The notes under the pieces: generated by a model | The model's input: only the letters and a program-made list of their open reading frames with translations | What the model was told of the DNA's origin: nothing | Databases searched by the model: none | From: Escherichia phage vB_EcoM-P3322 | DNA: 64,000 nt | Strand: one strand, 5' to 3' | Sequence record: PV191315.1 | Shown here: in pieces, positions 1 through 64,000 of the stretch | Layout of the letters: each line of letters starts with the position of its first letter | Position numbering within the stretch: position 1 is the stretch's first letter | Program-made: the position numbers and the translations under genes

Positions 1-329
1 ACTGTAAACTTTGCAGTTTTTTCACTCTTAATATTCTTGACTAATAAGTATTCTCCTCCAGGGGCATCTTTATACTGTTTAATAGCTACTATTTCATTTT
101 TGCAAGTGGCTATAATCGAATAAAAAGGACGTTCCGTGTTATCTTCTTTTCCTGTATATGCCTCAACATCTTTACACTCTTCTAGAACACCATTTCCAGG
201 TGTATAGTAAAACTTGTTGCCTGTGATCACAACATCTTTACCAATATCTGTTTTAACTGCTACAAATTTTTGAGCGTAAGTGGTGAAGCTTACGGTAGCC
301 AGCAATGTGGCTAAGATTAATTTTTTCAT
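1..329 (-). CDS. secreted protein, 3' end cut by window edge
   Basis: ATG at 329 on minus strand; signal-peptide-like N-terminus MKKLILATLLATVSFTTYAQ; frame stays open to position 1; absent from ORF track because no stop in window. Confidence 0.45.
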   Translation of the reverse strand, partial: MKKLILATLLATVSFTTYAQKFVAVKTDIGKDVVITGNKFYYTPGNGVLEECKDVEAYTGKEDNTERPFYSIIATCKNEIVAIKQYKDAPGGEYLLVKNIKSEKTAKFT

Positions 330-340
330 AAACTTCCCTC

Positions 341-505
341 CTATTCCCACAACATACAAATCGCAGCGACAAACATATTAGCAATAGCCGCACCAAGAAC
401 TATAAACATCGCCAGTTCAGAACAATATTCACCAACCAGAGGGGATACTATTGCACAAAGTAGTCCCAATGTCAAACACAAGTTGATGATGAAGTTTAAA
501 ATCAT
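341..505 (-). CDS. small hydrophobic membrane protein (54 aa)
   Basis: Hand-translated MILNFIINLCLTLGLLCAIVSPLVGEYCSELAMFIVLGAAIANMFVAAICMLWE; AAGGAGAG Shine-Dalgarno upstream of ATG at 505; below track size cutoff. Confidence 0.4.
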   Translation of the reverse strand: MILNFIINLCLTLGLLCAIVSPLVGEYCSELAMFIVLGAAIANMFVAAICMLWE

Positions 506-514
506 ATTCTCTCC

Positions 515-679
515 TTACAACCAACCCTTTGCCTGGTAGCCTTTAGAAAATCCATCTTCCCATTCTTCGAATTCCTTTTTGTGTGTCTTTGGACAATATG
601 GATTTACTTTATTAAACATACCAAACTTGAACCCTGCGGTATACCCCTTCTTAAAAGCTATTGATTCTAAAGAGATCAT
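515..679 (-). CDS. hypothetical protein
   Basis: Track ORF 515..706; start moved to in-frame ATG at 679 preceded by AAGAGGAG. Confidence 0.45.
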   Translation of the reverse strand: MISLESIAFKKGYTAGFKFGMFNKVNPYCPKTHKKEFEEWEDGFSKGYQAKGWL

Positions 680-692
680 ATTCTTTCTCCTC

Positions 693-944
693 TTAGAATT
701 CGACAATGATTTTGTCTAAGTGTTCTGCTTCAACTTGGGATAATGTTAACACCTGCACCAAACCTCTGTCAATGCCTAATTTGATCACTTGCAAATAATC
801 ACCGAAAAGATCAGAGATTTCAATCTGGTGTTCAGTAACCACCACGACCTCGTTACCCTTGGTATACTCTCTCCAGATTCGTCCACACTTGTAAATGAAA
901 TCTTTCTGGTCTTCACTGATCATCTTAGGCTTAACGCTTAACAT
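693..944 (-). CDS. hypothetical protein
   Basis: Track ORF 83 aa, tightly packed in minus-strand gene array. Confidence 0.5.
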   Translation of the reverse strand: MLSVKPKMISEDQKDFIYKCGRIWREYTKGNEVVVVTEHQIEISDLFGDYLQVIKLGIDRGLVQVLTLSQVEAEHLDKIIVEF

Positions 945-1282
945 TACATACTCCCGTATTCTGGTTCAATATTATGTTTACGACAAATGGTATCCCAACG
1001 TTCATTACCAAAACTTCTTCCATGTAGAGCGTTAAATGCGAAATGCTCTGCCAACCACAATACTACATCATCAGGATCTGTGTCAAGAGGAATTCTAAAC
1101 TCTCGATCATAACGCATACGCAGAATAAAATCCTTATCATCTTCAAGGAGATACATGTGACTTTTAGCCCGTGATGCCAAATCAAAGAAAGGAGACTCAT
1201 CTTTCCAAACGTGACGCTCAACTTCAACACCATGATCAACTACCAGAGTAGCGATTACCTCTCTCATTTCTTTACTAAACAT
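944..1282 (-). CDS. hypothetical protein
   Basis: Track ORF 944..1300; start moved to ATG at 1282 (MFSKEM...) preceded by GGAGG. Confidence 0.5.
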   Translation of the reverse strand: MFSKEMREVIATLVVDHGVEVERHVWKDESPFFDLASRAKSHMYLLEDDKDFILRMRYDREFRIPLDTDPDDVVLWLAEHFAFNALHGRSFGNERWDTICRKHNIEPEYGSM

Positions 1283-1292
1283 ATTACCTCCA

Positions 1293-1469
1293 TTAACCAA
1301 TTAGTTCAACCGATTTGCAAATGTAAATCCAAACTGGAGTGAGCATAAGAGCTGTACCGAATACACAATTCCACTTAATTCCCATTTCCTCTATTAGAGA
1401 CATGATTAAGCCAACAGCACTAATAATCAGATAGATCCCTAAGAAAGCCATTGTGAAGAATTCAGACAT
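1293..1469 (-). CDS. small membrane protein (2 predicted TM helices)
   Basis: Track ORF 1293..1481; hydrophobic segments FLGIYLIISAVGLIMSLI and ALMLTPVWIYI; start at 1469 is a guess. Confidence 0.4.
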   Translation of the reverse strand: MSEFFTMAFLGIYLIISAVGLIMSLIEEMGIKWNCVFGTALMLTPVWIYICKSVELIG

Positions 1470-1471
1470 AT

Positions 1472-1828
1472 TTAGCTCCAAAGATTATCAAAATAACTAG
1501 CGAATAAAAGACGGCCCTCTAATCGTGCCTTCCTTTGATCTTCAGCATACACGATTTCTGGATTACCACTATCAATAAAAGCATTCTCCATCTTTTCTAA
1601 AATATTTAACCACTCTCTTCTACCTGTCTCCTCTTCTTCATCTGTATACGGCGCACTTCTATTTGGATACAAAACACGCATCAGTTTAGTGGGGATCATG
1701 ACAAACGTGCTATTGTTTGCCTTCTCACGGAAGGCTTTAATTCCTGCATAGATTACCTTCCCCAAAGCTGCATCCAAATCCATCAGGTCACTTTCTTCTA
1801 TTTGAATTTCATCGTGTACAATTTTCAT
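1472..1828 (-). CDS. hypothetical protein
   Basis: Track ORF 118 aa. Confidence 0.5.
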   Translation of the reverse strand: MKIVHDEIQIEESDLMDLDAALGKVIYAGIKAFREKANNSTFVMIPTKLMRVLYPNRSAPYTDEEEETGRREWLNILEKMENAFIDSGNPEIVYAEDQRKARLEGRLLFASYFDNLWS

Positions 1829-2112
1829 CGTGCCTTCTCCCGATCTGCATCTAATTTCAACAAGAAAGCTGTATACTCTTCCGAACCTTGGTGTAAAAAC
1901 ATGTGATAAGAGCTTACCAGTTTCTTCGTTGTCGTATAACGTTCCATTTCCCCAACAACACCTCCACCTAGTGTGTAGAGCACAATACCTTCAACTCCAA
2001 CATAGGTTACTACTTCAACCAAATCTGTGTTATCCCAATAGTAGTTAGGTGACACAATAAGATCGCCCACTGCCAGTTTAATGTTTGCTACTTCATCTTG
2101 TGAATAATACAT
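1825..2112 (-). CDS. hypothetical protein
   Basis: Track ORF 1825..2211; start moved to ATG at 2112 (MYYSQDE...) preceded by AGAGGAG. Confidence 0.45.
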   Translation of the reverse strand: MYYSQDEVANIKLAVGDLIVSPNYYWDNTDLVEVVTYVGVEGIVLYTLGGGVVGEMERYTTTKKLVSSYHMFLHQGSEEYTAFLLKLDADREKAR

Positions 2113-2149
2113 TTGGTTCTCCTCTCTTAATTGATGGAAATAGTATACC

Positions 2150-2641
2150 TTACCACATAATCTCGCGCAACTCTTTTTCTTCTTTAAAATTACGCAAGTT
2201 TTCCAGTGCACGGTTTAGGTCTTCTTCCGTCTCTGCTTTCTGGACTTTTTCCATCATTTTCGCAACAATATTTTTCTTAACTTGCAAATCTGGAACAGGC
2301 ATACGTTTTTCCATTTCATAAACTTCTCGTTTATGACGTTCCTCCATCTCTGCTTTTTCTTTTACCCAATCCGCCTCGTCCATTGCACCTTTGCAGACAC
2401 AAGTGTAACCTTTAATAGTATAATCACCATGTTCAATACCAGGTTGAAGAGCTAAGGCTTCATTACCACAATACGCGCACAACGGACGACCCGGCATTTT
2501 CAAAGTTTTGGTAGCCTTAGCGCCACATTGACTATCCCAGCTTGTTTTATAACTGGAACCATCATCTCCGTGAGAACGACCGACTAAGAAGTTACGGAAG
2601 AAGCCAGTAGCACGTTCGTCGATGTAGTCAGGGTAAGCCAT
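2150..2641 (-). CDS. hypothetical Cys-rich protein (possible zinc ribbon)
   Basis: Track ORF 163 aa; AAGGAG SD; Cys pairs CAYCGNE...CVCKG. Confidence 0.55.
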   Translation of the reverse strand: MAYPDYIDERATGFFRNFLVGRSHGDDGSSYKTSWDSQCGAKATKTLKMPGRPLCAYCGNEALALQPGIEHGDYTIKGYTCVCKGAMDEADWVKEKAEMEERHKREVYEMEKRMPVPDLQVKKNIVAKMMEKVQKAETEEDLNRALENLRNFKEEKELREIMW

Positions 2642-2654
2642 TGTATTTCTCCTT

Positions 2655-2948
2655 TCACATTAAGACACGTTTTGTGTCGATGGGTGCATTATCAAACATG
2701 TTAAGAACATTGTCAAGCAGTTTTACTAATTCGTTTGTAATTTGTTCCTTTGAACGGGAGGAAGTGAGCACTTTGCTTTCACCAACAATATGCATAACTT
2801 TTATAGGAGCGTCTAAAATGATGTTGTGCTGACGATCCTCTTCAAAAGAAGCCAACCATTTCTCATTGTTACCGTGCAAGGCTACAATCACACCAAAACC
2901 GTTAATTGTTTCAGAAATATTCTTAGTTGCTAAAGTAATGTTCATCAT
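2655..2948 (-). CDS. hypothetical protein
   Basis: Track ORF 97 aa; first gene of leftward block. Confidence 0.5.
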   Translation of the reverse strand: MMNITLATKNISETINGFGVIVALHGNNEKWLASFEEDRQHNIILDAPIKVMHIVGESKVLTSSRSKEQITNELVKLLDNVLNMFDNAPIDTKRVLM

Positions 2949-2973
2949 CTACCTCTCTTGTTAATGTTCATAC

Positions 2974-3001
2974 ATGATACCTGAAAATAATTTCAGATCA
3001 A
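2974..3001 (-). promoter_or_regulatory. candidate sigma70-type promoter for leftward block (TTGATC-N16-TATCAT on minus strand)
   Basis: Hexamers read on minus strand in the divergent intergenic region; near-palindrome CTGAAAATAATTTCAG (2981-2996) sits in the spacer. Confidence 0.3.
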
Positions 3002-3004
3002 GTA

Positions 3005-3032
3005 TTGACATACTTTTTAATCTTGTTAAGAT
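3005..3032 (+). promoter_or_regulatory. candidate sigma70-type promoter (TTGACA-N16-TAAGAT)
   Basis: Consensus -35 at 3005-3010, -10 at 3027-3032, about 30 nt before the first plus-strand gene. Confidence 0.4.
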
Positions 3033-3062
3033 CAACTCCTACCAAACAAAAGGAGAAAACAA

Positions 3063-3506
3063 ATGCAAAACATCCAAAACATCAAACTGACTTGGCCCGA
3101 AGCTAAAGAAGCAATGAAGGAAGGTAGACGTGTTGAGCACCGCCATTTTTGTGGTGGCGAATGGTTTGAGATGCGAGATGGTGTTATTCTCGACGAACAA
3201 GGTTATAACATGGAAACTTGGTTCAGAGGGGAAGCTTGGCAGGAAGAGGGTTGGTCTGTAATTGAAAAAGAAGACAGTAAGGAAGAAGGCGTGTTGTCTA
3301 ATGTAGAACGCGAGATGAGGGAAACAAAGATACCTGCTTTGGATTTTGTATACCTGGAAGAACTTGTGGCAGCATCTTTTGTAGCAGGAAACCTTTGGAA
3401 TACACCTGTTAGCCGACTGGAGAACCTAAATAACCCGTCTGCTCGTAATCACAAGCTTTATAAGGGTAAAGGTCACAACAAATTAAAGAAAGGAAAGAAG
3501 AAATGA
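3063..3506 (+). CDS. hypothetical early protein; N-terminus recalls DUF2829-type small phage proteins
   Basis: Track ORF 147 aa; strong SD AAAAGGAGAAAAC; motif WPEAKEAMKEGRRVEHRHF; Lys-rich tail. Confidence 0.5.
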   Translation: MQNIQNIKLTWPEAKEAMKEGRRVEHRHFCGGEWFEMRDGVILDEQGYNMETWFRGEAWQEEGWSVIEKEDSKEEGVLSNVEREMRETKIPALDFVYLEELVAASFVAGNLWNTPVSRLENLNNPSARNHKLYKGKGHNKLKKGKKK

Positions 3507-3652
3507 TCTACAAAAACAAGTTCACTGGTTGTCTCCGTAAATTTATCAATAAGAAAGGGTATGTTTCTCTTGACAAGGGTGTTACGTGGGTGCAAAATGG
3601 CACTTCAGAACAACTGATCAAGGCTTTACCTTACTATGAGGAGGTTTTATGA
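3503..3652 (+). CDS. small hypothetical protein (49 aa)
   Basis: Not in track; ATG 3503 overlaps upstream stop (ATGA) and its stop overlaps next start; MIYKNKFTGCLRKFINKKGYVSLDKGVTWVQNGTSEQLIKALPYYEEVL. Confidence 0.4.
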   Translation: MIYKNKFTGCLRKFINKKGYVSLDKGVTWVQNGTSEQLIKALPYYEEVL

Positions 3653-3909
3653 CACTTTATCACGTAACTACAGAAGGCGACTGTGAAGGCCGCACTACAA
3701 AAGATTTGGGGTATGTTGAAGCAGATTCACCTGAACATGCTATCAAATACCTGCATTCCATCGGGAAGTATGCGGGTTATGAGTATACTATCTACGAGGT
3801 TGAAATTATTAACCTTATACAAGTGGCAACTCCTATGGCAGAGTTGAAACATCTTAAGGCAAAAGTAAGACCTGGTATAGTGTCCGATTACAAAGGGGAA
3901 GTAAAGTGA
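3649..3909 (+). CDS. hypothetical protein
   Basis: Track ORF 86 aa; SD GAGGAGG. Confidence 0.5.
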   Translation: MTLYHVTTEGDCEGRTTKDLGYVEADSPEHAIKYLHSIGKYAGYEYTIYEVEIINLIQVATPMAELKHLKAKVRPGIVSDYKGEVK

Positions 3910-4118
3910 GTGGATGGATTAAAGTATCTGGTACCGAGGATGTTCCTATCGGAGAGTGGCTTGTAATCATGGCAAACGGCAAGAAGGGATTCTGTGAAGT
4001 TAACAAAACACGCAATGGCACGATAGCTGTTATCAATGGTCATTTTTATTTTGACTTGGCACCTGTGATCGCATACCATGCACTACCAACATATGAAGAG
4101 GAGATTAACAATGGCTAA
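3906..4118 (+). CDS. hypothetical protein
   Basis: Track ORF 70 aa; GTG start overlapping upstream stop. Confidence 0.45.
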   Translation: MSGWIKVSGTEDVPIGEWLVIMANGKKGFCEVNKTRNGTIAVINGHFYFDLAPVIAYHALPTYEEEINNG

Positions 4119-4428
4119 CAAAGAACCACATGTATATACTGCACTGGTAAAGCACTTGAACAAAGAACGTAACAGGATCATTGCAGATTATCGTAAATTT
4201 AAACGTAATAGTCTAAATCGTAAATACATGCCACATGCAGCTTTTGACGCTACACGTGCAGTATTTCGTGCAAAGATTGCGGAAATGGATAATCTGCTTA
4301 AGCTTGCACGATTATCTATTCATGCATCCAAAGTAACAGGAGTCACTCACTTCTTTGACTTCGATACTAAAGCACTATATGCACCAGAAGCAGGTGAACA
4401 ATTGATTTATCTACTTACCAAAAAATAA
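4111..4428 (+). CDS. hypothetical protein
   Basis: Track ORF 4078..4428; start moved to ATG 4111 (MANKEPHVY) after GAAGAGGAG. Confidence 0.5.
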   Translation: MANKEPHVYTALVKHLNKERNRIIADYRKFKRNSLNRKYMPHAAFDATRAVFRAKIAEMDNLLKLARLSIHASKVTGVTHFFDFDTKALYAPEAGEQLIYLLTKK

Positions 4429-4431
4429 GTG

Positions 4432-4460
4432 TTGACTTTTTTCAAAAAATATGCTACCCT
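4432..4460 (+). promoter_or_regulatory. possible promoter (TTGACT -35 with weak -10); shares 15-nt motif AAAATAAGTGTTGAC with 17354-17368
   Basis: Good -35 but only weak -10 candidates; lies at the start of a 175-nt structured intergenic region. Confidence 0.25.
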
Positions 4461-4604
4461 AACCCCGAAGGGTCGAGCGATAGCGAGTATAGATTATGTA
4501 ATAGATTAATCTCTATCGTTAGATGTTCGAAGAACAGAGATTTAAGTACTTGTTCTTATCGGTAGATGATCGTAAGATCAAGAACAATAATAGGAGAGTG
4601 TGTT

Positions 4605-4802
4605 ATGTTAGTCAGTGAAATACTACCTGACTCTAATGGTAATCAGATCACTGTTGATTGGTTTCCTGGTACTGGTACACTAGATCTAACTGCTGAATGG
4701 TCTGGTGATATTTATGGAGAAGGTGTATTATCATTGTCTACAGAACAAATGATCATCCTTCGTGACTTCTTAATTAGTTTAGATCTAGGAGAAAACAAAT
4801 GA
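4605..4802 (+). CDS. hypothetical protein
   Basis: Track ORF 4566..4802; start moved to ATG 4605 after TAGGAGAG. Confidence 0.45.
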   Translation: MLVSEILPDSNGNQITVDWFPGTGTLDLTAEWSGDIYGEGVLSLSTEQMIILRDFLISLDLGENK

Positions 4803-5068
4803 GTAAAACTTCTGTTGAGTTTATCGAGAAATCCCCTGTTCCAAAGTTATACCGTTTATCTGAAATTGAACCTATGTCTGTTTTCTACTACTACGATTCA
4901 GAAGTAAGTGAACAAGAACGGGACTACTACTTAGCTACAGATACAGGTGCAGTGTGCTTAACAGGTTCTCGTGCAGGAGAATACATTGTGACTAGTCGTT
5001 TTAATGAAGCAGATTACTGTTGGGCTAAGGTTGAAACTAAGATTGTCATCAACATCACTAATCATTAA
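4799..5068 (+). CDS. hypothetical protein
   Basis: Track ORF 89 aa; ATGA overlap with upstream gene. Confidence 0.5.
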   Translation: MSKTSVEFIEKSPVPKLYRLSEIEPMSVFYYYDSEVSEQERDYYLATDTGAVCLTGSRAGEYIVTSRFNEADYCWAKVETKIVINITNH

Positions 5069-5090
5069 GACTAATCTGACAAAGAGTTAC

Positions 5091-5120
5091 TTGACATGTG
5101 CAAAGCTCTTTGTGTAGAAT
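5091..5120 (+). promoter_or_regulatory. candidate sigma70-type promoter (TTGACA-N18-TAGAAT)
   Basis: Consensus hexamers 30 nt upstream of 5151; flanked by inverted repeat ACAAAGAG...CTCTTTGT. Confidence 0.4.
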
Positions 5121-5150
5121 AAAGATTCACTTACTAAGGAGATTTTATAA

Positions 5151-5348
5151 ATGGCTACAAAGAAACAGAAAATGAAATGTCTTACTCTCACTGAACTGGG
5201 TCAAGCTTCCAACTGCGTTACTGTTGGTAAGATTTATTCTACAGTTCTTGATAAAGACAACAACAGTTTTACTTTCAAAGATGATAACGGAAACCCTCAA
5301 GTTGGAATCTACCCTTCCTGTGCTTTTGGTACTTGGGAAAAAGTGTAA
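5151..5348 (+). CDS. hypothetical protein
   Basis: Track ORF 65 aa; SD AAGGAG. Confidence 0.5.
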   Translation: MATKKQKMKCLTLTELGQASNCVTVGKIYSTVLDKDNNSFTFKDDNGNPQVGIYPSCAFGTWEKV

Positions 5349-5391
5349 CTAATTAGAGGGTATACTTGTAAACAAGATTAAGGAGGCATTT

Positions 5392-5565
5392 ATGGGAGAT
5401 AAACAAAGTAACATCCGTTACGCGCTTTATGGAAGAATGGGTGCAGATTGTGAATGGATGCTTCTGTCGCAACGTATACCCTCTTACAAAGAGGCTCTTG
5501 AAAAAAGAGACTATTACAAACAAACATGGCGTTTTGTCATTTGTAAACACTATTTGGAGGCGTGA
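5392..5565 (+). CDS. small Cys-containing hypothetical protein (57 aa)
   Basis: Not in track; SD AAGGAGG 5 nt before ATG 5392; stop overlaps next start; preferred over alternative-frame track ORF 5429..5653. Confidence 0.4.
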   Translation: MGDKQSNIRYALYGRMGADCEWMLLSQRIPSYKEALEKRDYYKQTWRFVICKHYLEA

Positions 5566-5873
5566 TGAGTACATTATCATTAGCAGTTACGGTGCACCAG
5601 TATTACGAAGAAGCTGTAAAAGATTCAGAAAATCCATCTACATTAGTATTTGAAGATCGGACTGGTCTTAAGTGGGTAGAATCTTGTGGTGAACTTTACT
5701 TTTGGTATCCACAAGGTTGCACAAGTAATTCTAATTTGTATAGTTATGAATTGGAGTATCGTGCGCCTGTAGACGAAGATGATAATTACATCATGTATTA
5801 TGTTAATAATGGTTGCGGTGAAACGTTTAATGTAGTATTCTCTAAAGCCTTGAAGTCCGACGAGGAAATGTAA
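5565..5873 (+). CDS. hypothetical protein, tandem paralog 1
   Basis: Track ORF 5562..5873; shares LSLAV..H..Y...VKD...P..L.F and YELE(Y/H)RAP..EDD..IM with the next gene. Confidence 0.5.
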   Translation: MSTLSLAVTVHQYYEEAVKDSENPSTLVFEDRTGLKWVESCGELYFWYPQGCTSNSNLYSYELEYRAPVDEDDNYIMYYVNNGCGETFNVVFSKALKSDEEM

Positions 5874-6178
5874 TGCGGCACAATACGACTTTAAGTTTGG
5901 CAGTTGCAGCCCACATGCTGTACAATGATTCTGTGAAGGATGAGTTGTCGCCTGTGAGTTTAGCTTTCCATCTGATAGACAGGGATTGGATGTTCTCTGG
6001 TGAGGATGAAATCTACTACGTAAATTCACGCGGTTTTATTGAAAGTTTTGAACTTGAACATCGCGCACCAACAGCAGAAGATGATCGTTTTATTATGTTC
6101 TGTGTAAATGATGGTTACGGAGAGGTATATGACGTAGTATTCTTCAAAAACCGACAGAAGACTGAAGAGGAATTCTAA
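5873..6178 (+). CDS. hypothetical protein, tandem paralog 2
   Basis: Track ORF 101 aa; TAATG overlap; paralog of 5565..5873. Confidence 0.5.
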   Translation: MRHNTTLSLAVAAHMLYNDSVKDELSPVSLAFHLIDRDWMFSGEDEIYYVNSRGFIESFELEHRAPTAEDDRFIMFCVNDGYGEVYDVVFFKNRQKTEEEF

Positions 6179-6541
6179 ATGAAAAGGCTACTTTGTGTCC
6201 TGATGTTGATGATTGCCACCAATGCTACAGCCGCCCGTGATGGTTTCAAGATTGGGGTGGAAGGTAGCCAATTCTTCACTTGGTATGGTGGTGAAGCTGT
6301 CTACCAGGTGGATGATAAAAAGTATAACTGTAAGTTTGATCGTATAGATCGTGGAGTGGATAATTGGGGTGACGCTTACAAAGCCACAGGTTTCTATTGC
6401 ACAAAAGATTTATATATTACAGTCAAAGAACCACAAGACAACAGAAAGGTGTTGTTCATTGTGGTAAACCCTGCTAAATTTGAAGAACGTAAAGCTTACT
6501 ATGCAGATATGTTCATTGAATACAAAAAGGAGGAAAAATGA
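6179..6541 (+). CDS. secreted/periplasmic protein
   Basis: Track ORF 120 aa; signal peptide MKRLLCVLMLMIATNATAA. Confidence 0.5.
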   Translation: MKRLLCVLMLMIATNATAARDGFKIGVEGSQFFTWYGGEAVYQVDDKKYNCKFDRIDRGVDNWGDAYKATGFYCTKDLYITVKEPQDNRKVLFIVVNPAKFEERKAYYADMFIEYKKEEK

Positions 6542-6900
6542 GAGAAACAATCGTAGATGTTGTTATTAATGGTCAACGTTATGTGCCTGTTGTAGAGAAA
6601 GCTGAACCAGATGCTTTAGATGTTGTTTTTGAAGACGATGATCTTGGCACTGTTACTGTGCGTGAATATTTCAGACGACTGCTCTCTACGCTTTGGGAAG
6701 AAGAAGATAGTTTCAGTGGAAAACGCCCTTTCGGTAACTCTTGCTGGCAGTTCGATTTGATTATTGGTTTGATCGATGCTGGGTACCTGGAAGGTAAAGT
6801 TTATCGTGACGAAGATGGTGGTATAGAAGATACCGACTATGATCGGGAAGAAGCAGATAAACTCATCCAGGGTCTGATCGCACGTATGTGTTTAGGTTAA
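6538..6900 (+). CDS. hypothetical acidic protein
   Basis: Track ORF 120 aa; ATGA overlap. Confidence 0.5.
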   Translation: MRETIVDVVINGQRYVPVVEKAEPDALDVVFEDDDLGTVTVREYFRRLLSTLWEEEDSFSGKRPFGNSCWQFDLIIGLIDAGYLEGKVYRDEDGGIEDTDYDREEADKLIQGLIARMCLG

Positions 6901-6901
6901 T

Positions 6902-7270
6902 ATGAAGGTATTAAACTTTTACCATTTAGGCAAAACAATCCCAGAGGGTGCTGTTTATATTGGTAGAGCAATGCCACATATGGGACTAAAAGCCTCTAAG
7001 TTTGCAAATCCTTTTAAGTTAAAAGATGATGAACCACGAGGATCAACCATACAAAGGTATAAAGAGTGGTTGTGGGAGCAAATTCGTTGTGGTAAGATCA
7101 CTCTTGAAGATTTATTAGAGTTAGAAGCGAAAGATTTAGTTTGCTTCTGCTCACCTCAACCTTGTCATGGAGATGTATTGGTAGCAGCCGTAGCTTGGGC
7201 TAGAAAAGAGTGGGACAAAAGGCATCCTACTTATGTAGACAATTATTGGATTTGGGAGGAGAATTTTTGA
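6902..7270 (+). CDS. hypothetical protein, possibly DUF4326-like
   Basis: Track ORF 122 aa; motif LVCFCSPQPCHGDVL recalled as typical of that family; unverified. Confidence 0.45.
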   Translation: MKVLNFYHLGKTIPEGAVYIGRAMPHMGLKASKFANPFKLKDDEPRGSTIQRYKEWLWEQIRCGKITLEDLLELEAKDLVCFCSPQPCHGDVLVAAVAWARKEWDKRHPTYVDNYWIWEENF

Positions 7271-7620
7271 AAAATATTATTGATGTAGATGTGTTTGGTA
7301 TCACAACACTACAAGACAAACAAGCAACACTGTATTATCATAAAAAAGAGGACCAAGCTTACATCTACATCGGGGCAGAAAAGTTTGGTGTTGGAGATAT
7401 GGTTTTAAATGTTGAAGGAGATCTTCCTTTAGAACAAAAGTTGAAAGTTTTTCGTTTCACAGGAGATGTTAAACTAGACGGCGTTATCGCAATCCTACAA
7501 GAAGACCATTATTACATGGTAACTTTCGTTACTCCTGCTTTCTCTGGCCTTAATGGAGAAGAAGCTCTTAATGATGTTATTATCTTAAAGATTGGTAATG
7601 CTCTAAACGATGTAAACTAA
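7267..7620 (+). CDS. hypothetical protein
   Basis: Track ORF 7210..7620; start tentatively at in-frame TTG 7267 after GGGAGGAG. Confidence 0.4.
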   Translation: MKNIIDVDVFGITTLQDKQATLYYHKKEDQAYIYIGAEKFGVGDMVLNVEGDLPLEQKLKVFRFTGDVKLDGVIAILQEDHYYMVTFVTPAFSGLNGEEALNDVIILKIGNALNDVN

Positions 7621-7633
7621 AGGAGGAGTGAGT

Positions 7634-8143
7634 ATGTTCTTTGATGCAAATTCTCTTTTTGTATCTACAGCAGGGCAATCTGCTGTTAATGCAGAATTTG
7701 AGGAAAGAGAAGAATGGATTGATAATCACAACTACGATCCAAGTAATTTAAACTGGTGCAGTTTGGATGTTGGTAATCTTAGTAGAGATAATGCACTTAG
7801 AGCATACTACTCTGTATATACTGTTGACAATCTTTATCAATACTACGTGTTTCGTAGTCTTATTGTTAATCTTAATTTAGCTGGACGTTTAAAGAACAAT
7901 AAGGCATTCACATTGGGACATTATATTCCCTTCCGTAAAGGTGGTGTGCATTTTCCATGCAATTGGATTATTCAAACACGAAAAGAAAACAGTTTAGCAG
8001 GAGACACCATGCCAAGATTTAAAGATAAGTGGACATGGGAAAAACAAATGGGGTACATTAATGCACATTTGCCACCTAATCTAAAAGAACCTTACGCCAG
8101 CAGAGCTAAGGAAATGATGAGGATTGTCAAGAGTTTTTATTAA
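7634..8143 (+). CDS. hypothetical protein, possible HNH-type nuclease
   Basis: Track ORF 7628..8143, start ATG 7634 after AGGAGG; weak HNH-like stretch GHYIPFRKGGVHFPCNW. Confidence 0.45.
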   Translation: MFFDANSLFVSTAGQSAVNAEFEEREEWIDNHNYDPSNLNWCSLDVGNLSRDNALRAYYSVYTVDNLYQYYVFRSLIVNLNLAGRLKNNKAFTLGHYIPFRKGGVHFPCNWIIQTRKENSLAGDTMPRFKDKWTWEKQMGYINAHLPPNLKEPYASRAKEMMRIVKSFY

Positions 8144-8157
8144 GAGAGGAGAAATAC

Positions 8158-9750
8158 GTGTCTACACAATTGAGTTTTACACCTACTGATGAACAATACG
8201 CTATTGAAAGCGGGTATAAAGAAAATCGTTTCGTTACAATTCAAGCTAAATCTGGATCAGGTAAAACGTCAACACTGTATATGTTGGCTAATGGCACAAA
8301 TGATAGTATTCTATATTTGGCATTTAACAAAAGTATGGCAGAGGAAGCTCGACGTAAAATGCCGCCCAATGTTATGTGCCGAACGCTACATTCTATTTGT
8401 TACCAGCGTCTTCCACAAAACCTTCGACACAAATTATCTCGTCCAGAAGGTCAATATGTTAACGTAGCTGGAACTGGTAGTGAGATTGCCAAGAAATTCA
8501 AGATTCAGAACTTGATCGATAAGAATGGTAAAGTGCTACTGACTCGTGCAATGATCGGGTTAATGGTAAAACAAACTTTAGCTAAATATGAGTTTTCTGA
8601 CGATGAACATATCGGACATAAACATTTTCCTAAAGTGCACATGTCAGACCTAAAACGTAAAAACATCAACGAACAAAAACTTATTAACGAAGTTGTTAAA
8701 TATGCGAAGCAACTTTGGCGTGAGCGTATTGATCCTAAATCAGAAACCATTATGACTCATGACACCTATGTGAAACTCTTTGAATTGAGCAAAGAAGATT
8801 TAGGATACGATATTATTTTTGGAGATGAATTCCAGGATGTTAACCCTGCATTCCTGTCTATCCTTCGTAATGCTAAATCGGCTAAACGTATTGTTGTTGT
8901 GGGTGATGAATTTCAGAGTATTTATCAGTTCCGTGGAAGCCAGAACATGATGAAGCAAACGGCTACATATGGGGTTGAGTTGCCTCTGACAGCTTGTTTT
9001 CGCTTTGGTTCTAAAGTTGCGGACATTGCTAATGCGATCCTTTCTGATCGTTCACCTCTGAAGCATCCGCTGGTAGGCAAAGGTTATGATACTGTCACTG
9101 GAAGTTTTCATTCTGATGTGGTAGATTATAGTAAACCTTACACCATTATTTTCCGTAAGAATTTGACTCTGTTGCTCGAAGCTATGGACCGAATCGCTAA
9201 CGGAGAAGAGATTATTATTAACGTAGATACCAAAGATTTCATTTCTATGGTTGATAGTGTTAATGCTTTACGTAGAGGTGATTTGGACAAAGTTAAACAT
9301 GAGACAGTTCTCCCTTACACTTCTTGGGAAGAATTTGTAGAGTGTGCAGAATCAGATCCTGATGCAAAACGACTTTTAAACATTGTTGTTTCTGGTAAAG
9401 CTAATAATATTGCATATACTTTACGTATGCACCGTAACTCTCCAACGGCTAAAGTTACTTTAACTACAGCCCACAAATCAAAAGGTTTGGAGTGGGATCA
9501 GGTTATTGTTGCAAATGACTTCCCTTCCAATTATGATAAGAAGGGTGAGTGGGTAGGTCTTGAAGAATCAGAACGAAATCTTCTGTATGTTGCACATACA
9601 CGTTGTATTAAATGTCTGCAATGGAACCGAACTGTTCAAGAGATTTTAGACATGCATCGTTTAGGTAAGAGCACGGCTCCTGTATCTGAAGAAGATAAGC
9701 TTATAGCTGCCCTTGCTCGTAAGATTAATCAAATCAGAGAGGATCGTTAA
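8158..9750 (+). CDS. UvrD/Rep-like superfamily 1 DNA helicase
   Basis: Walker A AKSGSGKTS; motif II FGDEFQD; motif III VVVGDEFQSIYQFRG; motif VI-like TTAHKSKGLEWDQVIV; GTG start with SD. Confidence 0.7.
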   Translation: MSTQLSFTPTDEQYAIESGYKENRFVTIQAKSGSGKTSTLYMLANGTNDSILYLAFNKSMAEEARRKMPPNVMCRTLHSICYQRLPQNLRHKLSRPEGQYVNVAGTGSEIAKKFKIQNLIDKNGKVLLTRAMIGLMVKQTLAKYEFSDDEHIGHKHFPKVHMSDLKRKNINEQKLINEVVKYAKQLWRERIDPKSETIMTHDTYVKLFELSKEDLGYDIIFGDEFQDVNPAFLSILRNAKSAKRIVVVGDEFQSIYQFRGSQNMMKQTATYGVELPLTACFRFGSKVADIANAILSDRSPLKHPLVGKGYDTVTGSFHSDVVDYSKPYTIIFRKNLTLLLEAMDRIANGEEIIINVDTKDFISMVDSVNALRRGDLDKVKHETVLPYTSWEEFVECAESDPDAKRLLNIVVSGKANNIAYTLRMHRNSPTAKVTLTTAHKSKGLEWDQVIVANDFPSNYDKKGEWVGLEESERNLLYVAHTRCIKCLQWNRTVQEILDMHRLGKSTAPVSEEDKLIAALARKINQIREDR

Positions 9751-10002
9751 ATGGCAGGGTATCACATAACAGACATTAAGAAACAATCTTACGGAAGCAT
9801 AGAAAAGATTAAAGAGGAAGTGGAAGAACTTTTCGATGCTGTTGAACAGGATTGCAAAATAATGCAACTTGTTGAACTATCTGATATTATAGGTGCTGTC
9901 GAGGGAGTGTTAGAACAACAGTTCCCAGGTACGACTTTACAAGATTTGATCATTATGTCAAACATTACTAAACGTGCGTTTCGCACAGGAGGAAGGTCAT
10001 GA
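9751..10002 (+). CDS. MazG/HisE-like nucleotide pyrophosphohydrolase
   Basis: 83 aa; paired acidic motifs EEVEELFDAVEQD and ELSDIIGAVEGVLE fit the all-alpha NTP pyrophosphatase pattern. Confidence 0.4.
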   Translation: MAGYHITDIKKQSYGSIEKIKEEVEELFDAVEQDCKIMQLVELSDIIGAVEGVLEQQFPGTTLQDLIIMSNITKRAFRTGGRS

Positions 10003-10556
10003 ACACAGGTGTGATTGCCGAAGCCATCCAGAGTTATGGACGCTTTGCTGAAATGTTAGATGTTCCTTATTTAGTAGATGCAGATATTTTGGCATTCACA
10101 CTGCCACCTGGCAAAGAAGATGCTCCTTTGGGGCATCCTAATGGGAAGTTTTATGTTGCCAGTGCCGAGCAATCATTCTTGCAAATGGAAAAGGATGGCT
10201 ACGAGTTTATCGCTGGTCATCCCTACATGGCCCTGACACCATGTTACCGCACAGAGGAAGTGTTGGATGATTCTCACTTCAACATCTTCTTGAAGCTGGA
10301 GTTGATTGAGTTCTATCCCAGCTTTGGTGAAGTGAAAGAGTATGCCGAAGAAATGCGATACTTCTTCTGGACCTACTACAAAGTCCAAACAAGAATTGTA
10401 GAAACAGAAATAGGGCTTGACGTGGAAGACATGAATGGTTTAGAATTAGGGTCATTCGGAACAAGATTGTCCCCACAAGGTCATCCATATATTTATGCAA
10501 CAGCCATAGCCGAACCTCGTGCATCTATGGCAATTAACAGGAGGAATCATGATTAA
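9999..10556 (+). CDS. hypothetical protein
   Basis: Track ORF 185 aa; ATGA overlap. Confidence 0.5.
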   Translation: MNTGVIAEAIQSYGRFAEMLDVPYLVDADILAFTLPPGKEDAPLGHPNGKFYVASAEQSFLQMEKDGYEFIAGHPYMALTPCYRTEEVLDDSHFNIFLKLELIEFYPSFGEVKEYAEEMRYFFWTYYKVQTRIVETEIGLDVEDMNGLELGSFGTRLSPQGHPYIYATAIAEPRASMAINRRNHD

Positions 10557-11937
10557 TAAATTTGCCCGTAAACAGGAAGTTGCTGAAGCAGCACGTCGCG
10601 CTGGTGTGTATGACAAATTGTGTGAAGGTATTGTGAAGGTGTATGGCTGGGAGGGAGAAGATGATCCAACCTGTTCAGGTGATTTTGCAATGAACGATAT
10701 GACCTTCCCATATATTTCCTACAATGCCTCCACTGGTGAAATAAACGGTGTAACCAGCACCAGTGTTGATCGTTATCCAGACGCAGAACAAACCACAGGA
10801 GGTTACATGTTAGATCTGATTCTTAAGAAATCAGGGTTATTGGGAATCGAAGACGTTTTCGTAGATGCAGATAGTTTATCATTAAGAGATGTTGTTAAAC
10901 TACTGGTAGACTTTAGATTTGCAACAGGTAAAAGCTTCTGGAAGCCAGAAGATGCTGAACGTTTGAAGACAATCGACCCAAGTATGTATGAACTGCCACA
11001 ATATAAAGATAAACAATTCCGCAAGGTTATCTTCTTTGATCGTCAAGCAGGCTTAGATGCAATGCATATTGAAGTTGGGGATTTACCACGCCCACACTCT
11101 GCTGCTACTGGTGATCGCGGCCTTGTAGAAGTCACGGCCCAAGAATTTAAAAATATGTTTGCTGCGAAATACGATGAAGCTGCGCCTGTGCCAAGTATTG
11201 AGGAGCAAGAGGAAGAACAGTTTGTAGCGGAAGATACTGCATTTGAATATCTGCCGAACACAGGTGTTATGCCTTCAGAAGATTTCGTGCAGGTTCGCTT
11301 CAACAATGGTCAAACAGATGTTGCTAAGGGAACAGTATTCACTTGGAATATCGACAATCTGGAAGAGTGGGCGATTAAAGAATACTTCATTCTCCCGCGC
11401 ACGGCAAAATACAACTATAATAATGGTGGACACCGCCCTTGTGGTGGTCACGTAGAAGTTCTCTTTCGTGACGGAACTACGGATAGTGGATCGGCTACGC
11501 ATTTCACTTGGGGTCATGTTGGATATGATCGGGATATTGTTGGTTGGCTTCCAACTAACAACCCTAAACCACGTTACCGTAAGCCTCGTAAGAAGCCGCC
11601 AGTAGGTAAGAAGAGTGTCGTTCGTGTCCTTTACACTACACAGCAGACATACACATTTAAAAATGTGGTAGACGTGCAAGTGACCGAGGAGCGAGTTTAT
11701 ATCCAATATGATCGTGAAGTTACAGAGGGTATTAAAGAATCGGTTACTACCGAAATTGAAAATAAGCTTGTTATGGCAATCATTGTTGAAGAAAGTAAAG
11801 TAGAGAACGGTAAAGCCTACACTGTTCGTGATAGCTTCTTGCGTAACATTGATGGAACTTGGGATTATAATGGACACGATGGGACCGCTGTAAAGAACGG
11901 TAAGATCATGGGAAGACAATTCCTCTCCAAACGATAA
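10549..11937 (+). CDS. hypothetical protein (462 aa)
   Basis: Track ORF 10519..11937; start moved to ATG 10549 (MINKFARK) after AGGAGGAATC; followed by strong terminator. Confidence 0.55.
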   Translation: MINKFARKQEVAEAARRAGVYDKLCEGIVKVYGWEGEDDPTCSGDFAMNDMTFPYISYNASTGEINGVTSTSVDRYPDAEQTTGGYMLDLILKKSGLLGIEDVFVDADSLSLRDVVKLLVDFRFATGKSFWKPEDAERLKTIDPSMYELPQYKDKQFRKVIFFDRQAGLDAMHIEVGDLPRPHSAATGDRGLVEVTAQEFKNMFAAKYDEAAPVPSIEEQEEEQFVAEDTAFEYLPNTGVMPSEDFVQVRFNNGQTDVAKGTVFTWNIDNLEEWAIKEYFILPRTAKYNYNNGGHRPCGGHVEVLFRDGTTDSGSATHFTWGHVGYDRDIVGWLPTNNPKPRYRKPRKKPPVGKKSVVRVLYTTQQTYTFKNVVDVQVTEERVYIQYDREVTEGIKESVTTEIENKLVMAIIVEESKVENGKAYTVRDSFLRNIDGTWDYNGHDGTAVKNGKIMGRQFLSKR

Positions 11938-11943
11938 AACTTA

Positions 11944-11966
11944 AAGGCGCACTTTGCGCCTTTTTT
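11944..11966 (+). terminator. rho-independent terminator
   Basis: Stem AAGGCGCA / TGCGCCTT with 3-nt loop, followed by TTTTTT. Confidence 0.6.
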
Positions 11967-12006
11967 GATTTTCCTCAAAGCTTTTTTCGGTTGGAAGAGG
12001 TAGAAT
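11965..12006 (+). promoter_or_regulatory. nrdDG promoter with FNR-like box TTGAT-N4-CTCAA and -10 TAGAAT
   Basis: Box 11965-11978 (one mismatch to TTGAT-N4-ATCAA) centred about 41.5 nt upstream of the predicted start downstream of -10 (12001-12006); no good -35. Confidence 0.35.
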
Positions 12007-12037
12007 AATAGTTCTACTCACAAAATAAGGATTAATA

Positions 12038-13864
12038 ATGAAAGATTTGTACCAAGATGTTTTTTCTTTTTTAGATCGCACTTCAGAAACATACACTAGA
12101 GAGAATGCAAACAAACCTTCCCACCTCGTTAACACGCATAGGGATCTCTTGGCGGGGATTTTAAGCAAACATATGGCAATGACACAGATACTGCCAAAAA
12201 ACTTGTCAGAATGGCATACAGAAGGTTTTGGACATATTCACGACTTGGATTATCTGCTCTCTCCTCTTACAAACTGTTGTCTTGTTAATTATCAAGATAT
12301 GTTAGAAAATGGTTTTAAGATCGGTGCTGCACAGATAGAAAAACCAAAATCTATTGGAGTAGCTACCACAGTGCTAACTCAAATCATCCAAGCTGTAGCA
12401 TCGAGCCAGTATGGTGGACAGACTTGTGCGCATATTGACGAGGGATTAAAACAATACGTAGAAAAAAGCTACAACAAAATCTTTAATAATCTCAGCAAAA
12501 ATTATCGTGGTCCTAATACAGAGGACTTAGAGAAAAGGGCGATGGAAGTGGTGGACAGTCTTGTTTATGACGCAATGCAAACACTTCTGTATCAAGTTAA
12601 TACCTTGATGAGTGTGAATGGTCAATCACCATTCATCACTATCAGCCTCGGCTTGGACACCTCTGTTTTTGGACGAATGATCACTAAGAACTATTTAAAG
12701 GTTCATACAGGAGGTCTTGGGAAGGATCGCGTGACCCCAGTATTCCCGAAAGTCGTGTTCTTCCTGAAAGACGGGGTGAATATGAAACCGGGTGACCCGA
12801 ATTACGATCTCAAGCAACTGGCAATGGAATGTTGTGCAGAAAGGATTTACCCTGATTTCATCTCTGTTCCACTGAACATGGAAGTCACAGGATCTTCAGA
12901 TGGCAAGGTTACAAGCATGGGTTGCAGAAGCTTCCTTTCTCACTATGCCACCGAACAAGGAGAAAAATACGATGGACGATTCAACCTTGGAGTAGTTTCT
13001 ATCAACTTACCTCTGATCGCTGCGGAAGCGAGAAGTAAAGGAGAATCTTTCACCGATCTTCTTAATAAACATATGGAGATAGCCTACGATGCTCACATGC
13101 TACGTGTAAACCGTATCAGACATACCAAAGCATCTGAAAACCCTATTCTTTTCATGGAAGGGGCTTTAGCTCGTTTAAATGCCAACGATGAAATTGGTGT
13201 TTTGTTTGAAGGTGGTTATGCTTCTATTAGTATTGGTTATGTAGGTCTTGCCGAAGCTTTGGAAATCCTTTATCCAGAAGAAAAAGATAAAAAGGAACTT
13301 GGTAAAAACATTCTGCAACATATGAAAGATGTGTGTGCTGTGTTTAAAGAACGATCTAATTTGGCGTTTAGTCTCTATGGAACTCCAGCAGAATCTTTGT
13401 GCTATAAGTTTGCAACAGCTTTAAATGAAAAATACCCAGGTTTGGTAGAAAGAGACTATCTTACTAACTCTTTTCATCAACCTGTGTGGTTGGTAACAAA
13501 CCCTTTTGAAAAATGGGATTATGAAGCAGGTTTTGCACAGATTAGTAATGGTGGTAACATAAGTTATGTCGAAACACCAAACTTAAAGAATAACTTAGAA
13601 GCTTTGGAAACTTTAGTAGACTACGCTTATGAACATATTCACTATTTTGGTATTAATCAGCCCGTGGATCAATGCTTTAAGTGTGGTTTTCATGGGGAAT
13701 TTAAGGCAACGGCTAAAGGGTTTGAGTGTCCTGATTGTGGCAACCATGAAGAAGAAACTATTTCTGTAGTTAGACGTGTATCAGGGTATCTTTCTGCCCC
13801 TAATTCACGGCCTTATAACAAAGGTAAAATGCAGGAAGTTTTGCAAAGGGAGAAACATTTTTGA
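12038..13864 (+). CDS. nrdD: anaerobic ribonucleoside-triphosphate reductase (class III)
   Basis: 608 aa; C-terminal zinc ribbon CFKCGFHGEF...CPDCGNHEE followed by glycyl-radical-type RVSGYLS; next gene is a radical-SAM activase. Confidence 0.8.
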   Translation: MKDLYQDVFSFLDRTSETYTRENANKPSHLVNTHRDLLAGILSKHMAMTQILPKNLSEWHTEGFGHIHDLDYLLSPLTNCCLVNYQDMLENGFKIGAAQIEKPKSIGVATTVLTQIIQAVASSQYGGQTCAHIDEGLKQYVEKSYNKIFNNLSKNYRGPNTEDLEKRAMEVVDSLVYDAMQTLLYQVNTLMSVNGQSPFITISLGLDTSVFGRMITKNYLKVHTGGLGKDRVTPVFPKVVFFLKDGVNMKPGDPNYDLKQLAMECCAERIYPDFISVPLNMEVTGSSDGKVTSMGCRSFLSHYATEQGEKYDGRFNLGVVSINLPLIAAEARSKGESFTDLLNKHMEIAYDAHMLRVNRIRHTKASENPILFMEGALARLNANDEIGVLFEGGYASISIGYVGLAEALEILYPEEKDKKELGKNILQHMKDVCAVFKERSNLAFSLYGTPAESLCYKFATALNEKYPGLVERDYLTNSFHQPVWLVTNPFEKWDYEAGFAQISNGGNISYVETPNLKNNLEALETLVDYAYEHIHYFGINQPVDQCFKCGFHGEFKATAKGFECPDCGNHEEETISVVRRVSGYLSAPNSRPYNKGKMQEVLQREKHF

Positions 13865-14331
13865 ATTTTGCAGGATACGAACCTGTAGATCTTATTAATG
13901 GTGAGGGAGTTAGGTGCTCCCTCTGGGTTAGTGGTTGTAGCCACGGTTGTCGTGGCTGTTTTAACCAAAAAGCCTGGTCTTATTCTTATGGGAAACCGTT
14001 TACTCACGAAAATGTAGAGCAAGTTTTAAAAGATTTGTCAAGACCGTTTGTAAAAGGTTTAACAATTTTAGGAGGAGAGCCATTAGATCCACAGAATATT
14101 TACAATGTTAAAAACCTTATAGAAAAGGTTAGAGACGTTTATGGGTCAAGCAAAGATATAATGGTGTATACAGGGTATACTTTTGAGGAAGTGCCTTTGT
14201 ATATTAAAAATCTTGTTGACATTATTGTAGACGGAAAGTATGAAATAAACAATCCAACTGCAAAACCTTTCAGAGGGTCAGATAATCAAAGATTATGGAC
14301 CAAAACGGCAAGTGGTTGGCAATCAGATTAA
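13861..14331 (+). CDS. nrdG: anaerobic ribonucleotide reductase activating protein (radical SAM)
   Basis: 156 aa; CSHGCRGCFN cluster near N-terminus; TTG start overlapping nrdD stop. Confidence 0.7.
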   Translation: MNFAGYEPVDLINGEGVRCSLWVSGCSHGCRGCFNQKAWSYSYGKPFTHENVEQVLKDLSRPFVKGLTILGGEPLDPQNIYNVKNLIEKVRDVYGSSKDIMVYTGYTFEEVPLYIKNLVDIIVDGKYEINNPTAKPFRGSDNQRLWTKTASGWQSD

Positions 14332-14344
14332 CTTAGGAGGTTTC

Positions 14345-14536
14345 ATGGTTACATATTTTGCTGTAGGAGATAGAGTAGGGACGGCGGGAGAACTTTTGAA
14401 GAACAGTGATCGGGACGTTAAGGACATTCTTGCAACCCTTGTGGATATTTTACAAAGAAAAGAGTTGCTTTCTGATCGAGATGTTGCTAAATTACTTGAT
14501 ATCGGAGGAGATGAACTTCAAAGACTTCCATTTTAA
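14345..14536 (+). CDS. hypothetical protein
   Basis: Track ORF 14312..14536; start moved to ATG 14345 after AGGAGG. Confidence 0.45.
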   Translation: MVTYFAVGDRVGTAGELLKNSDRDVKDILATLVDILQRKELLSDRDVAKLLDIGGDELQRLPF

Positions 14537-14551
14537 GTGAGGAGATAAGTA

Positions 14552-15157
14552 ATGCAACATAGTGTAGTAGTCAACATGCCGAATAGTGGGGATAAATCTT
14601 TTGGTGTCCCTGCTAAAAAAGTGTGGAAAGCCCATTTTCATCTTACTTTATCTAATGTTAGTTCTGAAGAGTTGATGAAAGCAGCTAAGATTATTGGTGC
14701 CAAATGCACAACAATTGATTTACATCGGGATACAAAGTCTCAACGTGATCGTATGTTAACAAAGTATCAAAGCGATCTCGACACTACTTTAATGTTGCAG
14801 TGTGTAGAAAAACTTGAGAATGCAGGTTTCAATGTTGTTCGTTACAAACTGGAACGAATGTTTAAACATGTTGCCTGTGTTCTTTTCATGGATCTAAGTA
14901 AAGAAAATTACGGAGAAGTTCACATTAAGACTTCAGCAAGTGATCCCGAAGTAGAAACAAACTTCTTCCGTATTTCTTCTAATGCTGAAGAAGTTGATTA
15001 CCGATTTTATAATGCTCGCTTATATTCCGCAGAAGATAAGTTGCGTTTCAATGAAGCGTATGATATGCTCTTGAACAGTGGGATACAGATAAAAGGCTAC
15101 CACATAGAACAAGTGGTAGTGGACAGTAATCTTAACTTAGACGCATGGTGGGCTTAA
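14552..15157 (+). CDS. hypothetical protein
   Basis: Track ORF 201 aa; SD GAGGAG; no recognisable motif. Confidence 0.55.
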   Translation: MQHSVVVNMPNSGDKSFGVPAKKVWKAHFHLTLSNVSSEELMKAAKIIGAKCTTIDLHRDTKSQRDRMLTKYQSDLDTTLMLQCVEKLENAGFNVVRYKLERMFKHVACVLFMDLSKENYGEVHIKTSASDPEVETNFFRISSNAEEVDYRFYNARLYSAEDKLRFNEAYDMLLNSGIQIKGYHIEQVVVDSNLNLDAWWA

Positions 15158-15158
15158 T

Positions 15159-15815
15159 ATGACTATTAAACATATCTCTTTTGATGTATGGAACACACTG
15201 ATCACAGCAAACTCCAATTACGCAGACATGCGAGCCTGGACTATCGCAAAATATGGAGATATTACGGAAGTGGAAGCAAGAGCAGCTTATAAAAAGATCA
15301 AAAAGGAACTGGATAATGCAGCACTTCAAGGCAAAGCCGAGTGTGCAGCATATGCTTGGGAAAGACTTGGTTCTGAACTTGGGATAACGCCTTGGAAGTC
15401 TGCAAAGCTTCGTTTCGAGTGTGAACAGTGGTTCCTTAAGTTTCCACCACACGTAGCCGTGGATCTGCCGATGTACTTGCTGTATCTTTCGGGGCGTTAT
15501 GATTTGAGTATTAAGAGCAATACCAACTTCATATCAGGGGATATCCTGCGTCGTGCTTGTAAGTTTGATAGTTGGAATTGTTTTGAGTTCACCCATTTCT
15601 CGGATGAAGCTTTACTTTGTAAACCAGATCCGCGATTCTTTGCTCGCACGCTCACGTATTCTCCGATCCCTCTGTTAGGGCACGAAGTGTTGCACGTAGG
15701 CGATAGTGAAGAATATGATGGAAAATGTGTTGACTTAGGATTTAACTTCTGTCATATTAAGAACCCTAACGACTTACTAGAGAAACTTAAAAGAGGAGAA
15801 ATTGTAAATGCGTAA
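15159..15815 (+). CDS. HAD-superfamily phosphatase-like hydrolase
   Basis: Motif I-like ISFDVWNTLI near N-terminus and motif IV-like HVGDSEEYD. Confidence 0.5.
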   Translation: MTIKHISFDVWNTLITANSNYADMRAWTIAKYGDITEVEARAAYKKIKKELDNAALQGKAECAAYAWERLGSELGITPWKSAKLRFECEQWFLKFPPHVAVDLPMYLLYLSGRYDLSIKSNTNFISGDILRRACKFDSWNCFEFTHFSDEALLCKPDPRFFARTLTYSPIPLLGHEVLHVGDSEEYDGKCVDLGFNFCHIKNPNDLLEKLKRGEIVNA

Positions 15816-16635
15816 TCAAACTCAAATTTTTGCAAATAAATTTGATGACCTGGAAACTGCTACTTTTGATATCCAAGATTATTCAAAATTGAAATTTGGT
15901 AGTAACCAAGCTGCGCGTCGTATGGGTAAAGAATTGGCACTTCAGTTTTTTGCTCAAGTGGCAATGAAACATATTGGGGAACAATTTGTTATCATTCCTT
16001 CTCCTTATAACCATGTGCATAATGCTGCAACAATGATGACAGATCATTTTATTAATTACTTTAATATGTTGCAATCACAATATGATCAAGGTCGTTCAGC
16101 AGAACTGGACATTATTCATCGTAAAGTTAGCTATATCAACGATTATGGTTTCTTGGATAAAGCTAGTCGTAAGAAACTTATTGATGGGGATACATTCTAC
16201 TGCAACAAAGAATTCTGGGGTGATAAGAAGCTTGTATTCATTGATGATGTAAATATCACTGGAACGCATGAAGACAAACTGATTGAGATCCTTGATGAAA
16301 ATCAAGTTAAAAATGATGTTTACTTCCTGTATTTTGCAAAATACGAAGGTAATCAAGCAGATACCGAAGCTAAACTGAATTTTAACTACATTAATACACC
16401 AGAAGCGTTTGTTAAAATGATTAATGAAGAACGTGATGCACAGTGTCTTGTTCGTCCTATTAAGTATCTTATGGGCCAAAATCATGAAGACTTCAAAATC
16501 ATTCTTAGCCAATTGCCACATTACTATGTAGAGCAACTTTTCTTTGGATGCTTGGGAGAAGGTTACAACCGAATTTCAAAGTATGCTGAAAACTTTGAAT
16601 TCTTGGATCGTTACACAAAACAACACATTCTGTAA
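15808..16635 (+). CDS. phosphoribosyltransferase-like protein
   Basis: PRPP-binding-loop-like KLVFIDDVNITGTHED; overlaps HAD gene by 8 nt. Confidence 0.45.
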   Translation: MRNQTQIFANKFDDLETATFDIQDYSKLKFGSNQAARRMGKELALQFFAQVAMKHIGEQFVIIPSPYNHVHNAATMMTDHFINYFNMLQSQYDQGRSAELDIIHRKVSYINDYGFLDKASRKKLIDGDTFYCNKEFWGDKKLVFIDDVNITGTHEDKLIEILDENQVKNDVYFLYFAKYEGNQADTEAKLNFNYINTPEAFVKMINEERDAQCLVRPIKYLMGQNHEDFKIILSQLPHYYVEQLFFGCLGEGYNRISKYAENFEFLDRYTKQHIL

Positions 16636-16648
16636 TAAGGAGCTAAAA

Positions 16649-17122
16649 ATGCTTAAAATTAAAACAGGTAATCTTATTGATGCCGCTAAAGCAGGTGAAG
16701 TAACTGTTATTGCTCATTGTTGCAACTGTATGTGTAATATGGGGGCAGGTATTGCCCCACAAATCAAACGAGCATTTCCTTACGCATATGCAGCAGACTT
16801 AGACACAATGGCTGGTGATCAAAGTAAACTAGGTTGTTTTAGTTTAGGGGTGCCAGACGAACAATCCGACCCTTTGGTATATAATCTATACGGGCAATAC
16901 CGTTACGGATACAATGCTAAAGGTCGTCAGTTGGACTATGATGCACTTTACGATGCACTAATAGCTATGGCTAACGATTTGCTTCTCCGTGACCAAAAAT
17001 GTAAGATCGGCTTACCTATGATTGGCGCTGGATATGCTGGAGGTAATTGGGCTATCATCCAAGTGATGATTGAAGAAACTTTAGTAAAAACAGGTCACGA
17101 TGTGACTATTTATAAACTTTAA
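16649..17122 (+). CDS. macro-domain protein (ADP-ribose binding/processing)
   Basis: Track ORF 16544..17122, start moved to ATG 16649 after AAGGAG; VIAHCCNCMCNMGAGIAPQIKRAFP aligns with the macro-domain Gly-rich loop, second loop LPMIGAGYAGG. Confidence 0.5.
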   Translation: MLKIKTGNLIDAAKAGEVTVIAHCCNCMCNMGAGIAPQIKRAFPYAYAADLDTMAGDQSKLGCFSLGVPDEQSDPLVYNLYGQYRYGYNAKGRQLDYDALYDALIAMANDLLLRDQKCKIGLPMIGAGYAGGNWAIIQVMIEETLVKTGHDVTIYKL

Positions 17123-17134
17123 GAGGAGATTAGT

Positions 17135-17356
17135 ATGGGTGTTTTTGCAGGTATTGTTGCAGTGGTAAGCTTTTTTGTTATTGCTTTTATGCTTAGTTTG
17201 ATTCCAGCTTGGTTACTGTTGCTGGCTTACAACTATGTTGCTGAAGTTATGGGTCATGCAGATATCACTGTCCCAGTAACCTTCTGGACCGTGGTTTGTG
17301 TTTCGTTTATTCTGGCTGTATTACGAGGAATCTTTTCCTCTCATTCAACAAAATAA
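17135..17356 (+). CDS. small membrane protein (2 TM)
   Basis: Track ORF 73 aa; hydrophobic helices; SD AGGAGA. Confidence 0.5.
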   Translation: MGVFAGIVAVVSFFVIAFMLSLIPAWLLLLAYNYVAEVMGHADITVPVTFWTVVCVSFILAVLRGIFSSHSTK

Positions 17357-17359
17357 GTG

Positions 17360-17387
17360 TTGACATAGTTCTTAAAAAGAGTAAGAT
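17360..17387 (+). promoter_or_regulatory. candidate sigma70-type promoter (TTGACA-N16-TAAGAT) preceded by motif AAAATAAGTG
   Basis: Consensus hexamers in the 80-nt gap before the TerC-like gene. Confidence 0.4.
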
Positions 17388-17399
17388 GTATCACATGAA

Positions 17400-17418
17400 G
17401 CGGGGAATAGTTCCCCGC
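17400..17418 (+). promoter_or_regulatory. 5' leader stem-loop GCGGGGAA-TAG-TTCCCCGC
   Basis: Perfect 8-bp GC-rich stem between promoter and RBS, no T-run after it. Confidence 0.3.
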
Positions 17419-17435
17419 AAAGAGAGGAGAAAAGA

Positions 17436-18410
17436 ATGCAACTTGGTTTCCCAATTATTGATGTAGTTGTTTTAGTTGGTATTTTAGCATTGTCTATTGG
17501 TATTGATTTCTTTGGTCACAAAGAAAATAAAGAAATTTCATTCAAATCCGCAGTTGGTTGGTCGATCTTTTGGATTGGTGTATCATTAGCTTATTATGGT
17601 TTTGTATACTTCCAACATGGTGCCGATTTTGCTAACTTGTTTTTAAGTGGATATGTGTTGGAAAAATCTTTGTCGGTAGATAACTTGGTAGTATTTGTAG
17701 CAGTATTCGCAAGTTTTGGTATTAAAAGCACACACTTGCAGCACAAGATTCTACTTTGGGGTATTGCAGGTGCGATTGTCTTCCGAGGTGTGTTTGTAGC
17801 AGTAGGCACTTACTTGTTAAGTTTGGGCTGGTATGTTAATATCTTCTTCGGTGCGGTCATCCTTTTCTGTGCAGCTAAAATGGTATTTGCTGGAGATAAT
17901 GACGCAGAAGTTGATTACTCTAAACACTGGGCTACCCGTATTGTTCGTAAACTGTTCCCTGTATCTAATAAAATGGATGGGGAGAAGTTCTTCACAATCG
18001 AAAATGGTGTTCGTGTAGCAACTCCAGCTTTGGTTTGCGTATTCGTGATGGAAATGGTGGATGTAATCTTTGCAGTAGATTCGGTTCCAGCGGTGATCGC
18101 AGTGACACAAGAACCCCTGCTTGTATTCTCTTCGATGTTATGTGCAATCTTAGGTCTACGTGCTCTGTTCTTTGTTCTTAGTGTCGCACTGAAGTATCTG
18201 GTTCACTTGGAGAAAGCAGTTATTGTGGTTCTGGTGTTTGTAGGCGTTAAACTGATGTATCACCCGTTTGCAGAAACATTGCATGAGAAAATGAGTTTCC
18301 TGCCAGCACATATTGATCCAACTATTAGTATGTATATCGTGCTTGGTACTTTGGCCCTTGGTGTTATTGCAAGCTTTATCTTCCCTGAAAAAGAAGAAGC
18401 TACTGTTTAA
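17436..18410 (+). CDS. TerC-family integral membrane protein
   Basis: 324 aa polytopic membrane protein; SLSVDNLVVFVAVF motif and paired acidic/His TM segments fit TerC/Alx pattern. Confidence 0.55.
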   Translation: MQLGFPIIDVVVLVGILALSIGIDFFGHKENKEISFKSAVGWSIFWIGVSLAYYGFVYFQHGADFANLFLSGYVLEKSLSVDNLVVFVAVFASFGIKSTHLQHKILLWGIAGAIVFRGVFVAVGTYLLSLGWYVNIFFGAVILFCAAKMVFAGDNDAEVDYSKHWATRIVRKLFPVSNKMDGEKFFTIENGVRVATPALVCVFVMEMVDVIFAVDSVPAVIAVTQEPLLVFSSMLCAILGLRALFFVLSVALKYLVHLEKAVIVVLVFVGVKLMYHPFAETLHEKMSFLPAHIDPTISMYIVLGTLALGVIASFIFPEKEEATV

Positions 18411-18416
18411 TAAATG

Positions 18417-18440
18417 AGCCTCCTTCGGGAGGCTATTTTA
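18417..18440 (+). terminator. rho-independent terminator
   Basis: AGCCTCC-TTCG-GGAGGCT hairpin followed by ATTTTA. Confidence 0.55.
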
Positions 18441-18452
18441 TAGGAGAGACTT

Positions 18453-18803
18453 ATGAGTAATTTTGATGAAATTCAAGAACTTGTTTGGGATTTATCTGGT
18501 GATGTGGATTACATTTCAGATTATCTTTCAAAAGTTTACCCTGGGGTAAGCGTTATGATTGTGACCAAAGATCCAATTAATTTGCCTCCTAACGTGGTAG
18601 CTTGTTGTGGAAGTGGTTCAGGAGAAGTAGAGCCTGTATCTCGTTGGGAATTAACTAAAGCTGTTTCAAAACGAAATGGTGAAGTTTTGAATATTGATAT
18701 CGAACAAATATGGACTTCTCCAGCAGCCAAATGGAATGATCCTAATGGTTGGGATTTGTTCTTCTGGGATAATGAAACTGATGATGAGGTATTTTTAAAA
18801 TGA
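18453..18803 (+). CDS. hypothetical protein
   Basis: Track ORF 116 aa. Confidence 0.5.
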   Translation: MSNFDEIQELVWDLSGDVDYISDYLSKVYPGVSVMIVTKDPINLPPNVVACCGSGSGEVEPVSRWELTKAVSKRNGEVLNIDIEQIWTSPAAKWNDPNGWDLFFWDNETDDEVFLK

Positions 18804-19045
18804 AATACTTGTTGGTTGTGTTTGAAAATATTTGTTTTGCAATAGGGTTGTTTGTTGTAATTTTTGTATTGACAAGCGTAATCAACGGCAGTAAAGTGAG
18901 TTTATACCGAGATGGAGAGCAACTCTATTGCTTCTCTGGAGATTTCAAACACAGATGTATTAATAGTCAAAATGAGGAAAGCAAATATGAAAAAACTAGC
19001 CCTGATTTTAATTGGTTGTATCTTTTTAACAGCTTGCGAGGATGA
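18800..19045 (+). CDS. small protein with N-terminal TM helix; overlaps next gene in another frame
   Basis: Track ORF 81 aa; ATGA overlap with upstream gene; TM FAIGLFVVIFVLTSVI; reality uncertain because of 59-nt overlap. Confidence 0.3.
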   Translation: MKYLLVVFENICFAIGLFVVIFVLTSVINGSKVSLYRDGEQLYCFSGDFKHRCINSQNEESKYEKTSPDFNWLYLFNSLRG

Positions 19046-19424
19046 AACAAATCCTGCACAATACCAACAACCTCCTCAACAATACACTCAACAAGGATCT
19101 GACGGAGATACAACTATTATCAACAATGGTGGCGGTTCTAGTAGTAGTGGTGTTGGTGAGTTTGCTACAGGTATGTTGTTAGGGCATATGATGAGTGGCA
19201 GTAGTAATCGTAGCAGTGGTGATTATAACGATAACAGAACGATTATTAATAAGCATTATAATACACCTAAACCGAAAACTAATTTTTATGGTAAGCCTAA
19301 ACAAGAGATAAAAACTTATGAAAAGCCGAGACAAACTTTTAAAACAAATAGTAGCTATACAACTCGTAAATCTTACAATAGCCCTTTAAGTAAAAAGAGT
19401 TCATCTCGTAGCAAGCGACGTTAA
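18987..19424 (+). CDS. lipoprotein, low-complexity Q/S/N-rich with basic C-terminus
   Basis: Track ORF 18912..19424; start moved to ATG 18987 after GAGGAAAG; lipobox LTAC in MKKLALILIGCIFLTACEDE. Confidence 0.5.
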   Translation: MKKLALILIGCIFLTACEDETNPAQYQQPPQQYTQQGSDGDTTIINNGGGSSSSGVGEFATGMLLGHMMSGSSNRSSGDYNDNRTIINKHYNTPKPKTNFYGKPKQEIKTYEKPRQTFKTNSSYTTRKSYNSPLSKKSSSRSKRR

Positions 19425-19438
19425 TAAGGAGAAAAACA

Positions 19439-20032
19439 ATGACAATTTCTATTCGTACTTCCATCGTAGGTGTTAAAAGGTTGCCTAATGCTTTGCAAAT
19501 CACACGCGCTTTGAGGGATACATTCTCTGCTGTGGACGAGCATAAGATGCTTGATAATCTTTCAAATTGGCCCTATTTCCATTATTTTAAAAATGAAGAT
19601 GACGAGTTTATAGACGCTGTTTCTTATGGTTATGATTTCGGTAAGGAGGTTTCTGCTGAAGAATTTGTAGCTATGGTGTTCCCAAACGGTTTGCCTACTC
19701 GCAGTAAACGTAAAAAAGGACCAAAAAACAAGAAACGTGCTACTAATAAAGCTACCATTTTCTTTACTGATGGCACACAATATACGATTAAAGATTTTGA
19801 AGAGGTATCTTATACAGCAGGTGGGAATCTTTCTTTCTACACCATCAAAAAACAAAACTCTACGTTCAGCCATGTTTCTAACATGATTGAAATGTTAGTA
19901 GAAGATATTGAAAGCGTGGCTGTGTTAGGTATGCATAAAAGCTTTTTAATTACAAATATTTCAGATTTCAGTGCAAGTTTATCTGGCCCTGATTTTGAAG
20001 CCACGACCACGCATTTCGCTTTTAAGGTGTAA
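19439..20032 (+). CDS. hypothetical protein
   Basis: Track ORF 197 aa; SD AAGGAGAAAAAC. Confidence 0.55.
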   Translation: MTISIRTSIVGVKRLPNALQITRALRDTFSAVDEHKMLDNLSNWPYFHYFKNEDDEFIDAVSYGYDFGKEVSAEEFVAMVFPNGLPTRSKRKKGPKNKKRATNKATIFFTDGTQYTIKDFEEVSYTAGGNLSFYTIKKQNSTFSHVSNMIEMLVEDIESVAVLGMHKSFLITNISDFSASLSGPDFEATTTHFAFKV

Positions 20033-20035
20033 GTT

Positions 20036-20626
20036 ATGCATACCGAGAGAGACTTGCAACTCTTGTGGTGGGAAGTGATGCAGGAAATAAAAGAAGATTT
20101 TCCTGCTTACTACAACATGTTACGTGAAGCAGGATATAAAGCTTGTGTTAGAAACAAAGTGAATAACTCTTTCGGTTGGTGCAACTACCGAGATAAAATT
20201 GTTGTTGTAAATTGGCACTTGCATAAGAACTCCACAAGAGATATGATCGTGGATACAATGAAGCACGAAATTGCTCATGCTATTGATGGTTGTATGGGTA
20301 AGTTTAGTAGGCACGGTGCTCATTGGCAAAAACTGGCAGCAGAATTAGGGGCTAATCCTAAAGCCACTTCCAAAGAGCCGTTGAACCACGAATATAAATA
20401 TGTTCTTGTTCTGGTAGATAGGTTTGCGACAAGATGTGTTAGAGGTTATAATCGTAAACCTAATCGCATGTACCCAGGTAAGCAACCTAATATGTGGTTG
20501 AAATCAGATAAAGAAGGGACCGAAGGAAAATTATGGTTGTATAAATGGGACGATTGGGTTAAAGTAGCTAAAGAGTACGGTGTTTCACCATATATAAGAG
20601 ATGCAGAAGAGGAGAATGAAGAATGA
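20036..20626 (+). CDS. SprT-like zinc metalloprotease-domain protein
   Basis: HExxH in TMKHEIAHAI with downstream HGAHW and upstream GWCNYRDKIVVVNWHL, matching SprT-like layout. Confidence 0.5.
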   Translation: MHTERDLQLLWWEVMQEIKEDFPAYYNMLREAGYKACVRNKVNNSFGWCNYRDKIVVVNWHLHKNSTRDMIVDTMKHEIAHAIDGCMGKFSRHGAHWQKLAAELGANPKATSKEPLNHEYKYVLVLVDRFATRCVRGYNRKPNRMYPGKQPNMWLKSDKEGTEGKLWLYKWDDWVKVAKEYGVSPYIRDAEEENEE

Positions 20627-21735
20627 CAAGTCCATTTTTAAAAGCAGCTACTGGTGGTCAGAAGAAGCCTGAAATGAGCGTATTTGCTGCAACAACAGAT
20701 GCAAGTAAATCTGTATTCGCTCCAAGCGTGTTAGATGCCAGTCCTGTTTATGCACCAGCGGCACCGCAAGAAGTTCCAGTTTTGCCTTCTATGACCCGAC
20801 AAGAGATCGAAGAGATTGGGGCAGAGGCAGGAACAACCTTGCGTTCCTTGAATGCCGAGGTATTAAAACATCAACGTAGTAATCAAGGCGATCAGATGAG
20901 TGAACGACTCACAGCTTTGATTAAACAGGCAAAACAACTTGATCCAAACTCTATTAAACAAAGCAAGGGTATTACTAAACTCATTAAAAAAGTTATGGGT
21001 ATGAAAGAAGATCTGTTTGGGGAGTTTGATAATGTTAATAACCGTATTGAAGAGTTGGTAAAGAACCTTCAAATGGATATTCGCAAAGAAGAAGATTCCT
21101 TGGTATATCTTGAAAAGCTACATCAAGCTATTGGACAATATGCTGCAAGTTTGAACCGAGATATGCAGCTTCTAACAGCAACCTATGAAAAAGAAGAACA
21201 AGCTTTGGCTGCTCTTCCAGAAGATGCAGTAGAACAGCGACAAGTGATCCGAGATACTTTGGATCTTCTGGAGATTCGTATTGCAGATTTAAAAGCATTG
21301 CGCCTACTGTGTGTCCAAATGGGACCGCGTGTACAAGGTATGCAAAAAGTTTCTGCAAGCTTAATGCGATCTGCGCGTAACATAGTAAATAATGTTATTC
21401 CTGCTTACTCTGCTAACTTCTCAATGTATATCGAGAGCTTACGTCAAATGAAAGCAGCAGAGACGCAGAATAACGTTCTTGATGAATTTAACCTGGCAAT
21501 TAAACTGGGTAGCGATCTTGCCACACAGAATCAGATCGAAGCAGCAGCACTGGCTAACCGTCAAGTGTTGGATATTGAAACTCTGCGTCACGATCAGGAA
21601 AACTTGGTTAAGATGTTGGAAGAAACTAACCGCATCAATACGGAAGCCCGTGCTGCTCGTGTTGATTATATTAATGAAGTTCAATCTCTGGAAGACGGGA
21701 TGGTAGCTGCTGTGAAACGAGGGCTTGGTAAATGA
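20623..21735 (+). CDS. TelA-like (toxic anion resistance family) coiled-coil protein, tentative
   Basis: 370 aa helical, Gln/Leu-rich with heptad-like stretches; call by size, composition and Ter-gene context only. Confidence 0.35.
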   Translation: MTSPFLKAATGGQKKPEMSVFAATTDASKSVFAPSVLDASPVYAPAAPQEVPVLPSMTRQEIEEIGAEAGTTLRSLNAEVLKHQRSNQGDQMSERLTALIKQAKQLDPNSIKQSKGITKLIKKVMGMKEDLFGEFDNVNNRIEELVKNLQMDIRKEEDSLVYLEKLHQAIGQYAASLNRDMQLLTATYEKEEQALAALPEDAVEQRQVIRDTLDLLEIRIADLKALRLLCVQMGPRVQGMQKVSASLMRSARNIVNNVIPAYSANFSMYIESLRQMKAAETQNNVLDEFNLAIKLGSDLATQNQIEAAALANRQVLDIETLRHDQENLVKMLEETNRINTEARAARVDYINEVQSLEDGMVAAVKRGLGK

Positions 21736-21929
21736 GAATCCGTATCTATATAATTGATGAAGACATTGGTGTCCGTTATGATGACGAAAAACGATTCGCA
21801 CCGATGGGAGGTATATATCCCCCAAGTGTTCTAGCAGTTTGTCGTGATTGTTATATTTATGAAGGTTGTCGTAACTTCCGTAAATTCGAACTCCTTGCAG
21901 ATATTGACTTCAATGAGGAGGAGGAGTAA
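21732..21929 (+). CDS. hypothetical protein
   Basis: Track ORF 65 aa; ATGA overlap. Confidence 0.45.
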   Translation: MRIRIYIIDEDIGVRYDDEKRFAPMGGIYPPSVLAVCRDCYIYEGCRNFRKFELLADIDFNEEEE

Positions 21930-22099
21930 TGAAAATATTACGAGTGAATATTGAAACTGCTTGGTGTGGATGCAATGAGGTTGTGGATATCGAAATTGAA
22001 GATGATATGTCTCAAGAGGATATAGAAGATCTTGCGCACGAAACCTTTCAGGATTATTGTAATTACGGGTTCCATATTTTAGAGGAGGAAGAAGATGTT
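21929..22099 (+). CDS. small acidic hypothetical protein (56 aa)
   Basis: Not in track; TAATG overlap upstream, SD GAGGAGGAG, stop overlaps next start; MKILRVNIETAWCGCNEVVDIEIEDD... Confidence 0.4.
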
Positions 22100-22298
22100 T
22101 AACTACGATAACGATCCTAATATTATCCAGTTAACCCGACAAGAACTGATCACAATCATTGAAGATGCTTTTATTGATGGCTGGAATACACAAGATAATG
22201 ACTGGGGTGGACCCGAAGCTTTTCTGGAACATCATAAAACTTATGGAGACTCTTGTGAAACCACTGTAGCTCTTGATAATCTGAAGGAGGGTTTGTAA
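22095..22298 (+). CDS. hypothetical protein
   Basis: Track ORF 67 aa; SD GAGGAGG. Confidence 0.5.
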   Translation: MFNYDNDPNIIQLTRQELITIIEDAFIDGWNTQDNDWGGPEAFLEHHKTYGDSCETTVALDNLKEGL

Positions 22299-22861
22299 TG
22301 GGTTGTTTTAGCTTTTTGTGCAAAGAATCGGGCAAAGCTGCCCTTTCTACTTCTTTCGACGGATCACCTTGCTACCTCTTTCTTTTGAAGGACGGTGTTG
22401 TTATTGAAGAGATGTATGGCAACTATGATAGTTATGGTTGTGTTTTCTCTGGAAAGGAGGATGAAAACGGCGTTCGTGAACGGTTCGAATGGGCTATGGA
22501 TTGGGGTAAGGTTTGTGATTTGATGCATTCCTCAAATCCAAGGGACGGTATCGCTATGGTGCTGGAAGAGTACTTTACAGGTGAAATCCCTACAGAACAA
22601 TCTGACGGAGATCCTAACCAAGGTTGGGGTGATGGTGAAGAAGATCCAGATTGTTTTTTCAGCACAGAAAAGAATAAGTTTAAACGTGTTGACAACCCTT
22701 ATCACAAAGTGCATAATACTCTCATTGAAACAGAAGATGACAAGATGGAAATTGAAGAAGATGATCCTCTTGTAACACTTCCTATAAGTGAGTTACAAAA
22801 GATCACTAAGGAAGCTTACGATTTGGGCTTCAAAATTGGTAGAGGAGGTATGCGTGTTTAG
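22298..22861 (+). CDS. hypothetical protein
   Basis: Track ORF 187 aa. Confidence 0.5.
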   Translation: MGCFSFLCKESGKAALSTSFDGSPCYLFLLKDGVVIEEMYGNYDSYGCVFSGKEDENGVRERFEWAMDWGKVCDLMHSSNPRDGIAMVLEEYFTGEIPTEQSDGDPNQGWGDGEEDPDCFFSTEKNKFKRVDNPYHKVHNTLIETEDDKMEIEEDDPLVTLPISELQKITKEAYDLGFKIGRGGMRV

Positions 22862-23132
22862 ATTCAATATTCAAGAAGAAAAAAGTCAGGATTTACCTAT
22901 TGCTTTCGAAGATCTTGACGTAGGGGCCACATTCATGTATTATGATGCCTATGAAGACGCAGGGTTGGATACCTACCGTAACTTGGTGTTCATTAAAAAT
23001 TCCACAAACAGTGCGATTTGTATTAATGGATCACTAGCACAACGAGGCTATACTCATTGCATCCCACCAGATACAAATATGGTGGAAGTAGATTTAGAAG
23101 TTACCAATATTACACTTAAGAAGGAGAAATAA
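22854..23132 (+). CDS. small protein, paralog A (of 24154..24423)
   Basis: Track ORF 22788..23132; start moved to GTG 22854 after AGAGGAGG; shares DLDVG(A/D)TF and EV(D/E)L.VT.ITLK with paralog B. Confidence 0.45.
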   Translation: MFRFNIQEEKSQDLPIAFEDLDVGATFMYYDAYEDAGLDTYRNLVFIKNSTNSAICINGSLAQRGYTHCIPPDTNMVEVDLEVTNITLKKEK

Positions 23133-23133
23133 T

Positions 23134-23928
23134 ATGTCCGAGAAAATCAGCCTGAAAAAACGTCAAGAAAACCTTGCTTTCTCTCTGAAAAAGAATAAGA
23201 ACCTGAACGAAGGTAAGATTGTTCTTCGTGTAGCATGTGCTCTAGATATTTCTGGTAGTATGCATGGTCTATATTCTAGTGGGGTAGTGAGTGATTTTGT
23301 AGGTAAACTGCTTCCTTTTGGTATGCTGTTCGACGATAATCAACAAATTGATATGTGGGCCTTCAATACGAGTTCCCAAGAGCTTACTCCAGCAACAGCA
23401 GATGTTTACGATGACTATGTTGGTAAATGTATGCGTAATGTTCGTATCGGAGGTGGAACAAATTACGCCCCTGTAATGGCGGATATCTACGATGAGTATT
23501 TTGGCACTGTTACTAAATATATTACCACTAAACAAGTGGTACAAGAGGAGGCTCCAAAGAAAGGTTTCTTTAATCGTCTACTTGGTAAAACTGAAACAGT
23601 ATCTGTAGAGCGTGAAAAGGTCGTAGCTGTATCTGAACCAGGTGCTGACGTTACCCCTGGTGTTGTATTCTTCCAAACGGATGGTGAGAATGGTGATCCT
23701 AGTGCTGTTCGTCGTCTTATCGAAGAGAATAAGAATAAACCTATTTATTGGTTCATGGTTGGCGTTGGTAATGAGAAGTTTGGCTTCCTGAAAGAACTGG
23801 CAAATGCTTATGATAATGTTGGTTTTATTGGTATTAAAGATTTAGACTTGACAGATTCAGAGCTTTATGACAAACTCTTATCTGAAGAGTTCGGAGAGTG
23901 GGTTGTTAAAGTAGGTGCTAAAAAATGA
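23134..23928 (+). CDS. von Willebrand factor A domain protein, TerY-like
   Basis: MIDAS-type LDISGSMHG after hydrophobic strand VLRVACA; N-terminus EKISLKK echoes TerD N-terminal motif. Confidence 0.5.
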   Translation: MSEKISLKKRQENLAFSLKKNKNLNEGKIVLRVACALDISGSMHGLYSSGVVSDFVGKLLPFGMLFDDNQQIDMWAFNTSSQELTPATADVYDDYVGKCMRNVRIGGGTNYAPVMADIYDEYFGTVTKYITTKQVVQEEAPKKGFFNRLLGKTETVSVEREKVVAVSEPGADVTPGVVFFQTDGENGDPSAVRRLIEENKNKPIYWFMVGVGNEKFGFLKELANAYDNVGFIGIKDLDLTDSELYDKLLSEEFGEWVVKVGAKK

Positions 23929-24173
23929 TCGACGAGCTTGCCTCTCAAGTCATAGAAAATTATTGGCGCGAGAGAGAAGCTTTCATTATGCGCAGTCTCA
24001 AAGAGTATTTCATTGGGACTGTGCGAATGGAAGATATTGTAAGTAGAGTAGAGATTCATGTATGGCCTGATTATGAAGAATGGGTTGACAAAGAAAATGA
24101 AAATGCTATAATTCTTCGTATATACAAACCGGAGATAACATTAGGAGGAAGAAGTGTTAAACTTCGAAATTGA
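23925..24173 (+). CDS. hypothetical protein
   Basis: Track ORF 82 aa; ATGA overlap. Confidence 0.45.
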   Translation: MIDELASQVIENYWREREAFIMRSLKEYFIGTVRMEDIVSRVEIHVWPDYEEWVDKENENAIILRIYKPEITLGGRSVKLRN

Positions 24174-24423
24174 TGAGCAAAAAGTAAATAAACGATGCCT
24201 TACCATTAAAGATTTGGATGTAGGAGATACTTTCGTCTATGAAAATGCATTTGACGAAAATGGTTTAGACCTTAGTGAAATCATTGTTTATTTAAAAGTA
24301 GATGATGGGGAAAACGATTATTCTGCTGTAGAACTAAACCATCATGCACAATTAGTATCAATCCAAAACACATCTAAGCTTTTGGAAGTAGAATTGACTG
24401 TAACTGGTATTACACTTAAATAA
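24154..24423 (+). CDS. small protein, paralog B (of 22854..23132)
   Basis: Track ORF 89 aa; GTG start after AGGAGG; paralog motifs as above. Confidence 0.45.
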   Translation: MLNFEIDEQKVNKRCLTIKDLDVGDTFVYENAFDENGLDLSEIIVYLKVDDGENDYSAVELNHHAQLVSIQNTSKLLEVELTVTGITLK

Positions 24424-24438
24424 TAGAGGAGACAAAAG

Positions 24439-25041
24439 ATGACTGATAAAATTTCCCTGAAAAAAGGCTCTAGCGAAAAAATTTCCCTGAAGAAAGTTGC
24501 TCCGGCTCTGAAAGAACTGCGCCTGGAATTCTCTTGGAAATCTGATTCTAAACTGGATCTGGATGTAAGTGCACTGGTTTGTCGTCATAATGCCGCTGGC
24601 AATCCTGAAATGTTGTCTGCACGTCATCTGGTTTGCTATGCTAACAAGTTTGATCCTGAACGTTCTACCTTCGCTGGTGACGATGTTCGTGATGGAACTG
24701 GTAGCATGGAGCAGATTGATATTACTCTGGCTAAAATCTCTCCTGATGCACAAGAGATTGCCTTTGTTCTGACCATTGATGATGATACAGGTCTGAAACG
24801 TTTTGGTCATGCTTCTGAAGGTATGCTTAAAATCTTCGACTCCGAGCGCAATGTGGAAATTCTGGATTTTGACTTCCTGGCTCCTGAAGTAGCTGGCAAC
24901 ACAATCTGCCACGTGGCTTCCTTGGTTCGTGAAGATGGGGAATGGAAGCTGAAAGCATATGGTGTAGGTAAAGCTGGTCTGGATATTTGTGATGTGGTGA
25001 TGGCCTTCGGTGGTAAAAAAGAATGGTATGAATGTCCATAA
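24439..25041 (+). CDS. TerD-domain protein
   Basis: N-terminal KISLKKG..EKISLKK, central Ca-binding-type AGDDVRDGTGS, C-terminal EWKLKAYGVGKAGL all fit TerD; strong host-like codon bias. Confidence 0.65.
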   Translation: MTDKISLKKGSSEKISLKKVAPALKELRLEFSWKSDSKLDLDVSALVCRHNAAGNPEMLSARHLVCYANKFDPERSTFAGDDVRDGTGSMEQIDITLAKISPDAQEIAFVLTIDDDTGLKRFGHASEGMLKIFDSERNVEILDFDFLAPEVAGNTICHVASLVREDGEWKLKAYGVGKAGLDICDVVMAFGGKKEWYECP

Positions 25042-25059
25042 TAATTAACAAATGATTTT

Positions 25060-25079
25060 GAGGGGGAGAAATCCCCCTC
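25060..25079 (+). terminator. hairpin terminator candidate (GAGGGGGA-GAAA-TCCCCCTC)
   Basis: 8-bp GC stem with tetraloop right after TerD gene; weak T-tract; same stem recurs at 42912-42930. Confidence 0.35.
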
Positions 25080-25108
25080 TTGCAATAAAGCCTCTATCGT
25101 GTTATACT
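25080..25108 (+). promoter_or_regulatory. candidate sigma70-type promoter (TTGCAA-N17-TATACT)
   Basis: Near-consensus hexamers 30 nt upstream of endolysin-like gene. Confidence 0.45.
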
Positions 25109-25140
25109 AGAAATTCGTTAACTTAAAAAGGAGGCAAAAT

Positions 25141-25662
25141 TTGCTGATAAAAAACTTTGTAACAGTTGCGTTACTATCCTTAACTGCTTTTACATTTACA
25201 CCTGTTGTGGCGAAAGCCGAAGCTGCAAACGTAAAAACCGCTAAAGTAGTTCACAAATGTACAAAGCAATATAATGATAAAATTCTATTAGCTTGTGCAA
25301 TTTACGCAGAAGGTCGCGGTCTGGGTAAAAAAGGAATGAATGCCGTTGGGAATGTGGTAATCAACAGAAGAAATGATACATACTTCCCTAACACAGTCAG
25401 AGGAGTCTTGTTCCAGAAAGGGCAATTCTCATATGCGAAAACTTTTAACGTAACAGAGAAAGATAAGTGGCAGGAAGCAAAAGCAATAGCGGAGCGTTTA
25501 CTTTATTTAGAGAAACATTTTCCTGAATTGCGGTCTGTTTTAGATGTTACTAAAGGTGCTCTATACTTCAAGAAACGGAATATAAGAACACACTGGGAAC
25601 GTGATATGCGTCTTGTTTATCGAGATAAAGTGCATGGTTTCTATCTACCAAAGGGGAGTTAA
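25141..25662 (+). CDS. SleB-like cell wall hydrolase (putative endolysin) with N-terminal signal peptide
   Basis: TTG start after AAAGGAGG; signal sequence LIKNFVTVALLSLTAFTFTPVVAKA; core LLACAIYAEGRGLGKKGMNAVGNVVINRRN typical of SleB-type hydrolases. Confidence 0.55.
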   Translation: MLIKNFVTVALLSLTAFTFTPVVAKAEAANVKTAKVVHKCTKQYNDKILLACAIYAEGRGLGKKGMNAVGNVVINRRNDTYFPNTVRGVLFQKGQFSYAKTFNVTEKDKWQEAKAIAERLLYLEKHFPELRSVLDVTKGALYFKKRNIRTHWERDMRLVYRDKVHGFYLPKGS

Positions 25663-25663
25663 A

Positions 25664-25948
25664 ATGCAAGAAGATAATACTGTTGTTGTAGCAAGTTACC
25701 TGGTTGTCGGTCTTACTGAAGAGGATGTATACTACACCCGTAAGCATTTAGAAGCATACGCTACTTTGTTTATGGAAGATGAAAAGGATGTAGATAAATA
25801 TAGCATTGACATGATCAACGACAGTATTTATCCTTGTATGGTTCTTAAAGTAGATGCTGTGTTGTGGGAGCGTTTTGCAAGGACTCATGATGCTGTAGAA
25901 TGCTCCGCAGTAATGTCTCAAAACAACATTTTAGGGGAGATTCATTGA
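25664..25948 (+). CDS. hypothetical protein
   Basis: Track ORF 25601..25948; start moved to ATG 25664 after AAGGGGAG. Confidence 0.45.
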   Translation: MQEDNTVVVASYLVVGLTEEDVYYTRKHLEAYATLFMEDEKDVDKYSIDMINDSIYPCMVLKVDAVLWERFARTHDAVECSAVMSQNNILGEIH

Positions 25949-26178
25949 TGGGAGAAGTCATTGAAGTCAATTTTCGCACTAAACAGAAAGTGCAAAAATA
26001 TGTCGTTATTAAAAACATTTGCGTTGTCTGCTTCAATACGGTAATATACGACTCACGACGCGGAGAAAACGAAAATGAACCTTACATTGAAATTTCTAAG
26101 AACAAAGGTCAATGTATTTGTAAGAACTGTGCAGTAGCTATTAAGGAGGTTGTAAATGAAAACGCTTGGGACCAATGA
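25948..26178 (+). CDS. small Cys-rich zinc-finger-like protein
   Basis: Track ORF 25900..26178; start ATG 25948 overlapping upstream stop; CVVCFN...CICKNC. Confidence 0.45.
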   Translation: MGEVIEVNFRTKQKVQKYVVIKNICVVCFNTVIYDSRRGENENEPYIEISKNKGQCICKNCAVAIKEVVNENAWDQ

Positions 26179-26347
26179 AACTGGCGAGATCTCTCTTCAA
26201 GAAGTGACAAACGACAAACTGATTAAACTACGGGACGTAGCCCGTGACCATCTCCAAGAATCTTTTAAAGAATATATGGAAGCACGAGATCGTGTGATCC
26301 AAATCCAACAAGAAATGATTAAACGTGGGATTGTAGCTGACAGTTAA
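26156..26347 (+). CDS. hypothetical protein
   Basis: Track ORF 63 aa; SD AAGGAGG. Confidence 0.45.
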   Translation: MKTLGTNETGEISLQEVTNDKLIKLRDVARDHLQESFKEYMEARDRVIQIQQEMIKRGIVADS

Positions 26348-26363
26348 TATAACGGAGGGGAGA

Positions 26364-26927
26364 ATGATTTATTATATTACTCCCTATCTGACAGGAAATA
26401 TCGGCAAGGCTATCAATGAAGCCATTGCCGTTCTTCCAGATGATAGTTGGGTGTGTTTAAGAGATACCGATACAATGTTCCTCCTACCTGATCAACCGTC
26501 TATGCTTGAAGAGCTTGTTATGTCAAACCCGCCTTTTGATGTAATAGGTGCAACTTGTAACAGGTTAGGCAGTGGTTATCAACTTTTCTCTAACCAAATT
26601 AACGATGATCCAGATATTCTAAACCATATAGAATATGCTAAGATTGCAAGAGAATATCATAAAGTGAGTGTTGAAGAAGTTCCTTTCGGAACACCTCTGG
26701 CAGGTTTCTTTTTGCTTTTTAGAAAATCATTGTGGAATGAAATTCCTTTCGAAGAAAAATCTATCCAATTCGACTTAATTTTCTCTCGCACTTTACATGA
26801 AAAAGGAAAGAGGTTAGGATTGATGCGGGGAATGTATCTGTTTCACATTTACAGATTAGGTCAAACAAATCCTCAACGGTCTATACATCATTTATTACAC
26901 TGTCATGATCACAGTAAAACTATTTAG
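26364..26927 (+). CDS. glycosyltransferase-like protein (tentative)
   Basis: 187 aa; LRDTDTMF acidic motif; first of four adjacent sugar-transferase-like genes. Confidence 0.3.
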   Translation: MIYYITPYLTGNIGKAINEAIAVLPDDSWVCLRDTDTMFLLPDQPSMLEELVMSNPPFDVIGATCNRLGSGYQLFSNQINDDPDILNHIEYAKIAREYHKVSVEEVPFGTPLAGFFLLFRKSLWNEIPFEEKSIQFDLIFSRTLHEKGKRLGLMRGMYLFHIYRLGQTNPQRSIHHLLHCHDHSKTI

Positions 26928-26935
26928 GAGAGAAA

Positions 26936-27619
26936 ATGGAAAATATTAAAATCGGAGTGGGTGTTATCACTGTAGGTGTCCGTCCACTTAAAGACTACCT
27001 TGTAACAGATCCACGTGCAGATTTTCGAGTATTCAACGATCCAGATCGTAAAGGTGTAGCTTATGCCAGGAATGAACTTATGCACCAGTTTTATGAAGAA
27101 GGTTATGATTATTGGTTTATTTTTGACGATGATTGCTACCCAGTCATGGAGGGATGGGAAACATACTTTGTAGATCAAGCTGTCTCTGGAGGATGGGATT
27201 TCTTTGGTATGCCGGAGTATTTCAAAGATAAAGTTGTTGGAAGCAAAGGAGAAGTTATTCTCTGGGAACTTGCAATGTGTCAATTTGCAATGTATTCTCG
27301 TGCCGTTGTTGAGAAGATGGGTTATTTCCGTCCTTACACTCACGGTTATGGTTTTGAAGATGCTGAATGGGGACACCGTTTGCAAGCTGCTGGTTTGAAT
27401 CATGGTATTCAGGCAACACCTTGTCCACTTCGTATCATGGCTTATATCCACCCAGACGATGTTTTTGGAAACAATCCTATGCCTTTTGCTAACCTGACAA
27501 AAGAAGAGAAAGAGGCTGCTATTGGGATTAACTGGGAAGAATATAAAGCATCTTTAGAGGATATTAAAAATGGGAAAATCCGAATTTCCTATGAGGAGGC
27601 ACTAGCACATGTCAAATAA
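26936..27619 (+). CDS. glycosyltransferase, GT-A-like (tentative)
   Basis: 227 aa; DxD-type YWFIFDDDCYP after a beta-strand. Confidence 0.35.
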   Translation: MENIKIGVGVITVGVRPLKDYLVTDPRADFRVFNDPDRKGVAYARNELMHQFYEEGYDYWFIFDDDCYPVMEGWETYFVDQAVSGGWDFFGMPEYFKDKVVGSKGEVILWELAMCQFAMYSRAVVEKMGYFRPYTHGYGFEDAEWGHRLQAAGLNHGIQATPCPLRIMAYIHPDDVFGNNPMPFANLTKEEKEAAIGINWEEYKASLEDIKNGKIRISYEEALAHVK

Positions 27620-28559
27620 AAAATGGTCTAAACTAAAAATTGATGCAAAACCTCACAGCGGTTGTGACTATCATCGTATTGTTATACCATTTAACAACAA
27701 CAATAATATTCAACCTAAGAAAGATGTTGTTGTGTTTAACCGTATCCACTCTAAAGGTGCAGAATACGTTTTATCTTTGAAACGTCAAGGTGTTAAGGTT
27801 GTTGTAGACTTAGATGATTTTTACCAACTTAATCCAGAACATTATTTAGCAAGTCTATACGAGTCAAACACTCATGCTATTGTAGCTATGGTTAAGCTTG
27901 CTGATGTGGTTATTGTGACTACGGAATATTTGGCATATAAGATCCGTCACTTAAATAGGAATGTTGTTGTGATCCGAAATGCACTTCCTTTTGATAGCGG
28001 ACAATTCACTTTGTCAAATGATCGTTCATCCGGTACCCCTGTTGTATGGGCTGGCGGTGCTAGTCACGAACCAGACTTACGACTAGTCTCTAATACTTTC
28101 GATGATGAACTTCTTACTATTGCGGGATATGAAGCATCACAAAGCATCACGGGACAAGAGTGGATTAAGATTCGCAGAAATTTACCAAATGCCAAATATA
28201 AAGCCGCTGTAAAAGATTTAGATAATTACATGAGTGTTTACGAAAGTCATGCTATTGCTATAGCTCCTTTGGTAGATAATGATTTTAATAATTGTAAAAG
28301 TAATCTCAAAATCCTGGAAGCTGGAGCAAAAGGTATTCCAATTGTTTGTTCTAAGGTATTACCTTATTTTAACCCTGTAGATGCTCGCGCTGTTGCTTAC
28401 GCAGAGAATAAAGCAGAATGGCATTACGAAATTGTTAAGCTTCTTCGCAATCCAAACTATCGGGAAGATCGTGGCTTGTTCTTGGCTGAACATGTTCGAA
28501 CACATTATAATCTGGCAGATGCAAACGAGTTGCGACGCCAGGTTATTGAAAGTTTGTAG
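27609..28559 (+). CDS. glycosyltransferase, GT-B fold, paralog 1
   Basis: 316 aa; C-terminal NNCKSNLKILEAGAKGIPIVCS resembles the GT4-type EGFGL..LEAMA.G.PVI motif. Confidence 0.45.
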   Translation: MSNKKWSKLKIDAKPHSGCDYHRIVIPFNNNNNIQPKKDVVVFNRIHSKGAEYVLSLKRQGVKVVVDLDDFYQLNPEHYLASLYESNTHAIVAMVKLADVVIVTTEYLAYKIRHLNRNVVVIRNALPFDSGQFTLSNDRSSGTPVVWAGGASHEPDLRLVSNTFDDELLTIAGYEASQSITGQEWIKIRRNLPNAKYKAAVKDLDNYMSVYESHAIAIAPLVDNDFNNCKSNLKILEAGAKGIPIVCSKVLPYFNPVDARAVAYAENKAEWHYEIVKLLRNPNYREDRGLFLAEHVRTHYNLADANELRRQVIESL

Positions 28560-28566
28560 GTGAAGT

Positions 28567-29511
28567 ATGGGACAAATAATTCTTGACAATCGTAACGGAA
28601 TCAATTATAGTGTCTGCGATTTCCATAGGGTAGTGCTGCCTTACTCAAGGCAGTTCTCTTCACAACCTAAACACAACGTTTTCGTTTTTAACGGGGTGCC
28701 AACAAAAGGTAAAGAGGGCTTTTTAGCCCTTAAAAACCTAGGCTTTAAAATGGTTATGGATTTGGATGACTCTTTAGTTATTCCAAAAGGACACATGTTA
28801 GAAGGTATTTTTGAATCAGGTATTCGTGAACATTTAAAATGGTTTTTAGAGCACAGCGATCTCGTTACAACTACGACACCTGCTTTGCAAGTTGAACTTT
28901 CACAATACAATGATAATGTGCACATAATCCCTAATGGACTTCCTTACGATGAAGGTCAATTTGTGTTGACCCGTGATCGCTACTCCAAAACTCCATTAGT
29001 CTGGGCTGGAAGTGAAACACATAAACAAGACTTGGCTATCTTGCCCGATTTTGGTAAAGATCTTACAATATGTGGTTTTCGTAGGGATTCTGAAGTTTTA
29101 AGTAGTCGTGAATGGTCTGTGATCAGAGAAAATGTAGCACCAACTTGTGTTTATGAAGGTGTAAGACCATATGCCAACTACATGGAATCTTACGATGGTC
29201 ATCAAATCAGTCTTGCGCCATTGATTGATAACGTGTTTAATAATGCAAAAAGCAATCTTAAAATTCTTGAGGCAGGTGCTAAGGGTTTACCTTTGATCTG
29301 TTCTCCTCGTGAGAATTATCATACACAAGAGTTTAAAGATTTGTTATTCTTTGCTGAAACACCTTCCGAGTGGAAAGATATTACGGAATACTTATTAAGT
29401 GCTCCCGATGTTTGCATGGAGAAAGGATTAGCATTAGCTAAGTATGTCAGGACTCATTATCACATTGATGTGTTGAATGAGCGTCGTAGACTTTTATTTG
29501 AGGAGCTATAA
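28567..29511 (+). CDS. glycosyltransferase, GT-B fold, paralog 2
   Basis: 314 aa; NNAKSNLKILEAGAKGLPLICS; collinear similarity to 27609..28559 (CD(Y/F)HR(I/V)V.P, VVWAG/LVWAG). Confidence 0.45.
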   Translation: MGQIILDNRNGINYSVCDFHRVVLPYSRQFSSQPKHNVFVFNGVPTKGKEGFLALKNLGFKMVMDLDDSLVIPKGHMLEGIFESGIREHLKWFLEHSDLVTTTTPALQVELSQYNDNVHIIPNGLPYDEGQFVLTRDRYSKTPLVWAGSETHKQDLAILPDFGKDLTICGFRRDSEVLSSREWSVIRENVAPTCVYEGVRPYANYMESYDGHQISLAPLIDNVFNNAKSNLKILEAGAKGLPLICSPRENYHTQEFKDLLFFAETPSEWKDITEYLLSAPDVCMEKGLALAKYVRTHYHIDVLNERRRLLFEEL

Positions 29512-29789
29512 TGATTAACACTTTTGATTTTGAATACACCACTCGTAACGGGAAAGCTTTAGTCGTGGAGGTGGATTACTATTATGAAGAGCCTAACCCG
29601 CTTTCTCGTGAAAGTGATTGGGATTACCACGGAGGGCTTTTAATTGACGGTATTCGTTTTTATGAAGGCTCTACAGAAGTTTTTGAAAAAGATTTAAATG
29701 TAACTGTAGCAGAAATTGCTTTCCAATTTAGAAAGCATATGGAAGAACTAGAAGCAGAATATATGATGGAGACTAACGAACCATTTTAA
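29511..29789 (+). CDS. hypothetical protein
   Basis: Track ORF 92 aa; TAATG overlap. Confidence 0.5.
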   Translation: MINTFDFEYTTRNGKALVVEVDYYYEEPNPLSRESDWDYHGGLLIDGIRFYEGSTEVFEKDLNVTVAEIAFQFRKHMEELEAEYMMETNEPF

Positions 29790-29801
29790 CAGGAGAACAA
29801 A

Positions 29802-31580
29802 GTGTCGCACATTATAACTAAATATGGATTTGATGTTGATCTTAGCAAGGAAGGACATACAGGTTGTCCGCGCTGCATGAAAAATGGCAAGGATCGCTCT
29901 CGTAATAACCTGATGGTTTATGGATTAGATTCTAATGGAGAGCATAAAGGTGCTAAGTGCTTTGCGTGTGAATACACTATTCCTAGCGTAGAATGGTTAC
30001 GAGAAAATGGTGAAGTTTTAGAAGAAGAGGAGGAGATTGTGGGTTCGGAATTTAATAAACAGATTCATCGTAAAATTGTTCAAGAAACATCAACCAACCC
30101 ACGTGGTTATCGAGGCATTAAAGAAAAAGTTTCATCTTTCTATGGTGTTCGTTATGAATACCGCCAGGAAGGGGATCAGATGGTAGTAGAAAGTTGTTTA
30201 TATCCAACTACTATCGGTAAAGAATTAGTTGGTTTTAAGCGTCGTATTCATCCTAAAGATTTCAGTAAACCTATTGGTCAAGTAGGTAAAGATGTAGATC
30301 TTTTTGGACAAATTCGTTTTGCAGACCGTTCTCATACTGTGGTAATTACAGGTGGTGAACACGATGCTCTGGCAGCTTATCAAATGCTGTCTGAAAACTT
30401 GGACAACAAATATGAACTTCCAGCAGTAGTTAGTGGCACAACTGGTGAAACCAGTATGTATAAACAAGTTCAGGCACAATATCCTTTCTTTGAAAAATTT
30501 AAGAAGATTATTGTTTGCATGGATAATGACAAAGCAGGTAATGAGGCATTTGAAAATATTGTTAAGGTGTTGCCTCGTAACAAAGTCTACCGTATGCAGA
30601 TGGATCTTAAGGATGCCAATCAGTATCTGGAAGAAGGTCGTGCAAAAGATTTCGTAAAAGCTTTTTGGAGTGCTCGTCTATACACCCCAGCAGGTGTTTA
30701 TGCTTCTAATGTCTTGTATGAAGCTGCATTAGAATGCTTGGAATCCAAGATGATTACCTTGCCTCCTTTTATGCGTGTTGCTGCAAATATGCTGGGTGGT
30801 GGTTTAGTAGAGGAAGAGATTACAGTTATCCTGGCGAAGACCAGTATCGGTAAAACTTTGATGGTGAACGAGATCACCAAACATATTATTGTTGCGCACC
30901 CAGAACATACCCTAGGTATTCTGTCCTTGGAAGCAACTTATAAGAAATATTCTCGTAACCTGTTGTCCTCGTTCCTGCATATTCCTCTACACAGGAAAAC
31001 ACCGGAAGAGAAATTTCAAATCTTGGAAGAGAATAAAGAAAAAATCCTAGATTTTTACGAAAGAGAAGATGGATCACCACGTTTTTATGTGTGTGATGAT
31101 CGTGGAGCAGATGTGGAGTCTATCAAAGAAAAAGTTTTGGAGATGATCATCTATTTTGGAGTAACAATTCTTGTTATCGACCCTTATTCTGATTTGCTTT
31201 CTGGTATGGATGTTCAAGCCCAGGAAGAGTTAGCAACATGGTTGAAGCGCATCATGAAAGAGTATGCTATAACTATTATTGTCATCTCACACGTTAAGAA
31301 ATCGGCTAATGGTGGCAATGAACACTTAACAGAGGACGATGCAATGGGTAGTAGTTTCTTGGCTAAAGGTGCTGGTATTACCTTGGCTTTGGAACGAGAT
31401 AAAGCCGCTGAAGACCCTGTAGAACGCAATACGACTCATTGCTTTATCCTAAAAAACCGTGAGTTCTCAGAAACTGGTCCGGCAGGGCAGTTTTACTATG
31501 ACATTAGAACTGCAACTCTGCATGACAAAGAGCAGTATTTCAACAATCCTGCTAATTTGCCTACGGATAGCAACTATTAA
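29802..31580 (+). CDS. bifunctional DNA primase-helicase (T7 gp4-like)
   Basis: N-terminal zinc ribbon CPRCMKNGKD...CFACEY; TOPRIM-like VVITGGEHDALAAYQ and CMDNDKAGNEA; helicase Walker A AKTSIGKT and Walker B-like LVIDPY. Confidence 0.7.
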   Translation: MSHIITKYGFDVDLSKEGHTGCPRCMKNGKDRSRNNLMVYGLDSNGEHKGAKCFACEYTIPSVEWLRENGEVLEEEEEIVGSEFNKQIHRKIVQETSTNPRGYRGIKEKVSSFYGVRYEYRQEGDQMVVESCLYPTTIGKELVGFKRRIHPKDFSKPIGQVGKDVDLFGQIRFADRSHTVVITGGEHDALAAYQMLSENLDNKYELPAVVSGTTGETSMYKQVQAQYPFFEKFKKIIVCMDNDKAGNEAFENIVKVLPRNKVYRMQMDLKDANQYLEEGRAKDFVKAFWSARLYTPAGVYASNVLYEAALECLESKMITLPPFMRVAANMLGGGLVEEEITVILAKTSIGKTLMVNEITKHIIVAHPEHTLGILSLEATYKKYSRNLLSSFLHIPLHRKTPEEKFQILEENKEKILDFYEREDGSPRFYVCDDRGADVESIKEKVLEMIIYFGVTILVIDPYSDLLSGMDVQAQEELATWLKRIMKEYAITIIVISHVKKSANGGNEHLTEDDAMGSSFLAKGAGITLALERDKAAEDPVERNTTHCFILKNREFSETGPAGQFYYDIRTATLHDKEQYFNNPANLPTDSNY

Positions 31581-31599
31581 GGGCTTCGGCCCTTTTATT
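31581..31599 (+). terminator. rho-independent terminator
   Basis: GGGCTTCGGCCC hairpin followed by TTTTATT directly after primase-helicase stop. Confidence 0.65.
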
Positions 31600-31610
31600 A
31601 AAAATACCTG

Positions 31611-31639
31611 TTGACAACTTTACGGAAGAGACTTATACT
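31611..31639 (+). promoter_or_regulatory. strong candidate sigma70-type promoter (TTGACA-N17-TATACT)
   Basis: Near-consensus hexamers with optimal spacing, about 30 nt before 31673. Confidence 0.55.
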
Positions 31640-31672
31640 TGTCTCATCAACCAAACAAGAGGAGAAGTAAAA

Positions 31673-32104
31673 ATGCGTATGACAATCGATCTGAATGCAA
31701 AAGTTAAAGCTGCTGGTGCTCTGGGTGCTGGTGTTATTAAACACAAACAAGCGTTGGCATTTGCCATCCCACATATGATTGTTGAGGATCATCCTGAAGA
31801 GTTTGCTGTAAAAGTTGTTGAGAACAATGTCTCTGTTATTGAACATCTTCCAACTGGACGTTCTTACCGTGTTGTTTCTTCTAAAGGTTTCCGTTTCGAT
31901 GTAAGCCCTTCTTTCACAAAAGGTGCTGGTCGTAGTAAAGTGGGTATTCTTTCTTACAAATATTATATCGATAAAGTTGCAGATGGTGTCGCATTCTGTC
32001 GTGTAAGTGAAGGTAAAGTAGATATCATCTTTAAAAATACCAAAAACATGGTTATTTCTGACGATGGTAAAGTTGACCTCACTATTGAGTTCGCTAACAA
32101 CTAA
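31673..32104 (+). CDS. hypothetical protein, expression-optimised (143 aa)
   Basis: SD AGGAGAAG; heavy CTG/GGT/GCT/CGT codon usage like TerD and SSB genes; strongest promoter in window. Confidence 0.6.
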   Translation: MRMTIDLNAKVKAAGALGAGVIKHKQALAFAIPHMIVEDHPEEFAVKVVENNVSVIEHLPTGRSYRVVSSKGFRFDVSPSFTKGAGRSKVGILSYKYYIDKVADGVAFCRVSEGKVDIIFKNTKNMVISDDGKVDLTIEFANN

Positions 32105-32113
32105 GGAGGACTA

Positions 32114-32908
32114 TTGAGCAAGTTGAATACACTTGATCAATATTACACTAACCCCGCTTATGCGGGGTTCTTATGTGATAAGATCAAAGAAATTTTTGGA
32201 GAGGAAGCTAACTACGTAGAACCATCTGCGGGAGAAGGAGCTTTCTCTTCTTGTTTTAAAAACATAACTTCTTTTGATATTGACCCTAAGTTTGAAGATT
32301 GTATTGAGGCAGATTTTTTAGCTCAATCTGTTGAGTCTGTTGGCAGTGTAACTGCTTTTGTCGGTAATCCTCCGTTTGGAAAAAATGCTAGTCTTGCCAT
32401 TAAGTTCTTTAACCATTGTGCTGAAATGTTGGATAACGAAGGTGGTATTTGTTTTATCTTGCCTCGCACATTTCAAAAAATCTTTTTTGCACACAAACTA
32501 AATCCCCACATGCATCTTCTTTACGAAGAAGAATGTCCAAAAGGATCTTTTATTCTTCATGGGGAACCTTGGGATGTTCCTTGTGTATTCCAGATATGGA
32601 TTAAACGCAACGAGAAGCGTTCTCCCGTTGTTTTAGGAGAGAATAGACTGTTCGTATTAGGTAACAGTAAAGACTACGATATAGCCGTTAGGAGAGCGGG
32701 AGCAAGTGCAGGTAAAGTGTTATCAGAAGAAGATTCTTTATCTGAAGCATCTACCTACTTTTTAAAAGCCTTGACTTCTGATCTTAAAACACGTATCATT
32801 GAGGCTTACCCGTTACTTAAAGCTGAAGCTAGTAAAACTGCGGGAGTAAGAAGTTTAAGTTTAAAAGAACTTCAGTGGGTTCTGGAGAACATTAGAAAGG
32901 AGGAATAG
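32114..32908 (+). CDS. DNA N6-adenine methyltransferase-like protein
   Basis: 264 aa; catalytic-type FVGNPPFGKN; N-terminal YYTNP..AGFLCD consistent with AdoMet-binding region; TTG start after AAGGAGG. Confidence 0.5.
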   Translation: MSKLNTLDQYYTNPAYAGFLCDKIKEIFGEEANYVEPSAGEGAFSSCFKNITSFDIDPKFEDCIEADFLAQSVESVGSVTAFVGNPPFGKNASLAIKFFNHCAEMLDNEGGICFILPRTFQKIFFAHKLNPHMHLLYEEECPKGSFILHGEPWDVPCVFQIWIKRNEKRSPVVLGENRLFVLGNSKDYDIAVRRAGASAGKVLSEEDSLSEASTYFLKALTSDLKTRIIEAYPLLKAEASKTAGVRSLSLKELQWVLENIRKEE

Positions 32909-35505
32909 TGAGTAAGTTTACATGGGATATTGAAGCAAACGGATTGTTGAATAATGACACTATTGATTATTTAGCTAGTCCTTATCGTCTCAAAGACACA
33001 TTTCAAATGCACTGTATTGTCTTAGAGAACCATGAAACAGGAGAAATAGTAGCTTTCCACGATGGCCCTAAATACATCTTTGATGGGCGTCCTTATGAAG
33101 AGTCAGATGGTAAATACACATATGTTCTTAAAGAGTATGTGGCGCAAGATTACACACATTTTCAACTAAAAGATTTCCCAGATTTTATTAATCATGAAGG
33201 TTATTTTAAAGACAAGCCTGAATATCTGGTTGAAATGGCTGTGGCTCACAACGGTATCAACTACGACTGGTTGGCTACAAAACTGTTTTATGGATTAGAT
33301 TACAGTGTTAAATATAATACGTGGGGCAAAAATAAGGTAAAACTTATTGACTCTTTGATTTTGAGTAAAGTGTTAAACCCAGATAGAAAGATTGAGGGCA
33401 AATCAGGACATAGTTTGGCAGCACTTTCTCGAAAAGCAGGTGGTGATGTAAAAATAGATTTCCGTAAAGAGATTCCAGAAGAAGATCGATTTAAGACTTT
33501 TGCTGCGGATATGCTTTATTACTGTATCTATGACAACAAAGCCAATACGAGCGTATATAATTACCTTATGGAAGAATGGGGTGATTATGATAAATGGGAA
33601 GGTCCATTTGAACTTGAACAACGTGTAGCAGACATTATTACACGCCAGGAACACCGTGGGTTTGCTTTTAACATGAAACAAGCAGAAGAGAACCTTGCTT
33701 TTTTGGATGCAGAAATGGAGCGTCTTCGTTTACTCGTTGAGCCTATTTTGCCACCTAAACCAGCAACAAAAGGTTATCTTAAGGCTTTTATTCCACCTAA
33801 GTTGCAAATTAAAAAGAACTTAGAGCCAACTAACCATATGATCAATTTTGCTAAGAAACACGATGGTCATTTGGAAGAGAGGGATGGCGATTGGTGGTTA
33901 GTTATGTTGGGGAAAGAGTGGAAACTGCCAGTTGCAGCAGATGAACCTCTATGTGATCCTAACATCCCTGCAACATTGAACGATACAACCCATATTAAAA
34001 ACTGGCTTGTAGGATTAGGTTGGGTACCGTCTGAATATAAAGATAAAGACTTGACTCTTAAATCTGGCACCAAGATTAAAAAGAGCGAGGAAGAACTTCA
34101 GAAAGGTATTCGAGCTTACGTTGAGCAAACTCTATCTTCTAATTTTTGTCAGGATCGTTGTGATCATCTGGAGTGCACACCGGAAACCCTGGAAAGGAAG
34201 ATTCAAGAGCGTATAGCAAAAGGTAAAGGTCGCGGTCTTAAAGTATTGACTAACCCATGTTTTACCAAAGGTCAGGAAAAAGAAATTTGTCCTAACCTGC
34301 AAGCTTTGGGTGAGAAGTTTCCTTATGCTACACAGATTGTAGAATACTTAACGTATAAGCATCGTAGGAACTCTATTTTAGGTGGCGGTGCTGATTGGGA
34401 AGAAGACGAAGAAGATCAAGAATACGATAAAGGTTTCTTAGCCGCAGTAAGGGCGGATGGGCGTATTCCTACCCCAGCCGCTACATGTGATGCTGCAACC
34501 TCTCGTATGAAGCATAGATCTGTAGCTAATATTCCTCGTGTCACATCTTTGTTTGGATGGGAGATGCGTAACTTGTTTGGTGTAGAAGTTCCTAAATACT
34601 TCCAGATCGGCTACGACTTCGACTCTTTGGAAGCAAAAATTGAATCACACTACTGTTGGCGGTACGAGCCGGAGCCACACGAATATTGTAACGCTCTGTT
34701 GTTAGAGAAACCTAACGATGTTCACACAATGATGGCAAAACGTATCACTGAAACTATTGGACGTAAATTTGAACGTAGTCCTGCTAAATCTGTTAAGTAT
34801 GGTATTACCTATGGTGCACAAGCCGACAAGGTTGCTAAAACAATTGGTAGCGATAAGTTTACAGGTCAATTGGTGTTTGATGCTTTCTGGGAAGCTGCAT
34901 TCCCATTGGCGCGTCTTAAAGAACGTTTAAACGATTTCTGGGTTAAGACTGGTAAACAATATGTTTTGGGTATTGACGGTCGTAAGGTTCCTACTCGTTC
35001 TGCTCACGCGATTCTTAACTCTCTGTTCCAAAGTGGTGGGGTTATCTGTGCTAAACGTGCAATGGTTATTTATGACGACATGATCGAAGAAGAAGGACTA
35101 AGTGTTGACTTCTTTAAAGATGACTGGAAGAATAAAGACTTCGTACAACAAATGATTGCATATCACGATGAAGCCCAGCTTGAAGTTTCTCGTAACCTTG
35201 TAGAATTCAAATGGTTTTCACCTGAATCGTTAGGTTGGAAGAAAGTGGACGATCCTGAAGAACAAAAGAAAATTGATAAAGAATGCCTTGCTAAAGTTGA
35301 AGAATGGAAGCATAATAAGGAAAAAGAGACGGGGCAAATTTGGGCTAACATTCATGAATCTCCCAAAGGTGGATGGTTTACAGCTTATAGTCGAGCAGGA
35401 GAACTTGCTGCTTTAGCTGTTACTAAAGCCGGAGAATTCTACAATCTTAATGTTCAGCTTACTGCTGGATATGATGTGGGTAACTCCTGGGCCAGTTGTC
35501 ACTGA
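32908..35505 (+). CDS. family A DNA polymerase with 3'-5' exonuclease domain
   Basis: Exo I FTWDIEANGL; motif B RSPAKSVKYGITYGAQ; motif C IAYHDEAQLEV; GTG start after GGAGGAA. Confidence 0.8.
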   Translation: MSKFTWDIEANGLLNNDTIDYLASPYRLKDTFQMHCIVLENHETGEIVAFHDGPKYIFDGRPYEESDGKYTYVLKEYVAQDYTHFQLKDFPDFINHEGYFKDKPEYLVEMAVAHNGINYDWLATKLFYGLDYSVKYNTWGKNKVKLIDSLILSKVLNPDRKIEGKSGHSLAALSRKAGGDVKIDFRKEIPEEDRFKTFAADMLYYCIYDNKANTSVYNYLMEEWGDYDKWEGPFELEQRVADIITRQEHRGFAFNMKQAEENLAFLDAEMERLRLLVEPILPPKPATKGYLKAFIPPKLQIKKNLEPTNHMINFAKKHDGHLEERDGDWWLVMLGKEWKLPVAADEPLCDPNIPATLNDTTHIKNWLVGLGWVPSEYKDKDLTLKSGTKIKKSEEELQKGIRAYVEQTLSSNFCQDRCDHLECTPETLERKIQERIAKGKGRGLKVLTNPCFTKGQEKEICPNLQALGEKFPYATQIVEYLTYKHRRNSILGGGADWEEDEEDQEYDKGFLAAVRADGRIPTPAATCDAATSRMKHRSVANIPRVTSLFGWEMRNLFGVEVPKYFQIGYDFDSLEAKIESHYCWRYEPEPHEYCNALLLEKPNDVHTMMAKRITETIGRKFERSPAKSVKYGITYGAQADKVAKTIGSDKFTGQLVFDAFWEAAFPLARLKERLNDFWVKTGKQYVLGIDGRKVPTRSAHAILNSLFQSGGVICAKRAMVIYDDMIEEEGLSVDFFKDDWKNKDFVQQMIAYHDEAQLEVSRNLVEFKWFSPESLGWKKVDDPEEQKKIDKECLAKVEEWKHNKEKETGQIWANIHESPKGGWFTAYSRAGELAALAVTKAGEFYNLNVQLTAGYDVGNSWASCH

Positions 35506-35523
35506 TCTAACGTATTGTTTTAT

Positions 35524-35543
35524 AAGGGGCTTCTGCCCCTTTA
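35524..35543 (+). terminator. weak terminator/attenuator hairpin
   Basis: AAGGGGC-TTCT-GCCCCTT stem-loop followed by TATAGG; short T-tract only. Confidence 0.3.
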
Positions 35544-35554
35544 TAGGAGAAGAT

Positions 35555-35746
35555 ATGGGTTACGATTTAGATTGTCTTGGTATGCCTTACCTACCAGATG
35601 AATTTGAAGGTGAAGAAGAACGTGAATGGGACGATGGGGATATCCGTTGTTGGTCTTGTGGTAAAGATATGTCTTATGAACAACATATGCACAATGATGG
35701 TTTCTGCATACATTGTTATAATGAAATTGATCTGGAGGAAGATTAA
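35555..35746 (+). CDS. small acidic Cys-rich zinc-ribbon-like protein
   Basis: Track ORF 35450..35746; start moved to ATG 35555 after AGGAG; CWSCGKD...CIHCYNE. Confidence 0.45.
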   Translation: MGYDLDCLGMPYLPDEFEGEEEREWDDGDIRCWSCGKDMSYEQHMHNDGFCIHCYNEIDLEED

Positions 35747-35913
35747 TGGGAAATGGTATCATGATTTGCTATAAAATTGTGCGTATTGTCGGAGACGAAG
35801 TTATCACTCGTTATTTTATGATAGAGTCTCAAGCCGATGAGGTTTACAATGACTGGCTTGAAAAAGGTGGATACGATTTTGTATCTAAAGAAACTTTCCG
35901 TTTAGAAGTATAA
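35746..35913 (+). CDS. small hypothetical protein (55 aa)
   Basis: Not in track; TAATG overlap upstream, SD GGAGGAAG; MGNGIMICYKIVRIVGDEVITRYFMIESQADEVYNDWLEKGGYDFVSKETFRLEV. Confidence 0.4.
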   Translation: MGNGIMICYKIVRIVGDEVITRYFMIESQADEVYNDWLEKGGYDFVSKETFRLEV

Positions 35914-35923
35914 GGAGAAAACA

Positions 35924-36142
35924 ATGCGTAAATTAGTGAGCTTTAATGTTTCAATTCTTGTTGATGAACAAAATGAAGATGTTATTAAAGGTCTTGCAAA
36001 TAAGATTGCAGGTGGAATGACGGAAGCTGAAGTGTGGGAAGAATGTGCTCGACTTTATGAGGAAGGTGTTATTGAGGTCTTGGGAGATGAGATTAATATG
36101 GACGATATTGTTAAAGTAACTGTGGAGCGTATCAATGACTAA
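35924..36142 (+). CDS. hypothetical protein
   Basis: Track ORF 72 aa; SD AAGGAGAAAAC. Confidence 0.5.
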   Translation: MRKLVSFNVSILVDEQNEDVIKGLANKIAGGMTEAEVWEECARLYEEGVIEVLGDEINMDDIVKVTVERIND

Positions 36143-36728
36143 ATCAAAACAAATCAATATTGCCAAAGAAATTCTTACCGTATTAAAGATCGCTGATCCT
36201 AATTCTGTCTTGGCTGGCGGTGCTGTTCGTGATTGGCGTATTCTTGATATTGCTGGACGTGATCTGGATTTCTATACATCCCTTCCTGCACATCGGACTG
36301 AAGAACAAATACAAGGATTAATTGCATCTGCTTTAATGGGAACCAATATTCGTAAACTAGGAAACAAAGAGGCTTCTGACAATTATGAAGGTGTTACTGG
36401 TCTTAAACACGTTTTTGAGTTTGAACGTGATGGTCAGCTTTGCAACCTTATGATTATGGAACCAAGCGTAATGACAACCTTTCTAAATGAGTTCGATCTG
36501 TCCATCTGCCAGGCTGCATTTGATGGGAAGGACTGTTATTATTCTAAAGATTTTGAAACAACCTTGGAAACAGGGATCTGCTTCTTGCACAAAGATGTTA
36601 GAGAAGATGCCAAACATGTTATTAAAATTGCTACACGTTTCCCATATCTTCGTTTTGTGAAAGAGGTTAAGGTTCCACGTCCACCTCAAGTAGATACCAG
36701 ATTGGAAGAAGATGATATTCCTTGGTAA
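36135..36728 (+). CDS. minimal nucleotidyltransferase of the CCA-adding/poly(A) polymerase head-domain type, with SSB-like C-terminal tail
   Basis: 197 aa; LAGGAVRDWRILDIAGRDLDFY matches the GGxVRD...D.D catalytic signature; C-terminus LEEDDIPW resembles the SSB tail DDDIPF. Confidence 0.5.
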   Translation: MTKSKQINIAKEILTVLKIADPNSVLAGGAVRDWRILDIAGRDLDFYTSLPAHRTEEQIQGLIASALMGTNIRKLGNKEASDNYEGVTGLKHVFEFERDGQLCNLMIMEPSVMTTFLNEFDLSICQAAFDGKDCYYSKDFETTLETGICFLHKDVREDAKHVIKIATRFPYLRFVKEVKVPRPPQVDTRLEEDDIPW

Positions 36729-36735
36729 TTAAAGC

Positions 36736-36765
36736 TTGACAATATTAAACATTTTATGATAGGAT
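36736..36765 (+). promoter_or_regulatory. possible promoter (TTGACA-N18-TAGGAT)
   Basis: Good -35, mediocre -10; predicted start almost at the ATG of 36774 and no SD, so the downstream gene may be leaderless. Confidence 0.25.
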
Positions 36766-36773
36766 AGCATTCA

Positions 36774-37166
36774 ATGACTGAACGTTCTAAGATAGCTGTT
36801 GAAACTGTTTATGGAAACTATACCAGTTTGACACTAGTTGAGAAAAATGTTGTAGGTCTTGACAACTCTTTTTATTTTCAAATTTTGGTTATTCAAGGTG
36901 GAAACAAGAAGCTAACTGCTCGTGTTGAAACATCTGAAATAATTGAAACCACTGTTACAAACAAAGAATTCATTTCACTGCAAGATACAATCCGAAACGT
37001 TATAGACGAAGAAGGCAAAGCTGCCACAATTAAACTCGGAGGTTTCCCAGTGCAAATAGTTCATTTTCCTAATGGTGAAATTGGAGTTGGAATAGGTAAA
37101 GGTAAATACCTGTTAGAGCAAGATGATATGGAAAGACTCCGCTCTTTCTGTGCAAAATTAATGTAA
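36774..37166 (+). CDS. hypothetical protein
   Basis: Track ORF 130 aa; no obvious SD. Confidence 0.45.
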   Translation: MTERSKIAVETVYGNYTSLTLVEKNVVGLDNSFYFQILVIQGGNKKLTARVETSEIIETTVTNKEFISLQDTIRNVIDEEGKAATIKLGGFPVQIVHFPNGEIGVGIGKGKYLLEQDDMERLRSFCAKLM

Positions 37167-37182
37167 TGTAGAGGAGATAATA

Positions 37183-38070
37183 ATGTCCGTAATTAATACT
37201 GAAACTGATCGTAAAGGCAAAACCGTAACTTATGCAACTGGTATCGTAGACTACGTTAAACTGGATAAATTCGCTGAACCTAAAACTTTTCATTGGGAAG
37301 GAAAAACGATTGTTTCAACTCACCGAGCCTCTCTTGTTCTGAAAGAGAAAGGTGCTAAACCAGATGAGAAAGGTGTTTGGATTTCTCTTGGTGACATTGA
37401 ACTGAAAGAAGGTTATGAAAACCTGCAAGTCAAAGAAGGTGATAATTGGATCACTATTGAAAAAGGTGTAGAAGTAAGTATTGATATTGATCGCGTTGAT
37501 AATAAAGGCGGTAAAACTTACTACAATACTAAAAAATCTCGTATTACAGTATTGTCTACCGATGGTGTTCAGAAGTCTAACAAATCTTCTGGCAATAAAG
37601 GTTCCAACGATGCTGCTCCTAAGCAGTCCTATAAAAAACGTGATACTGTAGGTCTGGAAACTGGTCACGCAGTAAATGGTGCACTGGAACTGATTCGTAA
37701 TGGTGTTAAAGGCGATGCTTTCGATATCGCTGGGGTTGTTCAATCTGCAACTGTCACACTGAAATCTGAAATTGCTGAATCTCGTGGCGTTGATATTAAT
37801 GATTATGATCTTGGGGCATCTGTTGGTCACGCTATTCTCAATGCTTGTAAAGACCATACCATTAAGACTGTCTCTGTAGAAGATCTGATTGATTCTGCTC
37901 GTAAAGTTCTGGCTCTGTCTGATAAAGTTGCTGCTGCCATTCGTGGTTCCGCAGAACAGCCTAAGAAAGAAGAGAAGAAAGAAGTTAAGAAACCTGAACC
38001 ACAACCAGAACCAACTCCAAGTAATCAAGAAGAACCTCCAATGGACTTCGACGATGATATTCCATTCTGA
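37183..38070 (+). CDS. single-stranded DNA-binding protein-like, with E. coli SSB-type C-terminal tail
   Basis: 295 aa; last residues PMDFDDDIPF match the conserved E. coli SSB tip; Pro/Glu/Lys-rich linker before it; host-like optimal codons; SD AGAGGAG. Confidence 0.5.
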   Translation: MSVINTETDRKGKTVTYATGIVDYVKLDKFAEPKTFHWEGKTIVSTHRASLVLKEKGAKPDEKGVWISLGDIELKEGYENLQVKEGDNWITIEKGVEVSIDIDRVDNKGGKTYYNTKKSRITVLSTDGVQKSNKSSGNKGSNDAAPKQSYKKRDTVGLETGHAVNGALELIRNGVKGDAFDIAGVVQSATVTLKSEIAESRGVDINDYDLGASVGHAILNACKDHTIKTVSVEDLIDSARKVLALSDKVAAAIRGSAEQPKKEEKKEVKKPEPQPEPTPSNQEEPPMDFDDDIPF

Positions 38071-38102
38071 TCTTATTGATTTATAAAGAGTTTTTATAAA
38101 AG

Positions 38103-38132
38103 AAAAGGGAACCTTTGCGGGTTCCCTTTTTT
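38103..38132. terminator. bidirectional rho-independent terminator between convergent early/middle and tail modules
   Basis: GGGAACC-loop-GGTTCCC hairpin flanked by AAAA upstream and TTTTTT downstream, between plus-strand stop (38070) and minus-strand stop (38134). Confidence 0.7.
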
Positions 38133-38133
38133 A

Positions 38134-40809
38134 TTAGTCGTAATATTTCAAACCTGTAATGAACTTCGATCCCCAATCCGCACTTGCGGCGGTGAACGTC
38201 AACATCCAAGTTGTAGCTGTACCAGTGAAGACCTCTCGTTGCACAGTACCATCAGTGTGGTAAATGTCCACGCCAGTATGTCCATTCTTAGGAATAGTGA
38301 AGGTAACAGCACTGGTAGTGTCTCGTGCATAAGAACAAACAAATGGTGTCCCCGCCCAAACTGGATTTGTCATATCACCCATCTCAAGCTGTGGAACCCA
38401 AGCAATAAGACCTGCCGTACCATCTCCTGCGAAAGTGTCTGATCCACTTGCATTCAAAGCTATAATCTCATAGGTTATAGATGCTTGTTTGGCAACTGTC
38501 ACTTTGTGTAGAATTACACGATACCAACCATTCCCCATATCGATTATGTTTGCATCTGCACCTGTAAATGTTCCAGCTACAAGATCATAAGTCCCTTCGT
38601 TAATCTCATCTCCTGAAGTCAATTTGAGTTTCACTTTAGTGATCCCATCTGGCTTCAAGAATACGGATGCCGCCCAGTGCTTACCTGCTGTAATATCAGA
38701 AGCTGTATTCACTGCTGATAAAATATGTTGTCCTGAAGTTGTAGAAGGTGTTAACTTGTAAGTGTTAGCCGTAGTTCCAACCGGAGAGTTGATTGTTGAT
38801 GCTGTGACTGTCAAGTTCGTCTTCAACCACGGGGAAGCTGTTGTCAAGTTATTGTTGATAAAGATATGTGTACGGTTGGCTGCTACAACACGTCTACCTT
38901 GTGGAGTTGTACCAACATATTCTAAAGGTGCTACGGGAGCAGAACTCTCTGTAGGTACAAGGATATCTCCAGAAGCCCTGGCATAACGGTTACTCCTGTT
39001 GACCTTTACATCCGCCGGAATAGTTTCTTGCGTCAAATCATAATCCATCACAATCACCACAGCATTCACTGTGAGATAAGAACTATCTTCGGCAGTTACC
39101 ACACCTTGATAAGTTGCTCTACAACCGATACGACAACCTCCATCAGCAACCGCTGTAATAACGCCTGTAACAGGGTCAACTGTTGCTACCGTAGGGTCAT
39201 TAGAGAAATACTCAACAACCATACCAGGTAAGCTTGCTGCTCCTGTTGGCGTTATTTCTGCTACCATTGTTTGTGTTGTTCCTACATCCATCGCAGATAA
39301 GCTAGGGGTGTAAACACTCAATGTTGAAGCATATCCTCCAGAGGTATCTGATAAAGTTGTTCCTTCGGCGTTTAAGGCTGTCATACCTGCATCAAAACCA
39401 CCTTCTGCATGGAAAGTCATTAAACCAGTAGATGATATTGTCATGTTTGCAGGGGCAGAAGAAGTGTATTTAATATTGAAAAGTTTACCTCCTTCTGGGC
39501 TAACAGAATGTGTCAACTGTTTAGTTCCACCTACAATACAAATTCCTAAAGAATCTGTAGTTAAGCCAGTTGCCAGAATATCACCCGTAATCACGGAGCT
39601 TGCTATTGGTGTGAATTTATTATAGTTTAGACCGCTATTGAACAGATACGAGGCTTTCCCATCTTTCCAAATACCGGAATAATACATATCTCCATTATAA
39701 ACGAAAAAGGTTCCTTGATAACCTAATTGGTTAGTAACATCCATATTCAGCGTATGAACGCTTGTGAGCTTGTTTATATCCCAAGAACCAACTCCTTCAG
39801 GTTTAACTGGTTTTCCCACTTGGAGTGGATCTCCGCTCGCAGAATCATACCCCAAACCTAAGTTTGCAGTGTAGTTCTTACCAATAGCCCACAAGGAATT
39901 ATTGATCCCAACGAAAAAAGAGTGGCGGCTTGGTGGAAACTTCCATGTTGAGAAACCTGCTGCAAAGGTATCCAGTTTAGTGTAGGTTGTTTCTGTATTA
40001 GACCTAACATATAAGTAGTTTACTGTACCCGTGCCACCGGAGGTATCTCCTACAACTATTGTCTGGGAAACTGTATTGATGTAATCTTTGACATACACTG
40101 TTTCAGTAGCGGATATCTTAGCATTGACAAAAGCTGTTGTTGTGTTATTATTACCTGCTAAACCTTTACTAGCTCCACAAACACGCAAGGTTCCCACATT
40201 GTTGACATAAGAGCATTGGTTGTAACCTGCATCAAAAGCAACTGCTGCACTTGTTATCTGACGAGGAGTAGAAACTTCGTTAGTAGTACTTGCACCTAAA
40301 CTGCCTACTGTGTTTTGACCTGATCCATAAAGAACACCACTATTCATTAACCAGAGAGTGTTGTTATATCCTCCCTTAACCTCTTTAAGATTAGCTAAAG
40401 AGATAGTCCCTGTTATTACAGATGGAAAGCTGGTCCAAGTAGTTACACATGCGTCCGTACCACCTGCTGCTATAGATCCTACCAATCCTGCTGTCAATCC
40501 TGAATATTGCCATCCTCCACTGTTAGTTTTAATAACAAAACAACGATCTGCGGTAAACACATCCGCTACTACAGTAGAAGCCAAGTGGAAATTATTGAAT
40601 CGTGCACTACGAGTTCCATCTGCAATCTCACCAAAAAGGTTTGCGCCTTGAGTAAACAATCTACCATCATTAAGCAAAATTGCTAAACTGCTGTTAGAAT
40701 TACCAGCATTATCTGGGTAATCTAAAGTGATTACTTTTTTAACAATACCCGCTGGCAGAGGAACGACACCAGTGCTGGTCATAATAGTAAATATTGGAAT
40801 TGGAAACAT
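38134..40809 (-). CDS. tail fibre / receptor-binding protein (891 aa)
   Basis: Large Gly/Thr/Ser/Asn-rich beta-type protein at the distal end of the tail module; SD GGAGGG. Confidence 0.45.
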   Translation of the reverse strand: MFPIPIFTIMTSTGVVPLPAGIVKKVITLDYPDNAGNSNSSLAILLNDGRLFTQGANLFGEIADGTRSARFNNFHLASTVVADVFTADRCFVIKTNSGGWQYSGLTAGLVGSIAAGGTDACVTTWTSFPSVITGTISLANLKEVKGGYNNTLWLMNSGVLYGSGQNTVGSLGASTTNEVSTPRQITSAAVAFDAGYNQCSYVNNVGTLRVCGASKGLAGNNNTTTAFVNAKISATETVYVKDYINTVSQTIVVGDTSGGTGTVNYLYVRSNTETTYTKLDTFAAGFSTWKFPPSRHSFFVGINNSLWAIGKNYTANLGLGYDSASGDPLQVGKPVKPEGVGSWDINKLTSVHTLNMDVTNQLGYQGTFFVYNGDMYYSGIWKDGKASYLFNSGLNYNKFTPIASSVITGDILATGLTTDSLGICIVGGTKQLTHSVSPEGGKLFNIKYTSSAPANMTISSTGLMTFHAEGGFDAGMTALNAEGTTLSDTSGGYASTLSVYTPSLSAMDVGTTQTMVAEITPTGAASLPGMVVEYFSNDPTVATVDPVTGVITAVADGGCRIGCRATYQGVVTAEDSSYLTVNAVVIVMDYDLTQETIPADVKVNRSNRYARASGDILVPTESSAPVAPLEYVGTTPQGRRVVAANRTHIFINNNLTTASPWLKTNLTVTASTINSPVGTTANTYKLTPSTTSGQHILSAVNTASDITAGKHWAASVFLKPDGITKVKLKLTSGDEINEGTYDLVAGTFTGADANIIDMGNGWYRVILHKVTVAKQASITYEIIALNASGSDTFAGDGTAGLIAWVPQLEMGDMTNPVWAGTPFVCSYARDTTSAVTFTIPKNGHTGVDIYHTDGTVQREVFTGTATTWMLTFTAASADWGSKFITGLKYYD

Positions 40810-40820
40810 TTAAACCCTCC

Positions 40821-40849
40821 ATAAAAAGAAAGCCCCTTTCGGGGCTTCT
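40821..40849 (-). terminator. intercistronic terminator/attenuator (minus strand)
   Basis: On minus strand GAAGCCCCGAAAGGGGCTTTC hairpin followed by TTTTTAT, then RBS of next gene. Confidence 0.45.
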
Positions 40850-40850
40850 G

Positions 40851-42875
40851 TTATCGTGTTACAACAACCATGTCCACGATATCACCCACACCAGGATACG
40901 TTAATTGCAAAATTGTTACTGCGTTAGCAGTAGTTGCTATTTCTGTATCATTTAGTGCTCCATAAGACGCATCTAGTGTAACCGTGTGTCCCGTTGTATC
41001 TTGAATCAAATAAATCATTGCTGAAAACGCTTTAGGTTTTGTAGAGCCAGTGACACCAGGCCATGCTCCAACTGTCAGAGCGTCAGTTACTGTAACAACA
41101 TACATATTGGAAGTTCCAGGAGGAGTCCAAGATGCTCCAGAGTTGGCAGTAGTTGTTTCAAGTTCCATGAAACCTGCTGTAACTCTAGTTGGTGTTATAG
41201 CTTCCGTAGGATCTGATCCTGATATTTCGATCCAGTTTCCATCAGAACGACCATACGTCAAGCCGTCTTGAGGGGCTTCTGGTATACTAGGAAGAGTTCC
41301 TATAAGTGTCCACGTAGAAGAATCTGTTTTCTTAAACACTGCTCCAGTGGTAGTATTGAAGGCGTAATCATTGATAACACCGTCTCCTGCGACTGGATTA
41401 GTTGTTGCTACAAACCACTGTGCGCCGTCCTTACCGTTGGTCCCATCAGTACCGTTGGTTCCATTTGTTCCAGGATCACCCTTATCACCTTTGTCGCCCT
41501 TCTCACCTTTGTCACCTTTAATACTTCCCATGTCAACAAAAGATGCGGAATTGGTGTCTTGATCGTAAGTATAGATGTAAAGATTACTAGTGTCTTCAGT
41601 TAAGTAAGCATCACCATAGTTATTGTAAACAGGGAGAGCTTCACTGTTCGGAACATGACCTTTAGCTGTAATTGATGTTCCTCCAAGACTGCCAACATTC
41701 ATCCATTCCGTAGCATCTTGGACCCAAACATACAAATCATTATTAATTTTATATGCATCACCTACTTCTCCAGTCGGGGGAAGTTCAGCTTCGCTGTTCA
41801 GAACCCCGATAATCTCTAAGCCTGATCCTGTTGCACCAACTGGTCCTTGTGGACCTAATTCACCTTGTGGACCTTGCTCTCCTTGATCACCCTTGTCTCC
41901 TTTTGGACCTTTAAGCGAGGCAATGAAATCTACTTCTGTCCCTTCATTACCAGCATCCAGCCAACTTTGATATGCAGATTTCCCTTCATCTCCATCTGTT
42001 CCATCTAGACCGTCTTTACCTGCCTCACCTTGTGGACCTTGAGGACCAACAATATTACCCATGTTGACCCAAGCTGTCCCATTAGAGACATAAAGATTAC
42101 CATTGATAGAGTAAGCTTGGCTTACGTTTTCAGAGTTAGGTTGTGGTAAGTTACTTGTAGAAGGCAAATCCCCACGATAATCAAAACCGTTGGCGTTAAC
42201 ACCAGGTGCTCCCTGTGGCCCTGTAGGACCAACATCGCCTTTATCACCTTTTATAGAGGTAAGAAAATCATAAACAGACCCTGTATTACCATCTGCCAAC
42301 CATACCTCGTAAGCTGATTTACCTTCTGGCCCAAGAGAAGAAATAAGTTTCCAAACAGAACCATCCCAAGCGTAGATTACATCACCTACGATATAACCAT
42401 CCCCTGCAACGTTACCTGTAGATGGTAGTTCACTAGTGCTTGCTAATGATCCTTTAATATTAAGTTGAGCACCAGTATCCCCTTTCAAAGAAGCAAGCCA
42501 TTGTGCTTCTGTTCCAACAAAACCATTATCAAGTGCGATCTGATAAGCCGATTTACCAGCTTCAGGTATTGTTTCCGACAGATCATCAATCTGTTGCTGC
42601 ATTGCCGTAAACTTGGCATTGATAATTGCTATATCATCAGCGGTCCCAACACTTTGCCATGCAAGGGAAGAAATACCACCTGTGGTGGCTGGCGTAGAGT
42701 TTGCTGGAACTACTTTAGGAAAAGTTCCTTTCCATTGGTAATAATTCCCTTCTGCTGCTAACAGCAAAACTTCACGGGAATTACGTAATGTAAAACCTGC
42801 CTCAAAGCTGCGACGTTTTCGATAAGTAGCTTCTACCAGATCGGCTATCGCACTATTAGGTCTTGTTAAATTCAT
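40851..42875 (-). CDS. tail fibre protein with collagen-like Gly-X-Y repeats
   Basis: Four interrupted Gly-X-Y runs; a module GKSAY(Q/E)..L..G..G....(F/W)L.S(L/I)KG repeated three times, as in many phage side tail fibres. Confidence 0.55.
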   Translation of the reverse strand: MNLTRPNSAIADLVEATYRKRRSFEAGFTLRNSREVLLLAAEGNYYQWKGTFPKVVPANSTPATTGGISSLAWQSVGTADDIAIINAKFTAMQQQIDDLSETIPEAGKSAYQIALDNGFVGTEAQWLASLKGDTGAQLNIKGSLASTSELPSTGNVAGDGYIVGDVIYAWDGSVWKLISSLGPEGKSAYEVWLADGNTGSVYDFLTSIKGDKGDVGPTGPQGAPGVNANGFDYRGDLPSTSNLPQPNSENVSQAYSINGNLYVSNGTAWVNMGNIVGPQGPQGEAGKDGLDGTDGDEGKSAYQSWLDAGNEGTEVDFIASLKGPKGDKGDQGEQGPQGELGPQGPVGATGSGLEIIGVLNSEAELPPTGEVGDAYKINNDLYVWVQDATEWMNVGSLGGTSITAKGHVPNSEALPVYNNYGDAYLTEDTSNLYIYTYDQDTNSASFVDMGSIKGDKGEKGDKGDKGDPGTNGTNGTDGTNGKDGAQWFVATTNPVAGDGVINDYAFNTTTGAVFKKTDSSTWTLIGTLPSIPEAPQDGLTYGRSDGNWIEISGSDPTEAITPTRVTAGFMELETTTANSGASWTPPGTSNMYVVTVTDALTVGAWPGVTGSTKPKAFSAMIYLIQDTTGHTVTLDASYGALNDTEIATTANAVTILQLTYPGVGDIVDMVVVTR
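41427..42251 (-). repeat. collagen-like Gly-X-Y repeat-encoding segments within tail fibre gene
   Basis: Runs KGDKGDVGPTGPQGAPG, GPQGPQGEAGKDGLDGTDGDEG, GPKGDKGDQGEQGPQGELGPQGPVGATG, KGDKGEKGDKGDKGDPGTNGTNGTDGTNGKDG; opposite strand gives a Pro/Leu/Ser-rich pseudo-ORF. Confidence 0.6.
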
Positions 42876-42911
42876 TTATCTCTCCTATCATTAGACCATT
42901 CTATTGGAAGA

Positions 42912-42930
42912 AGAGGGGGAATCCCCCTCT
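42912..42930 (-). terminator. intercistronic hairpin (AGAGGGGGA / TCCCCCTCT)
   Basis: GC-rich inverted repeat between tailspike-like and collagen-like fibre genes; no clear U-tract. Confidence 0.3.
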
Positions 42931-42936
42931 ATTCCA

Positions 42937-45900
42937 TTAGGTTGTTGGCACATCTACTACTGGCGTTGGGCGAATAACCGCAGTATTACCTACAGAAACA
43001 TTACTGGAATCATTAGGTATGGTTTTAATTCTAACTCCAGCACTTGTAGGCGTTACAATTGGATCTGCAATGTCTATTTTAACTGGGTTAGTCCACGTAT
43101 CATTATCTTGATAAGGTGCACGAGTAATAACTGTGTCCAAATCTGCTCCACCTACGCCAGCACCAGGAATACGGATACGTGTCCCTGCTGACAGAGGGTA
43201 ATGATACAACCAAGAAGCATTTGTTGCTGTCCCGTTAGGAGTCAAGTTCTGTGTCAGGAAGGTATCTCCTGCCTGTGTAGCTCGAATACCGAAAGCTGGG
43301 ATATCTGGAATATATGCCCCACTTGTTGTTACAAGGAAGAACGTATTATCCGCCTTGACTATCATATCACCTTTGTCAAACTCTTTCCCTGTTGGGAAAT
43401 GCATTCCATCAATGTTTCGACTAGGATTAGGCTCTAAGTAATAAACTTTGCCCGTTGTCCCTACAATAGCTCCAATACCACCTGCGATATTGGTATACAT
43501 ATTAGCTTCAACATTACAGTTGACACGATGAATATCCGAGTAACGGCAACGGCTCCACTGTGGACGACCAGTAACCATCGTCTTGCCATCTGGGTAACAG
43601 TTTACGTTAACCATTTCAAGAACAGATTTTTCTCTACGGAAGAATCCATCATAAAATGTCCCTGGACCAGATTCAGGTTGACCAACACAATCGAAGATAT
43701 TACAGGTGATGTTAGACATTGAAAGCCAAGAAGCTATACCGAACAACTGCAATGCAGCGCAACGAATATTTTCAAAGCTAACTCTGTTTTCATAACCTGG
43801 CCCAGCGGAAACTCCCGCAAAAACACGCCCAGTTTTGGTGTGAATGTTACGAACAGAATAGTTAAAGCATGGGTTTGAAGGTCTACCCTGTGCCGGAACT
43901 ACCGGATTACCCTCTTCGTCCAGAACTGCGTTAGTTCCCCACTCCAAATAAATCATACGGATATTACTTGCAAGTGTGCTACCGTCTGTTTTAGGCTCTC
44001 CGTAAACACCGTCAATCGTAAAATCTTTACTTCCATACATTACAACTGCGCCAGTTGCCAAACCTGTCCCAACAGATACGGTTTGATCTGGATCGCCATG
44101 AATGTTTTCGATAGAGATATTACGACCAACTTCTACGTGGACAATCTGACGACAACGTTTTGCAAAAACGTTACGAATTGTAATATTCTTGCAATATTGA
44201 TCATCAGGGATTCCGTAACCATATGGTCCTTTACCAGCTACACCGATACCGATACCCCAGTTGGACAGAGGAATAGGAGCGTTAGTCCCATCGATATTAG
44301 ACAGGTAAATATTCTCAATCACACAACCATCGTCATAATGTTTATTGATGACGTTCAGTTCTATTGCATCACCTTGCATGTCCATGAAGGTAAGGTTACG
44401 GAAGACACCACGTGTTACTGGTTCCCCTGTTCCTTGTTGAAGGATGCCATACAACCCGTTTTTAAAAGTACAGTTATCAATTTCAAAAGTACCTGATATT
44501 GGGTTGCCTTGGAATACCAAGCTACCAACTTGACCTGGGCGAGGAGCACCGTCCCACAAACAATCGAACATGCGCACAGCACCACCCCAATACATAACAC
44601 GAGAGTTACGGAAAGTTGTGCCTTCTACTGTAGCATTCTGCACACGATAGTCGCGTTGACCACGGAACACACCACCACGCAAAGTGATATCTTGAATATC
44701 AAAAGAGCTTGTCGTGAAAGTCATATCGCAACCATAAGCATCGAGAATCTTGCTTTTCGAAGCTTTTGCTGCTAACAGTGCCGCTTGGAAAGCTGCTTCT
44801 GGTGTGGTATATGTTGTTGTGTTGTTAGCAAATTCTGATAAGTAGACAACATCGAATAAATCGTTGTATGTTCCACCACGAGGGGTTAACAGTCCTTCTG
44901 TATTGGTCAGAACCCATGCATTTGGACCTAATCCACCGCTTGTCTCCAATGTATCGGAGGCCAAAATACTTTTTGGTAAACTTCCAGCCCAACGATAACG
45001 ACCAGCACCACGCCCAATCGTCTGATTTTTAGCTGTCAGAGTTACGTTATTACCAAAGCTTGTAGGCAAATGAACAAACTGTCCACGTTCAACAGCTAGT
45101 GCAGAAAGATCTACAGACCCCCCAGAATAAGTCATTACTCCAGAAACAGACAAGGATGTTAAAGTTCCTGTGATGTTAGGAGGTAATGTGTAGGAAGACT
45201 GTGCTACTGGATCATACAGAGCTTTAATCCCTGTTAACGATTGACCTGCTGTTGCGTAAGCCACCTCATCATCTAACAAACCATATTTACGAGCAATAGT
45301 TTGCAGAGGGACTTTATCCATGCTTTCTGTTAGTTCTTCCGTTTTTGTTTCTAAACTAACAAGACGGTTCTCTAGATTAGGATCTGTATCTGCTGAAGCT
45401 ACGATTTTACCAATATAAGCAAAAAGCTTGTTTGGCAGTCCTGTTGCAGGATCGTGTCCCAAAGGTTCAGATAAGATGATCTTACTATCTTCTATACGGA
45501 AAGCTTCCCCCAGAACCTGAATAACACCATTGATCGTAACAATAGCACTATCAAAGATGTAAGGAGGACTAATTACTGTTTCATAACCAGTTGCACCAGA
45601 ATATACCCAAGGGGTGACTTCTGTTGCCAATTGTTCTGTCTTCAGTCCCCACAATACCCAGTTGTTATCTCCTACTGGAGTCCCTTGCATAGGGATAGGG
45701 TTAACCAATGTAGCGTTAGGAGCATAGTAATAACCGCTCAATACTCCATTCTGGAAATAACGAAGTTGGTTAAAAACCGTTTCATTTGTGCCTTGCGCCC
45801 AATCCAATGGGCTTTTAAAGAAAAAGTTATCAACAAGGGCTTTTCTCAGGGTTGGTATCAACCCTGATTCTGTTTCAATACTCTCTGTAGCACTTCCATT

Positions 45901-45990
45901 AATAACGTCATGGAGTTGGTTAGATGAGAAAATAACCAGGTCTACGCCCTGTTCGAGAGACGTTGCTGGATATGTTGGGAATGTTGCCAT
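42937..45990 (-). CDS. large tailspike-like protein (1017 aa)
   Basis: Very long beta-rich protein with many N-x-T/S and Gly-rich turns; possible depolymerase, enzymatic motif not confirmed. Confidence 0.45.
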   Translation of the reverse strand: MATFPTYPATSLEQGVDLVIFSSNQLHDVINGSATESIETESGLIPTLRKALVDNFFFKSPLDWAQGTNETVFNQLRYFQNGVLSGYYYAPNATLVNPIPMQGTPVGDNNWVLWGLKTEQLATEVTPWVYSGATGYETVISPPYIFDSAIVTINGVIQVLGEAFRIEDSKIILSEPLGHDPATGLPNKLFAYIGKIVASADTDPNLENRLVSLETKTEELTESMDKVPLQTIARKYGLLDDEVAYATAGQSLTGIKALYDPVAQSSYTLPPNITGTLTSLSVSGVMTYSGGSVDLSALAVERGQFVHLPTSFGNNVTLTAKNQTIGRGAGRYRWAGSLPKSILASDTLETSGGLGPNAWVLTNTEGLLTPRGGTYNDLFDVVYLSEFANNTTTYTTPEAAFQAALLAAKASKSKILDAYGCDMTFTTSSFDIQDITLRGGVFRGQRDYRVQNATVEGTTFRNSRVMYWGGAVRMFDCLWDGAPRPGQVGSLVFQGNPISGTFEIDNCTFKNGLYGILQQGTGEPVTRGVFRNLTFMDMQGDAIELNVINKHYDDGCVIENIYLSNIDGTNAPIPLSNWGIGIGVAGKGPYGYGIPDDQYCKNITIRNVFAKRCRQIVHVEVGRNISIENIHGDPDQTVSVGTGLATGAVVMYGSKDFTIDGVYGEPKTDGSTLASNIRMIYLEWGTNAVLDEEGNPVVPAQGRPSNPCFNYSVRNIHTKTGRVFAGVSAGPGYENRVSFENIRCAALQLFGIASWLSMSNITCNIFDCVGQPESGPGTFYDGFFRREKSVLEMVNVNCYPDGKTMVTGRPQWSRCRYSDIHRVNCNVEANMYTNIAGGIGAIVGTTGKVYYLEPNPSRNIDGMHFPTGKEFDKGDMIVKADNTFFLVTTSGAYIPDIPAFGIRATQAGDTFLTQNLTPNGTATNASWLYHYPLSAGTRIRIPGAGVGGADLDTVITRAPYQDNDTWTNPVKIDIADPIVTPTSAGVRIKTIPNDSSNVSVGNTAVIRPTPVVDVPTT

Positions 45991-45993
45991 TAA

Positions 45994-46329
45994 TTACCCC
46001 TTATTCTGTGTACGTTTAACTATGTCATCTAGCATCATTTGGATAGTCGCATTCTTGAGGTCCATAATCTTTTCAATTTTTTGCTCAAGGGTGTTGTTAT
46101 TTGCCATTAATGTAGAGTTAATTTGATTTAGCATCTGGGTAAGTTCGGCTTTAGTTGCGTAAGTTGATTCAACAAAGACCAACTTCTTCTCTAGCTCTCG
46201 ACTTTTCTCCTCCATTTCCTCAAGATCAGAGCCGAATTTATCCATTTTTTGTTTGAAAAAGAACCAGATGACTCCGATTAAAGGGATTATTGCATCCTTT
46301 GCAAGTCCCCATGCTTCTTGAAATTCCAT
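45994..46329 (-). CDS. small protein with N-terminal TM helix and coiled coil
   Basis: Track ORF 111 aa; IIPLIGVIWFFF then heptad-rich charged region. Confidence 0.45.
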   Translation of the reverse strand: MEFQEAWGLAKDAIIPLIGVIWFFFKQKMDKFGSDLEEMEEKSRELEKKLVFVESTYATKAELTQMLNQINSTLMANNNTLEQKIEKIMDLKNATIQMMLDDIVKRTQNKG

Positions 46330-46338
46330 AATGATCCC

Positions 46339-46884
46339 TTATTCCGTTGGTAATGTAGGCCAATCTATAGTGTAAGGATAGTCTTTTTGAAGCGGAACAC
46401 GGTTTAGTTTAACCACATAAACTTGAAGATTTTTAAGATAAGCTAATTCATCTTCAGTAGCCATTTCTAAATCTTTAGCATACTGTAAAGGTGTTATAAG
46501 TGCTACCGCTGTTTCTTGTAAAGAGCGAATTTTTGCACTAACTTGTGTCATCAACTCTTCACGGGAATACTCTTTATCCTTAAGAGTCAAAGTTTCTAAA
46601 TCCAGAACCTTGTTTCTAATATCCTCAAAAGTGTCTATATTAAAGTCCACTTGTGCTATAGAAAGATCTTCAGGGCAAAGTAATGTAGGATCAGTGTTCC
46701 AAAACACAATACGATTTTGATCGTCAAAAACGACTTTCATTTTATCGTTATTGAATTCTGTGCTACGTAAATCATACCAATCGTAACCTTGATCGCAACG
46801 AAGAAAAAGAATGTTCTCTACTTCTACCAATTCTTTTAGTTCGGGATCTTCGGGAATATATCTTTTAAAATTTGTAAATATCAT
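46339..46884 (-). CDS. tail fibre assembly/chaperone-like protein (tentative)
   Basis: 181 aa immediately after a fibre gene; call by position only. Confidence 0.3.
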   Translation of the reverse strand: MIFTNFKRYIPEDPELKELVEVENILFLRCDQGYDWYDLRSTEFNNDKMKVVFDDQNRIVFWNTDPTLLCPEDLSIAQVDFNIDTFEDIRNKVLDLETLTLKDKEYSREELMTQVSAKIRSLQETAVALITPLQYAKDLEMATEDELAYLKNLQVYVVKLNRVPLQKDYPYTIDWPTLPTE

Positions 46885-47946
46885 TTAGCCTCCGATATCG
46901 TACCAGTTTCCGTTAACGTTGCGCTGGAGGCGTTTGAAATAAACCCCACCGATGTTATCCGCAGAACTACGTCCTGTTTCCTGTACAATAATACCAGAAA
47001 GAACATAACCAGAAGAACAGATATAAGTCCAAGAAACCTCGTTCCCTGGTGGATAATACACACCTTGGCTAGTATAACGAATATCTCTTACAAAGGTTCC
47101 GTTAGCATAATTGTAGTTGTTTGTAATCTGACTTTGATGATTACTTTCTACATTGTTTATACGGGAAGAGAGGTTGCTGTTAACACTATTCAGGTTGTTT
47201 TGAACAGTGTTAATATTCGTCTGCAATGTGTTCTGAAGAGAAGTCAAACGAGAATTCAGATAATCTAAGCGAACTAAAGCATTTCCGTTAGAAGTATCTT
47301 GTCCACTGTTTGATCTTGGACTGTCTATTAGAACATAACCTGCATCATATAAACGAACACCTGCTGATACACTACCTGTGCTAGGATTTCTACGATAGAT
47401 GTAAAGCTGACCTCCGCTTTGATACTCGGCAGAAATCTCACCATTTGTTTGTCCTGCAAAGTTTTTGAAGAACAGTGTTGCAGGATCTGTTGTGGAAGTA
47501 CCGTTAACATAAACATCACCACCATAAATAGCACCACCCGCATCACGTTTTACCAACACGTTTGGTGTTACTGTTGAACTAGTAGCATCTGTAATGTTTG
47601 CTGACAAGTGATTATGACTGTTATCTTGAACTTGGATAGATAAAGTAACTTCTTTGTTACCGTTCCAAGTGGCCTCACCAGTAGCATCACCCGCCATTGT
47701 AATCTTAGTTCCCACTAAAGGCAAGTAGGTATTAGGTAAAGTTGGAAGAAAATCATCCACCAAATAGCGAATCCATAAACCGATATTATTAAGAATCCAG
47801 TTCATCTCTTCGCAAGTCATGATTTGACCATAATCCATACCAATTGTGCGGATGGTTTCTTTAGGTCTAATTTTGTTTGTGTTTAAAGTTCCTGGGAGCG
47901 TTACAGTTTGTGTAGCCCAGTCAGGATAATATATTGGCTTCGCCAT
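46885..47946 (-). CDS. tail fibre protein
   Basis: 353 aa; Asn/Ser/Thr/Gly-rich with repetitive N..N..S tracts; follows baseplate-like genes. Confidence 0.4.
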   Translation of the reverse strand: MAKPIYYPDWATQTVTLPGTLNTNKIRPKETIRTIGMDYGQIMTCEEMNWILNNIGLWIRYLVDDFLPTLPNTYLPLVGTKITMAGDATGEATWNGNKEVTLSIQVQDNSHNHLSANITDATSSTVTPNVLVKRDAGGAIYGGDVYVNGTSTTDPATLFFKNFAGQTNGEISAEYQSGGQLYIYRRNPSTGSVSAGVRLYDAGYVLIDSPRSNSGQDTSNGNALVRLDYLNSRLTSLQNTLQTNINTVQNNLNSVNSNLSSRINNVESNHQSQITNNYNYANGTFVRDIRYTSQGVYYPPGNEVSWTYICSSGYVLSGIIVQETGRSSADNIGGVYFKRLQRNVNGNWYDIGG

Positions 47947-47955
47947 TTAAACTCC

Positions 47956-48585
47956 TTAATCTATTTGCTTGAGAAGCGTACACATGCGTCCTGTTTCATC
48001 CCCAGTAGATTCCATGTACAGGGAACCTAAACCACCAATACCATGAGGCGGTTTGGTAGCATAATAAGAACTAAAACCAAAAGCTGATCCTGCTTTTGCT
48101 CCAAGACGGTAGCTACTAATAATAGGGAAAACACTTAGCAACTGCTCTAAAGCTTGATCAGATTGAAGACACAGGTTGTAGAAAAACACATCAAAGGTTT
48201 TATTCAAACCTACGTAAGTATTAAGCGTTTCACGTTCTGTTCCTGTGAAACGGGCGAAGATATCAATTATGTCACCACGAGTCCCCGACGAGGCTACGCG
48301 GTAAGCCCTGATTTTTAATATTGTTCTATACTCTTCATCATCAGAGCCATTACGTTCGATCCCCATTTCTTCTCCTAAGATATCTAGGTATTTGCCTGTG
48401 GCTGTGGAGATCAAGCGGTGTTTAGCAAGATAGATCATTGCCTGATCTATCTTTTGCTTTTCACTGGATACGATGTAGAGGAGCTTGACAATGTTAGGAG
48501 AAGATTTAAAATCTTCAATCAGAAGGTTTTTAACGTCTTCATTGATACTGGCCCAAGTTGTTACATGGTCAACACTCACTGCCAT
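47956..48585 (-). CDS. baseplate protein, gpI/YmfQ-like (tentative)
   Basis: 209 aa; YLDILGEEMGIERNGSDDEEYRTILK resembles the family signature. Confidence 0.35.
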   Translation of the reverse strand: MAVSVDHVTTWASINEDVKNLLIEDFKSSPNIVKLLYIVSSEKQKIDQAMIYLAKHRLISTATGKYLDILGEEMGIERNGSDDEEYRTILKIRAYRVASSGTRGDIIDIFARFTGTERETLNTYVGLNKTFDVFFYNLCLQSDQALEQLLSVFPIISSYRLGAKAGSAFGFSSYYATKPPHGIGGLGSLYMESTGDETGRMCTLLKQID

Positions 48586-48587
48586 TT

Positions 48588-50075
48588 TTACACTCCATAC
48601 TCGTAAGAAATGTTATCAAGGTCAAAAGAAGGGACAACATTATAAGCAGGAACTATATTATTCTCTGTATATTTACTGTCATCCTCAGTATTAAGTTTAA
48701 CATAAACACGAAGAGAAGTCAAGCGTCCAAAAGCAAGTGCTGCATAAATAACACCTTTGATTTGATCGTTCGTTACTGAAGAACCTAACTCAAAGTAAGC
48801 TTGTAGGTTTTGTAGAGCTTCTACGATGTTTTGTTTTTCTGTTCCACTTAAAGTTGTTCCGTTGACAGTTTGATAAACAAGTTTTACGGAATACATAGCA
48901 GAAGCACCAGGAGAGAAGCGAATAATTTCTTGTCCTCCGTCTTCTGTTGTAACTGTTATGTTAGTTGTTCCGTGTGTCAAAGTGTTGATTGGCTTGGTTT
49001 TATAGATAACATTTGCAATTTCTTCTGCACTGCCACCATAAACTATAGTCTGGAAAGTCATAGCTGGAGCATGTTCTTGATCATGTAATGTAGGGTTATC
49101 ATAAATCTTCACCTTAGTAACACCATCTGTAAGTAGCAGAGCTTTCACAATAGCTGCTCGTGTCCCTGCGTTAGCTTCGTCAACGTTGTCATTGAAACGA
49201 GAGCGGAATTCTGCGTCTGTCTCAACATCTCGACCAGGGGAAAATGAATAGAAGTTACCACTATCAAGATAACCTGTAAAGGTAGAAGATATCCCTGTAA
49301 TAGACTCCACACCAACAGGATTGTATCCTTTCTCTGCTGCAACTACCGGAATCTCACTCCACTTGGTTCCAACCGGAACACTAGCATAAAATTTAATAGG
49401 AGTTACCAGCCCCACTGGAGTATCACTGGTTAAAGAAGTAAAACCAATTGATAAGTTACCTGAATCAGAAAATACAAGACTACGATCAGCTTCTGTTAAA
49501 TTCGCCTTGATAAAAGTTTCAAGATCGGTTATAAATGTAGAAGAACCAGGTGCAAGTGTTTTACTGTTTAGTCCTCCATCCACCGCACTTTGTGCATAAA
49601 AAGTAATATTTGGAACACCTGTAGCAGTTGCATTAGCACGAGAGATTTGATAAGCTGCAATCTTAGCATTCAACATAGTTGGTGTGCTAACATAGTAGTT
49701 CATATCACTATCAGAGTTGAAGTAAATATCCGTGCCTAACTCATAAGTCCAAGCTGCTTTGTTATTACTCTTAACATATGCATAACCTGTACTTGCTGCT
49801 GCCCCTGCTCGATAGAAACCGCGTTTAGAAAAGATTTCGTCAAGATAAATACCTTCTGCACCATCCAGTGTTTGAGTATTATAAACACCTTGCATACCTT
49901 CCCACAATGTGTAATCTGTGTATGCAATTATTCTAAACAGTTGCCCGATCACAGTATCTTCCGAAGTGGCTGCATCTGCACCAAATGTGTTTTTTACTGC
50001 TGTCATGTAGTTGTTTAAAACATCGTCAAAAGTCGGGATTACAAATCCCGCATCTGTCAAACCATATTCGTCCAT
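48588..50075 (-). CDS. baseplate J-like protein (tentative)
   Basis: 495 aa directly upstream of gpI-like gene; N-terminal region of the J type. Confidence 0.35.
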   Translation of the reverse strand: MDEYGLTDAGFVIPTFDDVLNNYMTAVKNTFGADAATSEDTVIGQLFRIIAYTDYTLWEGMQGVYNTQTLDGAEGIYLDEIFSKRGFYRAGAAASTGYAYVKSNNKAAWTYELGTDIYFNSDSDMNYYVSTPTMLNAKIAAYQISRANATATGVPNITFYAQSAVDGGLNSKTLAPGSSTFITDLETFIKANLTEADRSLVFSDSGNLSIGFTSLTSDTPVGLVTPIKFYASVPVGTKWSEIPVVAAEKGYNPVGVESITGISSTFTGYLDSGNFYSFSPGRDVETDAEFRSRFNDNVDEANAGTRAAIVKALLLTDGVTKVKIYDNPTLHDQEHAPAMTFQTIVYGGSAEEIANVIYKTKPINTLTHGTTNITVTTEDGGQEIIRFSPGASAMYSVKLVYQTVNGTTLSGTEKQNIVEALQNLQAYFELGSSVTNDQIKGVIYAALAFGRLTSLRVYVKLNTEDDSKYTENNIVPAYNVVPSFDLDNISYEYGV

Positions 50076-50317
50076 TAGTCATCCTCTTTGGTAGATTGTG
50101 ATCTGCCCCAACGTAAATCAATAAGATTTTTCATGAGGCGAGAAGGGGTTATCATGAAAACAAAAGCCCAACCCATCCATTCAGGAATTTCTTTTTCTAT
50201 TCCTAAAAAGATAAACATGCCTGTCATAACCGACATGCCTACAGCGTTCCAGACTTTCGTAGAACTGACTTTATTATCAGGATATGTACAGAACATACCT
50301 ATTAAAAATTTTCTCAT
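50075..50317 (-). CDS. small membrane protein (2 predicted TM), holin-like topology
   Basis: 80 aa; hydrophobic segments MSVMTGMFIFLGI and WMGWAFVFMI; charged C-terminus. Confidence 0.4.
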   Translation of the reverse strand: MRKFLIGMFCTYPDNKVSSTKVWNAVGMSVMTGMFIFLGIEKEIPEWMGWAFVFMITPSRLMKNLIDLRWGRSQSTKEDD

Positions 50318-50622
50318 AGTGCGTTCTCATTACTTTTTAAATCACGATATACAGCTAATTCCCCAAGGTCTACAAAACCCGCTGAATGCACAAGTACAGC
50401 AGCACTAAGACTAATGGCAGTAGTACCTGGGGCAATATCAGCAGGTAGGGAATACGCCCTTTGCGTCTCCTTATCATAGATAACCTTATACCCACCCAAA
50501 TCCACACCTACTGAGAAGTAAACAACCTCAGATTGTTTAACTCCAAAGTGACGGGCTACTGCTTGTTTATTGGTTAAGATTCCGGTTGAACCTTTACCAC
50601 CTTGGGAGAACATTTCGTTCAT
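50314..50622 (-). CDS. hypothetical protein
   Basis: Track ORF 102 aa; SD AAGAGG; preceded by leader hairpin. Confidence 0.5.
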   Translation of the reverse strand: MNEMFSQGGKGSTGILTNKQAVARHFGVKQSEVVYFSVGVDLGGYKVIYDKETQRAYSLPADIAPGTTAISLSAAVLVHSAGFVDLGELAVYRDLKSNENAL

Positions 50623-50644
50623 AACAACCTCTTTGTTTTTCTAA

Positions 50645-50670
50645 GTAAGCCCCTCCAAAGAGGGGCTTAC
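50645..50670 (-). promoter_or_regulatory. 5' leader stem-loop (11-bp stem) just upstream of RBS of 50314..50622
   Basis: GTAAGCCCCTC-CAAA-GAGGGGCTTAC inverted repeat; no U-tract; same position relative to RBS as the TerC leader hairpin. Confidence 0.3.
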
Positions 50671-50849
50671 AGTGGTAGTGACAACACTTTGAGTTAGTAC
50701 GATAGTAACTAAAGACAAGATTAACCCTGCTACGATATGTTTTCATCATTTTATCACATGGCGATGATATGCGCTTGCAGGACATAGCTTGTGTGGATTG
50801 TGCTGAATGCAATTTTGGCCTATTGTCATCAGTAAGAAAGCATTCATTC

Positions 50850-50873
50850 CCCCGCCGAAGCGGGGTTTTTGTT
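50850..50873 (-). terminator. hairpin terminator after 50872..53160 (A-tract/hairpin/T-tract, possibly bidirectional)
   Basis: CCCCGC-CGAA-GCGGGG stem; T5 on plus side, A-run on the other; related stem at 62283-62298. Confidence 0.4.
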
Positions 50874-53160
50874 ATATAACTGAAGTAACAACACCATTGA
50901 TTGTTGCTTTTATCTGTGCAGTTGGATGAGGTCTAACATTAATGGTGCCTCTATTACTTGATGCCCCAATAAATACATCATACCCTGAAGTTGCGTTGAA
51001 ATCCGAGAACAGGCTAACCGGGCTTGCATTCTGAGTGGCAGGCACAGCAGATGAGGTTCCACAACGCTTCAGGATACCTGGTGTTGCTAAGGATGATGCA
51101 GCATCGCGACGGCAAGTAACGTCAAGATCAAATGTGTATCCATCAAATCCGTATTGTGTTGAATCCTGATAAAGTTTCATTACTTCTACTGTTGAACCTC
51201 CGGCAGAAGAGTTATGGTTGAGTCCTGTGAACTTCATTCTGGTAAATCGATTGTCCTGCACAACTGTATCGAATGTCTTTTCAATTTTAAGACTGCTTAA
51301 ACCGTATACACCGTTCAGAAGTATAGGGTTCTGGACACGCGTACTCATGCTTATATCAATAGTCGGCGCGTTATACAGGTCAATCCTGTCACCAATGGAA
51401 CCTGAACGATCTTTGATATTTACGGCAATAGAAAATGTAGCATCATTATTATCAATTTTTATTGTCGATCTCTTATCTACCTCTATTGTCATAGATGGAG
51501 ATGACTCTGCTACTGAAGTTCCTGTTATTGTCAAAGAACGTGGATATTTAGTTACATATATTTTTGCTTCTTCGCTATAGTTTCCCGCCACAAAGGTTGC
51601 CTGGCTGTCTCCTATGCGTATTTCACCAGTTTCAACAGTTGCAGCAATGACAGACGTTCCAATAATCGGAACCTCTACTTTAGTTCCGGAAGGGAAATCA
51701 GATGTCATTGCTCGATCAAGAGTAATGACGTTTCCCGATATTGCTGTAATTCTTCGAGTCTCAACACCGCCAGTCGAGTTTGTAAAAGCAATCTCAAACC
51801 AGGTATCAAAACCAGAGGCATCTGCAACAGTAACAGTGTTGTCATTGATAGATGCTGGCGATGTCAGTGTGGTGCTCATACCCTCAATAGACAAAGTACA
51901 TTGGGCTTTGTCACTACTACCAATGTAACCCATCAACTTGATGGAGTTATTACGAACTCGAACACCGTACTTAGTTCTGGTGGAGCCGTTTTTTGTTCCC
52001 TGTGAGTGTCCATACCAATACATAACAAGATGTAAAAGATCGTAGTTGCTGATACGGTGATCAATTGATTTATTACGAACAGTAGCATAAGGCGCAGTAT
52101 AGATAGCTCTGGCTGCTGCGCTGGCACCATTATTAGAAATGTTTCCATTTACGGTGAAACCTTCAACTGTTTGGTGCCAGTGGAGACGATCTCTGCTCCT
52201 GTCACGCGGATCAATTCCGACATGGTGCAGTGAAATGTCAGATGACGTTGACATGATTATTGTTGCGTCATTTCCGGCACCGGAAAAAGTAAATCCTCGA
52301 CGATCAACATCAAGGTTGATTGTATTTGATAGATAGCTTCCGGAAGGGAATGATAACTTAGATATTATACTGTTAGCCCTTGCAACCCTGTTTGCTTCAT
52401 CTATAGCAACTGAGTTTTCATCTGCGTCTGCACCGCCAAAACCAAATTCATCATACCCCATGCTCTCTCTTACAATTAAGTTGGCATTAAACCCGCCCGC
52501 TATTGGGATTGAGTATGTATCATCATTTTGTGTTGTTGATATTAACCATTCTGACTCAGATCTTATTCCATGTTTGTTTTTATATGTTTTTACAATCATC
52601 CCTTCGCTGAATGTGGCACCATCCCCTGATGGCAGAATTCCAGATATTAACTCTGAAACGCTATTAAATATTATAGTTGTGTTTTTATTAACCCACAATC
52701 TCAAAGAAGCATCGCCAACACTAACCCACGCACTAGGACCAACGCCACCAGTTGATGTAGGGGTTGATTTAGGTGGTACATCTTTAGGGAAACCAGACCC
52801 CCATGTGTAGCACTGAGCACCCGCTATGTACCAGACAGCATCAGTTACACTGCCCACTGTAGCCCCTTCTTCAAAACTACCATCAACAAGAGTTAACCCA
52901 GCCTCGGCAAGACTACGACGCCACTGTTCACGATCATTAAGAAGATTGTTATTCAACTCTTCCTGAACAGTATTACCATTTGAAGATTGTATGAAATCTG
53001 CTCCATCTGTATCTTTCAACTGGGTGGCTAAAACCACCCCAGTGTCAGTAAGAAAGTTGGAAACTGTGCTTTTAACAGTCTTATCAGGTTGGTCTAAAAC
53101 CAGGTAATCAGAATCATTAACTTTTGATGTTTCGGGTAAATTAGTAATTGTAGTTGACAT
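50872..53160 (-). CDS. tail fibre/tailspike-like protein (762 aa)
   Basis: Large beta-rich Ser/Thr/Asn/Gly-rich protein in the tail module. Confidence 0.4.
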   Translation of the reverse strand: MSTTITNLPETSKVNDSDYLVLDQPDKTVKSTVSNFLTDTGVVLATQLKDTDGADFIQSSNGNTVQEELNNNLLNDREQWRRSLAEAGLTLVDGSFEEGATVGSVTDAVWYIAGAQCYTWGSGFPKDVPPKSTPTSTGGVGPSAWVSVGDASLRLWVNKNTTIIFNSVSELISGILPSGDGATFSEGMIVKTYKNKHGIRSESEWLISTTQNDDTYSIPIAGGFNANLIVRESMGYDEFGFGGADADENSVAIDEANRVARANSIISKLSFPSGSYLSNTINLDVDRRGFTFSGAGNDATIIMSTSSDISLHHVGIDPRDRSRDRLHWHQTVEGFTVNGNISNNGASAAARAIYTAPYATVRNKSIDHRISNYDLLHLVMYWYGHSQGTKNGSTRTKYGVRVRNNSIKLMGYIGSSDKAQCTLSIEGMSTTLTSPASINDNTVTVADASGFDTWFEIAFTNSTGGVETRRITAISGNVITLDRAMTSDFPSGTKVEVPIIGTSVIAATVETGEIRIGDSQATFVAGNYSEEAKIYVTKYPRSLTITGTSVAESSPSMTIEVDKRSTIKIDNNDATFSIAVNIKDRSGSIGDRIDLYNAPTIDISMSTRVQNPILLNGVYGLSSLKIEKTFDTVVQDNRFTRMKFTGLNHNSSAGGSTVEVMKLYQDSTQYGFDGYTFDLDVTCRRDAASSLATPGILKRCGTSSAVPATQNASPVSLFSDFNATSGYDVFIGASSNRGTINVRPHPTAQIKATINGVVTSVI

Positions 53161-53168
53161 TTTTACTC

Positions 53169-55322
53169 CTATATATAAAATTTTTGTGTTGTTACTAAAT
53201 CTTCTCCAGATTTAGTAGCTAATGTAATTCCACTTATGGTAGCAATCTCAACATTTGCTTGTTTAAGAGTGATATCTTGCAAATAACAATTCAAAGGCAC
53301 ATTACCCATATAGAAAACTTGGGATTGAGAATTAACTACCGTGATGGAATCATGCATTATTTGAGGATAGGCCCATATATATTGTGTAAGCCCATTGAAC
53401 TTATTGGCGTTCAACACTATATTACCTATAATCATTTTCCAAAGATACGTGCGGTAGTTTGATTCAGGATCGAAGCCATACAAAGGTGCAAGAGTAGCAT
53501 CTGGAACAAAACCCGAAAGATAGTGAATATCAGAATATTCAAAACCTAATTTTTCATGTGGTATGGTAATTGCATCGAATGCTTTCATCATTTTACCTTC
53601 CAGAAGCCAGTCGTAACACTCTGAACAGTAAAAATCAAAAGTTTCAGGAATGTAGTAATCAGACGGAAAGTTAACTTTCTCCATCAAACCGTTGCCAATA
53701 ATTGACGGTAAGAACGGAAGCAATGTTACTTTAGCTCCTGGATAAGTTGCTCTAGTGTCTGTTGCAAACTTTGTAACTCTTAATCCTAGTTTACGAGACA
53801 AAAATGCATAGTATTCGTCAAACGGTGTTCCTGTTTTATAATTATCTATTGTTCCTGCATCTTGTGCAAATAAGCCTGTTTCTGTATTGAATGCTAGTTT
53901 GGTAGTGTAATCATATATACAAGGCATTTTACTTGCTGTATTATACCACCACCAAGGTTCACCAATTTGAATGACGACTGGAATATTGTTAGTTTGAGAA
54001 ATAGATGCTATTTTGTTAATAACATTTTGCAAATATTCCATACCTTCATCAATAGTTGGAGACAACACGTAACTAGGAGGCTTATACCCTGTTGCTGCAA
54101 GAGCATCGTTCCAATCATGCTGGACCCATTCAACAGGACAAACTGTGCTCATCAACTCAAAACTCAAAGAGTTCATTATTGTGTAGCCATTTTCATTAGC
54201 TATAGAATGGAAACTGTTAAGCCAAGCTTCTGTAGCCGGATTCAGGAAAACAGATCTATTTAAAGCCCAAGATGTTCCGTTCCATGAGAACTCATAATAG
54301 TGAGACATTCCGTTGTAATGGTTAATCATTCCACGATAACCTAGTGCATATGTATTATAAATAACTCTCTCTGGAGTCAGGTTATACATATCATCATAAG
54401 ATGTGCACATGCGAATATCATGTTCAGGCTGGACAAGGTTGCTGACTTTCATCATACTGTAACCAGAAGTAGGTTCAAGAAGAGTGAAAGTAAACCAAGC
54501 CTCTTGACTGGCAATAGGTACAATCTCTTCTATTTCTTCATACCTTGCTGTAATCAAAGAGAAGAAAATATTATCTACAGCATTCATATCCAAAGGAATA
54601 TCATTATTAGGGCCAGAAAAGATATTACCAAAATCTAACTTTATTGTGGCTGTTTTACCATCTTCTGAAATATCTGAAGCGTAGAATCCTAAACTGACAT
54701 AATGAACACTTTTATCCAGGAGAGTTACAGTCAAAGTCGGCACCAAAGGTTCTTCTTTAAAACCTGGCATGTTTTGACTAATTTCCATTTTAAACCAAAG
54801 TTTCTCTGAACTTAAATCTGTGTGAGGCAAATACCCAACACCTTTATGGTCATATTTGTCAACTGTGCTCCAGATAACCCCTGCCAAACCTGCTGTTGTT
54901 CTGTTTACAAATCTTGCAGTAAAAGAGTCTCCATGAGATACAATAGAACAACTTTCCGTTGCTTGAGAATCTATTGTCCAATACATAGGAGAGAACATTT
55001 TAACGTCTTTTGTAGTCCAAGTTATTGGAGTAGTGTTTTCTTGGATAGTAGTTATAATACAATTGATGGTTGTTTCAACCATCATGTTATTTTGACTAAT
55101 CCCTGAAACTTGGAGGGAGAAGTTAAGATCTATTGAGTTCTTTGGTCGTTCAAATACTTCAACCACAATAGTAGCAGAATCAGCATCATCAGGGAACACA
55201 AGTGTTCCCGATTTTGCAATATAATCTCTACCAGCGACTGCTGTTCCGTCAACAGTCGTGTAGTTAAATGAACTCGCATTTACTCTCTTGTCTCGCGTGA
55301 CAGTAAATATAGCTTGTTTCAT
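53169..55322 (-). CDS. large virion structural protein (717 aa)
   Basis: Track ORF with strong coding continuity in structural operon; no motif recognised. Confidence 0.45.
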   Translation of the reverse strand: MKQAIFTVTRDKRVNASSFNYTTVDGTAVAGRDYIAKSGTLVFPDDADSATIVVEVFERPKNSIDLNFSLQVSGISQNNMMVETTINCIITTIQENTTPITWTTKDVKMFSPMYWTIDSQATESCSIVSHGDSFTARFVNRTTAGLAGVIWSTVDKYDHKGVGYLPHTDLSSEKLWFKMEISQNMPGFKEEPLVPTLTVTLLDKSVHYVSLGFYASDISEDGKTATIKLDFGNIFSGPNNDIPLDMNAVDNIFFSLITARYEEIEEIVPIASQEAWFTFTLLEPTSGYSMMKVSNLVQPEHDIRMCTSYDDMYNLTPERVIYNTYALGYRGMINHYNGMSHYYEFSWNGTSWALNRSVFLNPATEAWLNSFHSIANENGYTIMNSLSFELMSTVCPVEWVQHDWNDALAATGYKPPSYVLSPTIDEGMEYLQNVINKIASISQTNNIPVVIQIGEPWWWYNTASKMPCIYDYTTKLAFNTETGLFAQDAGTIDNYKTGTPFDEYYAFLSRKLGLRVTKFATDTRATYPGAKVTLLPFLPSIIGNGLMEKVNFPSDYYIPETFDFYCSECYDWLLEGKMMKAFDAITIPHEKLGFEYSDIHYLSGFVPDATLAPLYGFDPESNYRTYLWKMIIGNIVLNANKFNGLTQYIWAYPQIMHDSITVVNSQSQVFYMGNVPLNCYLQDITLKQANVEIATISGITLATKSGEDLVTTQKFYI

Positions 55323-55330
55323 TTTACCCC

Positions 55331-58207
55331 TTACTCGGTAACGTCCACACTAATGTTTGCCATTGTCAAAACAGTAAGTGCAGGAATATTGCTCGAATCC
55401 AAAACAGGTAATGCATTTTGGGGATTAAGTTTTTTGTATAAAGCATACAACCCAAAACCACGTAACAACTCTCCGGCGTGGAAGCCAAAGAAGACTCCGT
55501 TATCACTGTCTGGTCTAGGGGCAGCACTCCAACAACCATTCATAACGTGATTAGGACCAAGAACAATATAATTTTCCTGAATAAGTTCAAAACAGCGATC
55601 TGCTACTATTTTAATGTTAGGAATTTCTGAATCATATCCAGCCATCCCCATTATAGCACATCCCGCCATAAAGAGCGCAGACATGTGACTTGTAAAGTCA
55701 TCTACAGGCGCAGCCACTTCTCCGTTGGGATAAAATATTGTTGGTGTTCTTCCTTCGTTGTTATCTTGGAACCACTTCAGATAATTGATCCAGTTTTTAC
55801 AAACTGTTAAAAGTTTTGCAGGAACTTCTGCTCCTCGTTGCTTCAGTTCGTATACTGTATGACACGCACAGAAGAATGCTCGTGCTTCATAACCATCCCA
55901 AGCTTTATCGTTCCAATGATACATTGTGAACTCATTCTTGTTTCCGTATTTATGAGCATCCCAACGATCCCAAACATAAGCTTGTGCCATTGGCCCAGGC
56001 ATCACAGGGGCAAACTTATTATAAAACCACATTTGTGAATCATATAAAAAGTCTATACTGTTGTTCATACGAACCCAATCAATATCTCTCCCTTTAAAAC
56101 AATATAAGGATGGGTATTGATAACCTGGGTAAGGAATACCACGCCAACCGTCATATAAGGCTGTGTTAGGATCACTGATATTGGAAAATGGAATGATTCC
56201 TGGAGTATAATTCAAACTGTTAAGTTTGTAGTCCAGTATTGTACAATCTCCAAGTTTTGCTGTATAAGGATTTTCAGATGAAACTGTAACCCTGAAATAC
56301 ATTGTGTAATCATCACCAGTGGCTGAAGAATACAAAGATGGGATATCGTTAACGCAATAAAAATCGATTGCCCCTGTCAAGCCATTTGCAGGTTCAGAAT
56401 CCAATGCAATATTGATCTGATCAACAGCAGTCAGGTTTATTGACGAAGGTTTTGCCTCTGTGTCTTCGTGATTAGGTTGCCAAGTACTTAATTTGAAATC
56501 GGCAGGACTTAAAGCTTTAGTAACCCATGCAGAATTTGTTTTTTCTAACATGGCCCACCATCTCCAACCTGCGGAATCCGTAATAGTGATGTTAAAATCA
56601 TCTGCGTATGAACGATACGTAATAGATTTTAAATTGGCTGTTTTAGTTGGTGTTAACCAAAACCCAACAGTAAAACCACCATCTGAATCCATATTAGCAG
56701 AAACTATCTGATCACTATTTGTCCCAGCAATACCAGTTGCATATTTATATTGTATCACAGTATTGCTTCCCCAGTCAACAATAATTCTGGGTTCAGCAAT
56801 AATATATACACCACCTCCAGGAGGTTCGGTGCGCATAAAACTAGATAAAGGTATATCCATCTTAGTCATATTAGCTGCACCAAGAGGTAAGCCACAACGA
56901 TATGTCACTGTGTCTGTTTCACTCTTAGTTTTGCTTAATTCTAGCTCTGGACGGAAAAGAACACCTTCCCCTGCATCATCTACACCTTGAAACTCAATAC
57001 GCAGTTTTGAATTCTGATCTACTCTGAACCAAACTGCCTGTTGTTCTAGAGTTGTTTGTGCTGCAACATCTTGGCGAATTACTGTGTATCCTAACTCGTC
57101 ACGAGAATATTTAGGTATTGCTGTAGATGGGTATGAGTAATCATACGAGATACCATCTGTAAAAGGAATTATTGCTGTCGTAGATCTACGGAAGAATTTA
57201 TCAAACATATCGATGTTTGAGTAGTCTTGACACAACAATAAAGAAGATTGCCAGCAAAGCCAGTATTTTCTCTCTCCTGTGATTTGATACATCAAGTAGT
57301 TTGCATCACACCACCACGTTTCAGCATCGGAAGCATTATCTTGATAGCCTAACTCTACCGGAACGTTTACAGGACGGTTATGCCACATCTCATTACGCTT
57401 AAGCAGATATCCACCGTGTTCTACAGGATTGCATGTAGCGTAGTTGAATTTATAGTCCCCGTTCACAGAAGCATTTTTAAGTTGCACTGTTCCATATTCT
57501 GCAAAGCTATGACCAGTAGATAAAATGTTACCATCCCAATCAACTTTACGTCCTAGACGGTCTATAATCCATTCAACGTCCCACTGATCTCCATATTCTT
57601 TCCAGTTGGTTGAACCATCTGGGTTAGTTGCATAAACTGTTGCGTTAACGGAGTTCCAACCAAGATTGCCATTGAAAGCAAACCAAGCTTTATCTAAGTA
57701 TTCCCCCCAATGCGGTGCACCTTTAGGAATAACAGTCCTTCCGTTAATCCAAGTCATCATGCTACCTTTGAACCCGCCGTGCGTAGGATACCCATCATCT
57801 GTGAGAGGGTAATGTGCTAAACGTGGTTCTTTACCATTGATGATCCAATTGGGACGATATTTAGCTGGAGGATCAGGAATAGGTTGGCCCCCGAAGAAGT
57901 GATCTATATAGGCTTGCCAATACTTCTCGGCAGATTCAAGATATTTTTTATCCCCTGTAGCCAAATATGCATAAGCAAAACCAGTGATAAGCACAGATTG
58001 ACCTTCGGTAGTAGCGTCACCGTTTGGTTGCCCTTCCTGCGCTGTCCAGTTAATAAAGTGTCTGTTGTTCGCCAATACGTTTTGTGGGTTGATAATGTAA
58101 TGCTGAACCGTAGGATCTATGGTAAGCCCAGTATTTCTTTCCAAAAACTGAACCAACCCTTCAATCAACTGAAACGTGTTGTCAATATTGTGCTTAACTC
58201 TTGACAT
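55331..58207 (-). CDS. large virion structural protein (958 aa), aromatic-rich, possible carbohydrate-active domain
   Basis: Trp/Tyr/Asn-rich composition typical of glycan-binding or glycosidase-like tail proteins; unverified. Confidence 0.45.
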   Translation of the reverse strand: MSRVKHNIDNTFQLIEGLVQFLERNTGLTIDPTVQHYIINPQNVLANNRHFINWTAQEGQPNGDATTEGQSVLITGFAYAYLATGDKKYLESAEKYWQAYIDHFFGGQPIPDPPAKYRPNWIINGKEPRLAHYPLTDDGYPTHGGFKGSMMTWINGRTVIPKGAPHWGEYLDKAWFAFNGNLGWNSVNATVYATNPDGSTNWKEYGDQWDVEWIIDRLGRKVDWDGNILSTGHSFAEYGTVQLKNASVNGDYKFNYATCNPVEHGGYLLKRNEMWHNRPVNVPVELGYQDNASDAETWWCDANYLMYQITGERKYWLCWQSSLLLCQDYSNIDMFDKFFRRSTTAIIPFTDGISYDYSYPSTAIPKYSRDELGYTVIRQDVAAQTTLEQQAVWFRVDQNSKLRIEFQGVDDAGEGVLFRPELELSKTKSETDTVTYRCGLPLGAANMTKMDIPLSSFMRTEPPGGGVYIIAEPRIIVDWGSNTVIQYKYATGIAGTNSDQIVSANMDSDGGFTVGFWLTPTKTANLKSITYRSYADDFNITITDSAGWRWWAMLEKTNSAWVTKALSPADFKLSTWQPNHEDTEAKPSSINLTAVDQINIALDSEPANGLTGAIDFYCVNDIPSLYSSATGDDYTMYFRVTVSSENPYTAKLGDCTILDYKLNSLNYTPGIIPFSNISDPNTALYDGWRGIPYPGYQYPSLYCFKGRDIDWVRMNNSIDFLYDSQMWFYNKFAPVMPGPMAQAYVWDRWDAHKYGNKNEFTMYHWNDKAWDGYEARAFFCACHTVYELKQRGAEVPAKLLTVCKNWINYLKWFQDNNEGRTPTIFYPNGEVAAPVDDFTSHMSALFMAGCAIMGMAGYDSEIPNIKIVADRCFELIQENYIVLGPNHVMNGCWSAAPRPDSDNGVFFGFHAGELLRGFGLYALYKKLNPQNALPVLDSSNIPALTVLTMANISVDVTE

Positions 58208-58680
58208 TAAATAACTCCTGCTAAAACTAAGCTACCTGTCCAAGTTGCTCCATTATCATAACTGATAAACTCAAAAGTGTCTGTTGCACCTTGACGATAA
58301 CTCAAAACTGGGGAACGACCAAAACTCCATTTTACAGAAGAAGGCCATACGACTTTATTTGCACCACTTCCTTGACGCAAAGCTAAAGTAAAGTTTAAAA
58401 CTGCATTTGTTGCTACTGGAATATTAGTAAAACTAATTGTGCATGTTGCAGAAGATAAAGTTGCCGAAAAATATTCTGCTGAACTAATATCTAATGCCAA
58501 GGTGCTAGTTACTGTTCCACGTGCATTTAAACGGTTTCTAGTTACCCCTGCACCACTCAACAGCACTTTCAAAGAAGTTTTCTTTGTTATTCCAGCCTGA
58601 TCTGTTACAAAGAAATCTGTATCAGACACAGAGGTTGTTTGTGTAAGATCAGAAATTTTGATCGTAGTTAAATCTGCCAT
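58207..58680 (-). CDS. hypothetical structural protein
   Basis: Track ORF 157 aa; ATGA-type coupling to neighbours. Confidence 0.45.
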   Translation of the reverse strand: MADLTTIKISDLTQTTSVSDTDFFVTDQAGITKKTSLKVLLSGAGVTRNRLNARGTVTSTLALDISSAEYFSATLSSATCTISFTNIPVATNAVLNFTLALRQGSGANKVVWPSSVKWSFGRSPVLSYRQGATDTFEFISYDNGATWTGSLVLAGVI

Positions 58681-59306
58681 TACTCTTCTACTCCTGTCAT
58701 AGCTGTTATACCGAAATTATTGTTTGTAGCTAATGCATCACCTTTTTCGTTAACCATGATTCTTTCCACTGATGACTCTGTAGACCATTCATTCCACCAA
58801 GTAGAGTAGGTATCACGTGGCAAACCAACAAAGTTGATAAAGCGATAAAGTCTATTCGAATTCTCAACAATACTGTAAGCTTCACAAATGATCGCTGCAT
58901 TGTCTTCACCAGCTTCAGGGTAAATAAACTCTTCAGAAGGTTGAGTATTGAATATAGATGTTACTGTATCTGCTCCAACTGTGACCATAACTGTCATTGA
59001 GTAATAACGTTGATCCATGTCATAAGCAGATTTATAACTGTTTATTGTATCTATGTAAACGTTTTTGGCAATCTCTGCTAAAAATATTCTGTCTACAATA
59101 TCTTTCTTTCTAGCAACACCAATAATCTCTTGTAAGTAAGGAACACCGAAGTTAGTATTTAAAAACCACTCCCCACGATACGTGTTCAGAGTTATCCCAA
59201 GAGTTTGTGCTGCAATTTCTGTTCTGGTTGTAGTGAGGACCAAATCCCCATCATCCATGATGAGGTCGTTGTTTGGTCCAAGTTTTAAGTCAAAAGGGAT
59301 TCCCAT
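58680..59306 (-). CDS. baseplate wedge-like protein (gp25/GpW-type region, tentative)
   Basis: 208 aa; N-terminal DDGDLVLTTTRTEIAAQTLGITLNTYRGEWFLNTNFGVPY resembles the small baseplate wedge family. Confidence 0.3.
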   Translation of the reverse strand: MGIPFDLKLGPNNDLIMDDGDLVLTTTRTEIAAQTLGITLNTYRGEWFLNTNFGVPYLQEIIGVARKKDIVDRIFLAEIAKNVYIDTINSYKSAYDMDQRYYSMTVMVTVGADTVTSIFNTQPSEEFIYPEAGEDNAAIICEAYSIVENSNRLYRFINFVGLPRDTYSTWWNEWSTESSVERIMVNEKGDALATNNNFGITAMTGVEE

Positions 59307-59307
59307 G

Positions 59308-60042
59308 TTAGGCTCCTGTTGGTTTTAAGGACTCGGCACTTGAGCTACCGCTCTGAATGTTACGAACCGTGTGCGTGTGAGTATGGAATCCGATGCCATT
59401 ACCATCTGTCATCAAACCGTTCTGATCTATTTTAAGACCATTGATATCTGCCACGCCGCCTTTGAAAGTTAAATTACCACCTTTTAGATCCAAAGTCCCT
59501 GTGCCATCTGTAATAGTAATACCGGAGGTAGTAATATCTATTTTCATCCCTTGACTATTCCATATTGAAATATTACCTGTAGGGTCGAAAGAAGCGTACG
59601 TGTTTTTGTTATTAGAAATAACTACCTTTTCAGAATCTACAGCTTCTGTTGAATCTGTTCCTGTAGCTATTTTGGGAATAAAACAAATAGGGTATAATCC
59701 ACAAGGCTGCATAAAAGTGGATGATGAAGAGGTTTCTCCACTAGTTTGCAGTGCATTAGAAGGATCTCTTTCAGAAAATATAACAGTTCCTAAATCGCCA
59801 GCTTTAATAGGGAATGAGATTCTTCCTGTCCCACCACCATTAACCATAAAAGGAACATCTTCAAAAGTAGGGTAATCTATTTCATCTTCGCTAGATCGTG
59901 TGTTTTTAACAATAGATTCTAAGGTGACAGTCTTAGCACCATAATTAACACCAGTCACACGGACTGGCAGGGCTGTATGGACTTCTGCTAATTGTTCTGT
60001 CATTAAGCCACGCATTGCTGTGACAAAATTCAATGCATCCAT
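59308..60042 (-). CDS. baseplate central spike protein (gpV/gp5-like)
   Basis: 244 aa; OB-fold-like N-terminus, Gly/Thr-rich beta-helix-like repeats, C-terminal HTHTHT as in metal-binding spike apex domains. Confidence 0.4.
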   Translation of the reverse strand: MDALNFVTAMRGLMTEQLAEVHTALPVRVTGVNYGAKTVTLESIVKNTRSSEDEIDYPTFEDVPFMVNGGGTGRISFPIKAGDLGTVIFSERDPSNALQTSGETSSSSTFMQPCGLYPICFIPKIATGTDSTEAVDSEKVVISNNKNTYASFDPTGNISIWNSQGMKIDITTSGITITDGTGTLDLKGGNLTFKGGVADINGLKIDQNGLMTDGNGIGFHTHTHTVRNIQSGSSSAESLKPTGA

Positions 60043-61052
60043 TATTTCTCCTTAGTCATTATTTCAGACACGGATACACACTCCACTTCAGTAACCCACT
60101 CTTTACCCTCTTTATCCCCATTGTGAGAAACAGAAACAACTTTAAACGGACCATCATAATCTCGGCTTTTTAACCAGATTGTTTTTTCTGGTAATATTGC
60201 ACCATTCATTTGGCATTTGAATTTAACACCGTCTGTAGGTTTCTTTGCCTTCTTAGAGGATTTGGTAACTTTTTTAGTAGGTTTTATATCGTTGTGGAAT
60301 GGTTCTGGACTTCCTATCAGACCAGTTTCAGGGCTAATATAGGCGCTACGTGCACTAGACATTTGTGAACGAGGAGTGACATAAACAGATCCATCTTGTA
60401 TTGACACATTGTGATCAATACTTTTACAAATATGTTCTAGGTAATGTGAAGTGTTTCCACACATAGCTGTTGCTGAAGATAAGGTTTGATCATTATCTAC
60501 GTGTATATTACCTTCTGTAGTTCCTAAATCCTTTACCAAATCTGTCACAACACGTTTGATTTTAGTTCCTTTTGGATAACTGCGGCTTGTTCTTGCTTCT
60601 GCAATGTTAATACCGCCATCCAAACAGTGTAAAGTGGTTTTCCTGTCTACCGAGTCAAAAGTATCACTAACCCACTGGATAGTTCCTTTGAAGATCATAA
60701 CCAACTCTTCACCTTCGTATCCTACCGCTAAAGCAACAGCCAAGTTATTTCGGATACCACGGTTTATATAGTTAACAGTATCATCTGAAAGGTTATAAAC
60801 TACAATCTCTGCTTGGTTAGGATCTTTGTTATTATCTTTCTTAATACTGAAGGTTATTTGATGGTCTTGCAACAAATACAAATTAGAAGAGGATTTTTCT
60901 GTTGTCCCTAACTTGGTATCCAAATCTACTGTAGATTTAAATGCCGAGTTCTTAGTTCTCTTCTGTATTGTGTTTGTGGCAGAACCAATTAATAATTTGT
61001 ATGCCCTGTTTAAATTAGGGGCAGGAGCTTTTGTATACTCTCTTTCTGCCAT
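60042..61052 (-). CDS. baseplate hub-like protein (tentative)
   Basis: 336 aa between tail-completion-like genes and spike. Confidence 0.3.
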   Translation of the reverse strand: MAEREYTKAPAPNLNRAYKLLIGSATNTIQKRTKNSAFKSTVDLDTKLGTTEKSSSNLYLLQDHQITFSIKKDNNKDPNQAEIVVYNLSDDTVNYINRGIRNNLAVALAVGYEGEELVMIFKGTIQWVSDTFDSVDRKTTLHCLDGGINIAEARTSRSYPKGTKIKRVVTDLVKDLGTTEGNIHVDNDQTLSSATAMCGNTSHYLEHICKSIDHNVSIQDGSVYVTPRSQMSSARSAYISPETGLIGSPEPFHNDIKPTKKVTKSSKKAKKPTDGVKFKCQMNGAILPEKTIWLKSRDYDGPFKVVSVSHNGDKEGKEWVTEVECVSVSEIMTKEK

Positions 61053-61061
61053 ATTATCTCC

Positions 61062-61475
61062 TTACGCCTGATTAGGTTTGTTATCAATATAAACCAATAC
61101 AAAACGTTTATCTCGACCTGTAGTTGTATACCCAGGACGACCATTAATCTTGACTGTATCTACTATATATAATTGACCATCTGGCACACTTTCAAGATAT
61201 TTATAAGGTTTAAGAAGATCTAAACCATTTGTAACTTTGAAACTTATACTCGGATCATCCCCAGATAATCCCATCTGACATTGCCAAGATTCGTCCCTAG
61301 TGTTCCACCTTAAACGAATGTCATAATCAACCCCATCCAATGTAACTGTATATGTTTGATCAGGGTACTCTTCAGTTTTCAGATACCATGCAAAATAAGT
61401 AGAATGGTCCTCCAGATAAACTGCACTGTAGCCAGTGTTACTTGTAGACCTTGTTGTTTTAGAATAAGTTGTCAC
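61062..61475 (-). CDS. hypothetical tail protein
   Basis: Track ORF 137 aa. Confidence 0.45.
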   Translation of the reverse strand: MTTYSKTTRSTSNTGYSAVYLEDHSTYFAWYLKTEEYPDQTYTVTLDGVDYDIRLRWNTRDESWQCQMGLSGDDPSISFKVTNGLDLLKPYKYLESVPDGQLYIVDTVKINGRPGYTTTGRDKRFVLVYIDNKPNQA

Positions 61476-61477
61476 TA

Positions 61478-62179
61478 TTAACCTCCGTTGTTTGTTGGGG
61501 TATTAGTAGCTTTGCCAGTTCTTACTGTAATATCTGACTTAGGACCATCTGAAGAAACTTGTCCTTTCACATCACCACCAGTTGACTTATTTGGTGCTGT
61601 TTTTACAGCGATAGCGTTAGTAGTGGCCTTAGAGACTAGACGGATTTGTTCGAACTCTAAATCAAATTGCATAGCAAATTCAGATTTATAATCATAAGAG
61701 TAGCCTTTGAGAATAACATTTTCAAAAGTTCTGTGTTCTGTCAAAAGAACTATTGGTTGTCTTGACTCAAATATTTGGTCCAGATATTCTATTGCTTGAG
61801 AAATCCTTGCTCCATTTACACCTGCACTATATAATTGATCTCGCATAAGTCGAATTGGTGTTTCGGTAATTATACCTGAAAGTTTAAATCTGTTATTTTT
61901 TATCTGAACGTGATCGCTTACATCCGATCCTGATTCCACAGGAAAACTTGTAACATCTGCTTCACGAGTTACACCTATTTCAGGGACTGAATCGAAAGTA
62001 ATTGCTTTAAAGTTTTGAATGTATTGATCGCTTGAACTATTATAAACACTTGCTAAAATACAGAAACCATTATCACCCTTTACGGTAGATGCCGAGGTAT
62101 TTTTATTCTCGGTAGAGTTGATTTCCTGTTCTGCCTTGTAGACGGCTCTCACCGACTGTTGTGGAGTCATTGCTGCCAT
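61478..62179 (-). CDS. hypothetical tail protein
   Basis: Track ORF 233 aa; first gene after internal promoter. Confidence 0.45.
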   Translation of the reverse strand: MAAMTPQQSVRAVYKAEQEINSTENKNTSASTVKGDNGFCILASVYNSSSDQYIQNFKAITFDSVPEIGVTREADVTSFPVESGSDVSDHVQIKNNRFKLSGIITETPIRLMRDQLYSAGVNGARISQAIEYLDQIFESRQPIVLLTEHRTFENVILKGYSYDYKSEFAMQFDLEFEQIRLVSKATTNAIAVKTAPNKSTGGDVKGQVSSDGPKSDITVRTGKATNTPTNNGG

Positions 62180-62238
62180 GATAACCTCGTGGTAATGATA
62201 ATGCCAAAAGGAAGATGCAAGATCTTCCCATATTGATT

Positions 62239-62268
62239 ATTGTAACACATATAGAAACTTCGTGTCAA
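62239..62268 (-). promoter_or_regulatory. candidate sigma70-type promoter inside tail module (TTGACA-N18-TACAAT on minus strand)
   Basis: Hexamers read on minus strand just downstream of the tape-measure terminator; inverted repeat GGAAGATCTTGCATCTTCC in the leader. Confidence 0.35.
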
Positions 62269-62276
62269 GGGAAACG

Positions 62277-62298
62277 AAAAAACCCCGCCGAAGCGAGG
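62277..62298 (-). terminator. rho-independent terminator after tape-measure gene (minus strand)
   Basis: On minus strand CCUCGC-UUCG-GCGGGG (one G-U pair) followed by UUUUUU. Confidence 0.5.
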
Positions 62299-62305
62299 TA
62301 TTTTA

Positions 62306-64000
62306 TTAACCACCAGTGTTAGATTGTCCACTTAGAGTTGAAAGAGATAAACGTTGGAAAATACTATTTCCGCTATTTTGAATTCTTGCATCAAGAATAT
62401 TTCCAAACTCTGAAGAAGGGCTGATCGTAACTTTGATAAGATCACTTGGTATTGCTACCGTATTCTCAACAACAGGTTGATTACGAGCCAAACTTACATT
62501 AGGTGTATATGCCGACTGACGTAAATCTTCCAGAGGATTACCAAATCCAAAAGCACGTGTCCTTGTTTGTTCTCCTCTCCACATACGACCAATATCTTGT
62601 GTATCAATACCTGTTAAATTGTACAACCAATCTGCTACAGGATTGCTGTCTCCACTTTGCGTTGCCTCGTATGCTTTTTGTGCCAAAGATTTATTAGGAT
62701 CTGTGTTGTCTCCGAAGGTATCTGGGAATGTTTCTTTAAGCCAATTGGTAAAAGATCCGAAACCATCTCCTAATTCTTTAGCAAAACCACCAAGTTGAAC
62801 TGTTGTTTTACCAAGTTCTTCACCTAAATCTTTGGCGAACTGATCTAGCACTTTAACGTTATCCAACCAAGAATCATCTTTAGGTAAAGCTTTTACAAAA
62901 CCTTCTAAGAAATGGTTCTGCATACCTTGACCTACAAGCTGAACTGTTGCAGCAAAACGAGTAAACTCTTTAGAAGCGTCTATTTGTTCTTGAGTTAATG
63001 TTGCACCTGTTCTTTGAAGCATTTTCAATGTTTCATTGTATCCTTCGCCGTTTTTACTAAACATTCGTTGGTAGTGCATAAGGTCGTCACCAAGGTTTTC
63101 AAGAAGTCGCCCGATTTGAGCAGAGTTCATACCTCGACGCTCACCCTCATTAACAGTAGCCTGAATAAAAGCTAAAGGATCGTTCTGTAAAGGTTTAAGC
63201 TGTTCTGGATTCCATCCAAACAAGTTCATAATGTCGTTTATGCCATTATCACCGCCTTTCCACTTCCCTTCTTTCTCATTCCATTTTGAGGCTAAAACTG
63301 TATTACCAAGACGTTCACGAACGTCTTTAATATTATCTATTGACTTAATAATATTTGCAGAGTCTACACCGTTCTGTTCACCCCAAGCTGTCATCGTTAA
63401 AATAGAGTTGGCGTTTGTCTGAACGTTTTCAGCGCCACGGCTTACAAGTTTAATTCTTTCGTTAGTATTCATCAAAGTGTTACCAACTACAGAACCACCT
63501 GCAAACAGTCCAGCACCGATCAAAGAGGATGCAATCATGCGTGGATTAAGACCTGCTGCACCTTCTTTTAATTGTCCATATCGACGATCACGATCACGTT
63601 TTTGTTGAGCTAATTCACGCTTACGGTTGCGTTCTATATCTCTAAGTTCACGATTTCGCATACGTATACGCATTTTAGCTTCTGCTTCTAGCTCTCTACG
63701 AATACGGCGACGACCGCGAACCTCGTCTTCTATTTCAGCATTCTTTTCACGATGAGATCTGCGTAAAGCATCCAACTGGTGAGCAAGAGCTTGGTTCATA
63801 CGTTGAAGAGTTATTTCACCCTTTTTGTATTGCTCTACAGCTTTACCCATAACGTCTCTAGCTTCTTGCATAGCGCCAGGACTAGCTTTACTAAATGCTC
63901 TTGCTCGATAGTTAAAGTTCTGCAAACGAAGATTACCTAAATCTTCCCTACGTGCTGCTGCTTTAGCTTCGCGTTCAGCAGCTTTACGAGCTTTTTCTTC
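62306..64000 (-). CDS. tail tape measure protein, N-terminal part beyond window
   Basis: Track ORF 62306..63925 begins at an internal TTG; frame stays open to 64000; Arg/Glu/Lys-rich coiled-coil stretches and Gly-rich hydrophobic segment IASSLIGAGLFAGG; sits upstream of baseplate genes. Confidence 0.45.
   Translation of the reverse strand, partial: EEKARKAAEREAKAAARREDLGNLRLQNFNYRARAFSKASPGAMQEARDVMGKAVEQYKKGEITLQRMNQALAHQLDALRRSHREKNAEIEDEVRGRRRIRRELEAEAKMRIRMRNRELRDIERNRKRELAQQKRDRDRRYGQLKEGAAGLNPRMIASSLIGAGLFAGGSVVGNTLMNTNERIKLVSRGAENVQTNANSILTMTAWGEQNGVDSANIIKSIDNIKDVRERLGNTVLASKWNEKEGKWKGGDNGINDIMNLFGWNPEQLKPLQNDPLAFIQATVNEGERRGMNSAQIGRLLENLGDDLMHYQRMFSKNGEGYNETLKMLQRTGATLTQEQIDASKEFTRFAATVQLVGQGMQNHFLEGFVKALPKDDSWLDNVKVLDQFAKDLGEELGKTTVQLGGFAKELGDGFGSFTNWLKETFPDTFGDNTDPNKSLAQKAYEATQSGDSNPVADWLYNLTGIDTQDIGRMWRGEQTRTRAFGFGNPLEDLRQSAYTPNVSLARNQPVVENTVAIPSDLIKVTISPSSEFGNILDARIQNSGNSIFQRLSLSTLSGQSNTGG

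What the first reader, a model, noticed from the sequence alone, without database searches (positions are those of the whole stretch)
31611..32104. Unknown 143-aa protein with the strongest promoter and host-optimal codons
The gene is isolated by a strong terminator upstream, has the best promoter in the window (TTGACA-N17-TATACT) and uses CTG/GGT/GCT/CGT codons like TerD and the SSB gene, implying very high expression. No motif is recognisable. It sits just upstream of the methyltransferase and polymerase genes, so it could be an abundant DNA-binding or replication accessory protein.
Basis: seen in the sequence. Interest (0 to 1): 0.45.

Follow-up and report, generated by a model that had tools for sequence, protein, structure and literature searches.

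The report
Catalytically dead restriction-enzyme relative in phage
The strongly expressed "unknown" 143-aa gene of this phAPEC8-like E. coli phage is a distant relative of a small restriction enzyme that has lost all four cutting residues but stays joined to its partner DNA methyltransferase. Phage genomes that carry it are depleted of, or entirely lack, the sequence GTAC, which suggests a non-cutting DNA-site binder aimed at unmethylated (host) DNA.

Summary
The window is a Phapecoctavirus (phAPEC8-like) genome. The ORF at 31673-32104, its promoter, its terminator hairpin and its codon bias (CAI 0.50, rank 2 of 82) are real. The promoter is not uniquely the best in the window and was already annotated in GenBank. 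The gene is also not isolated downstream: it abuts the methyltransferase (MTase) gene, which overlaps the polymerase gene.

A confident AlphaFold model (pLDDT 90.8) has a restriction-endonuclease (PD-(D/E)xK) fold. The gene is joined to the same Type II-like adenine MTase in six phage lineages.

In bacteria, homologous MTases are followed by a small protein that matches a Type II restriction-enzyme model. That protein is homologous to ours (hhalign 93-95%). Its catalytic residues E, D and (D/E)xK are conserved in about 19 of 20 sequences. In all 21 phage proteins they are replaced by Pro, a hydrophobic residue, Lys/Arg and another hydrophobic residue. A P-S-x3-G-x-G-R loop is kept in both families, and dN/dS is about 0.10.

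GTAC is the most depleted tetranucleotide in phage DNA carrying this gene (0.28 here). It is absent (0 seen, about 90 expected) in lineages that kept the gene but lack the MTase nearby.

Best reading (inferred): an abundant, non-cleaving binder of unmethylated GTAC on non-phage DNA. An unconventional active nuclease is not excluded.

The parts
31579..31599 (+). Terminator-like hairpin (AAGGGC-UUCG-GCCCUU) with a U-run, directly after the primase/helicase stop codon
   Evidence: Read in the sequence. The centroid fold is -9.3 kcal/mol. It is annotated as a terminator in MK373788 and conserved in L109. The consensus scanner did not call it.
31611..31639 (+). Sigma-70-type promoter TTGACA-N17-TATACT, preceded by an A/T-rich stretch
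   Evidence: 11 of 12 consensus positions. It is annotated as a putative host-dependent promoter in JX561091. The hexamers are conserved in L109 although the spacer differs. Analogous promoters occur in L002, L007 and L013.
31657..31666 (+). Shine-Dalgarno sequence AAGAGGAGAA, 6 nt upstream of the ATG
   Evidence: Read in the sequence. GAGGAG is conserved in L002 and L007.
31673..32104 (+). Gene X: 143 aa, 15.6 kDa, pI 9.2. It equals phAPEC8_00189 and belongs to phrog_9938. It has a PD-(D/E)xK fold but lacks the catalytic residues: Pro33, Val55, Arg66 and Val68 stand where relatives have E, D, D/E and K. The conserved loop is P79-S80-x-x-K83-G84-x-G86-R87.
32114..32908 (+). Partner gene M: a 264-aa gamma-class N6-adenine DNA methyltransferase (motif I EPSAGEGAF, motif IV GNPPFG). 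Its TTG start lies 10 nt after the X stop, with the ribosome-binding site GGAGG overlapping that stop.
   Evidence: phrog_5172 at 1.7e-110. PADLOC MTase_II PDLC03255 at 1.6e-36. Catalytic motifs are invariant across seven lineages.
32908..35505 (+). Family A DNA polymerase, the third gene of the apparent X-M-PolA transcription unit. Its GTG start overlaps the M stop codon. Listed as context.
   Evidence: PF00476 in relatives. The scanner found no terminator-like site on the + strand between X and PolA.

Best explanation
Gene X encodes a degenerate descendant of a small Type II restriction endonuclease. It is still genetically joined to the cognate-type N6-adenine methyltransferase (M).

**Shown**
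- It has a restriction-endonuclease fold.
- It is homologous to a bacterial protein family that matches a Type II restriction-enzyme model and follows M homologues in bacterial genomes.
- All four canonical catalytic residues are replaced in every phage member.
- A P-S-x3-G-x-G-R loop shared with the catalytic relatives is retained.
- The gene is under purifying selection.
- X and M are tightly or translationally coupled in six phage lineages.
- In this lineage X has its own sigma-70 promoter, a strong ribosome-binding site, and the second-highest codon adaptation in the window.

**Inferred**
- X no longer cuts DNA but still binds the ancestral recognition site. I predict that site to be GTAC, which is the most depleted tetranucleotide in X-bearing phage DNA and is absent in X-bearing lineages that have no M nearby.
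- Phage DNA is exempt either through GTm6AC methylation by M or because it has no sites. The abundant protein would therefore occupy unmethylated GTAC on non-phage DNA. A 50-kb E. coli sample has about 2.8 sites per kb.
- There it would act as a roadblock or marker, contributing to host shut-off or to exclusion of competing phages.

I put the core claim (a dead restriction-enzyme homologue partnered with the MTase) at about 0.85. I put the non-cleaving binder of non-self DNA mechanism at about 0.4-0.45.
For: **Fold**
- The AlphaFold2 model has pLDDT 90.8 and pTM 0.85.

**Link to the methyltransferase**
- X is followed by M in the window, in L109 and in phAPEC8.
- The genes overlap by 8 nt in Klebsiella phage 05F01 and in marine locus L010, and by 4 nt in a Vibrio phage.
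- They are adjacent or overlapping in L012.
- The order is M then X, with overlap, in Vequintavirus.

**Bacterial relatives**
- An HMM of the X family hits the ORF immediately after the M homologue in L089 (E 5e-5) and L039.
- All 20 members of that family match PADLOC REase_II model PDLC03550, best E 7e-21.
- They follow an M homologue in L039, L077, L089, L104/L105 and L106/L107.
- hhalign of X against this family gives probability 94.6% (E 6.8e-8) and 93.0% (E 3.3e-7).

**Catalytic columns**
- Glu in 19 of 20 becomes Pro in 21 of 21.
- Asp in 19 of 20 becomes a non-acidic, mostly hydrophobic residue, with no acidic residue in any of 21.
- D/E in 19 of 20 becomes K/R in 20 of 20.
- K/R in 20 of 20 becomes a non-basic, mostly hydrophobic residue.
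- The P-S...G-x-G-R loop is kept in both families.

**Selection and expression**
- dN/dS is 0.098.

**GTAC (observed / expected)**
- Window 60 / 217, ratio 0.28, rank 1 of 256 tetramers, z about -10.7.
- Other X-bearing loci: ratios 0.09-0.54.
- X-bearing loci without M: 0 / 89.8, 0 / 80.6, 0 / 22.3 and 0 / 22.4.
- No M lies within +/-10 kb of X in the L023/L024 lineage, or in the 7 kb of sequence held for L013/L014.
- The sister genus (phi92) has no X in the 76 kb examined and a ratio of 0.77.
- Phages with only distant M homologues and no X nearby: 0.61-1.49.
- E. coli K-12 sample: 0.90, about 2.8 sites per kb.
- Bacterial loci carrying the restriction-enzyme relative plus M: 0.40, the lowest of the 16 four-base palindromes.
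Against: - There are no binding, cleavage, methylation or expression data for this protein.
- The recognition site is inferred only from oligonucleotide depletion. Host restriction pressure could cause that depletion independently of X.
- Complete purging of GTAC in the lineages without M is what a cleaving enzyme would impose. A binder might tolerate a few sites.
- Partly conserved acidic positions remain: E38 is D/E in 16 of 21, position 50 is D/E in 15 of 21, position 58 is D in 12 and H in 6, and D76 is D in 14 and N in 6. K83 is invariant. A relocated active site is therefore not excluded.
- In Vequintavirus X has a low CAI (0.21) and no promoter of its own. High abundance is a lineage trait, not a family trait.
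- For the lineages without M, only 7-20 kb around X could be inspected. M could lie elsewhere in those genomes.
- The loci used for GTAC counts are few and are not phylogenetically independent.
Confidence: 0.45

Rival explanations
1. X is an active GTAC-specific nuclease with an unconventional, relocated active site. X and M then form a working phage-borne restriction-modification system. It degrades host or competitor DNA, while phage DNA is protected by methylation or by having no sites.
For: - The fold is that of a restriction endonuclease and X is homologous to a restriction-enzyme family.
- The tight X-M operon resembles a Type II restriction-modification system.
- GTAC is completely absent where no M was found nearby. 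That is the pattern a self-encoded cutter would enforce.
- K83 is invariant and acidic residues are partly conserved.
- PD-(D/E)xK active sites are known to migrate (my own knowledge).
Against: - All four canonical catalytic positions are replaced in 21 of 21 sequences, including Pro for the helix Glu and Lys/Arg for the strand acid.
- No acidic residue is invariant in the phage family, whereas the catalytic relatives keep theirs in about 19 of 20.
- Position 66 alternates between K and R among close relatives.
- X is translated ahead of, and by all sequence signals far more strongly than, a methyltransferase with a weak TTG/GTG start. That is an unusual and risky arrangement for a cutter.
- A catalytic enzyme has no obvious need for top-rank codon adaptation.
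Confidence: 0.2
2. X is an abundant general DNA-binding or replication-accessory protein. It would bind DNA without site specificity or assist the primase-helicase and polymerase. Its link to the methyltransferase would then be historical only.
For: - X lies between primase/helicase and PolA in four Stephanstirmvirinae-like lineages, and it stays there where M is absent.
- Its predicted expression is comparable to the SSB-like gene.
- It is basic, with pI 9.2.
Against: - Outside this clade the gene is not next to primase or polymerase, but it is next to M.
- The sister genus of phi92-like phages has no X in the 76 kb examined, which includes the nucleotide-metabolism region and the polymerase exonuclease subunit. 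X is therefore unlikely to be a core replisome part.
- This idea explains neither the GTAC pattern nor the retention of the loop shared with site-specific enzymes.
Confidence: 0.12
3. X is an anti-restriction factor against host GTAC-cutting enzymes of the same family. It would act either by occupying phage GTAC sites or by forming inactive mixed dimers with the host enzyme, complementing the protective methyltransferase.
For: - X is homologous to a bacterial restriction-enzyme family and co-occurs with a protective-type MTase.
- It has early-type host promoter signals.
- GTAC avoidance indicates selection acting on that site.
Against: - X is retained with the highest CAI and its own promoter in lineages whose sequenced DNA has no GTAC at all. 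Those lineages have nothing to shield.
- X is only about 15-20% identical to the bacterial enzymes over the aligned region, which makes mixed dimers unlikely.
- X cannot protect injected DNA before it is made.
- Vequintavirinae and their relatives are reported as exceptionally susceptible to restriction-modification systems (PMC8594841). No GTAC enzyme is named in the passages I read.
Confidence: 0.08
4. X is a transcriptional or translational regulator of the X-M-PolA operon, acting like a controller protein for the methyltransferase.
For: X is the first gene of the operon and is translationally coupled to M. DNA binding is plausible.
Against: - X is retained and highly expressed where no M was found nearby.
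- Regulators rarely need top-rank codon adaptation.
- No repeated operator-like site was looked for or seen.
- This idea does not explain the GTAC pattern.
Confidence: 0.05

Closest known systems
Small bacterial Type II restriction endonucleases matching PADLOC model REase_II PDLC03550 (150-210 aa), encoded directly after a PDLC03255/03256-type N6-adenine methyltransferase
   Same: - They are homologous to X by profile-profile comparison (93-95% probability over 110-118 columns).
- They have the same gene partner and the same tight or overlapping junction.
- They share the P-S-x3-G-x-G-R loop and the core hydrophobic pattern.
   Different: - They keep the catalytic Glu, Asp and (D/E)xK residues and an invariant DGR motif. 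X has Pro, a hydrophobic residue, K/R and another hydrophobic residue at those positions, and has lost DGR.
- X does not match the PADLOC model at E <= 1.
- In this phage, X sits upstream of M with its own strong promoter.
Engineered non-cleaving restriction-enzyme mutants such as EcoRI E111Q, used as tight-binding roadblocks to replication forks and RNA polymerase (my own knowledge, not checked here)
   Same: A restriction-enzyme scaffold without catalysis. Binding would be blocked by the cognate methylation. The protein is harmful to unmethylated DNA and harmless to methylated DNA. This is the mechanism proposed here for X.
   Different: EcoRI E111Q is a laboratory point mutant. X would be a natural, anciently fixed and heavily diverged version with four substitutions, encoded by a lytic phage. 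Binding by X has not been demonstrated.
Virus-encoded restriction-modification systems, for example the chlorella virus CviQI system (GTAC, with M.CviQI methylating the adenine; cited in PMC2588503)
   Same: A virus carries a restriction-type gene together with an adenine methyltransferase, possibly for the same tetranucleotide. Viral DNA is self-protected.
   Different: The chlorella virus enzymes cut DNA. X lacks the catalytic residues. No sequence relationship between X or M and the CviQI proteins was tested here.
Phage host shut-off proteins that tell host DNA from modified phage DNA, such as T4 Alc and Ndd (my own knowledge)
   Same: The proposed logic is the same: an early or middle phage protein acts on unmodified host DNA and spares phage DNA.
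   Different: There is no sequence or fold relationship. Discrimination in T4 rests on hydroxymethyl-cytosine, not on site-specific adenine methylation or absence of the site.
Structural neighbours: homing endonuclease I-Ssp6803I (2ost), archaeal Holliday-junction resolvase Hjc (2wcw, 1gef), and NhoI, MspI, DpnI and PvuII
   Different: There is no detectable sequence relationship (hhalign against Hjc gives probability 0.3%). Foldseek matches to PDB are not significant (best E 0.07). X has no catalytic motif.

Membership tests
PD-(D/E)xK (restriction-endonuclease-like) fold superfamily | Core alpha-beta-beta-beta-alpha-beta fold | tested here: met
PD-(D/E)xK (restriction-endonuclease-like) fold superfamily | Catalytic residues: Glu in helix 1, Asp at strand 2, and (D/E)xK in strand 3 | tested here: not met
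   The hhalign column mapping to catalytic relatives gives Pro33 (21/21), position 55 non-acidic (0/21 acidic), position 66 K/R (20/20) and position 68 non-basic.
Type II restriction endonuclease family PADLOC REase_II PDLC03550 | Match to the family HMM | tested here: not met
   Four phage X-family sequences gave no PADLOC hit at E <= 1. All 20 bacterial-type relatives match, with best E 7e-21.
Type II restriction endonuclease family PADLOC REase_II PDLC03550 | Homology detectable by profile methods | tested here: met
   hhalign gives 94.6% (E 6.8e-8) and 93.0% (E 3.3e-7). An HMM of the X family hits L089 at E 5e-5.
Type II restriction endonuclease family PADLOC REase_II PDLC03550 | Encoded next to a PDLC03255/03256-type methyltransferase | tested here: met
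   Six phage lineages show adjacency or overlap. The window MTase matches PDLC03255 at 1.6e-36. The MTases upstream of the bacterial relatives match the same models.
Functional Type II restriction-modification system | Methyltransferase with intact catalytic motifs | tested here: met
   Motif I (EPSxGxGxF) and motif IV (NPPFG) are invariant in seven lineages. Activity itself was not tested.
Functional Type II restriction-modification system | Endonuclease that cleaves the unmethylated recognition site | not testable with these tools
   The sequence argues against it, since the catalytic residues are lost. Total absence of GTAC in the lineages without M would fit cleavage. A biochemical assay is needed.
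Functional Type II restriction-modification system | Both proteins recognise the same DNA sequence | not testable with these tools
   GTAC is predicted only from depletion patterns.
Archaeal or phage Holliday-junction resolvase (Hjc) | Sequence-profile relationship and the E/D/ExK catalytic set | tested here: not met
   hhalign against Pyrococcus furiosus Hjc gives probability 0.3%. The Hjc sequence was verified against 1gef. The catalytic residues are absent.
   Pfam, NCBIfam and PHROG give no such match. The fold is nuclease-like, not an OB fold or clamp.

The most novel reading that the evidence does not exclude
Lytic phages of several lineages have domesticated a restriction enzyme into a naturally dead, site-specific DNA clamp. 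The lineages include the very common E. coli Vequintavirus and Phapecoctavirus.

The protein would coat unmethylated GTAC sites on the host chromosome or on competing phage DNA. There it would block replication and transcription. The phage's own DNA would escape either through the linked GTm6AC methyltransferase or, in lineages that lost it, through complete purging of GTAC.

This would be a self/non-self discriminating host shut-off or exclusion mechanism built from a restriction-modification system without cutting.
Probability: 0.3. Interest if true: 0.85.

Novelty: new variant of a known kind. Interest (0 to 1): 0.65.

Why it matters
**What it changes**
- The gene family (phrog_9938) is annotated "hypothetical protein" in the phage records inspected. 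It was found by tblastn in up to 184 sequenced phage records, including genera widely isolated and used for E. coli phage therapy.
- Showing that it is an inactivated restriction-enzyme homologue still bound to its methyltransferase gives it a testable identity.
- It also predicts the methyltransferase specificity (GTAC).
- It offers an explanation for a striking genome signature: GTAC is the rarest tetranucleotide in these genomes, and is absent where the methyltransferase is missing.

**If the binder model holds**
- It would be a natural counterpart of the engineered EcoRI E111Q roadblock.
- It would be a new way for a virus to separate self DNA from host DNA.

**If the protein still cuts**
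- It would define a restriction-enzyme active site unlike the canonical one.

Either outcome is informative. Both can be decided with simple biochemistry.

Tried and rejected
**Searches on X that found nothing**
- Direct family searches (Pfam, NCBIfam, PADLOC) gave nothing. PHROGs gave only phrog_9938, of unknown function.
- A PDB sequence search with the family profile gave nothing.
- Foldseek against PDB was not significant.
- BFVD returned only the protein's own family.
- The afdb50 fold library was unavailable.

**Structure prediction**
- The first AlphaFold run, with 5 close sequences, was poor (pLDDT 50). Its beta-alpha-beta-beta-beta pattern briefly suggested a sliding-clamp-like domain.

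**Catalytic-position mapping**
- My first mapping, by secondary-structure register against Hjc, was off by one residue. The hhalign mapping replaced it.
- hhalign against Hjc itself found nothing.

**Context searches**
- The search for related loci with the X alignment failed because no stretch was conserved enough.
- Plasmid homologues of the MTase were uninformative. One was a fused 538-aa protein in Roseivivax with no similarity to X. One was a Mycoplasmopsis neighbour unreadable under genetic code 11.
- More distant MTase homologues in ph0011, Yersinia phage fHe-Yen9-04, SEP1 and KIL3 have no X nearby.
- The 112-aa ORF that replaces M in the L007 lineage is unrelated to M and to any PHROG.

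**Literature**
- Searches found no paper on this gene or its accession numbers, and no infected-cell proteomics or RNA-seq for these phages.

**Ideas rejected on evidence**
- Anti-restriction shield and operon-regulator ideas were weighed and ranked low. X persists, highly expressed, in genomes with no GTAC and no M nearby.
Full report
**What the window is, and the observation.**

The region is 99.5% identical to Escherichia phage tuntematon and 99.3% identical to phAPEC8 (genus Phapecoctavirus, subfamily Stephanstirmvirinae). The flagged ORF at 31673-32104 (+, 143 aa) is phAPEC8_00189, annotated "hypothetical protein". The motif TTGACA-N17-TATACT at 31611-31639 is already annotated in JX561091 as a putative host-dependent promoter.

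Upstream lies the T7-gp4-like primase/helicase (29802-31580). Downstream lie an N6-adenine methyltransferase (32114-32908) and a family A polymerase (32908-35505).

The promoter scores 11 of 12 consensus positions. It is not unique: the site at 24085 scores 12 of 12, and eight other sites score 11 of 12.

The "terminator" is a 6-bp hairpin with a UUCG loop and a U-run at 31579-31599. Its centroid energy is -9.3 kcal/mol and it was not called by the scanner. It is annotated as a terminator in MK373788.

Codon adaptation is high. CAI is 0.50, rank 2 of 82 ORFs, against a median of 0.26. The bias comes from GGT, CGT, GCT, GTT and TCT. It does not come from CTG, which is only 2 of 6 Leu codons.

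The gene is not isolated downstream. Its TAA stop sits in the GGAGG ribosome-binding site of the methyltransferase, whose TTG start is 10 nt away. The methyltransferase stop overlaps the polymerase start. The promoter therefore probably serves an X-M-PolA unit.

**Family and fold.**

Direct searches give only phrog_9938, of unknown function. The family is small: 5 close relatives, plus about 20 more found by an exhaustive profile search. All are 110-155 aa.

The invariant positions are P33, S80, K83, G84 and R87, with P79 nearly invariant. Together they form a loop P-S-x-x-K-G-x-G-R.

**The conserved partner is the methyltransferase.**

The same methyltransferase family (phrog_5172; PADLOC MTase_II PDLC03255 at 1.6e-36) is directly joined to X in six lineages:

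| Lineage | Arrangement |
|---|---|
| Phapecoctavirus (the window) and L109 | X then M, 10-nt gap |
| Klebsiella phage 05F01 | X then M, 8-nt overlap; public annotation starts M too late |
| Vibrio phages | X then M, 4-nt overlap |
| Marine contigs L010/L011 | X then M, 8-nt overlap |
| Marine contig L012 | X then M, adjacent or overlapping |
| Vequintavirus | M then X, overlapping |

The surrounding genes differ between these lineages. M starts with TTG or GTG (peptide "MSK") wherever it follows X, which suggests translational coupling.

Two Stephanstirmvirinae-like lineages keep X between primase/helicase and polymerase without M. No M was found within +/-10 kb in one, or in the 7 kb of sequence available for the other.

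**Bacterial relatives identify X as a degenerate restriction enzyme.**

I scanned bacterial and archaeal genomes with an alignment of the methyltransferase, which gave 79 loci. An HMM of the X family hit the ORF immediately downstream of the methyltransferase in L089 (E 5e-5) and L039. L077 belongs to the same cluster.

This family was expanded to 20 sequences of 150-207 aa. It has these properties:
- All 20 match PADLOC's Type II restriction-enzyme model PDLC03550, best E 7e-21.
- Members follow a methyltransferase homologue in five independent contexts. One of these is a clearly chromosomal bacterial context next to relA/spoT and sdhA.
- Profile-profile comparison with the phage family gives 94.6% (E 6.8e-8) and 93.0% (E 3.3e-7) over 110-118 columns.

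Both hhalign alignments map the catalytic columns identically:

| Catalytic position | Bacterial family | Phage X family |
|---|---|---|
| Helix-1 Glu | E in 19/20 | Pro33 in 21/21 |
| Strand-2 Asp | D in 19/20 | position 55 V/I/C/A etc.; none acidic |
| First residue of (D/E)xK | D/E in 19/20 | K/R66 in 20/20 |
| Lys of (D/E)xK | K in 18, R in 2 | position 68 mostly hydrophobic; none basic |

An invariant DGR motif of the bacterial family is also lost in X. The P-S-x3-G-x-G-R loop and the hydrophobic core are kept in both families.

The phage protein is therefore a homologue of a restriction enzyme that lacks the canonical active site in every lineage sampled. It is not decaying: dN/dS against a relative that is 81.5% identical across this gene is 0.098, the same as for the methyltransferase at 0.096.

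In bacteria the same methyltransferase family is also paired with a second restriction-enzyme family (PDLC03460) that shows no BLAST similarity to the first. This confirms that these are genuine restriction-modification methyltransferases.

**Expression.**

In the four Stephanstirmvirinae-like lineages X has the highest CAI among its neighbours (0.50, 0.39, 0.53, 0.40). Each is preceded by a sigma-70-like promoter. In L109 the hexamers and the terminator are conserved while the spacer has diverged.

In Vequintavirus X has CAI 0.21 and no promoter of its own. High expression is thus a trait of this clade. It is inferred from sequence only; I found no proteomic or transcriptomic data.

**The GTAC signature.**

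I predicted that a protein still recognising the ancestral site would force lineages without the methyltransferase to lose that site. I then counted palindromes, with expectation taken from a Markov model on shorter words.

| Sequence | GTAC observed / expected | Ratio |
|---|---|---|
| Window (X, M) | 60 / 217 | 0.28; rank 1 of 256 tetramers; z about -10.7; uniform along the window |
| Other X-plus-M loci | - | 0.09-0.54 |
| L023 (X, no M) | 0 / 89.8 | 0 |
| L024 (X, no M) | 0 / 80.6 | 0 |
| L013 (X, no M) | 0 / 22.3 | 0 |
| L014 (X, no M) | 0 / 22.4 | 0 |
| phi92, sister genus, 76 kb, no X and no close M | 218 / 284 | 0.77; rank 20 in the 50-kb locus L110 |
| Phages with only distant M homologues and no X nearby | - | 0.61-1.49 |
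| E. coli K-12 sample, 50 kb | 139 / 154.7 | 0.90; 2.8 sites per kb |
| Bacterial loci with the restriction-enzyme relative plus M | 36 / 90.9 | 0.40; lowest four-base palindrome |

Gamma-class adenine methyltransferases that make GTm6AC, and so block RsaI, are known (M.HpyAXII, M.PabI, M.CviQI; PMC2588503). I therefore predict GTAC as the site of M and of the ancestral enzyme. This is an inference from composition, not a measurement.

**Mechanism.**

Shown:
- X is a catalytically degenerate homologue of a restriction enzyme.
- It is under purifying selection.
- It is coupled to the methyltransferase.
- In this phage it carries strong expression signals.

Inferred: X still binds unmethylated GTAC but does not cut.

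X is retained, with top-rank expression signals, in genomes that have no GTAC and no methyltransferase nearby. Its target is therefore unlikely to be the phage's own DNA. That leaves host or competitor DNA.

Extrapolating the 50-kb sample gives on the order of 10^4 GTAC sites per E. coli chromosome. Stoichiometric binding to that many sites would fit the abundance signals.

The laboratory precedent is EcoRI E111Q, a tight-binding, methylation-sensitive roadblock (my own knowledge).

**Rivals.**

- An unconventional active nuclease is the main rival. The total purge of GTAC favours it. The wholesale loss of catalytic residues, the K/R alternation at position 66, and strong translation ahead of a weakly initiated methyltransferase argue against it.
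- A nonspecific replication accessory protein does not explain the methyltransferase linkage in other neighbourhoods, the absence of X from the examined part of phi92, or the GTAC pattern.
- An anti-restriction shield or decoy would be useless in GTAC-free genomes.
- An operon regulator would not be expected to be retained where M is absent.

**Comparison with what is known, and novelty.**

Catalytically inactive nuclease-fold domains are known in other contexts, and virus-borne restriction-modification systems are known. I found no description of a phage-encoded, anciently inactivated restriction-enzyme homologue kept with its methyltransferase. I also found no link drawn between it and genome-wide loss of a tetranucleotide.

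I class it as a new variant of a known kind. It would be more than that if the roadblock function is confirmed.

**Limits.**

- Everything rests on sequence, a predicted structure and oligonucleotide statistics.
- The loci compared for GTAC are few, short (3-64 kb) and related to one another.
- Absence of M in the two lineages is established only for the sequence around X.
- The site could be depleted because of host enzymes.
- The BASEL study reports these phages as highly susceptible to the restriction systems it tested (PMC8594841). That neither supports nor contradicts a GTAC-specific function.

Noticed in passing
window, whole 64 kb (also L023/L024, L013/L014, L003, L002): GTAC is the most depleted of all 256 tetranucleotides in the window: 60 seen against 217 expected. 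It is completely absent from related contigs that carry gene X but no methyltransferase. A 76-kb sample of phi92 and a 50-kb sample of E. coli K-12 are not depleted.
   Followed up: yes
window, whole 64 kb: Several six-base palindromes are entirely absent although expected several times: CTGCAG 0 seen / 16.3 expected, CGATCG 0 / 9.8, CCATGG 0 / 8.5 and CAGCTG 0 / 8.3. This points to additional restriction-site avoidance, although the phage group is reported as very sensitive to restriction-modification systems.
   Followed up: no
window 24085-24112 (+): This is the only perfect sigma-70 consensus in the window (TTGACA-N16-TATAAT). It lies upstream of a GTG-start ORF and of the TerD-like gene at 24439-25041, which has the highest CAI in the window (0.53).
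   Followed up: partly
window 37183-38070 (+): This 295-aa gene has the third-highest CAI (0.49). Only its C-terminal ~45 residues match an SSB PHROG family; the rest belongs to phrog_4477, of unknown function.
   Followed up: partly
window 32114; L109 998; L002 6419; L003 6399; L010 1907: The methyltransferase always starts with TTG or GTG (peptide MSK...), overlapping or abutting the stop codon of gene X. This implies translational coupling and a low M:X ratio. The public annotations in LC483177 (gene_139/140) and OR712157 (CDS0075) start this gene too far downstream.
   Followed up: partly
L026-L103 (bacterial loci), e.g. L037 3797-4465, L063 3780-4418: In 17 bacterial loci the homologous methyltransferase is followed, mostly with a short overlap, by a different protein of mostly about 200-230 aa. 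The three members I tested match another Type II restriction-enzyme model (PDLC03460) and phrog_6892. One methyltransferase family is therefore paired with at least two restriction-enzyme families that show no BLAST similarity to each other.
   Followed up: partly
L007 6475-6813 (and L008, L009, L023, L024): In one lineage without the methyltransferase, its place between gene X and the polymerase is taken by a 112-aa ORF. That ORF has no PHROG match and no similarity to the methyltransferase.
   Followed up: partly
L004 (MG065635), L025 (JAEZZU010000159), L089 (CAMCQG010000011): Records labelled "Campylobacter phage" (UNVERIFIED) are classified as Vequintavirus in their own taxonomy line. A "Proteobacteria bacterium" MAG contig carries a methyltransferase 100% identical to the window's. 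A contig labelled "Rickettsia typhi" MAG carries the restriction-enzyme relative and methyltransferase pair. These look like mislabelling or contamination of public records.
   Followed up: no
L019 (Salmonella phage SEP1), L018 (ph0011), L020 (Yersinia phage fHe-Yen9-04): Other phages show complete loss of different four-base palindromes: GATC 0 seen / 30 expected in SEP1, and GCGC and GGCC 0 in ph0011 and fHe-Yen9-04. Total purging of a four-base site is therefore not unique to the GTAC case.
   Followed up: no
window 28567-29511 and relatives (L007 1873-2889): Glycosyltransferase-like genes (a weak PF13524 hit in relatives) sit just upstream of the primase/helicase in this phage group. A role in DNA or surface glycosylation was not examined.
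   Followed up: no

Follow-up and report, generated by a model that had tools for sequence, protein, structure and literature searches.

Class II CCA-adding enzymes hold the tRNA by means of their body and tail domains and choose the incoming nucleotide via the motifs B and D, with the RRD signature of motif B providing ribose recognition and the EDxxR signature of motif D acting as a protein 'template' for C and A. Standalone head domains are already known, as exemplified by the protein NP_344798.1 of Streptococcus pneumoniae (PDB 2la3, 191 aa), a 'CCA-adding enzyme head domain' that, like the nucleotidyltransferase (NTase) described below, stands alone but is bacterial and not viral; we know of no SSB-type tail on this protein. 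Among phages, small 'tRNA nucleotidyltransferases' have been described between the primase/helicase and polymerase genes of Autographiviridae, with an enrichment in Pectobacterium phages (PMC7693777), and toxicity in E. coli has been reported for Gp22, a 182-aa protein of the Klebsiella phage fHe-Kpn01 (PMC7291057). These Autographiviridae proteins (Pectobacterium phages PP47, PP81 and Q19; fHe-Kpn01 Gp22) resemble the NTase of Escherichia phage vB_EcoM-P3322 in being CCA-NTase-like, about 180 aa in size and encoded near replication genes, whereas an SSB-type tail as present on the P3322 protein has not been reported for them. Acidic docking tails on phage replication proteins are likewise already known from T7, in which the SSB gp2.5 and the primase-helicase gp4 dock on the T7 DNA polymerase through acidic tails that carry a terminal Phe (PMC12339929). 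In T7, the disordered acidic tail with its essential terminal aromatic residue is therefore present on an SSB as well as on a non-SSB enzyme, and the T7 PolA/gp4-type replisome is the same kind of module with which the NTase family travels. The locus of P3322 differs from this system in that the carrier of the tail is a predicted template-independent NTase and that its tip follows the bacterial SSB pattern (DDIP[FW]) and not that of T7.

The gene was analyzed within a window of 64,000 nt, which denotes the whole stretch of P3322 DNA under study, and the relevant features are compiled in Table 1. The initial annotation had described a 197-aa ORF with the signature GGAVRD...RDLD and the C-terminal sequence ...LEEDDIPW, and all of these elements were read directly from the DNA; the ATG start and the TAA stop codon were confirmed both by the ORF list and by direct reading. 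The start codon overlaps the stop codon of an upstream 72-aa ORF (ATGACTAA), and a GGAG sequence is located 8 nt upstream of the ATG, so that the two genes are probably translationally coupled. Since the NTase protein is 96-100% identical in about 64 deposited phage genomes, the gene can be regarded as real. The region is 98-99% identical to that of approximately 64 phAPEC8-like myoviruses (Phapecoctavirus, Stephanstirmvirinae), with vB_EcoM_ASO2A as the closest relative. The respective proteins are labelled 'putative tRNA nucleotidyl transferase / poly(A) polymerase' or 'nucleotidyltransferase' in GenBank, and the profile matches to PHROG 10174 (E 6.5e-63, aa 1-128) and PHROG 1614 (E 5e-11, aa 4-184) both carry the label nucleotidyltransferase. 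The identity of the protein as an NTase is thus already known at the level of annotation.

Table 1. Features of the NTase locus in the analyzed window of phage vB_EcoM-P3322
Feature	Position	Strand	Evidence or remark
T7 gp4-like primase/helicase	29802..31580	+	PHROG 239, 2.4e-164
Family A DNA polymerase (PolA) with 3'-5' exonuclease	32908..35505	+	Pfam DNA_pol_A, 1.4e-13; PHROG 17, 2.7e-111
72-aa ORF (ATGACTAA)	35924..36142	+	Stop overlaps NTase start; annotated CDS in ESCO25
Head-only nucleotidyltransferase CDS	36135..36728 (stop included)	+	PHROG match; AF2 model; class II CCA/PAP head fold
GGAVRD, aa 28-33, motif A glycines	36216..36233	+	DNA read directly
D43-L-D45 (of 'GRDLD'), two metal-binding carboxylates	36261..36269	+	Invariant in 151/151 family members
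E95, candidate third carboxylate, strand 90-98	36417..36419	+	Alignment and model
Disordered Pro-rich linker, aa 178-192 (VPRPPQVDTRLEE...)	36666..36710	+	Fall in pLDDT; variable among close relatives
C-terminal tip D-D-I-P-W	36711..36725	+	Kept across the clade
NTase stop codon TAA	36726-36728	+	Directly after DDIPW
130-aa protein (p130)	36774..37166	+	PHROG 16560; always between NTase and SSB-like gene in Stephanstirmvirinae-type loci
SSB-like protein, 295 aa	37183..38070	+	OB-like beta domain, helical domain, disordered linker, SSB tail
EPPMDFDDDIPF, SSB-like tail	38032..38067	+	Same 12 residues as at the C-terminus of E. coli SSB
Stem-loop terminator	38103..38130	.	Between convergent replication and tail-fibre blocks; closes NTase operon

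The assignment to the nucleotidyltransferases, which the initial annotation had deduced from the signature motif, was substantiated by HMM and structure searches that predict the corresponding head fold. The AF2 model of the protein (pLDDT 85.6) matched the head of class II CCA-adding enzymes as well as poly(A) polymerases, with CCA-adding enzymes as best matches and RNA 3'-end polymerases leading by a clear margin; alarmone synthetases and antibiotic NTases were among the weaker matches. In an alignment of 151 family members, the residues G28, G29, D43 and D45 are conserved to 100%, including both catalytic aspartates, and R32 and W34 to 96% and 99%, respectively, with motif A taking the family-wide form LAGGAPRDW. 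The column of E95, which we infer to provide the third carboxylate on a strand (residues 90-98) predicted by the model, contains E in 58%, D in 12% and N in 14% of the 151 sequences and is therefore acidic in only about 70%. The residues Q6, W34, Y84 and K164 are invariant within the family and are not common to CCA enzymes. The NTase is very probably catalytically active.

Beyond the head fold and motif A, which are shared with class II CCA/PAP enzymes (PDB 1miv, 3h37, 4wby, 3aql), the protein departs from this class in many respects. The absence of the usual body domains was correctly noted in the initial annotation: the NTase comprises 197 aa compared with 412 aa of E. coli Cca, the structural alignments span only about 150-160 residues of the head and neck while the targets measure 340-520 residues, and the family core of approximately 175 aa ends around residue 177 with no neck, body or tail region beyond. 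The score for the Pfam model PolyA_pol (PF01743) is 13.9 bits and thus below the gathering cut-off of 23; the best score among seven relatives scanned singly was 21.5 bits and the best E-value among 12 alignment members was 0.0011. Likewise, the NCBIfam CCA/PcnB models yielded 12-14 bits against cut-offs of 290-439, and hhalign aligned only 24 columns with E. coli Cca, all belonging to motif A. No conserved columns corresponding to motif B (RRD) or motif D (EDxxR) were detected in the 151-sequence alignment, in which F120-x-x-S123-I-C125 and H/Y161...K164 are conserved instead. The sequences 'FDLSICQAAFDG' and 'EDAKHVIKIATRF', which by eye had been taken for motif B and motif D, respectively, were dropped as neither hhalign nor the 151-sequence alignment supported them. 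A search of PDB sequences with the family profile gave nothing meaningful, the only entries being Cas12f and allophycocyanin at E > 0.02. The Pfam family PF26128 is listed for some homologues, but scanning returned no match to it and no mention of it was found in the literature. Further differences from the class II enzymes are an extra N-terminal helix, the family-specific invariant residues, an acidic core (pI 5.63, with a family median of 5.94), a viral-only distribution and the docking-type C-terminal tip. According to its sequence, the NTase alone would comprise neither the modules that hold a tRNA nor those that select the nucleotide. The MenT/AbiEii (DUF1814) NTase toxins are clearly weaker structural matches than the class II heads and have different motifs, and unlike in these systems no antitoxin partner was identified.

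An exhaustive profile search identified 1045 representatives of clusters formed at 50% identity with E <= 1e-3, of which 333 reach E <= 1e-10. Nearly all are proteins of 170-230 aa that stand alone and whose match covers the profile positions from about 1 to 177. Among 185,579 bacterial and archaeal species, each represented by one genome, only three matches were obtained, all located on MAG contigs and one of them 98% identical to the NTase. The NTase family is effectively restricted to viruses. A tblastn search with two family members returned the same 192 phage records only and no Autographiviridae, and no such NTase gene is present in the examined region of KP34.

In the window, the NTase gene belongs to a block on the + strand that begins with a helicase gene, the genes for aerobic and anaerobic ribonucleotide reductases, three glycosyltransferase-like genes and the primase/helicase gene, continues with a 143-aa ORF, a methyltransferase-like gene, the PolA gene and three small ORFs, and ends with the NTase gene, the 130-aa ORF and the SSB-like gene ahead of a terminator that faces the tail-fibre genes. 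In a scan for promoters and terminators, promoter-like sites were no more frequent than in shuffled sequence, and a single terminator was detected. Glycosyltransferase-like and nucleotide-sugar genes occur within a few kb of the NTase gene in this window as well as in rV5-like contexts. The phages phi92 and FKP3 (a Klebsiella phage) share the gene order PolA - NTase - p130 - SSB-like at an NTase identity of 36%.

The genomic company of the family was further evaluated with 80 IMG/VR loci that were dereplicated to 47 groups at 70% identity. Within six genes of the NTase gene, PolA (phrog_17) is encoded in 22 of the 47 loci, the primase/helicase (phrog_239) in 20 and at least one of the two in 30, these PHROGs being the same as those of the window's own polymerase and primase/helicase, although the loci share ancestry and such counts overstate the number of independent observations. 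A 5'-3' exonuclease (phrog_107) and HNH homing endonucleases were found at this distance in 8/47 loci each, and p130 occupies position +1 in five dereplicated loci. Additionally, the NTase gene lies a few genes from a DNA ligase gene in ICP1 and VnaP and directly after the 5'-3' exonuclease gene in a Zobellviridae vibriophage. On rV5-like contigs it resides among small early genes, and a third of the loci, including the rV5-like ones, lack a polymerase gene near the NTase gene. A tRNA gene is located within 8 kb in 8/47 loci. The 64,000-nt window contains no tRNA genes, and in a complete relative (DIJ07P2 assembly) 10 tRNA genes are situated at the opposite end from the NTase gene, all of them encoding their own CCA. 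The NTase gene would thus be an accessory of the phage T7-type DNA replication module, with observed linkage to polymerase and primase-helicase genes; this linkage may stem from joint expression instead of a functional or physical connection.

A second protein with an SSB-type end is encoded downstream of the NTase gene. The 295-aa SSB-like protein terminates in MDFDDDIPF, and its tail agrees with that of E. coli SSB in 12 of 12 residues, while 7 of the 12 codons differ synonymously; a recent transfer of this DNA from host to phage was rejected in view of these codon differences. Homologues of the SSB-like protein end in xP[FWY] in 98 of 120 cases, and all 98 have F as terminal residue. The likeness between this end and that of the NTase, to which the initial annotation had drawn attention, was confirmed: the window holds 255 ORFs with 50 aa or more, and the C-terminal pattern [DE][DE]x?[ILVM]P[FWY] occurs only in the NTase and the SSB-like protein, so that their similarity is not due to chance. 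No ORF of 40 aa or more in a complete 144.8-kb relative has an acidic xP[FW] end except the NTase gene. Like the E. coli SSB-Ct (...MDFDDDIPF), the NTase tip forms the very end of the protein behind a disordered linker and consists of acidic residues, I, P and an aromatic residue, but in comparison with the bacterial consensus DDDIPF it reads E-E-D-D-I-P-W, with W for F and with neither the MDF sequence nor an OB fold. Over the last 30 residues of the model the pLDDT falls from 78 over 55 to 42, residues 178-197 accounting for the range from 55 to 42, and the linker lies outside the family profile, most matches stopping at about position 177.

The initial annotation had made its interpretation dependent on the presence of the tail in relatives. 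Within the Phapecoctavirus clade all members down to 59% identity possess the tip, in the form DDIPW in nine of ten and DDSFPW in one of ten, and the preceding 12-20 residues differ in both length and sequence. The tip is specific to this lineage in comparison with the sister genus, since the syntenic orthologues of Justusliebigvirus end in ...NNEEFKI (phi92 gp158) and ...DDAWDDDKI (FKP3). It recurs elsewhere in the family: ends of the type [ILVFM]P[FWY] are present in 13 of 209 non-identical family members from at least eight lineages, with about 0.2 expected by chance for 209 members according to the amino-acid frequencies. Besides the Phapecoctavirus clade these lineages include P0018 (NDFPW), P0062 (PDDIPW), P0161 (SNDIPW), P0199 (DDGIPF), P0149 (KPIPF), P0076 (ESIPY) and L050 (NNIPF), and the nearest relatives of each tip lineage (25-68% identity) are devoid of the tip. 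Other family members show acidic and aromatic ends (EEFEF, WDEEF, SDDDF), and most C-termini are unrelated. The SSB-like or gp2.5-like proteins encoded next to the NTase at these loci terminate in ...DKDIPW, ...GDDVPW, ...GEDTPW or ...DLDAPF, and many primase-helicases have acidic residues and F at their ends.

Moreover, a survey of IMG/VR DNA encoding DDIPW followed by TAA, which by design covered TAA-ended and not TGA- or TAG-ended genes, yielded at least 120 occurrences, and 109 of those listed form the end of an ORF with 80 aa or more, falling into 25 protein clusters. Among the matches listed, these clusters comprise genuine SSBs (phrog_44, phrog_9002), gp2.5-like proteins (phrog_862), a DNA helicase (phrog_16) and several uncharacterised families. 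As the same end is found on SSBs, gp2.5-like proteins and a helicase, DDIPW is a normal, portable phage variant of the SSB tip. The combination of NTase and tip had been called unusual in the initial annotation; this view needs to be qualified, in that the NTase is already annotated and DDIPW directly before a stop codon is common, but it holds insofar as no report of an SSB-Ct mimic on a phage NTase was found in the literature.

Of the two functions suggested in the initial annotation, recruitment to sites that bind SSB tails is the one that we infer and favour. The tip is predicted to serve as a docking peptide, and this part of the proposal is reasonably probable. By analogy with other SSB C-terminal tips (E. 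coli SSB-Ct; T7 gp2.5 and gp4 tails), the terminal aromatic residue, the free carboxylate and the preceding acidic residues would dock in the pocket of those proteins that read the tail of the phage's own SSB-like protein. Because this tail is an exact copy of that of the host, the most probable receptors would be SSB clients of the host and/or the polymerase or primase-helicase of the phage. The terminal W, as opposed to the F present in 98/98 of the tipped SSB-like homologues, may entail a different affinity or a different receptor. Tethering on SSB-coated ssDNA would give the small acidic domain access to a 3'-OH that it could not hold by itself, and the NTase would then add untemplated nucleotides to this 3'-OH; at forks or recombination intermediates, the candidate ends are a DNA 3' end or the end of a transcript or RNA primer. 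That the enzyme acts on nucleic-acid 3' ends where DNA is replicated or repaired is conceivable, although this part of the proposal is somewhat doubtful. The composite reading of a tip-tethered NTase that adds untemplated nucleotides at SSB-coated DNA is put forward tentatively, its probability lying just short of even. The loci without replication neighbours and the incomplete conservation of an acidic residue at E95 count against it. Docking via the tip is not essential to the function of the family, since Justusliebigvirus lacks the tip and the C-termini of most members are unrelated to it.

The other suggested function, a minimal tRNA nucleotidyltransferase that repairs or rebuilds tRNA 3' CCA ends damaged by exonucleases or by host defences or toxins directed at acceptor ends and in which the tail would be incidental or regulatory, is in keeping with the CCA-adding enzymes as best structural matches, the CCA-like motif A, the GenBank annotation, the 10 tRNA genes carried by the phage and the existence of NTase toxins that modify acceptor ends (MenT, PMC11541572). 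It is nevertheless unlikely and was disfavoured by the analysis, because the motifs B and D and the tRNA-binding body and tail domains are missing, the core is acidic, the gene keeps the company of replication genes, and the tRNA genes are CCA-encoding, distant from the NTase gene in DIJ07P2 and rarely nearby in the dereplicated loci; in addition, many carriers are phages of about 45 kb with T7-type replication modules, and the host has Cca. A role of the tail as decoy or weapon, which would occupy the SSB-Ct pocket of host repair or defence proteins such as ExoI, RecQ, PriA, RecJ or Ung and block or nucleotidylylate these proteins, would mean that phage DNA is protected or host DNA metabolism shut down; we know of no class II-head NTase that modifies proteins. 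The host type of the tip, the clear selection of this phage for host-identical SSB tails and the patchy gain and loss of the tip, which resembles arms-race evolution, are compatible with such a role, as are the toxicity in E. coli of the small CCA-NTase-like Klebsiella phage protein (PMC7291057) and the anti-defence factor Gad2, a merely generic precedent for phage proteins with an NTase domain (bioRxiv 10.1101/2023.05.01.538930). This role is quite unlikely, however, as the tail alone would suffice for it, yet the catalytic residues are invariant, and as the gene in P3322 is tightly linked with replication genes and not with typical early anti-defence clusters. The PADLOC defence models gave no match for the NTase, the 130-aa protein or the SSB-like protein.

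The tails of E. coli SSB, T7 gp2.5 and T4 gp32 fold into the proteins' own DNA-binding clefts, and the acidic tail of the NTase could accordingly be an intramolecular autoinhibitor that mimics nucleic acid in its own substrate groove, the likeness to SSB being a by-product. The extension is indeed disordered and acidic, with five D/E among the last 12 residues, and many relatives possess acidic or aromatic ends other than IPW. Autoinhibition is very unlikely, however, in that an acidic tail would be ill suited to a core that is itself acidic and that D-D-I-P-W is exactly conserved while the rest of the tail varies; the occurrence of the same five residues at the ends of SSBs and a helicase points to a shared external receptor. 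A comparably low probability is assigned to a substrate other than a nucleic-acid 3' end, i.e. the nucleotidylylation of a small molecule or the synthesis of a nucleotide product in metabolism, DNA modification or signalling. In favour of this explanation are the small acidic domain with no recognisable nucleic-acid-binding module, the invariant residues that are not shared with CCA enzymes, the nearby glycosyltransferase-like and nucleotide-sugar genes, and the alarmone synthetases and antibiotic NTases among the weaker structural matches; it is opposed by the clear margin by which RNA 3'-end polymerases are the best structural matches and by the SSB-type tether, which makes most sense on an enzyme acting on DNA or RNA.

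Three aspects of these results appear to be new, namely that a widespread viral family fails the features of CCA enzymes beyond motif A and the fold, that this NTase family is linked to T7-type replication modules and that several of its lineages, including that of P3322, acquired an SSB C-terminal tip. The virus-restricted family of head-only class II NTases is large, with more than 1000 clusters at 50% identity. If the tip of the P3322 protein truly tethers the NTase to replication or repair proteins, the annotation of the family as 'tRNA nucleotidyltransferase' is misleading, and tail-dependent pull-downs would offer a direct handle on the targets of the enzyme. The NTase is a concrete and testable lead rather than a surprise. 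In a wider and rather unlikely reading, many virulent phages with a T7-type replisome would carry a template-independent NTase as replisome accessory, to which the SSB tip was added independently in several cases; tailing of DNA 3' ends or RNA primers could then shield these from SSB-recruited host exonucleases or defence sensors, and the outcome would be a new enzymatic activity at phage forks as well as a new use of the SSB-Ct code. The sequence data suggest that the SSB tip (DDIP[FW]) may be a portable docking code used on phage SSBs, helicases, the NTase and several uncharacterised proteins, and this bears on the ways in which phages connect to the SSB interactome of their hosts or compete with it.

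The SSB-like protein of the phage carries a C-terminal tail that matches E. coli SSB at every one of its final 12 residues, whereas seven of the 12 codons differ synonymously between the two genes. This combination means that the host-identical tail is held by protein-level selection, which implies that the phage protein would engage host proteins that are clients of SSB.

A comparison of the window and its relatives revealed two alleles at the C-terminus of the SSB-like gene. The stop codon directly follows ...DFDDDIPF in the window and in the related phages ESCO25 and FKP3, while the reading frame continues past DFDDDIPF into APIGLQYGRNFLHCF in Phapecoctavirus DIJ07P2 and in phi92 gp156. Approximately 20 of 120 SSB-like homologues, drawn from several lineages, bear a comparable extension, 15-17 aa long and of the form '[AS]P[ILV]GLQY...'. 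The extension would bury the tip, for which a free terminal carboxylate is required. In DIJ07P2, which has the extended allele, the head-only class II nucleotidyltransferase (NTase) is the sole ORF of the genome that ends in an acidic xP[FW] tip.

Positions of the features discussed (L numbers denote loci or contigs, mostly from IMG/VR)
Feature	Location	Remark
Three glycosyltransferase-like genes in tandem	window 26936-29511	immediately upstream of the primase/helicase gene
Small four-cysteine (zinc-ribbon-like) protein	63-aa ORF at window 35555-35746, within 35450-35746	between PolA and NTase
Final 12 residues of the SSB-like protein	window 38032-38067	
SSB-like C-terminal alleles	window 38044-38070; OZ035771.1 (L012, ~record position 39555, minus strand); L001 6026-6973	
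ICP1 NTase homologue	L008 4956-5369 (Vibrio phage ICP1 ORF223)	137 aa only
tRNA-Arg(UCU) near NTase	L031, L035, L038, L072, L092, L094	

The NTase family includes length variants in both directions. ORF223 of Vibrio phage ICP1 aligns to residues 4-127 of the window NTase; it retains the catalytic half, and the C-terminal third of the core is absent. A long subgroup of 290-400 aa (IMG/VR contigs L037, L051-L059 and L066; family proteins P0120 and P0139) shares the conserved end ...KFPDWxFxxxWEEAYK..., and the core is preceded by an N-terminal extension of 100-200 residues, the start of which may be overextended in some cases owing to naive ORF calling. The protein database assigns Pfam PF26128.2 to many family members (P0009, P0015, P0016 and others), whereas a scan of family members against the Pfam copy used here gave no PF26128 match, and a paper search did not find this accession in the literature. 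This NTase group may therefore already have a Pfam family of its own.

With respect to the genetic neighbourhood, tRNA-Arg(UCU) recurs at six of the eight loci with any tRNA gene within 8 kb of the NTase gene, which probably just mirrors the commonness of this tRNA in phages. The glycosyltransferase-like trio of the window was assigned to phrog_2456 and, twice, to phrog_7162, and one of the three genes weakly matched the beta-glucosyl-HMC alpha-glucosyltransferase family. In NTase-bearing rV5-like contigs, dTDP-sugar biosynthesis genes are located a few kb from NTase. These sugar genes may hint at glycosylation of DNA or of the surface. The four-cysteine protein represents a further conserved small acidic-tailed protein of the replication block: it terminates in an acidic run, ...CIHCYNEIDLEED, and its counterpart in a Justusliebigvirus-like contig (L017, ORF at position -2) ends in ...PHCHNEIELEEDDE.

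The DDIPW tip of the NTase was also detected on other proteins in the survey of IMG/VR DNA (L100-L219). The biggest cluster among the matches listed, with 40 of 109 ORFs, is a family of ~90 aa (example end ...APAAKETDDIPW) that gave no match in a PHROG comparison. Further DDIPW-ended proteins among these matches belong to phrog_2402, phrog_21342, phrog_3284 and phrog_33461, all of them uncharacterised. Along with the ~90-aa family, these proteins may be additional clients of the SSB-tip docking code.

Follow-up and report, generated by a model that had tools for sequence, protein, structure and literature searches.

A probable non-canonical single-stranded DNA-binding protein with a host-identical C-terminal tip in an Escherichia phage

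The gene at positions 37183..38070 (+ strand) of a 64,000-nucleotide stretch of Escherichia phage vB_EcoM-P3322 (PV191315.1; the window) probably encodes a phage SSB (single-stranded DNA-binding protein) of a non-canonical family, whose host-identical C-terminal tip would recruit or compete for host SSB partners and possibly dock the phage replisome. The first-pass annotation had called the product SSB-like, an interpretation that is supported at the level of prediction. We favor this reading because the tip is identical to that of the host and conserved across the family, the fold is predicted to be OB-like and the linker disordered; because the gene is the only SSB candidate, lies in a replication module and has strong expression signals; and because its homolog Bas52_0087 triggers the DRT10 defense, which is tied to ExoI/SbcB dosage. 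Three observations were counted against it: the barrel has no sequence or profile homology to any SSB family, Bas52_0087 alone produces no phenotype, and near-identical proteins of sister phages carry a capped tip.

If the protein is the replicative SSB of rV5/phAPEC8-like phages, these phages carry an SSB family without a Pfam model or a solved structure, one in which a non-canonical OB barrel would be joined to a four-helix domain unique to it, in proteins that most genomes label 'hypothetical'. The host-identical tip would be a handle on the genome-maintenance enzymes that large lytic coliphages depend on or neutralize. The family has already been tied to activation of a reverse-transcriptase defense, DRT10, through ExoI, and the phages are in wide use in therapy and biocontrol collections, so correct annotation and knowledge of an immune trigger are of practical value. 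Since the SSB idea is already in print for a relative, what is added here is modest; the finding would be of greater interest if hijacking of host proteins, a decoy role or a function of the four-helix pole were demonstrated.

The gene, its signals and its neighborhood

The reading frame runs from an ATG at 37183 to a TGA at 38068-38070 and encodes 295 aa (32.2 kDa, pI 5.7), so the sequence bears out the placement given in the first-pass annotation. A Shine-Dalgarno sequence, GAGGAG, is read 6 nt before the ATG (37171..37176, + strand); since M1 is also invariant among homologs, the start codon is well supported. A sigma-70-like promoter, TTGACA-18-TAGGAT with a TG (36736..36765, + strand), agrees with the consensus at 10/12 positions and precedes an upstream 130-aa ORF (36774-37166). 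The SSB-like gene may be transcribed from it as part of a two-gene unit, although the site is weak evidence because promoter-like sites in the region are not above shuffled expectation. Downstream, a bidirectional hairpin terminator (38103..38130; 11-bp stem, T runs on both sides) stands between the SSB-like gene and a convergent tail-fiber gene and is common to the two.

Host-like optimal codons, and hence abundance, had also been proposed for this gene. In relative terms the proposal stands: with Sharp-Li weights, the codon adaptation index (CAI) is 0.489, third among 59 window ORFs with a median of 0.26, and there is a strong preference for Leu CTG, Gly GGT, Arg CGT, Ser TCT and Thr ACT. 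It does not extend to the Pro, Asp, Asn and Ile codons, which are not host-optimal. Together, the strong ribosome-binding site and biased codons would allow large amounts of the protein to be made. The two other highest-CAI ORFs in the window lie at 31673-32104 (+ strand; CAI 0.50), between the primase/helicase and methyltransferase genes, and at 24439-25041 (+ strand; CAI 0.53). They match PHROGs 9938 and 5698, for which no function is assigned, and the former may be another abundant replication accessory. An antisense ORF of 237 aa with a TTG start (37315-38028, - strand) lies inside the SSB-like gene; homologs and annotation lend it no support, and it is most likely spurious and merely reflects how the sense strand is composed.

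The SSB-like gene is the last of a + strand, T7-like replication module. The module includes a gp4-like primase/helicase (29802-31580, + strand), a T7-like Pol A ending in His (32908-35505, + strand), a methyltransferase, small ORFs, a nucleotidyltransferase-like gene and, directly upstream of the SSB-like gene, the 130-aa ORF (36774-37166, + strand; phrog_16560, unknown function), which is probably co-transcribed with it. An ORF of ~120 aa occupies the same upstream position in rV5, Bas52 and PVP-SE1, with no detectable similarity to the 130-aa ORF of the window. The idea of the upstream ORF as a conserved partner was dropped, since the window ORF lacks similarity to its rV5 and PVP-SE1 counterparts. 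In the complete relative SF1-1, annotated by PHROG HMMs and structure alignment, the SSB call falls on this gene only, and tblastn of the window with E. coli SSB, T4 gp32 and T7 gp2.5 found the tail alone. The window primase/helicase has no SSB-type tail. Just upstream of the primase/helicase gene, a 92-aa ORF (29511-29789, + strand) has an acidic end, ...YMMETNEPF, that is faintly similar to the SSB C-terminus (SSB-Ct).

Predicted domains and the protein family

The full-length protein was modeled by AlphaFold2 with a 55-sequence alignment (mean pLDDT 82.8), a check that the first-pass annotation had proposed for an OB fold. Residues 1-128 (37183..37566, + strand) are modeled confidently as an OB-like beta-barrel (pLDDT about 90), with modest scores at the level of fold. 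Its nearest structural neighbors are the OB folds of SSB, RPA, PriB and Stn1, and a Foldseek search against the PDB returned nothing below E 0.01. The barrel carries conserved aromatics (H47, W66, W89, Y114) and conserved basics (K34, K41, K84, K111). It is followed by a predicted disordered linker rich in G, S, N and K (residues 129-150, 37567..37632, + strand; pLDDT <50 for 131-148), a four-helix bundle (residues 151-257, 37633..37953, + strand; pLDDT about 95) and a second, K/E/P-rich linker, EQPKKEEKKEVKKPEPQPEPTPSNQEE (residues 258-284, 37954..38034, + strand), whose disorder is predicted from its composition and a pLDDT <50 for 267-282. In the model the barrel proper spans residues 4-125, the helical bundle 156-253 and the second disordered segment 258-285. 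The protein was correctly noted to be larger than a host SSB (295 aa, as against 178 aa in E. coli SSB); its greater length is accounted for by the extra four-helix domain seen in the predicted model, a domain absent from the first-pass annotation.

The four-helix domain is the best-conserved part of the protein in the family alignment and, modeled alone, reaches a pLDDT of 93.9 and a pTM of 0.85. Its two repeated motifs, D154-x2-G-x-ETGHAVNGA and DYDLGASVGHAILNA (D-Y-D-L-G-A-S-V-G-H-A-I-L-N-A), mark the starts of helices 1 and 3. In an up-down-up-down bundle these two starts and the end of helix 4 are expected, by topology, at the same pole. Among known structures the domain matches generic bundles only (a designed repeat protein, DdrC and sigma-factor domains), and in a viral structure library it matches only members of its own family. 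Its profile, searched against 1.84 billion representative proteins, retrieved 181 clusters only; in nearly all of them the domain follows an N-terminal part of ~130 aa (or ~230 aa) and precedes a tail of ~30-40 aa.

The window phage is a Phapecoctavirus (phAPEC8-like, Stephanstirmvirinae, ~150-kb myoviruses). By tblastn against phage genomes, the identical 295-aa protein is found in more than 30 Phapecoctavirus GenBank records, homologs with 60-80% identity in Justusliebigvirus (phi92-like) and Klebsiella relatives, and partial matches of 30-40% in rV5, PVP-SE1, phiTE, CR8 and GAP31-type phages. The identical proteins are mostly labeled 'hypothetical protein', and a minority 'single-stranded DNA-binding protein' or 'SSB'. 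A protein 99.7-100% identical also occurs in records named for Campylobacter phages (MG065650, MG065645 and others; 'Campylobacter phage B15, A145...') and for an Acinetobacter phage (OP562383; 'Acinetobacter phage vB_AbaM_ABPW7'). Their genomes are of phAPEC8/rV5 type; mislabeled hosts or contaminated preparations are the probable explanation.

Sequence searches link the protein to known SSBs through its end. The window protein matches phrog_4477 ('unknown function') with E 2.7e-97 and two SSB PHROGs over its last ~45 residues only, and tblastn and hmmsearch links to canonical SSB cover the last ~27 residues. A Pfam scan gave nothing even at E <= 1 (sub-cut-off noise from Ribosomal_60s and KAsynt_C_assoc), and none of 137 homologs among 5.8 billion proteins searched has a Pfam domain. 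The family HMM against PDB sequences gave tail-only matches, in which the myosin entries are constructs with an SSB-Ct tag, and hhalign of the N-terminal domain profile against a small canonical SSB alignment gave a probability of 0.2%. Thus, only the tail is SSB by sequence.

Compared with E. coli SSB and the canonical phage and plasmid SSBs (PF00436, for example HK75 gp31), the window protein has in common an N-terminal OB-type barrel, as predicted here, a disordered linker, and the DDDIPF tip with a free Phe. It differs in that its barrel shows no sequence or profile homology to the canonical family, a conserved four-helix domain is added, and the linker is K/E/P-rich rather than G/Q/P-rich. 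Its oligomerization probably departs from the OB-OB tetramer of E. coli SSB. Like T7 gp2.5, it would be a phage non-canonical OB protein; it has an acidic Phe-ending tail and is encoded together with a T7-like Pol A and a gp4-like primase-helicase, but it has no sequence or structural similarity to gp2.5. Similarity to T4 gp32, including the zinc-binding core, was likewise not found, with no tblastn match at the gene and no Pfam match.

Candidate roles of the tip and the helical domain

The first-pass annotation had drawn attention to a tail identical to that of E. coli SSB, and the identity proves to be two residues longer than quoted. The protein ends ...PSNQEEPPMDFDDDIPF (over a longer stretch, ...PTPSNQEEPPMDFDDDIPF), and its last 12 residues, EPPMDFDDDIPF, equal the end of E. 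coli SSB, for which the C-terminus in PDB 1eqq (...APSNEPPMDFDDDIPF) served as reference. The tip PPMDFDDDIPF is encoded at 38035..38067 (+ strand) and completes the 12 residues with E284; the TGA directly after F295 leaves a free C-terminal Phe. P294 and F295 are invariant in the family alignment, and an acidic ...PF tip is present in 120/120 of the closest homologs, which argues that the tip is not due to chance. It is terminal in 103 of these, with exact DDDIPF in 61, and extended by 15-17 aa in the other 17. In more distant representatives (50% clustering) a PF end is found in 93/138, and others end in ...LPW or ...IPFN/S or are truncated. Conservation in both sets indicates that the tip is an ancestral trait of the family. 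One subgroup of distant members (P0165, P0175, P0185, P0194, P0203, P0209, P0211, P0223) ends in ...DDLPW or ...PW instead of ...PF, and others add one residue after the tip (...IPFN, ...IPFS); these may be host-specific variants of a docking tip.

The host likeness of the peptide 'PSN..EPPMDFDDDIPF', over about 17 residues, could also be a coincidence, or reflect the recent capture of a host ssb fragment that became joined to an ORF of other origin. However, similarity to E. coli ssb genes at the DNA level spans only the ~40-50 nt that code for the tip (78% identity for chromosomal ssb; 92% for a plasmid ssb, over 39 nt), and a family of at least 181 clusters has the tip as an ancestral trait. 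A recent acquisition from host ssb is refuted on these grounds, and we give capture or chance practically no credence.

In the host, the partners of SSB-Ct include ExoI/SbcB, RecQ, PriA, the chi subunit, RecO, RecJ and RecG, among others, and they bind the carboxylate of the terminal Phe. In the mechanism we propose, the OB-like barrel would bind ssDNA at the phage fork and at recombination intermediates through its conserved aromatics and basics, as its predicted fold and conservation suggest. The four-helix bundle may provide oligomerization, cooperativity or a partner surface. Its functional face would be one pole, formed by D154, G161-H162, K194, G211-H216 and the end of helix 4, which we propose because of conservation, the bundle topology and the positions of escape mutations in Bas52_0087 (see below). 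The K/E/P linker, flexible by prediction, would present the tip, so that the protein on phage ssDNA would recruit or compete for host proteins that dock on SSB-Ct; the T7-like polymerase or the primase-helicase of the phage itself may be a docking partner as well.

A link between this family and host ssDNA processing was reported in an April 2026 preprint on mutants of phage Bas52 (RudolfGeigy, Vequintavirus) that escape the DRT10 (UG17) reverse-transcriptase defense (bioRxiv 10.64898/2026.04.29.721553). Both escape mutations, D252V and Y351C, fall in Bas52_0087, which the authors called 'SSB-like' from Phold and AlphaFold2 analyses, describing a pair of OB folds, a C-terminus that is disordered and the tip FDDDIPF. 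Bas52_0087 is needed during infection to trigger DRT10 and has no phenotype when expressed alone; the DRT10 threshold is set by the dosage of SbcB (ExoI), and the authors suggest that Bas52_0087 competes with or displaces SbcB, perturbing SbcB-dependent ssDNA processing (bioRxiv 10.64898/2026.04.29.721553). Stephanstirmvirinae are also restricted by DRT10 in the BASEL panel, an indirect hint that the window protein may be a trigger too.

Bas52_0087 is the gene retrieved by our search for homologs, and by BLASTP it matches the window protein in the OB part (35% identity, E 8e-13) and in the helical domain and tail (33%, E 9e-16). With the phrog_4477 match and the D-x2-G-x-ETGHA and GASVGHA motifs, this places the window protein in the rV5/Bas52_0087-type family, in which rV5 gp209 and PVP-SE1 gp38 belong to the same group as Bas52_0087. 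The order of OB domain, helical domain, disordered acidic tail and DDDIPF tip is the same in both proteins. Bas52_0087 differs in its length of 408 aa, in having another beta (OB-like) domain, placed after OB1 and ahead of the helical domain, and in its tip, ...QYSFDDDIPF, as against a tip that is host-identical over 12 residues. In relatives of 370-425 aa, an extra beta domain of ~70 aa stands at the position of linker 129-150 (alignment columns about 215-290); it is absent from the window protein and from 74/120 of the closest homologs (<330 aa), so the window protein is a short-form member of the family. It is thus a short-form Stephanstirmvirinae representative of a kind of protein already described for a relative. 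Both escape positions lie in the helical domain common to the two proteins: D252 maps to the nearly invariant D154, and Y351 to A250 at the end of helix 4. With the up-down-up-down topology, the conserved motifs and both escape positions would be expected to cluster on one face of the bundle. These observations raise the tentative, and in our judgment doubtful, possibility that the protein goes beyond a replication accessory role: that, coating ssDNA, it captures or displaces ExoI/SbcB and other SSB-docking host enzymes through its perfect copy of the host tip and so reshapes ssDNA metabolism in the host, that DRT10-type defenses evolved to sense this disturbance, and that the conserved pole (D154, H162, G211-H216 and the end of helix 4) is the oligomerization or effector surface needed for both hijacking and sensing.

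The tip could instead be the main business of the protein. A high-copy host tip might act as a decoy or hub that titrates or redirects partners such as ExoI/SbcB, RecQ and RecJ so that they leave host SSB or phage DNA, with DNA binding secondary or absent. The disturbance of SbcB-dependent ssDNA processing proposed for the homolog (bioRxiv 10.64898/2026.04.29.721553) would fit such a role, as would the high predicted expression, a 12-residue host match that exceeds the 6-8 residues needed for docking, and an OB similarity confined to the level of fold. Nevertheless, a conserved OB-like barrel with conserved aromatics and basics would be needless in a pure decoy, and neither the SF1-1 annotation nor tblastn of the window found another SSB for the phage's T7-like replisome. 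The homolog is also not toxic when overexpressed alone, although a protein that titrates SSB partners efficiently would be expected to be, and near-identical sister phages carry alleles in which the tip is capped. We consider the decoy reading distinctly unlikely. A transcription factor like the N4 SSB, with the helical domain activating host RNA polymerase for late transcription, is very improbable. The gene does lie where the replication module gives way to the convergent late (tail-fiber) genes; yet those late genes are on the opposite strand and behind a terminator, Pfam and PHROG searches revealed no sequence relation to sigma or N4 proteins, and the matches of the helical domain are to generic bundles, among which a designed repeat protein scores higher.

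In T7, the acidic Phe-ending tails of gp2.5 and gp4 bind the polymerase gp5. By analogy with gp2.5, the tip might serve the phage's Pol A and/or its gp4-like primase-helicase, host identity being a by-product of a widespread tail module. Both of these proteins are encoded upstream of the SSB-like gene, in Klebsiella phage KpS8 a DDDTPF tip module is present on the primase/helicase itself, and the SSB of phage HK620 recruits the phage protein Sak4 through its last six residues (PMC5928155). However, the 12 host-identical residues and the exact DDDIPF in 61/103 terminal tips of the family point to host-type pockets, and the primase/helicase in the window ends without such a tail. We judge this alternative rather unlikely; it is compatible with the SSB reading, and the two are not mutually exclusive. 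The HK620 SSB is comparable in being a phage SSB in which the final six residues work as a docking peptide, but it is distantly homologous to bacterial SSB, and its tip, NDYPPF, has diverged and recruits an annealase of the phage (PMC5928155); the barrel of the window protein is unrelated, and its tip is exactly that of the host. As leads for this protein, the papers on DARNA and HK620 were set aside because they deal with other SSB families.

An extension after the tip in relatives

In sister Phapecoctavirus phages a 99-100% identical protein continues for 15 aa after the terminal Phe, an extension that the window gene lacks. Free-tip and extended-tip alleles thus both occur within Phapecoctavirus, the capped version carrying +APIGLQYGRNFLHCF. 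The extension would bury the free Phe carboxylate that host partners bind, and its presence in near-identical proteins means that a free host-type tip may not be essential. The extension has the consensus [AS]-P-[IVL]-G-L-Q-Y-x-[RK]-[NH]-x-[IL]-[HY]-x-[ILF], with a shorter form AP[IV]GLQY.R[NH].[IL]H.., and by tblastn at least 80% of the motif is present in 213 phage records. The motif was not found in the literature searched.

The extension is also found on proteins beyond Phapecoctavirus. Besides a sister Phapecoctavirus contig (L002, 4886-4933), carriers of the rV5 type are rV5 gp209 (L006, 4225-4272) and PVP-SE1 gp38 (L007, 3534-3581), and it follows the canonical SSBs of the unrelated phages HK75 (L008, 1225-1272) and Vibrio V039C (L009, 1025-1072). 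In Klebsiella phage KpS8 (Mydovirus), the gp4-like primase/helicase ends ...GPDDDTPF-APIGLQYAKHAIYVI (L011, 2501-2566; NC_048873, 7375-9438), so the tip-plus-extension module also occurs on a different replication protein. This arrangement recalls T7, where gp2.5 and gp4 have polymerase-docking tails in common. Substitutions in the first seven extension codons are mostly synonymous in the SSB frame, which suggests that the extension peptide itself is selected.

In some genomes the extension contains the start of a gene for an HNH/EndoVII-type endonuclease (phrog_2340, E 9e-49; L002, 4905-5399; L006, 4244-4867, rV5 gp208), and in others that gene is absent. The extension was considered as a by-product of read-in from a homing endonuclease, an explanation weakened by HK75, Vibrio V039C and KpS8, which carry the APIGLQY extension without an overlapping endonuclease start, and by the mostly synonymous substitutions. 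Where the endonuclease gene is present, the sequence departs from that of the window at a point exactly inside the final (Phe) codon, and the arrangement has the look of a homing-endonuclease cassette that accompanies the tip-coding DNA of the SSB.
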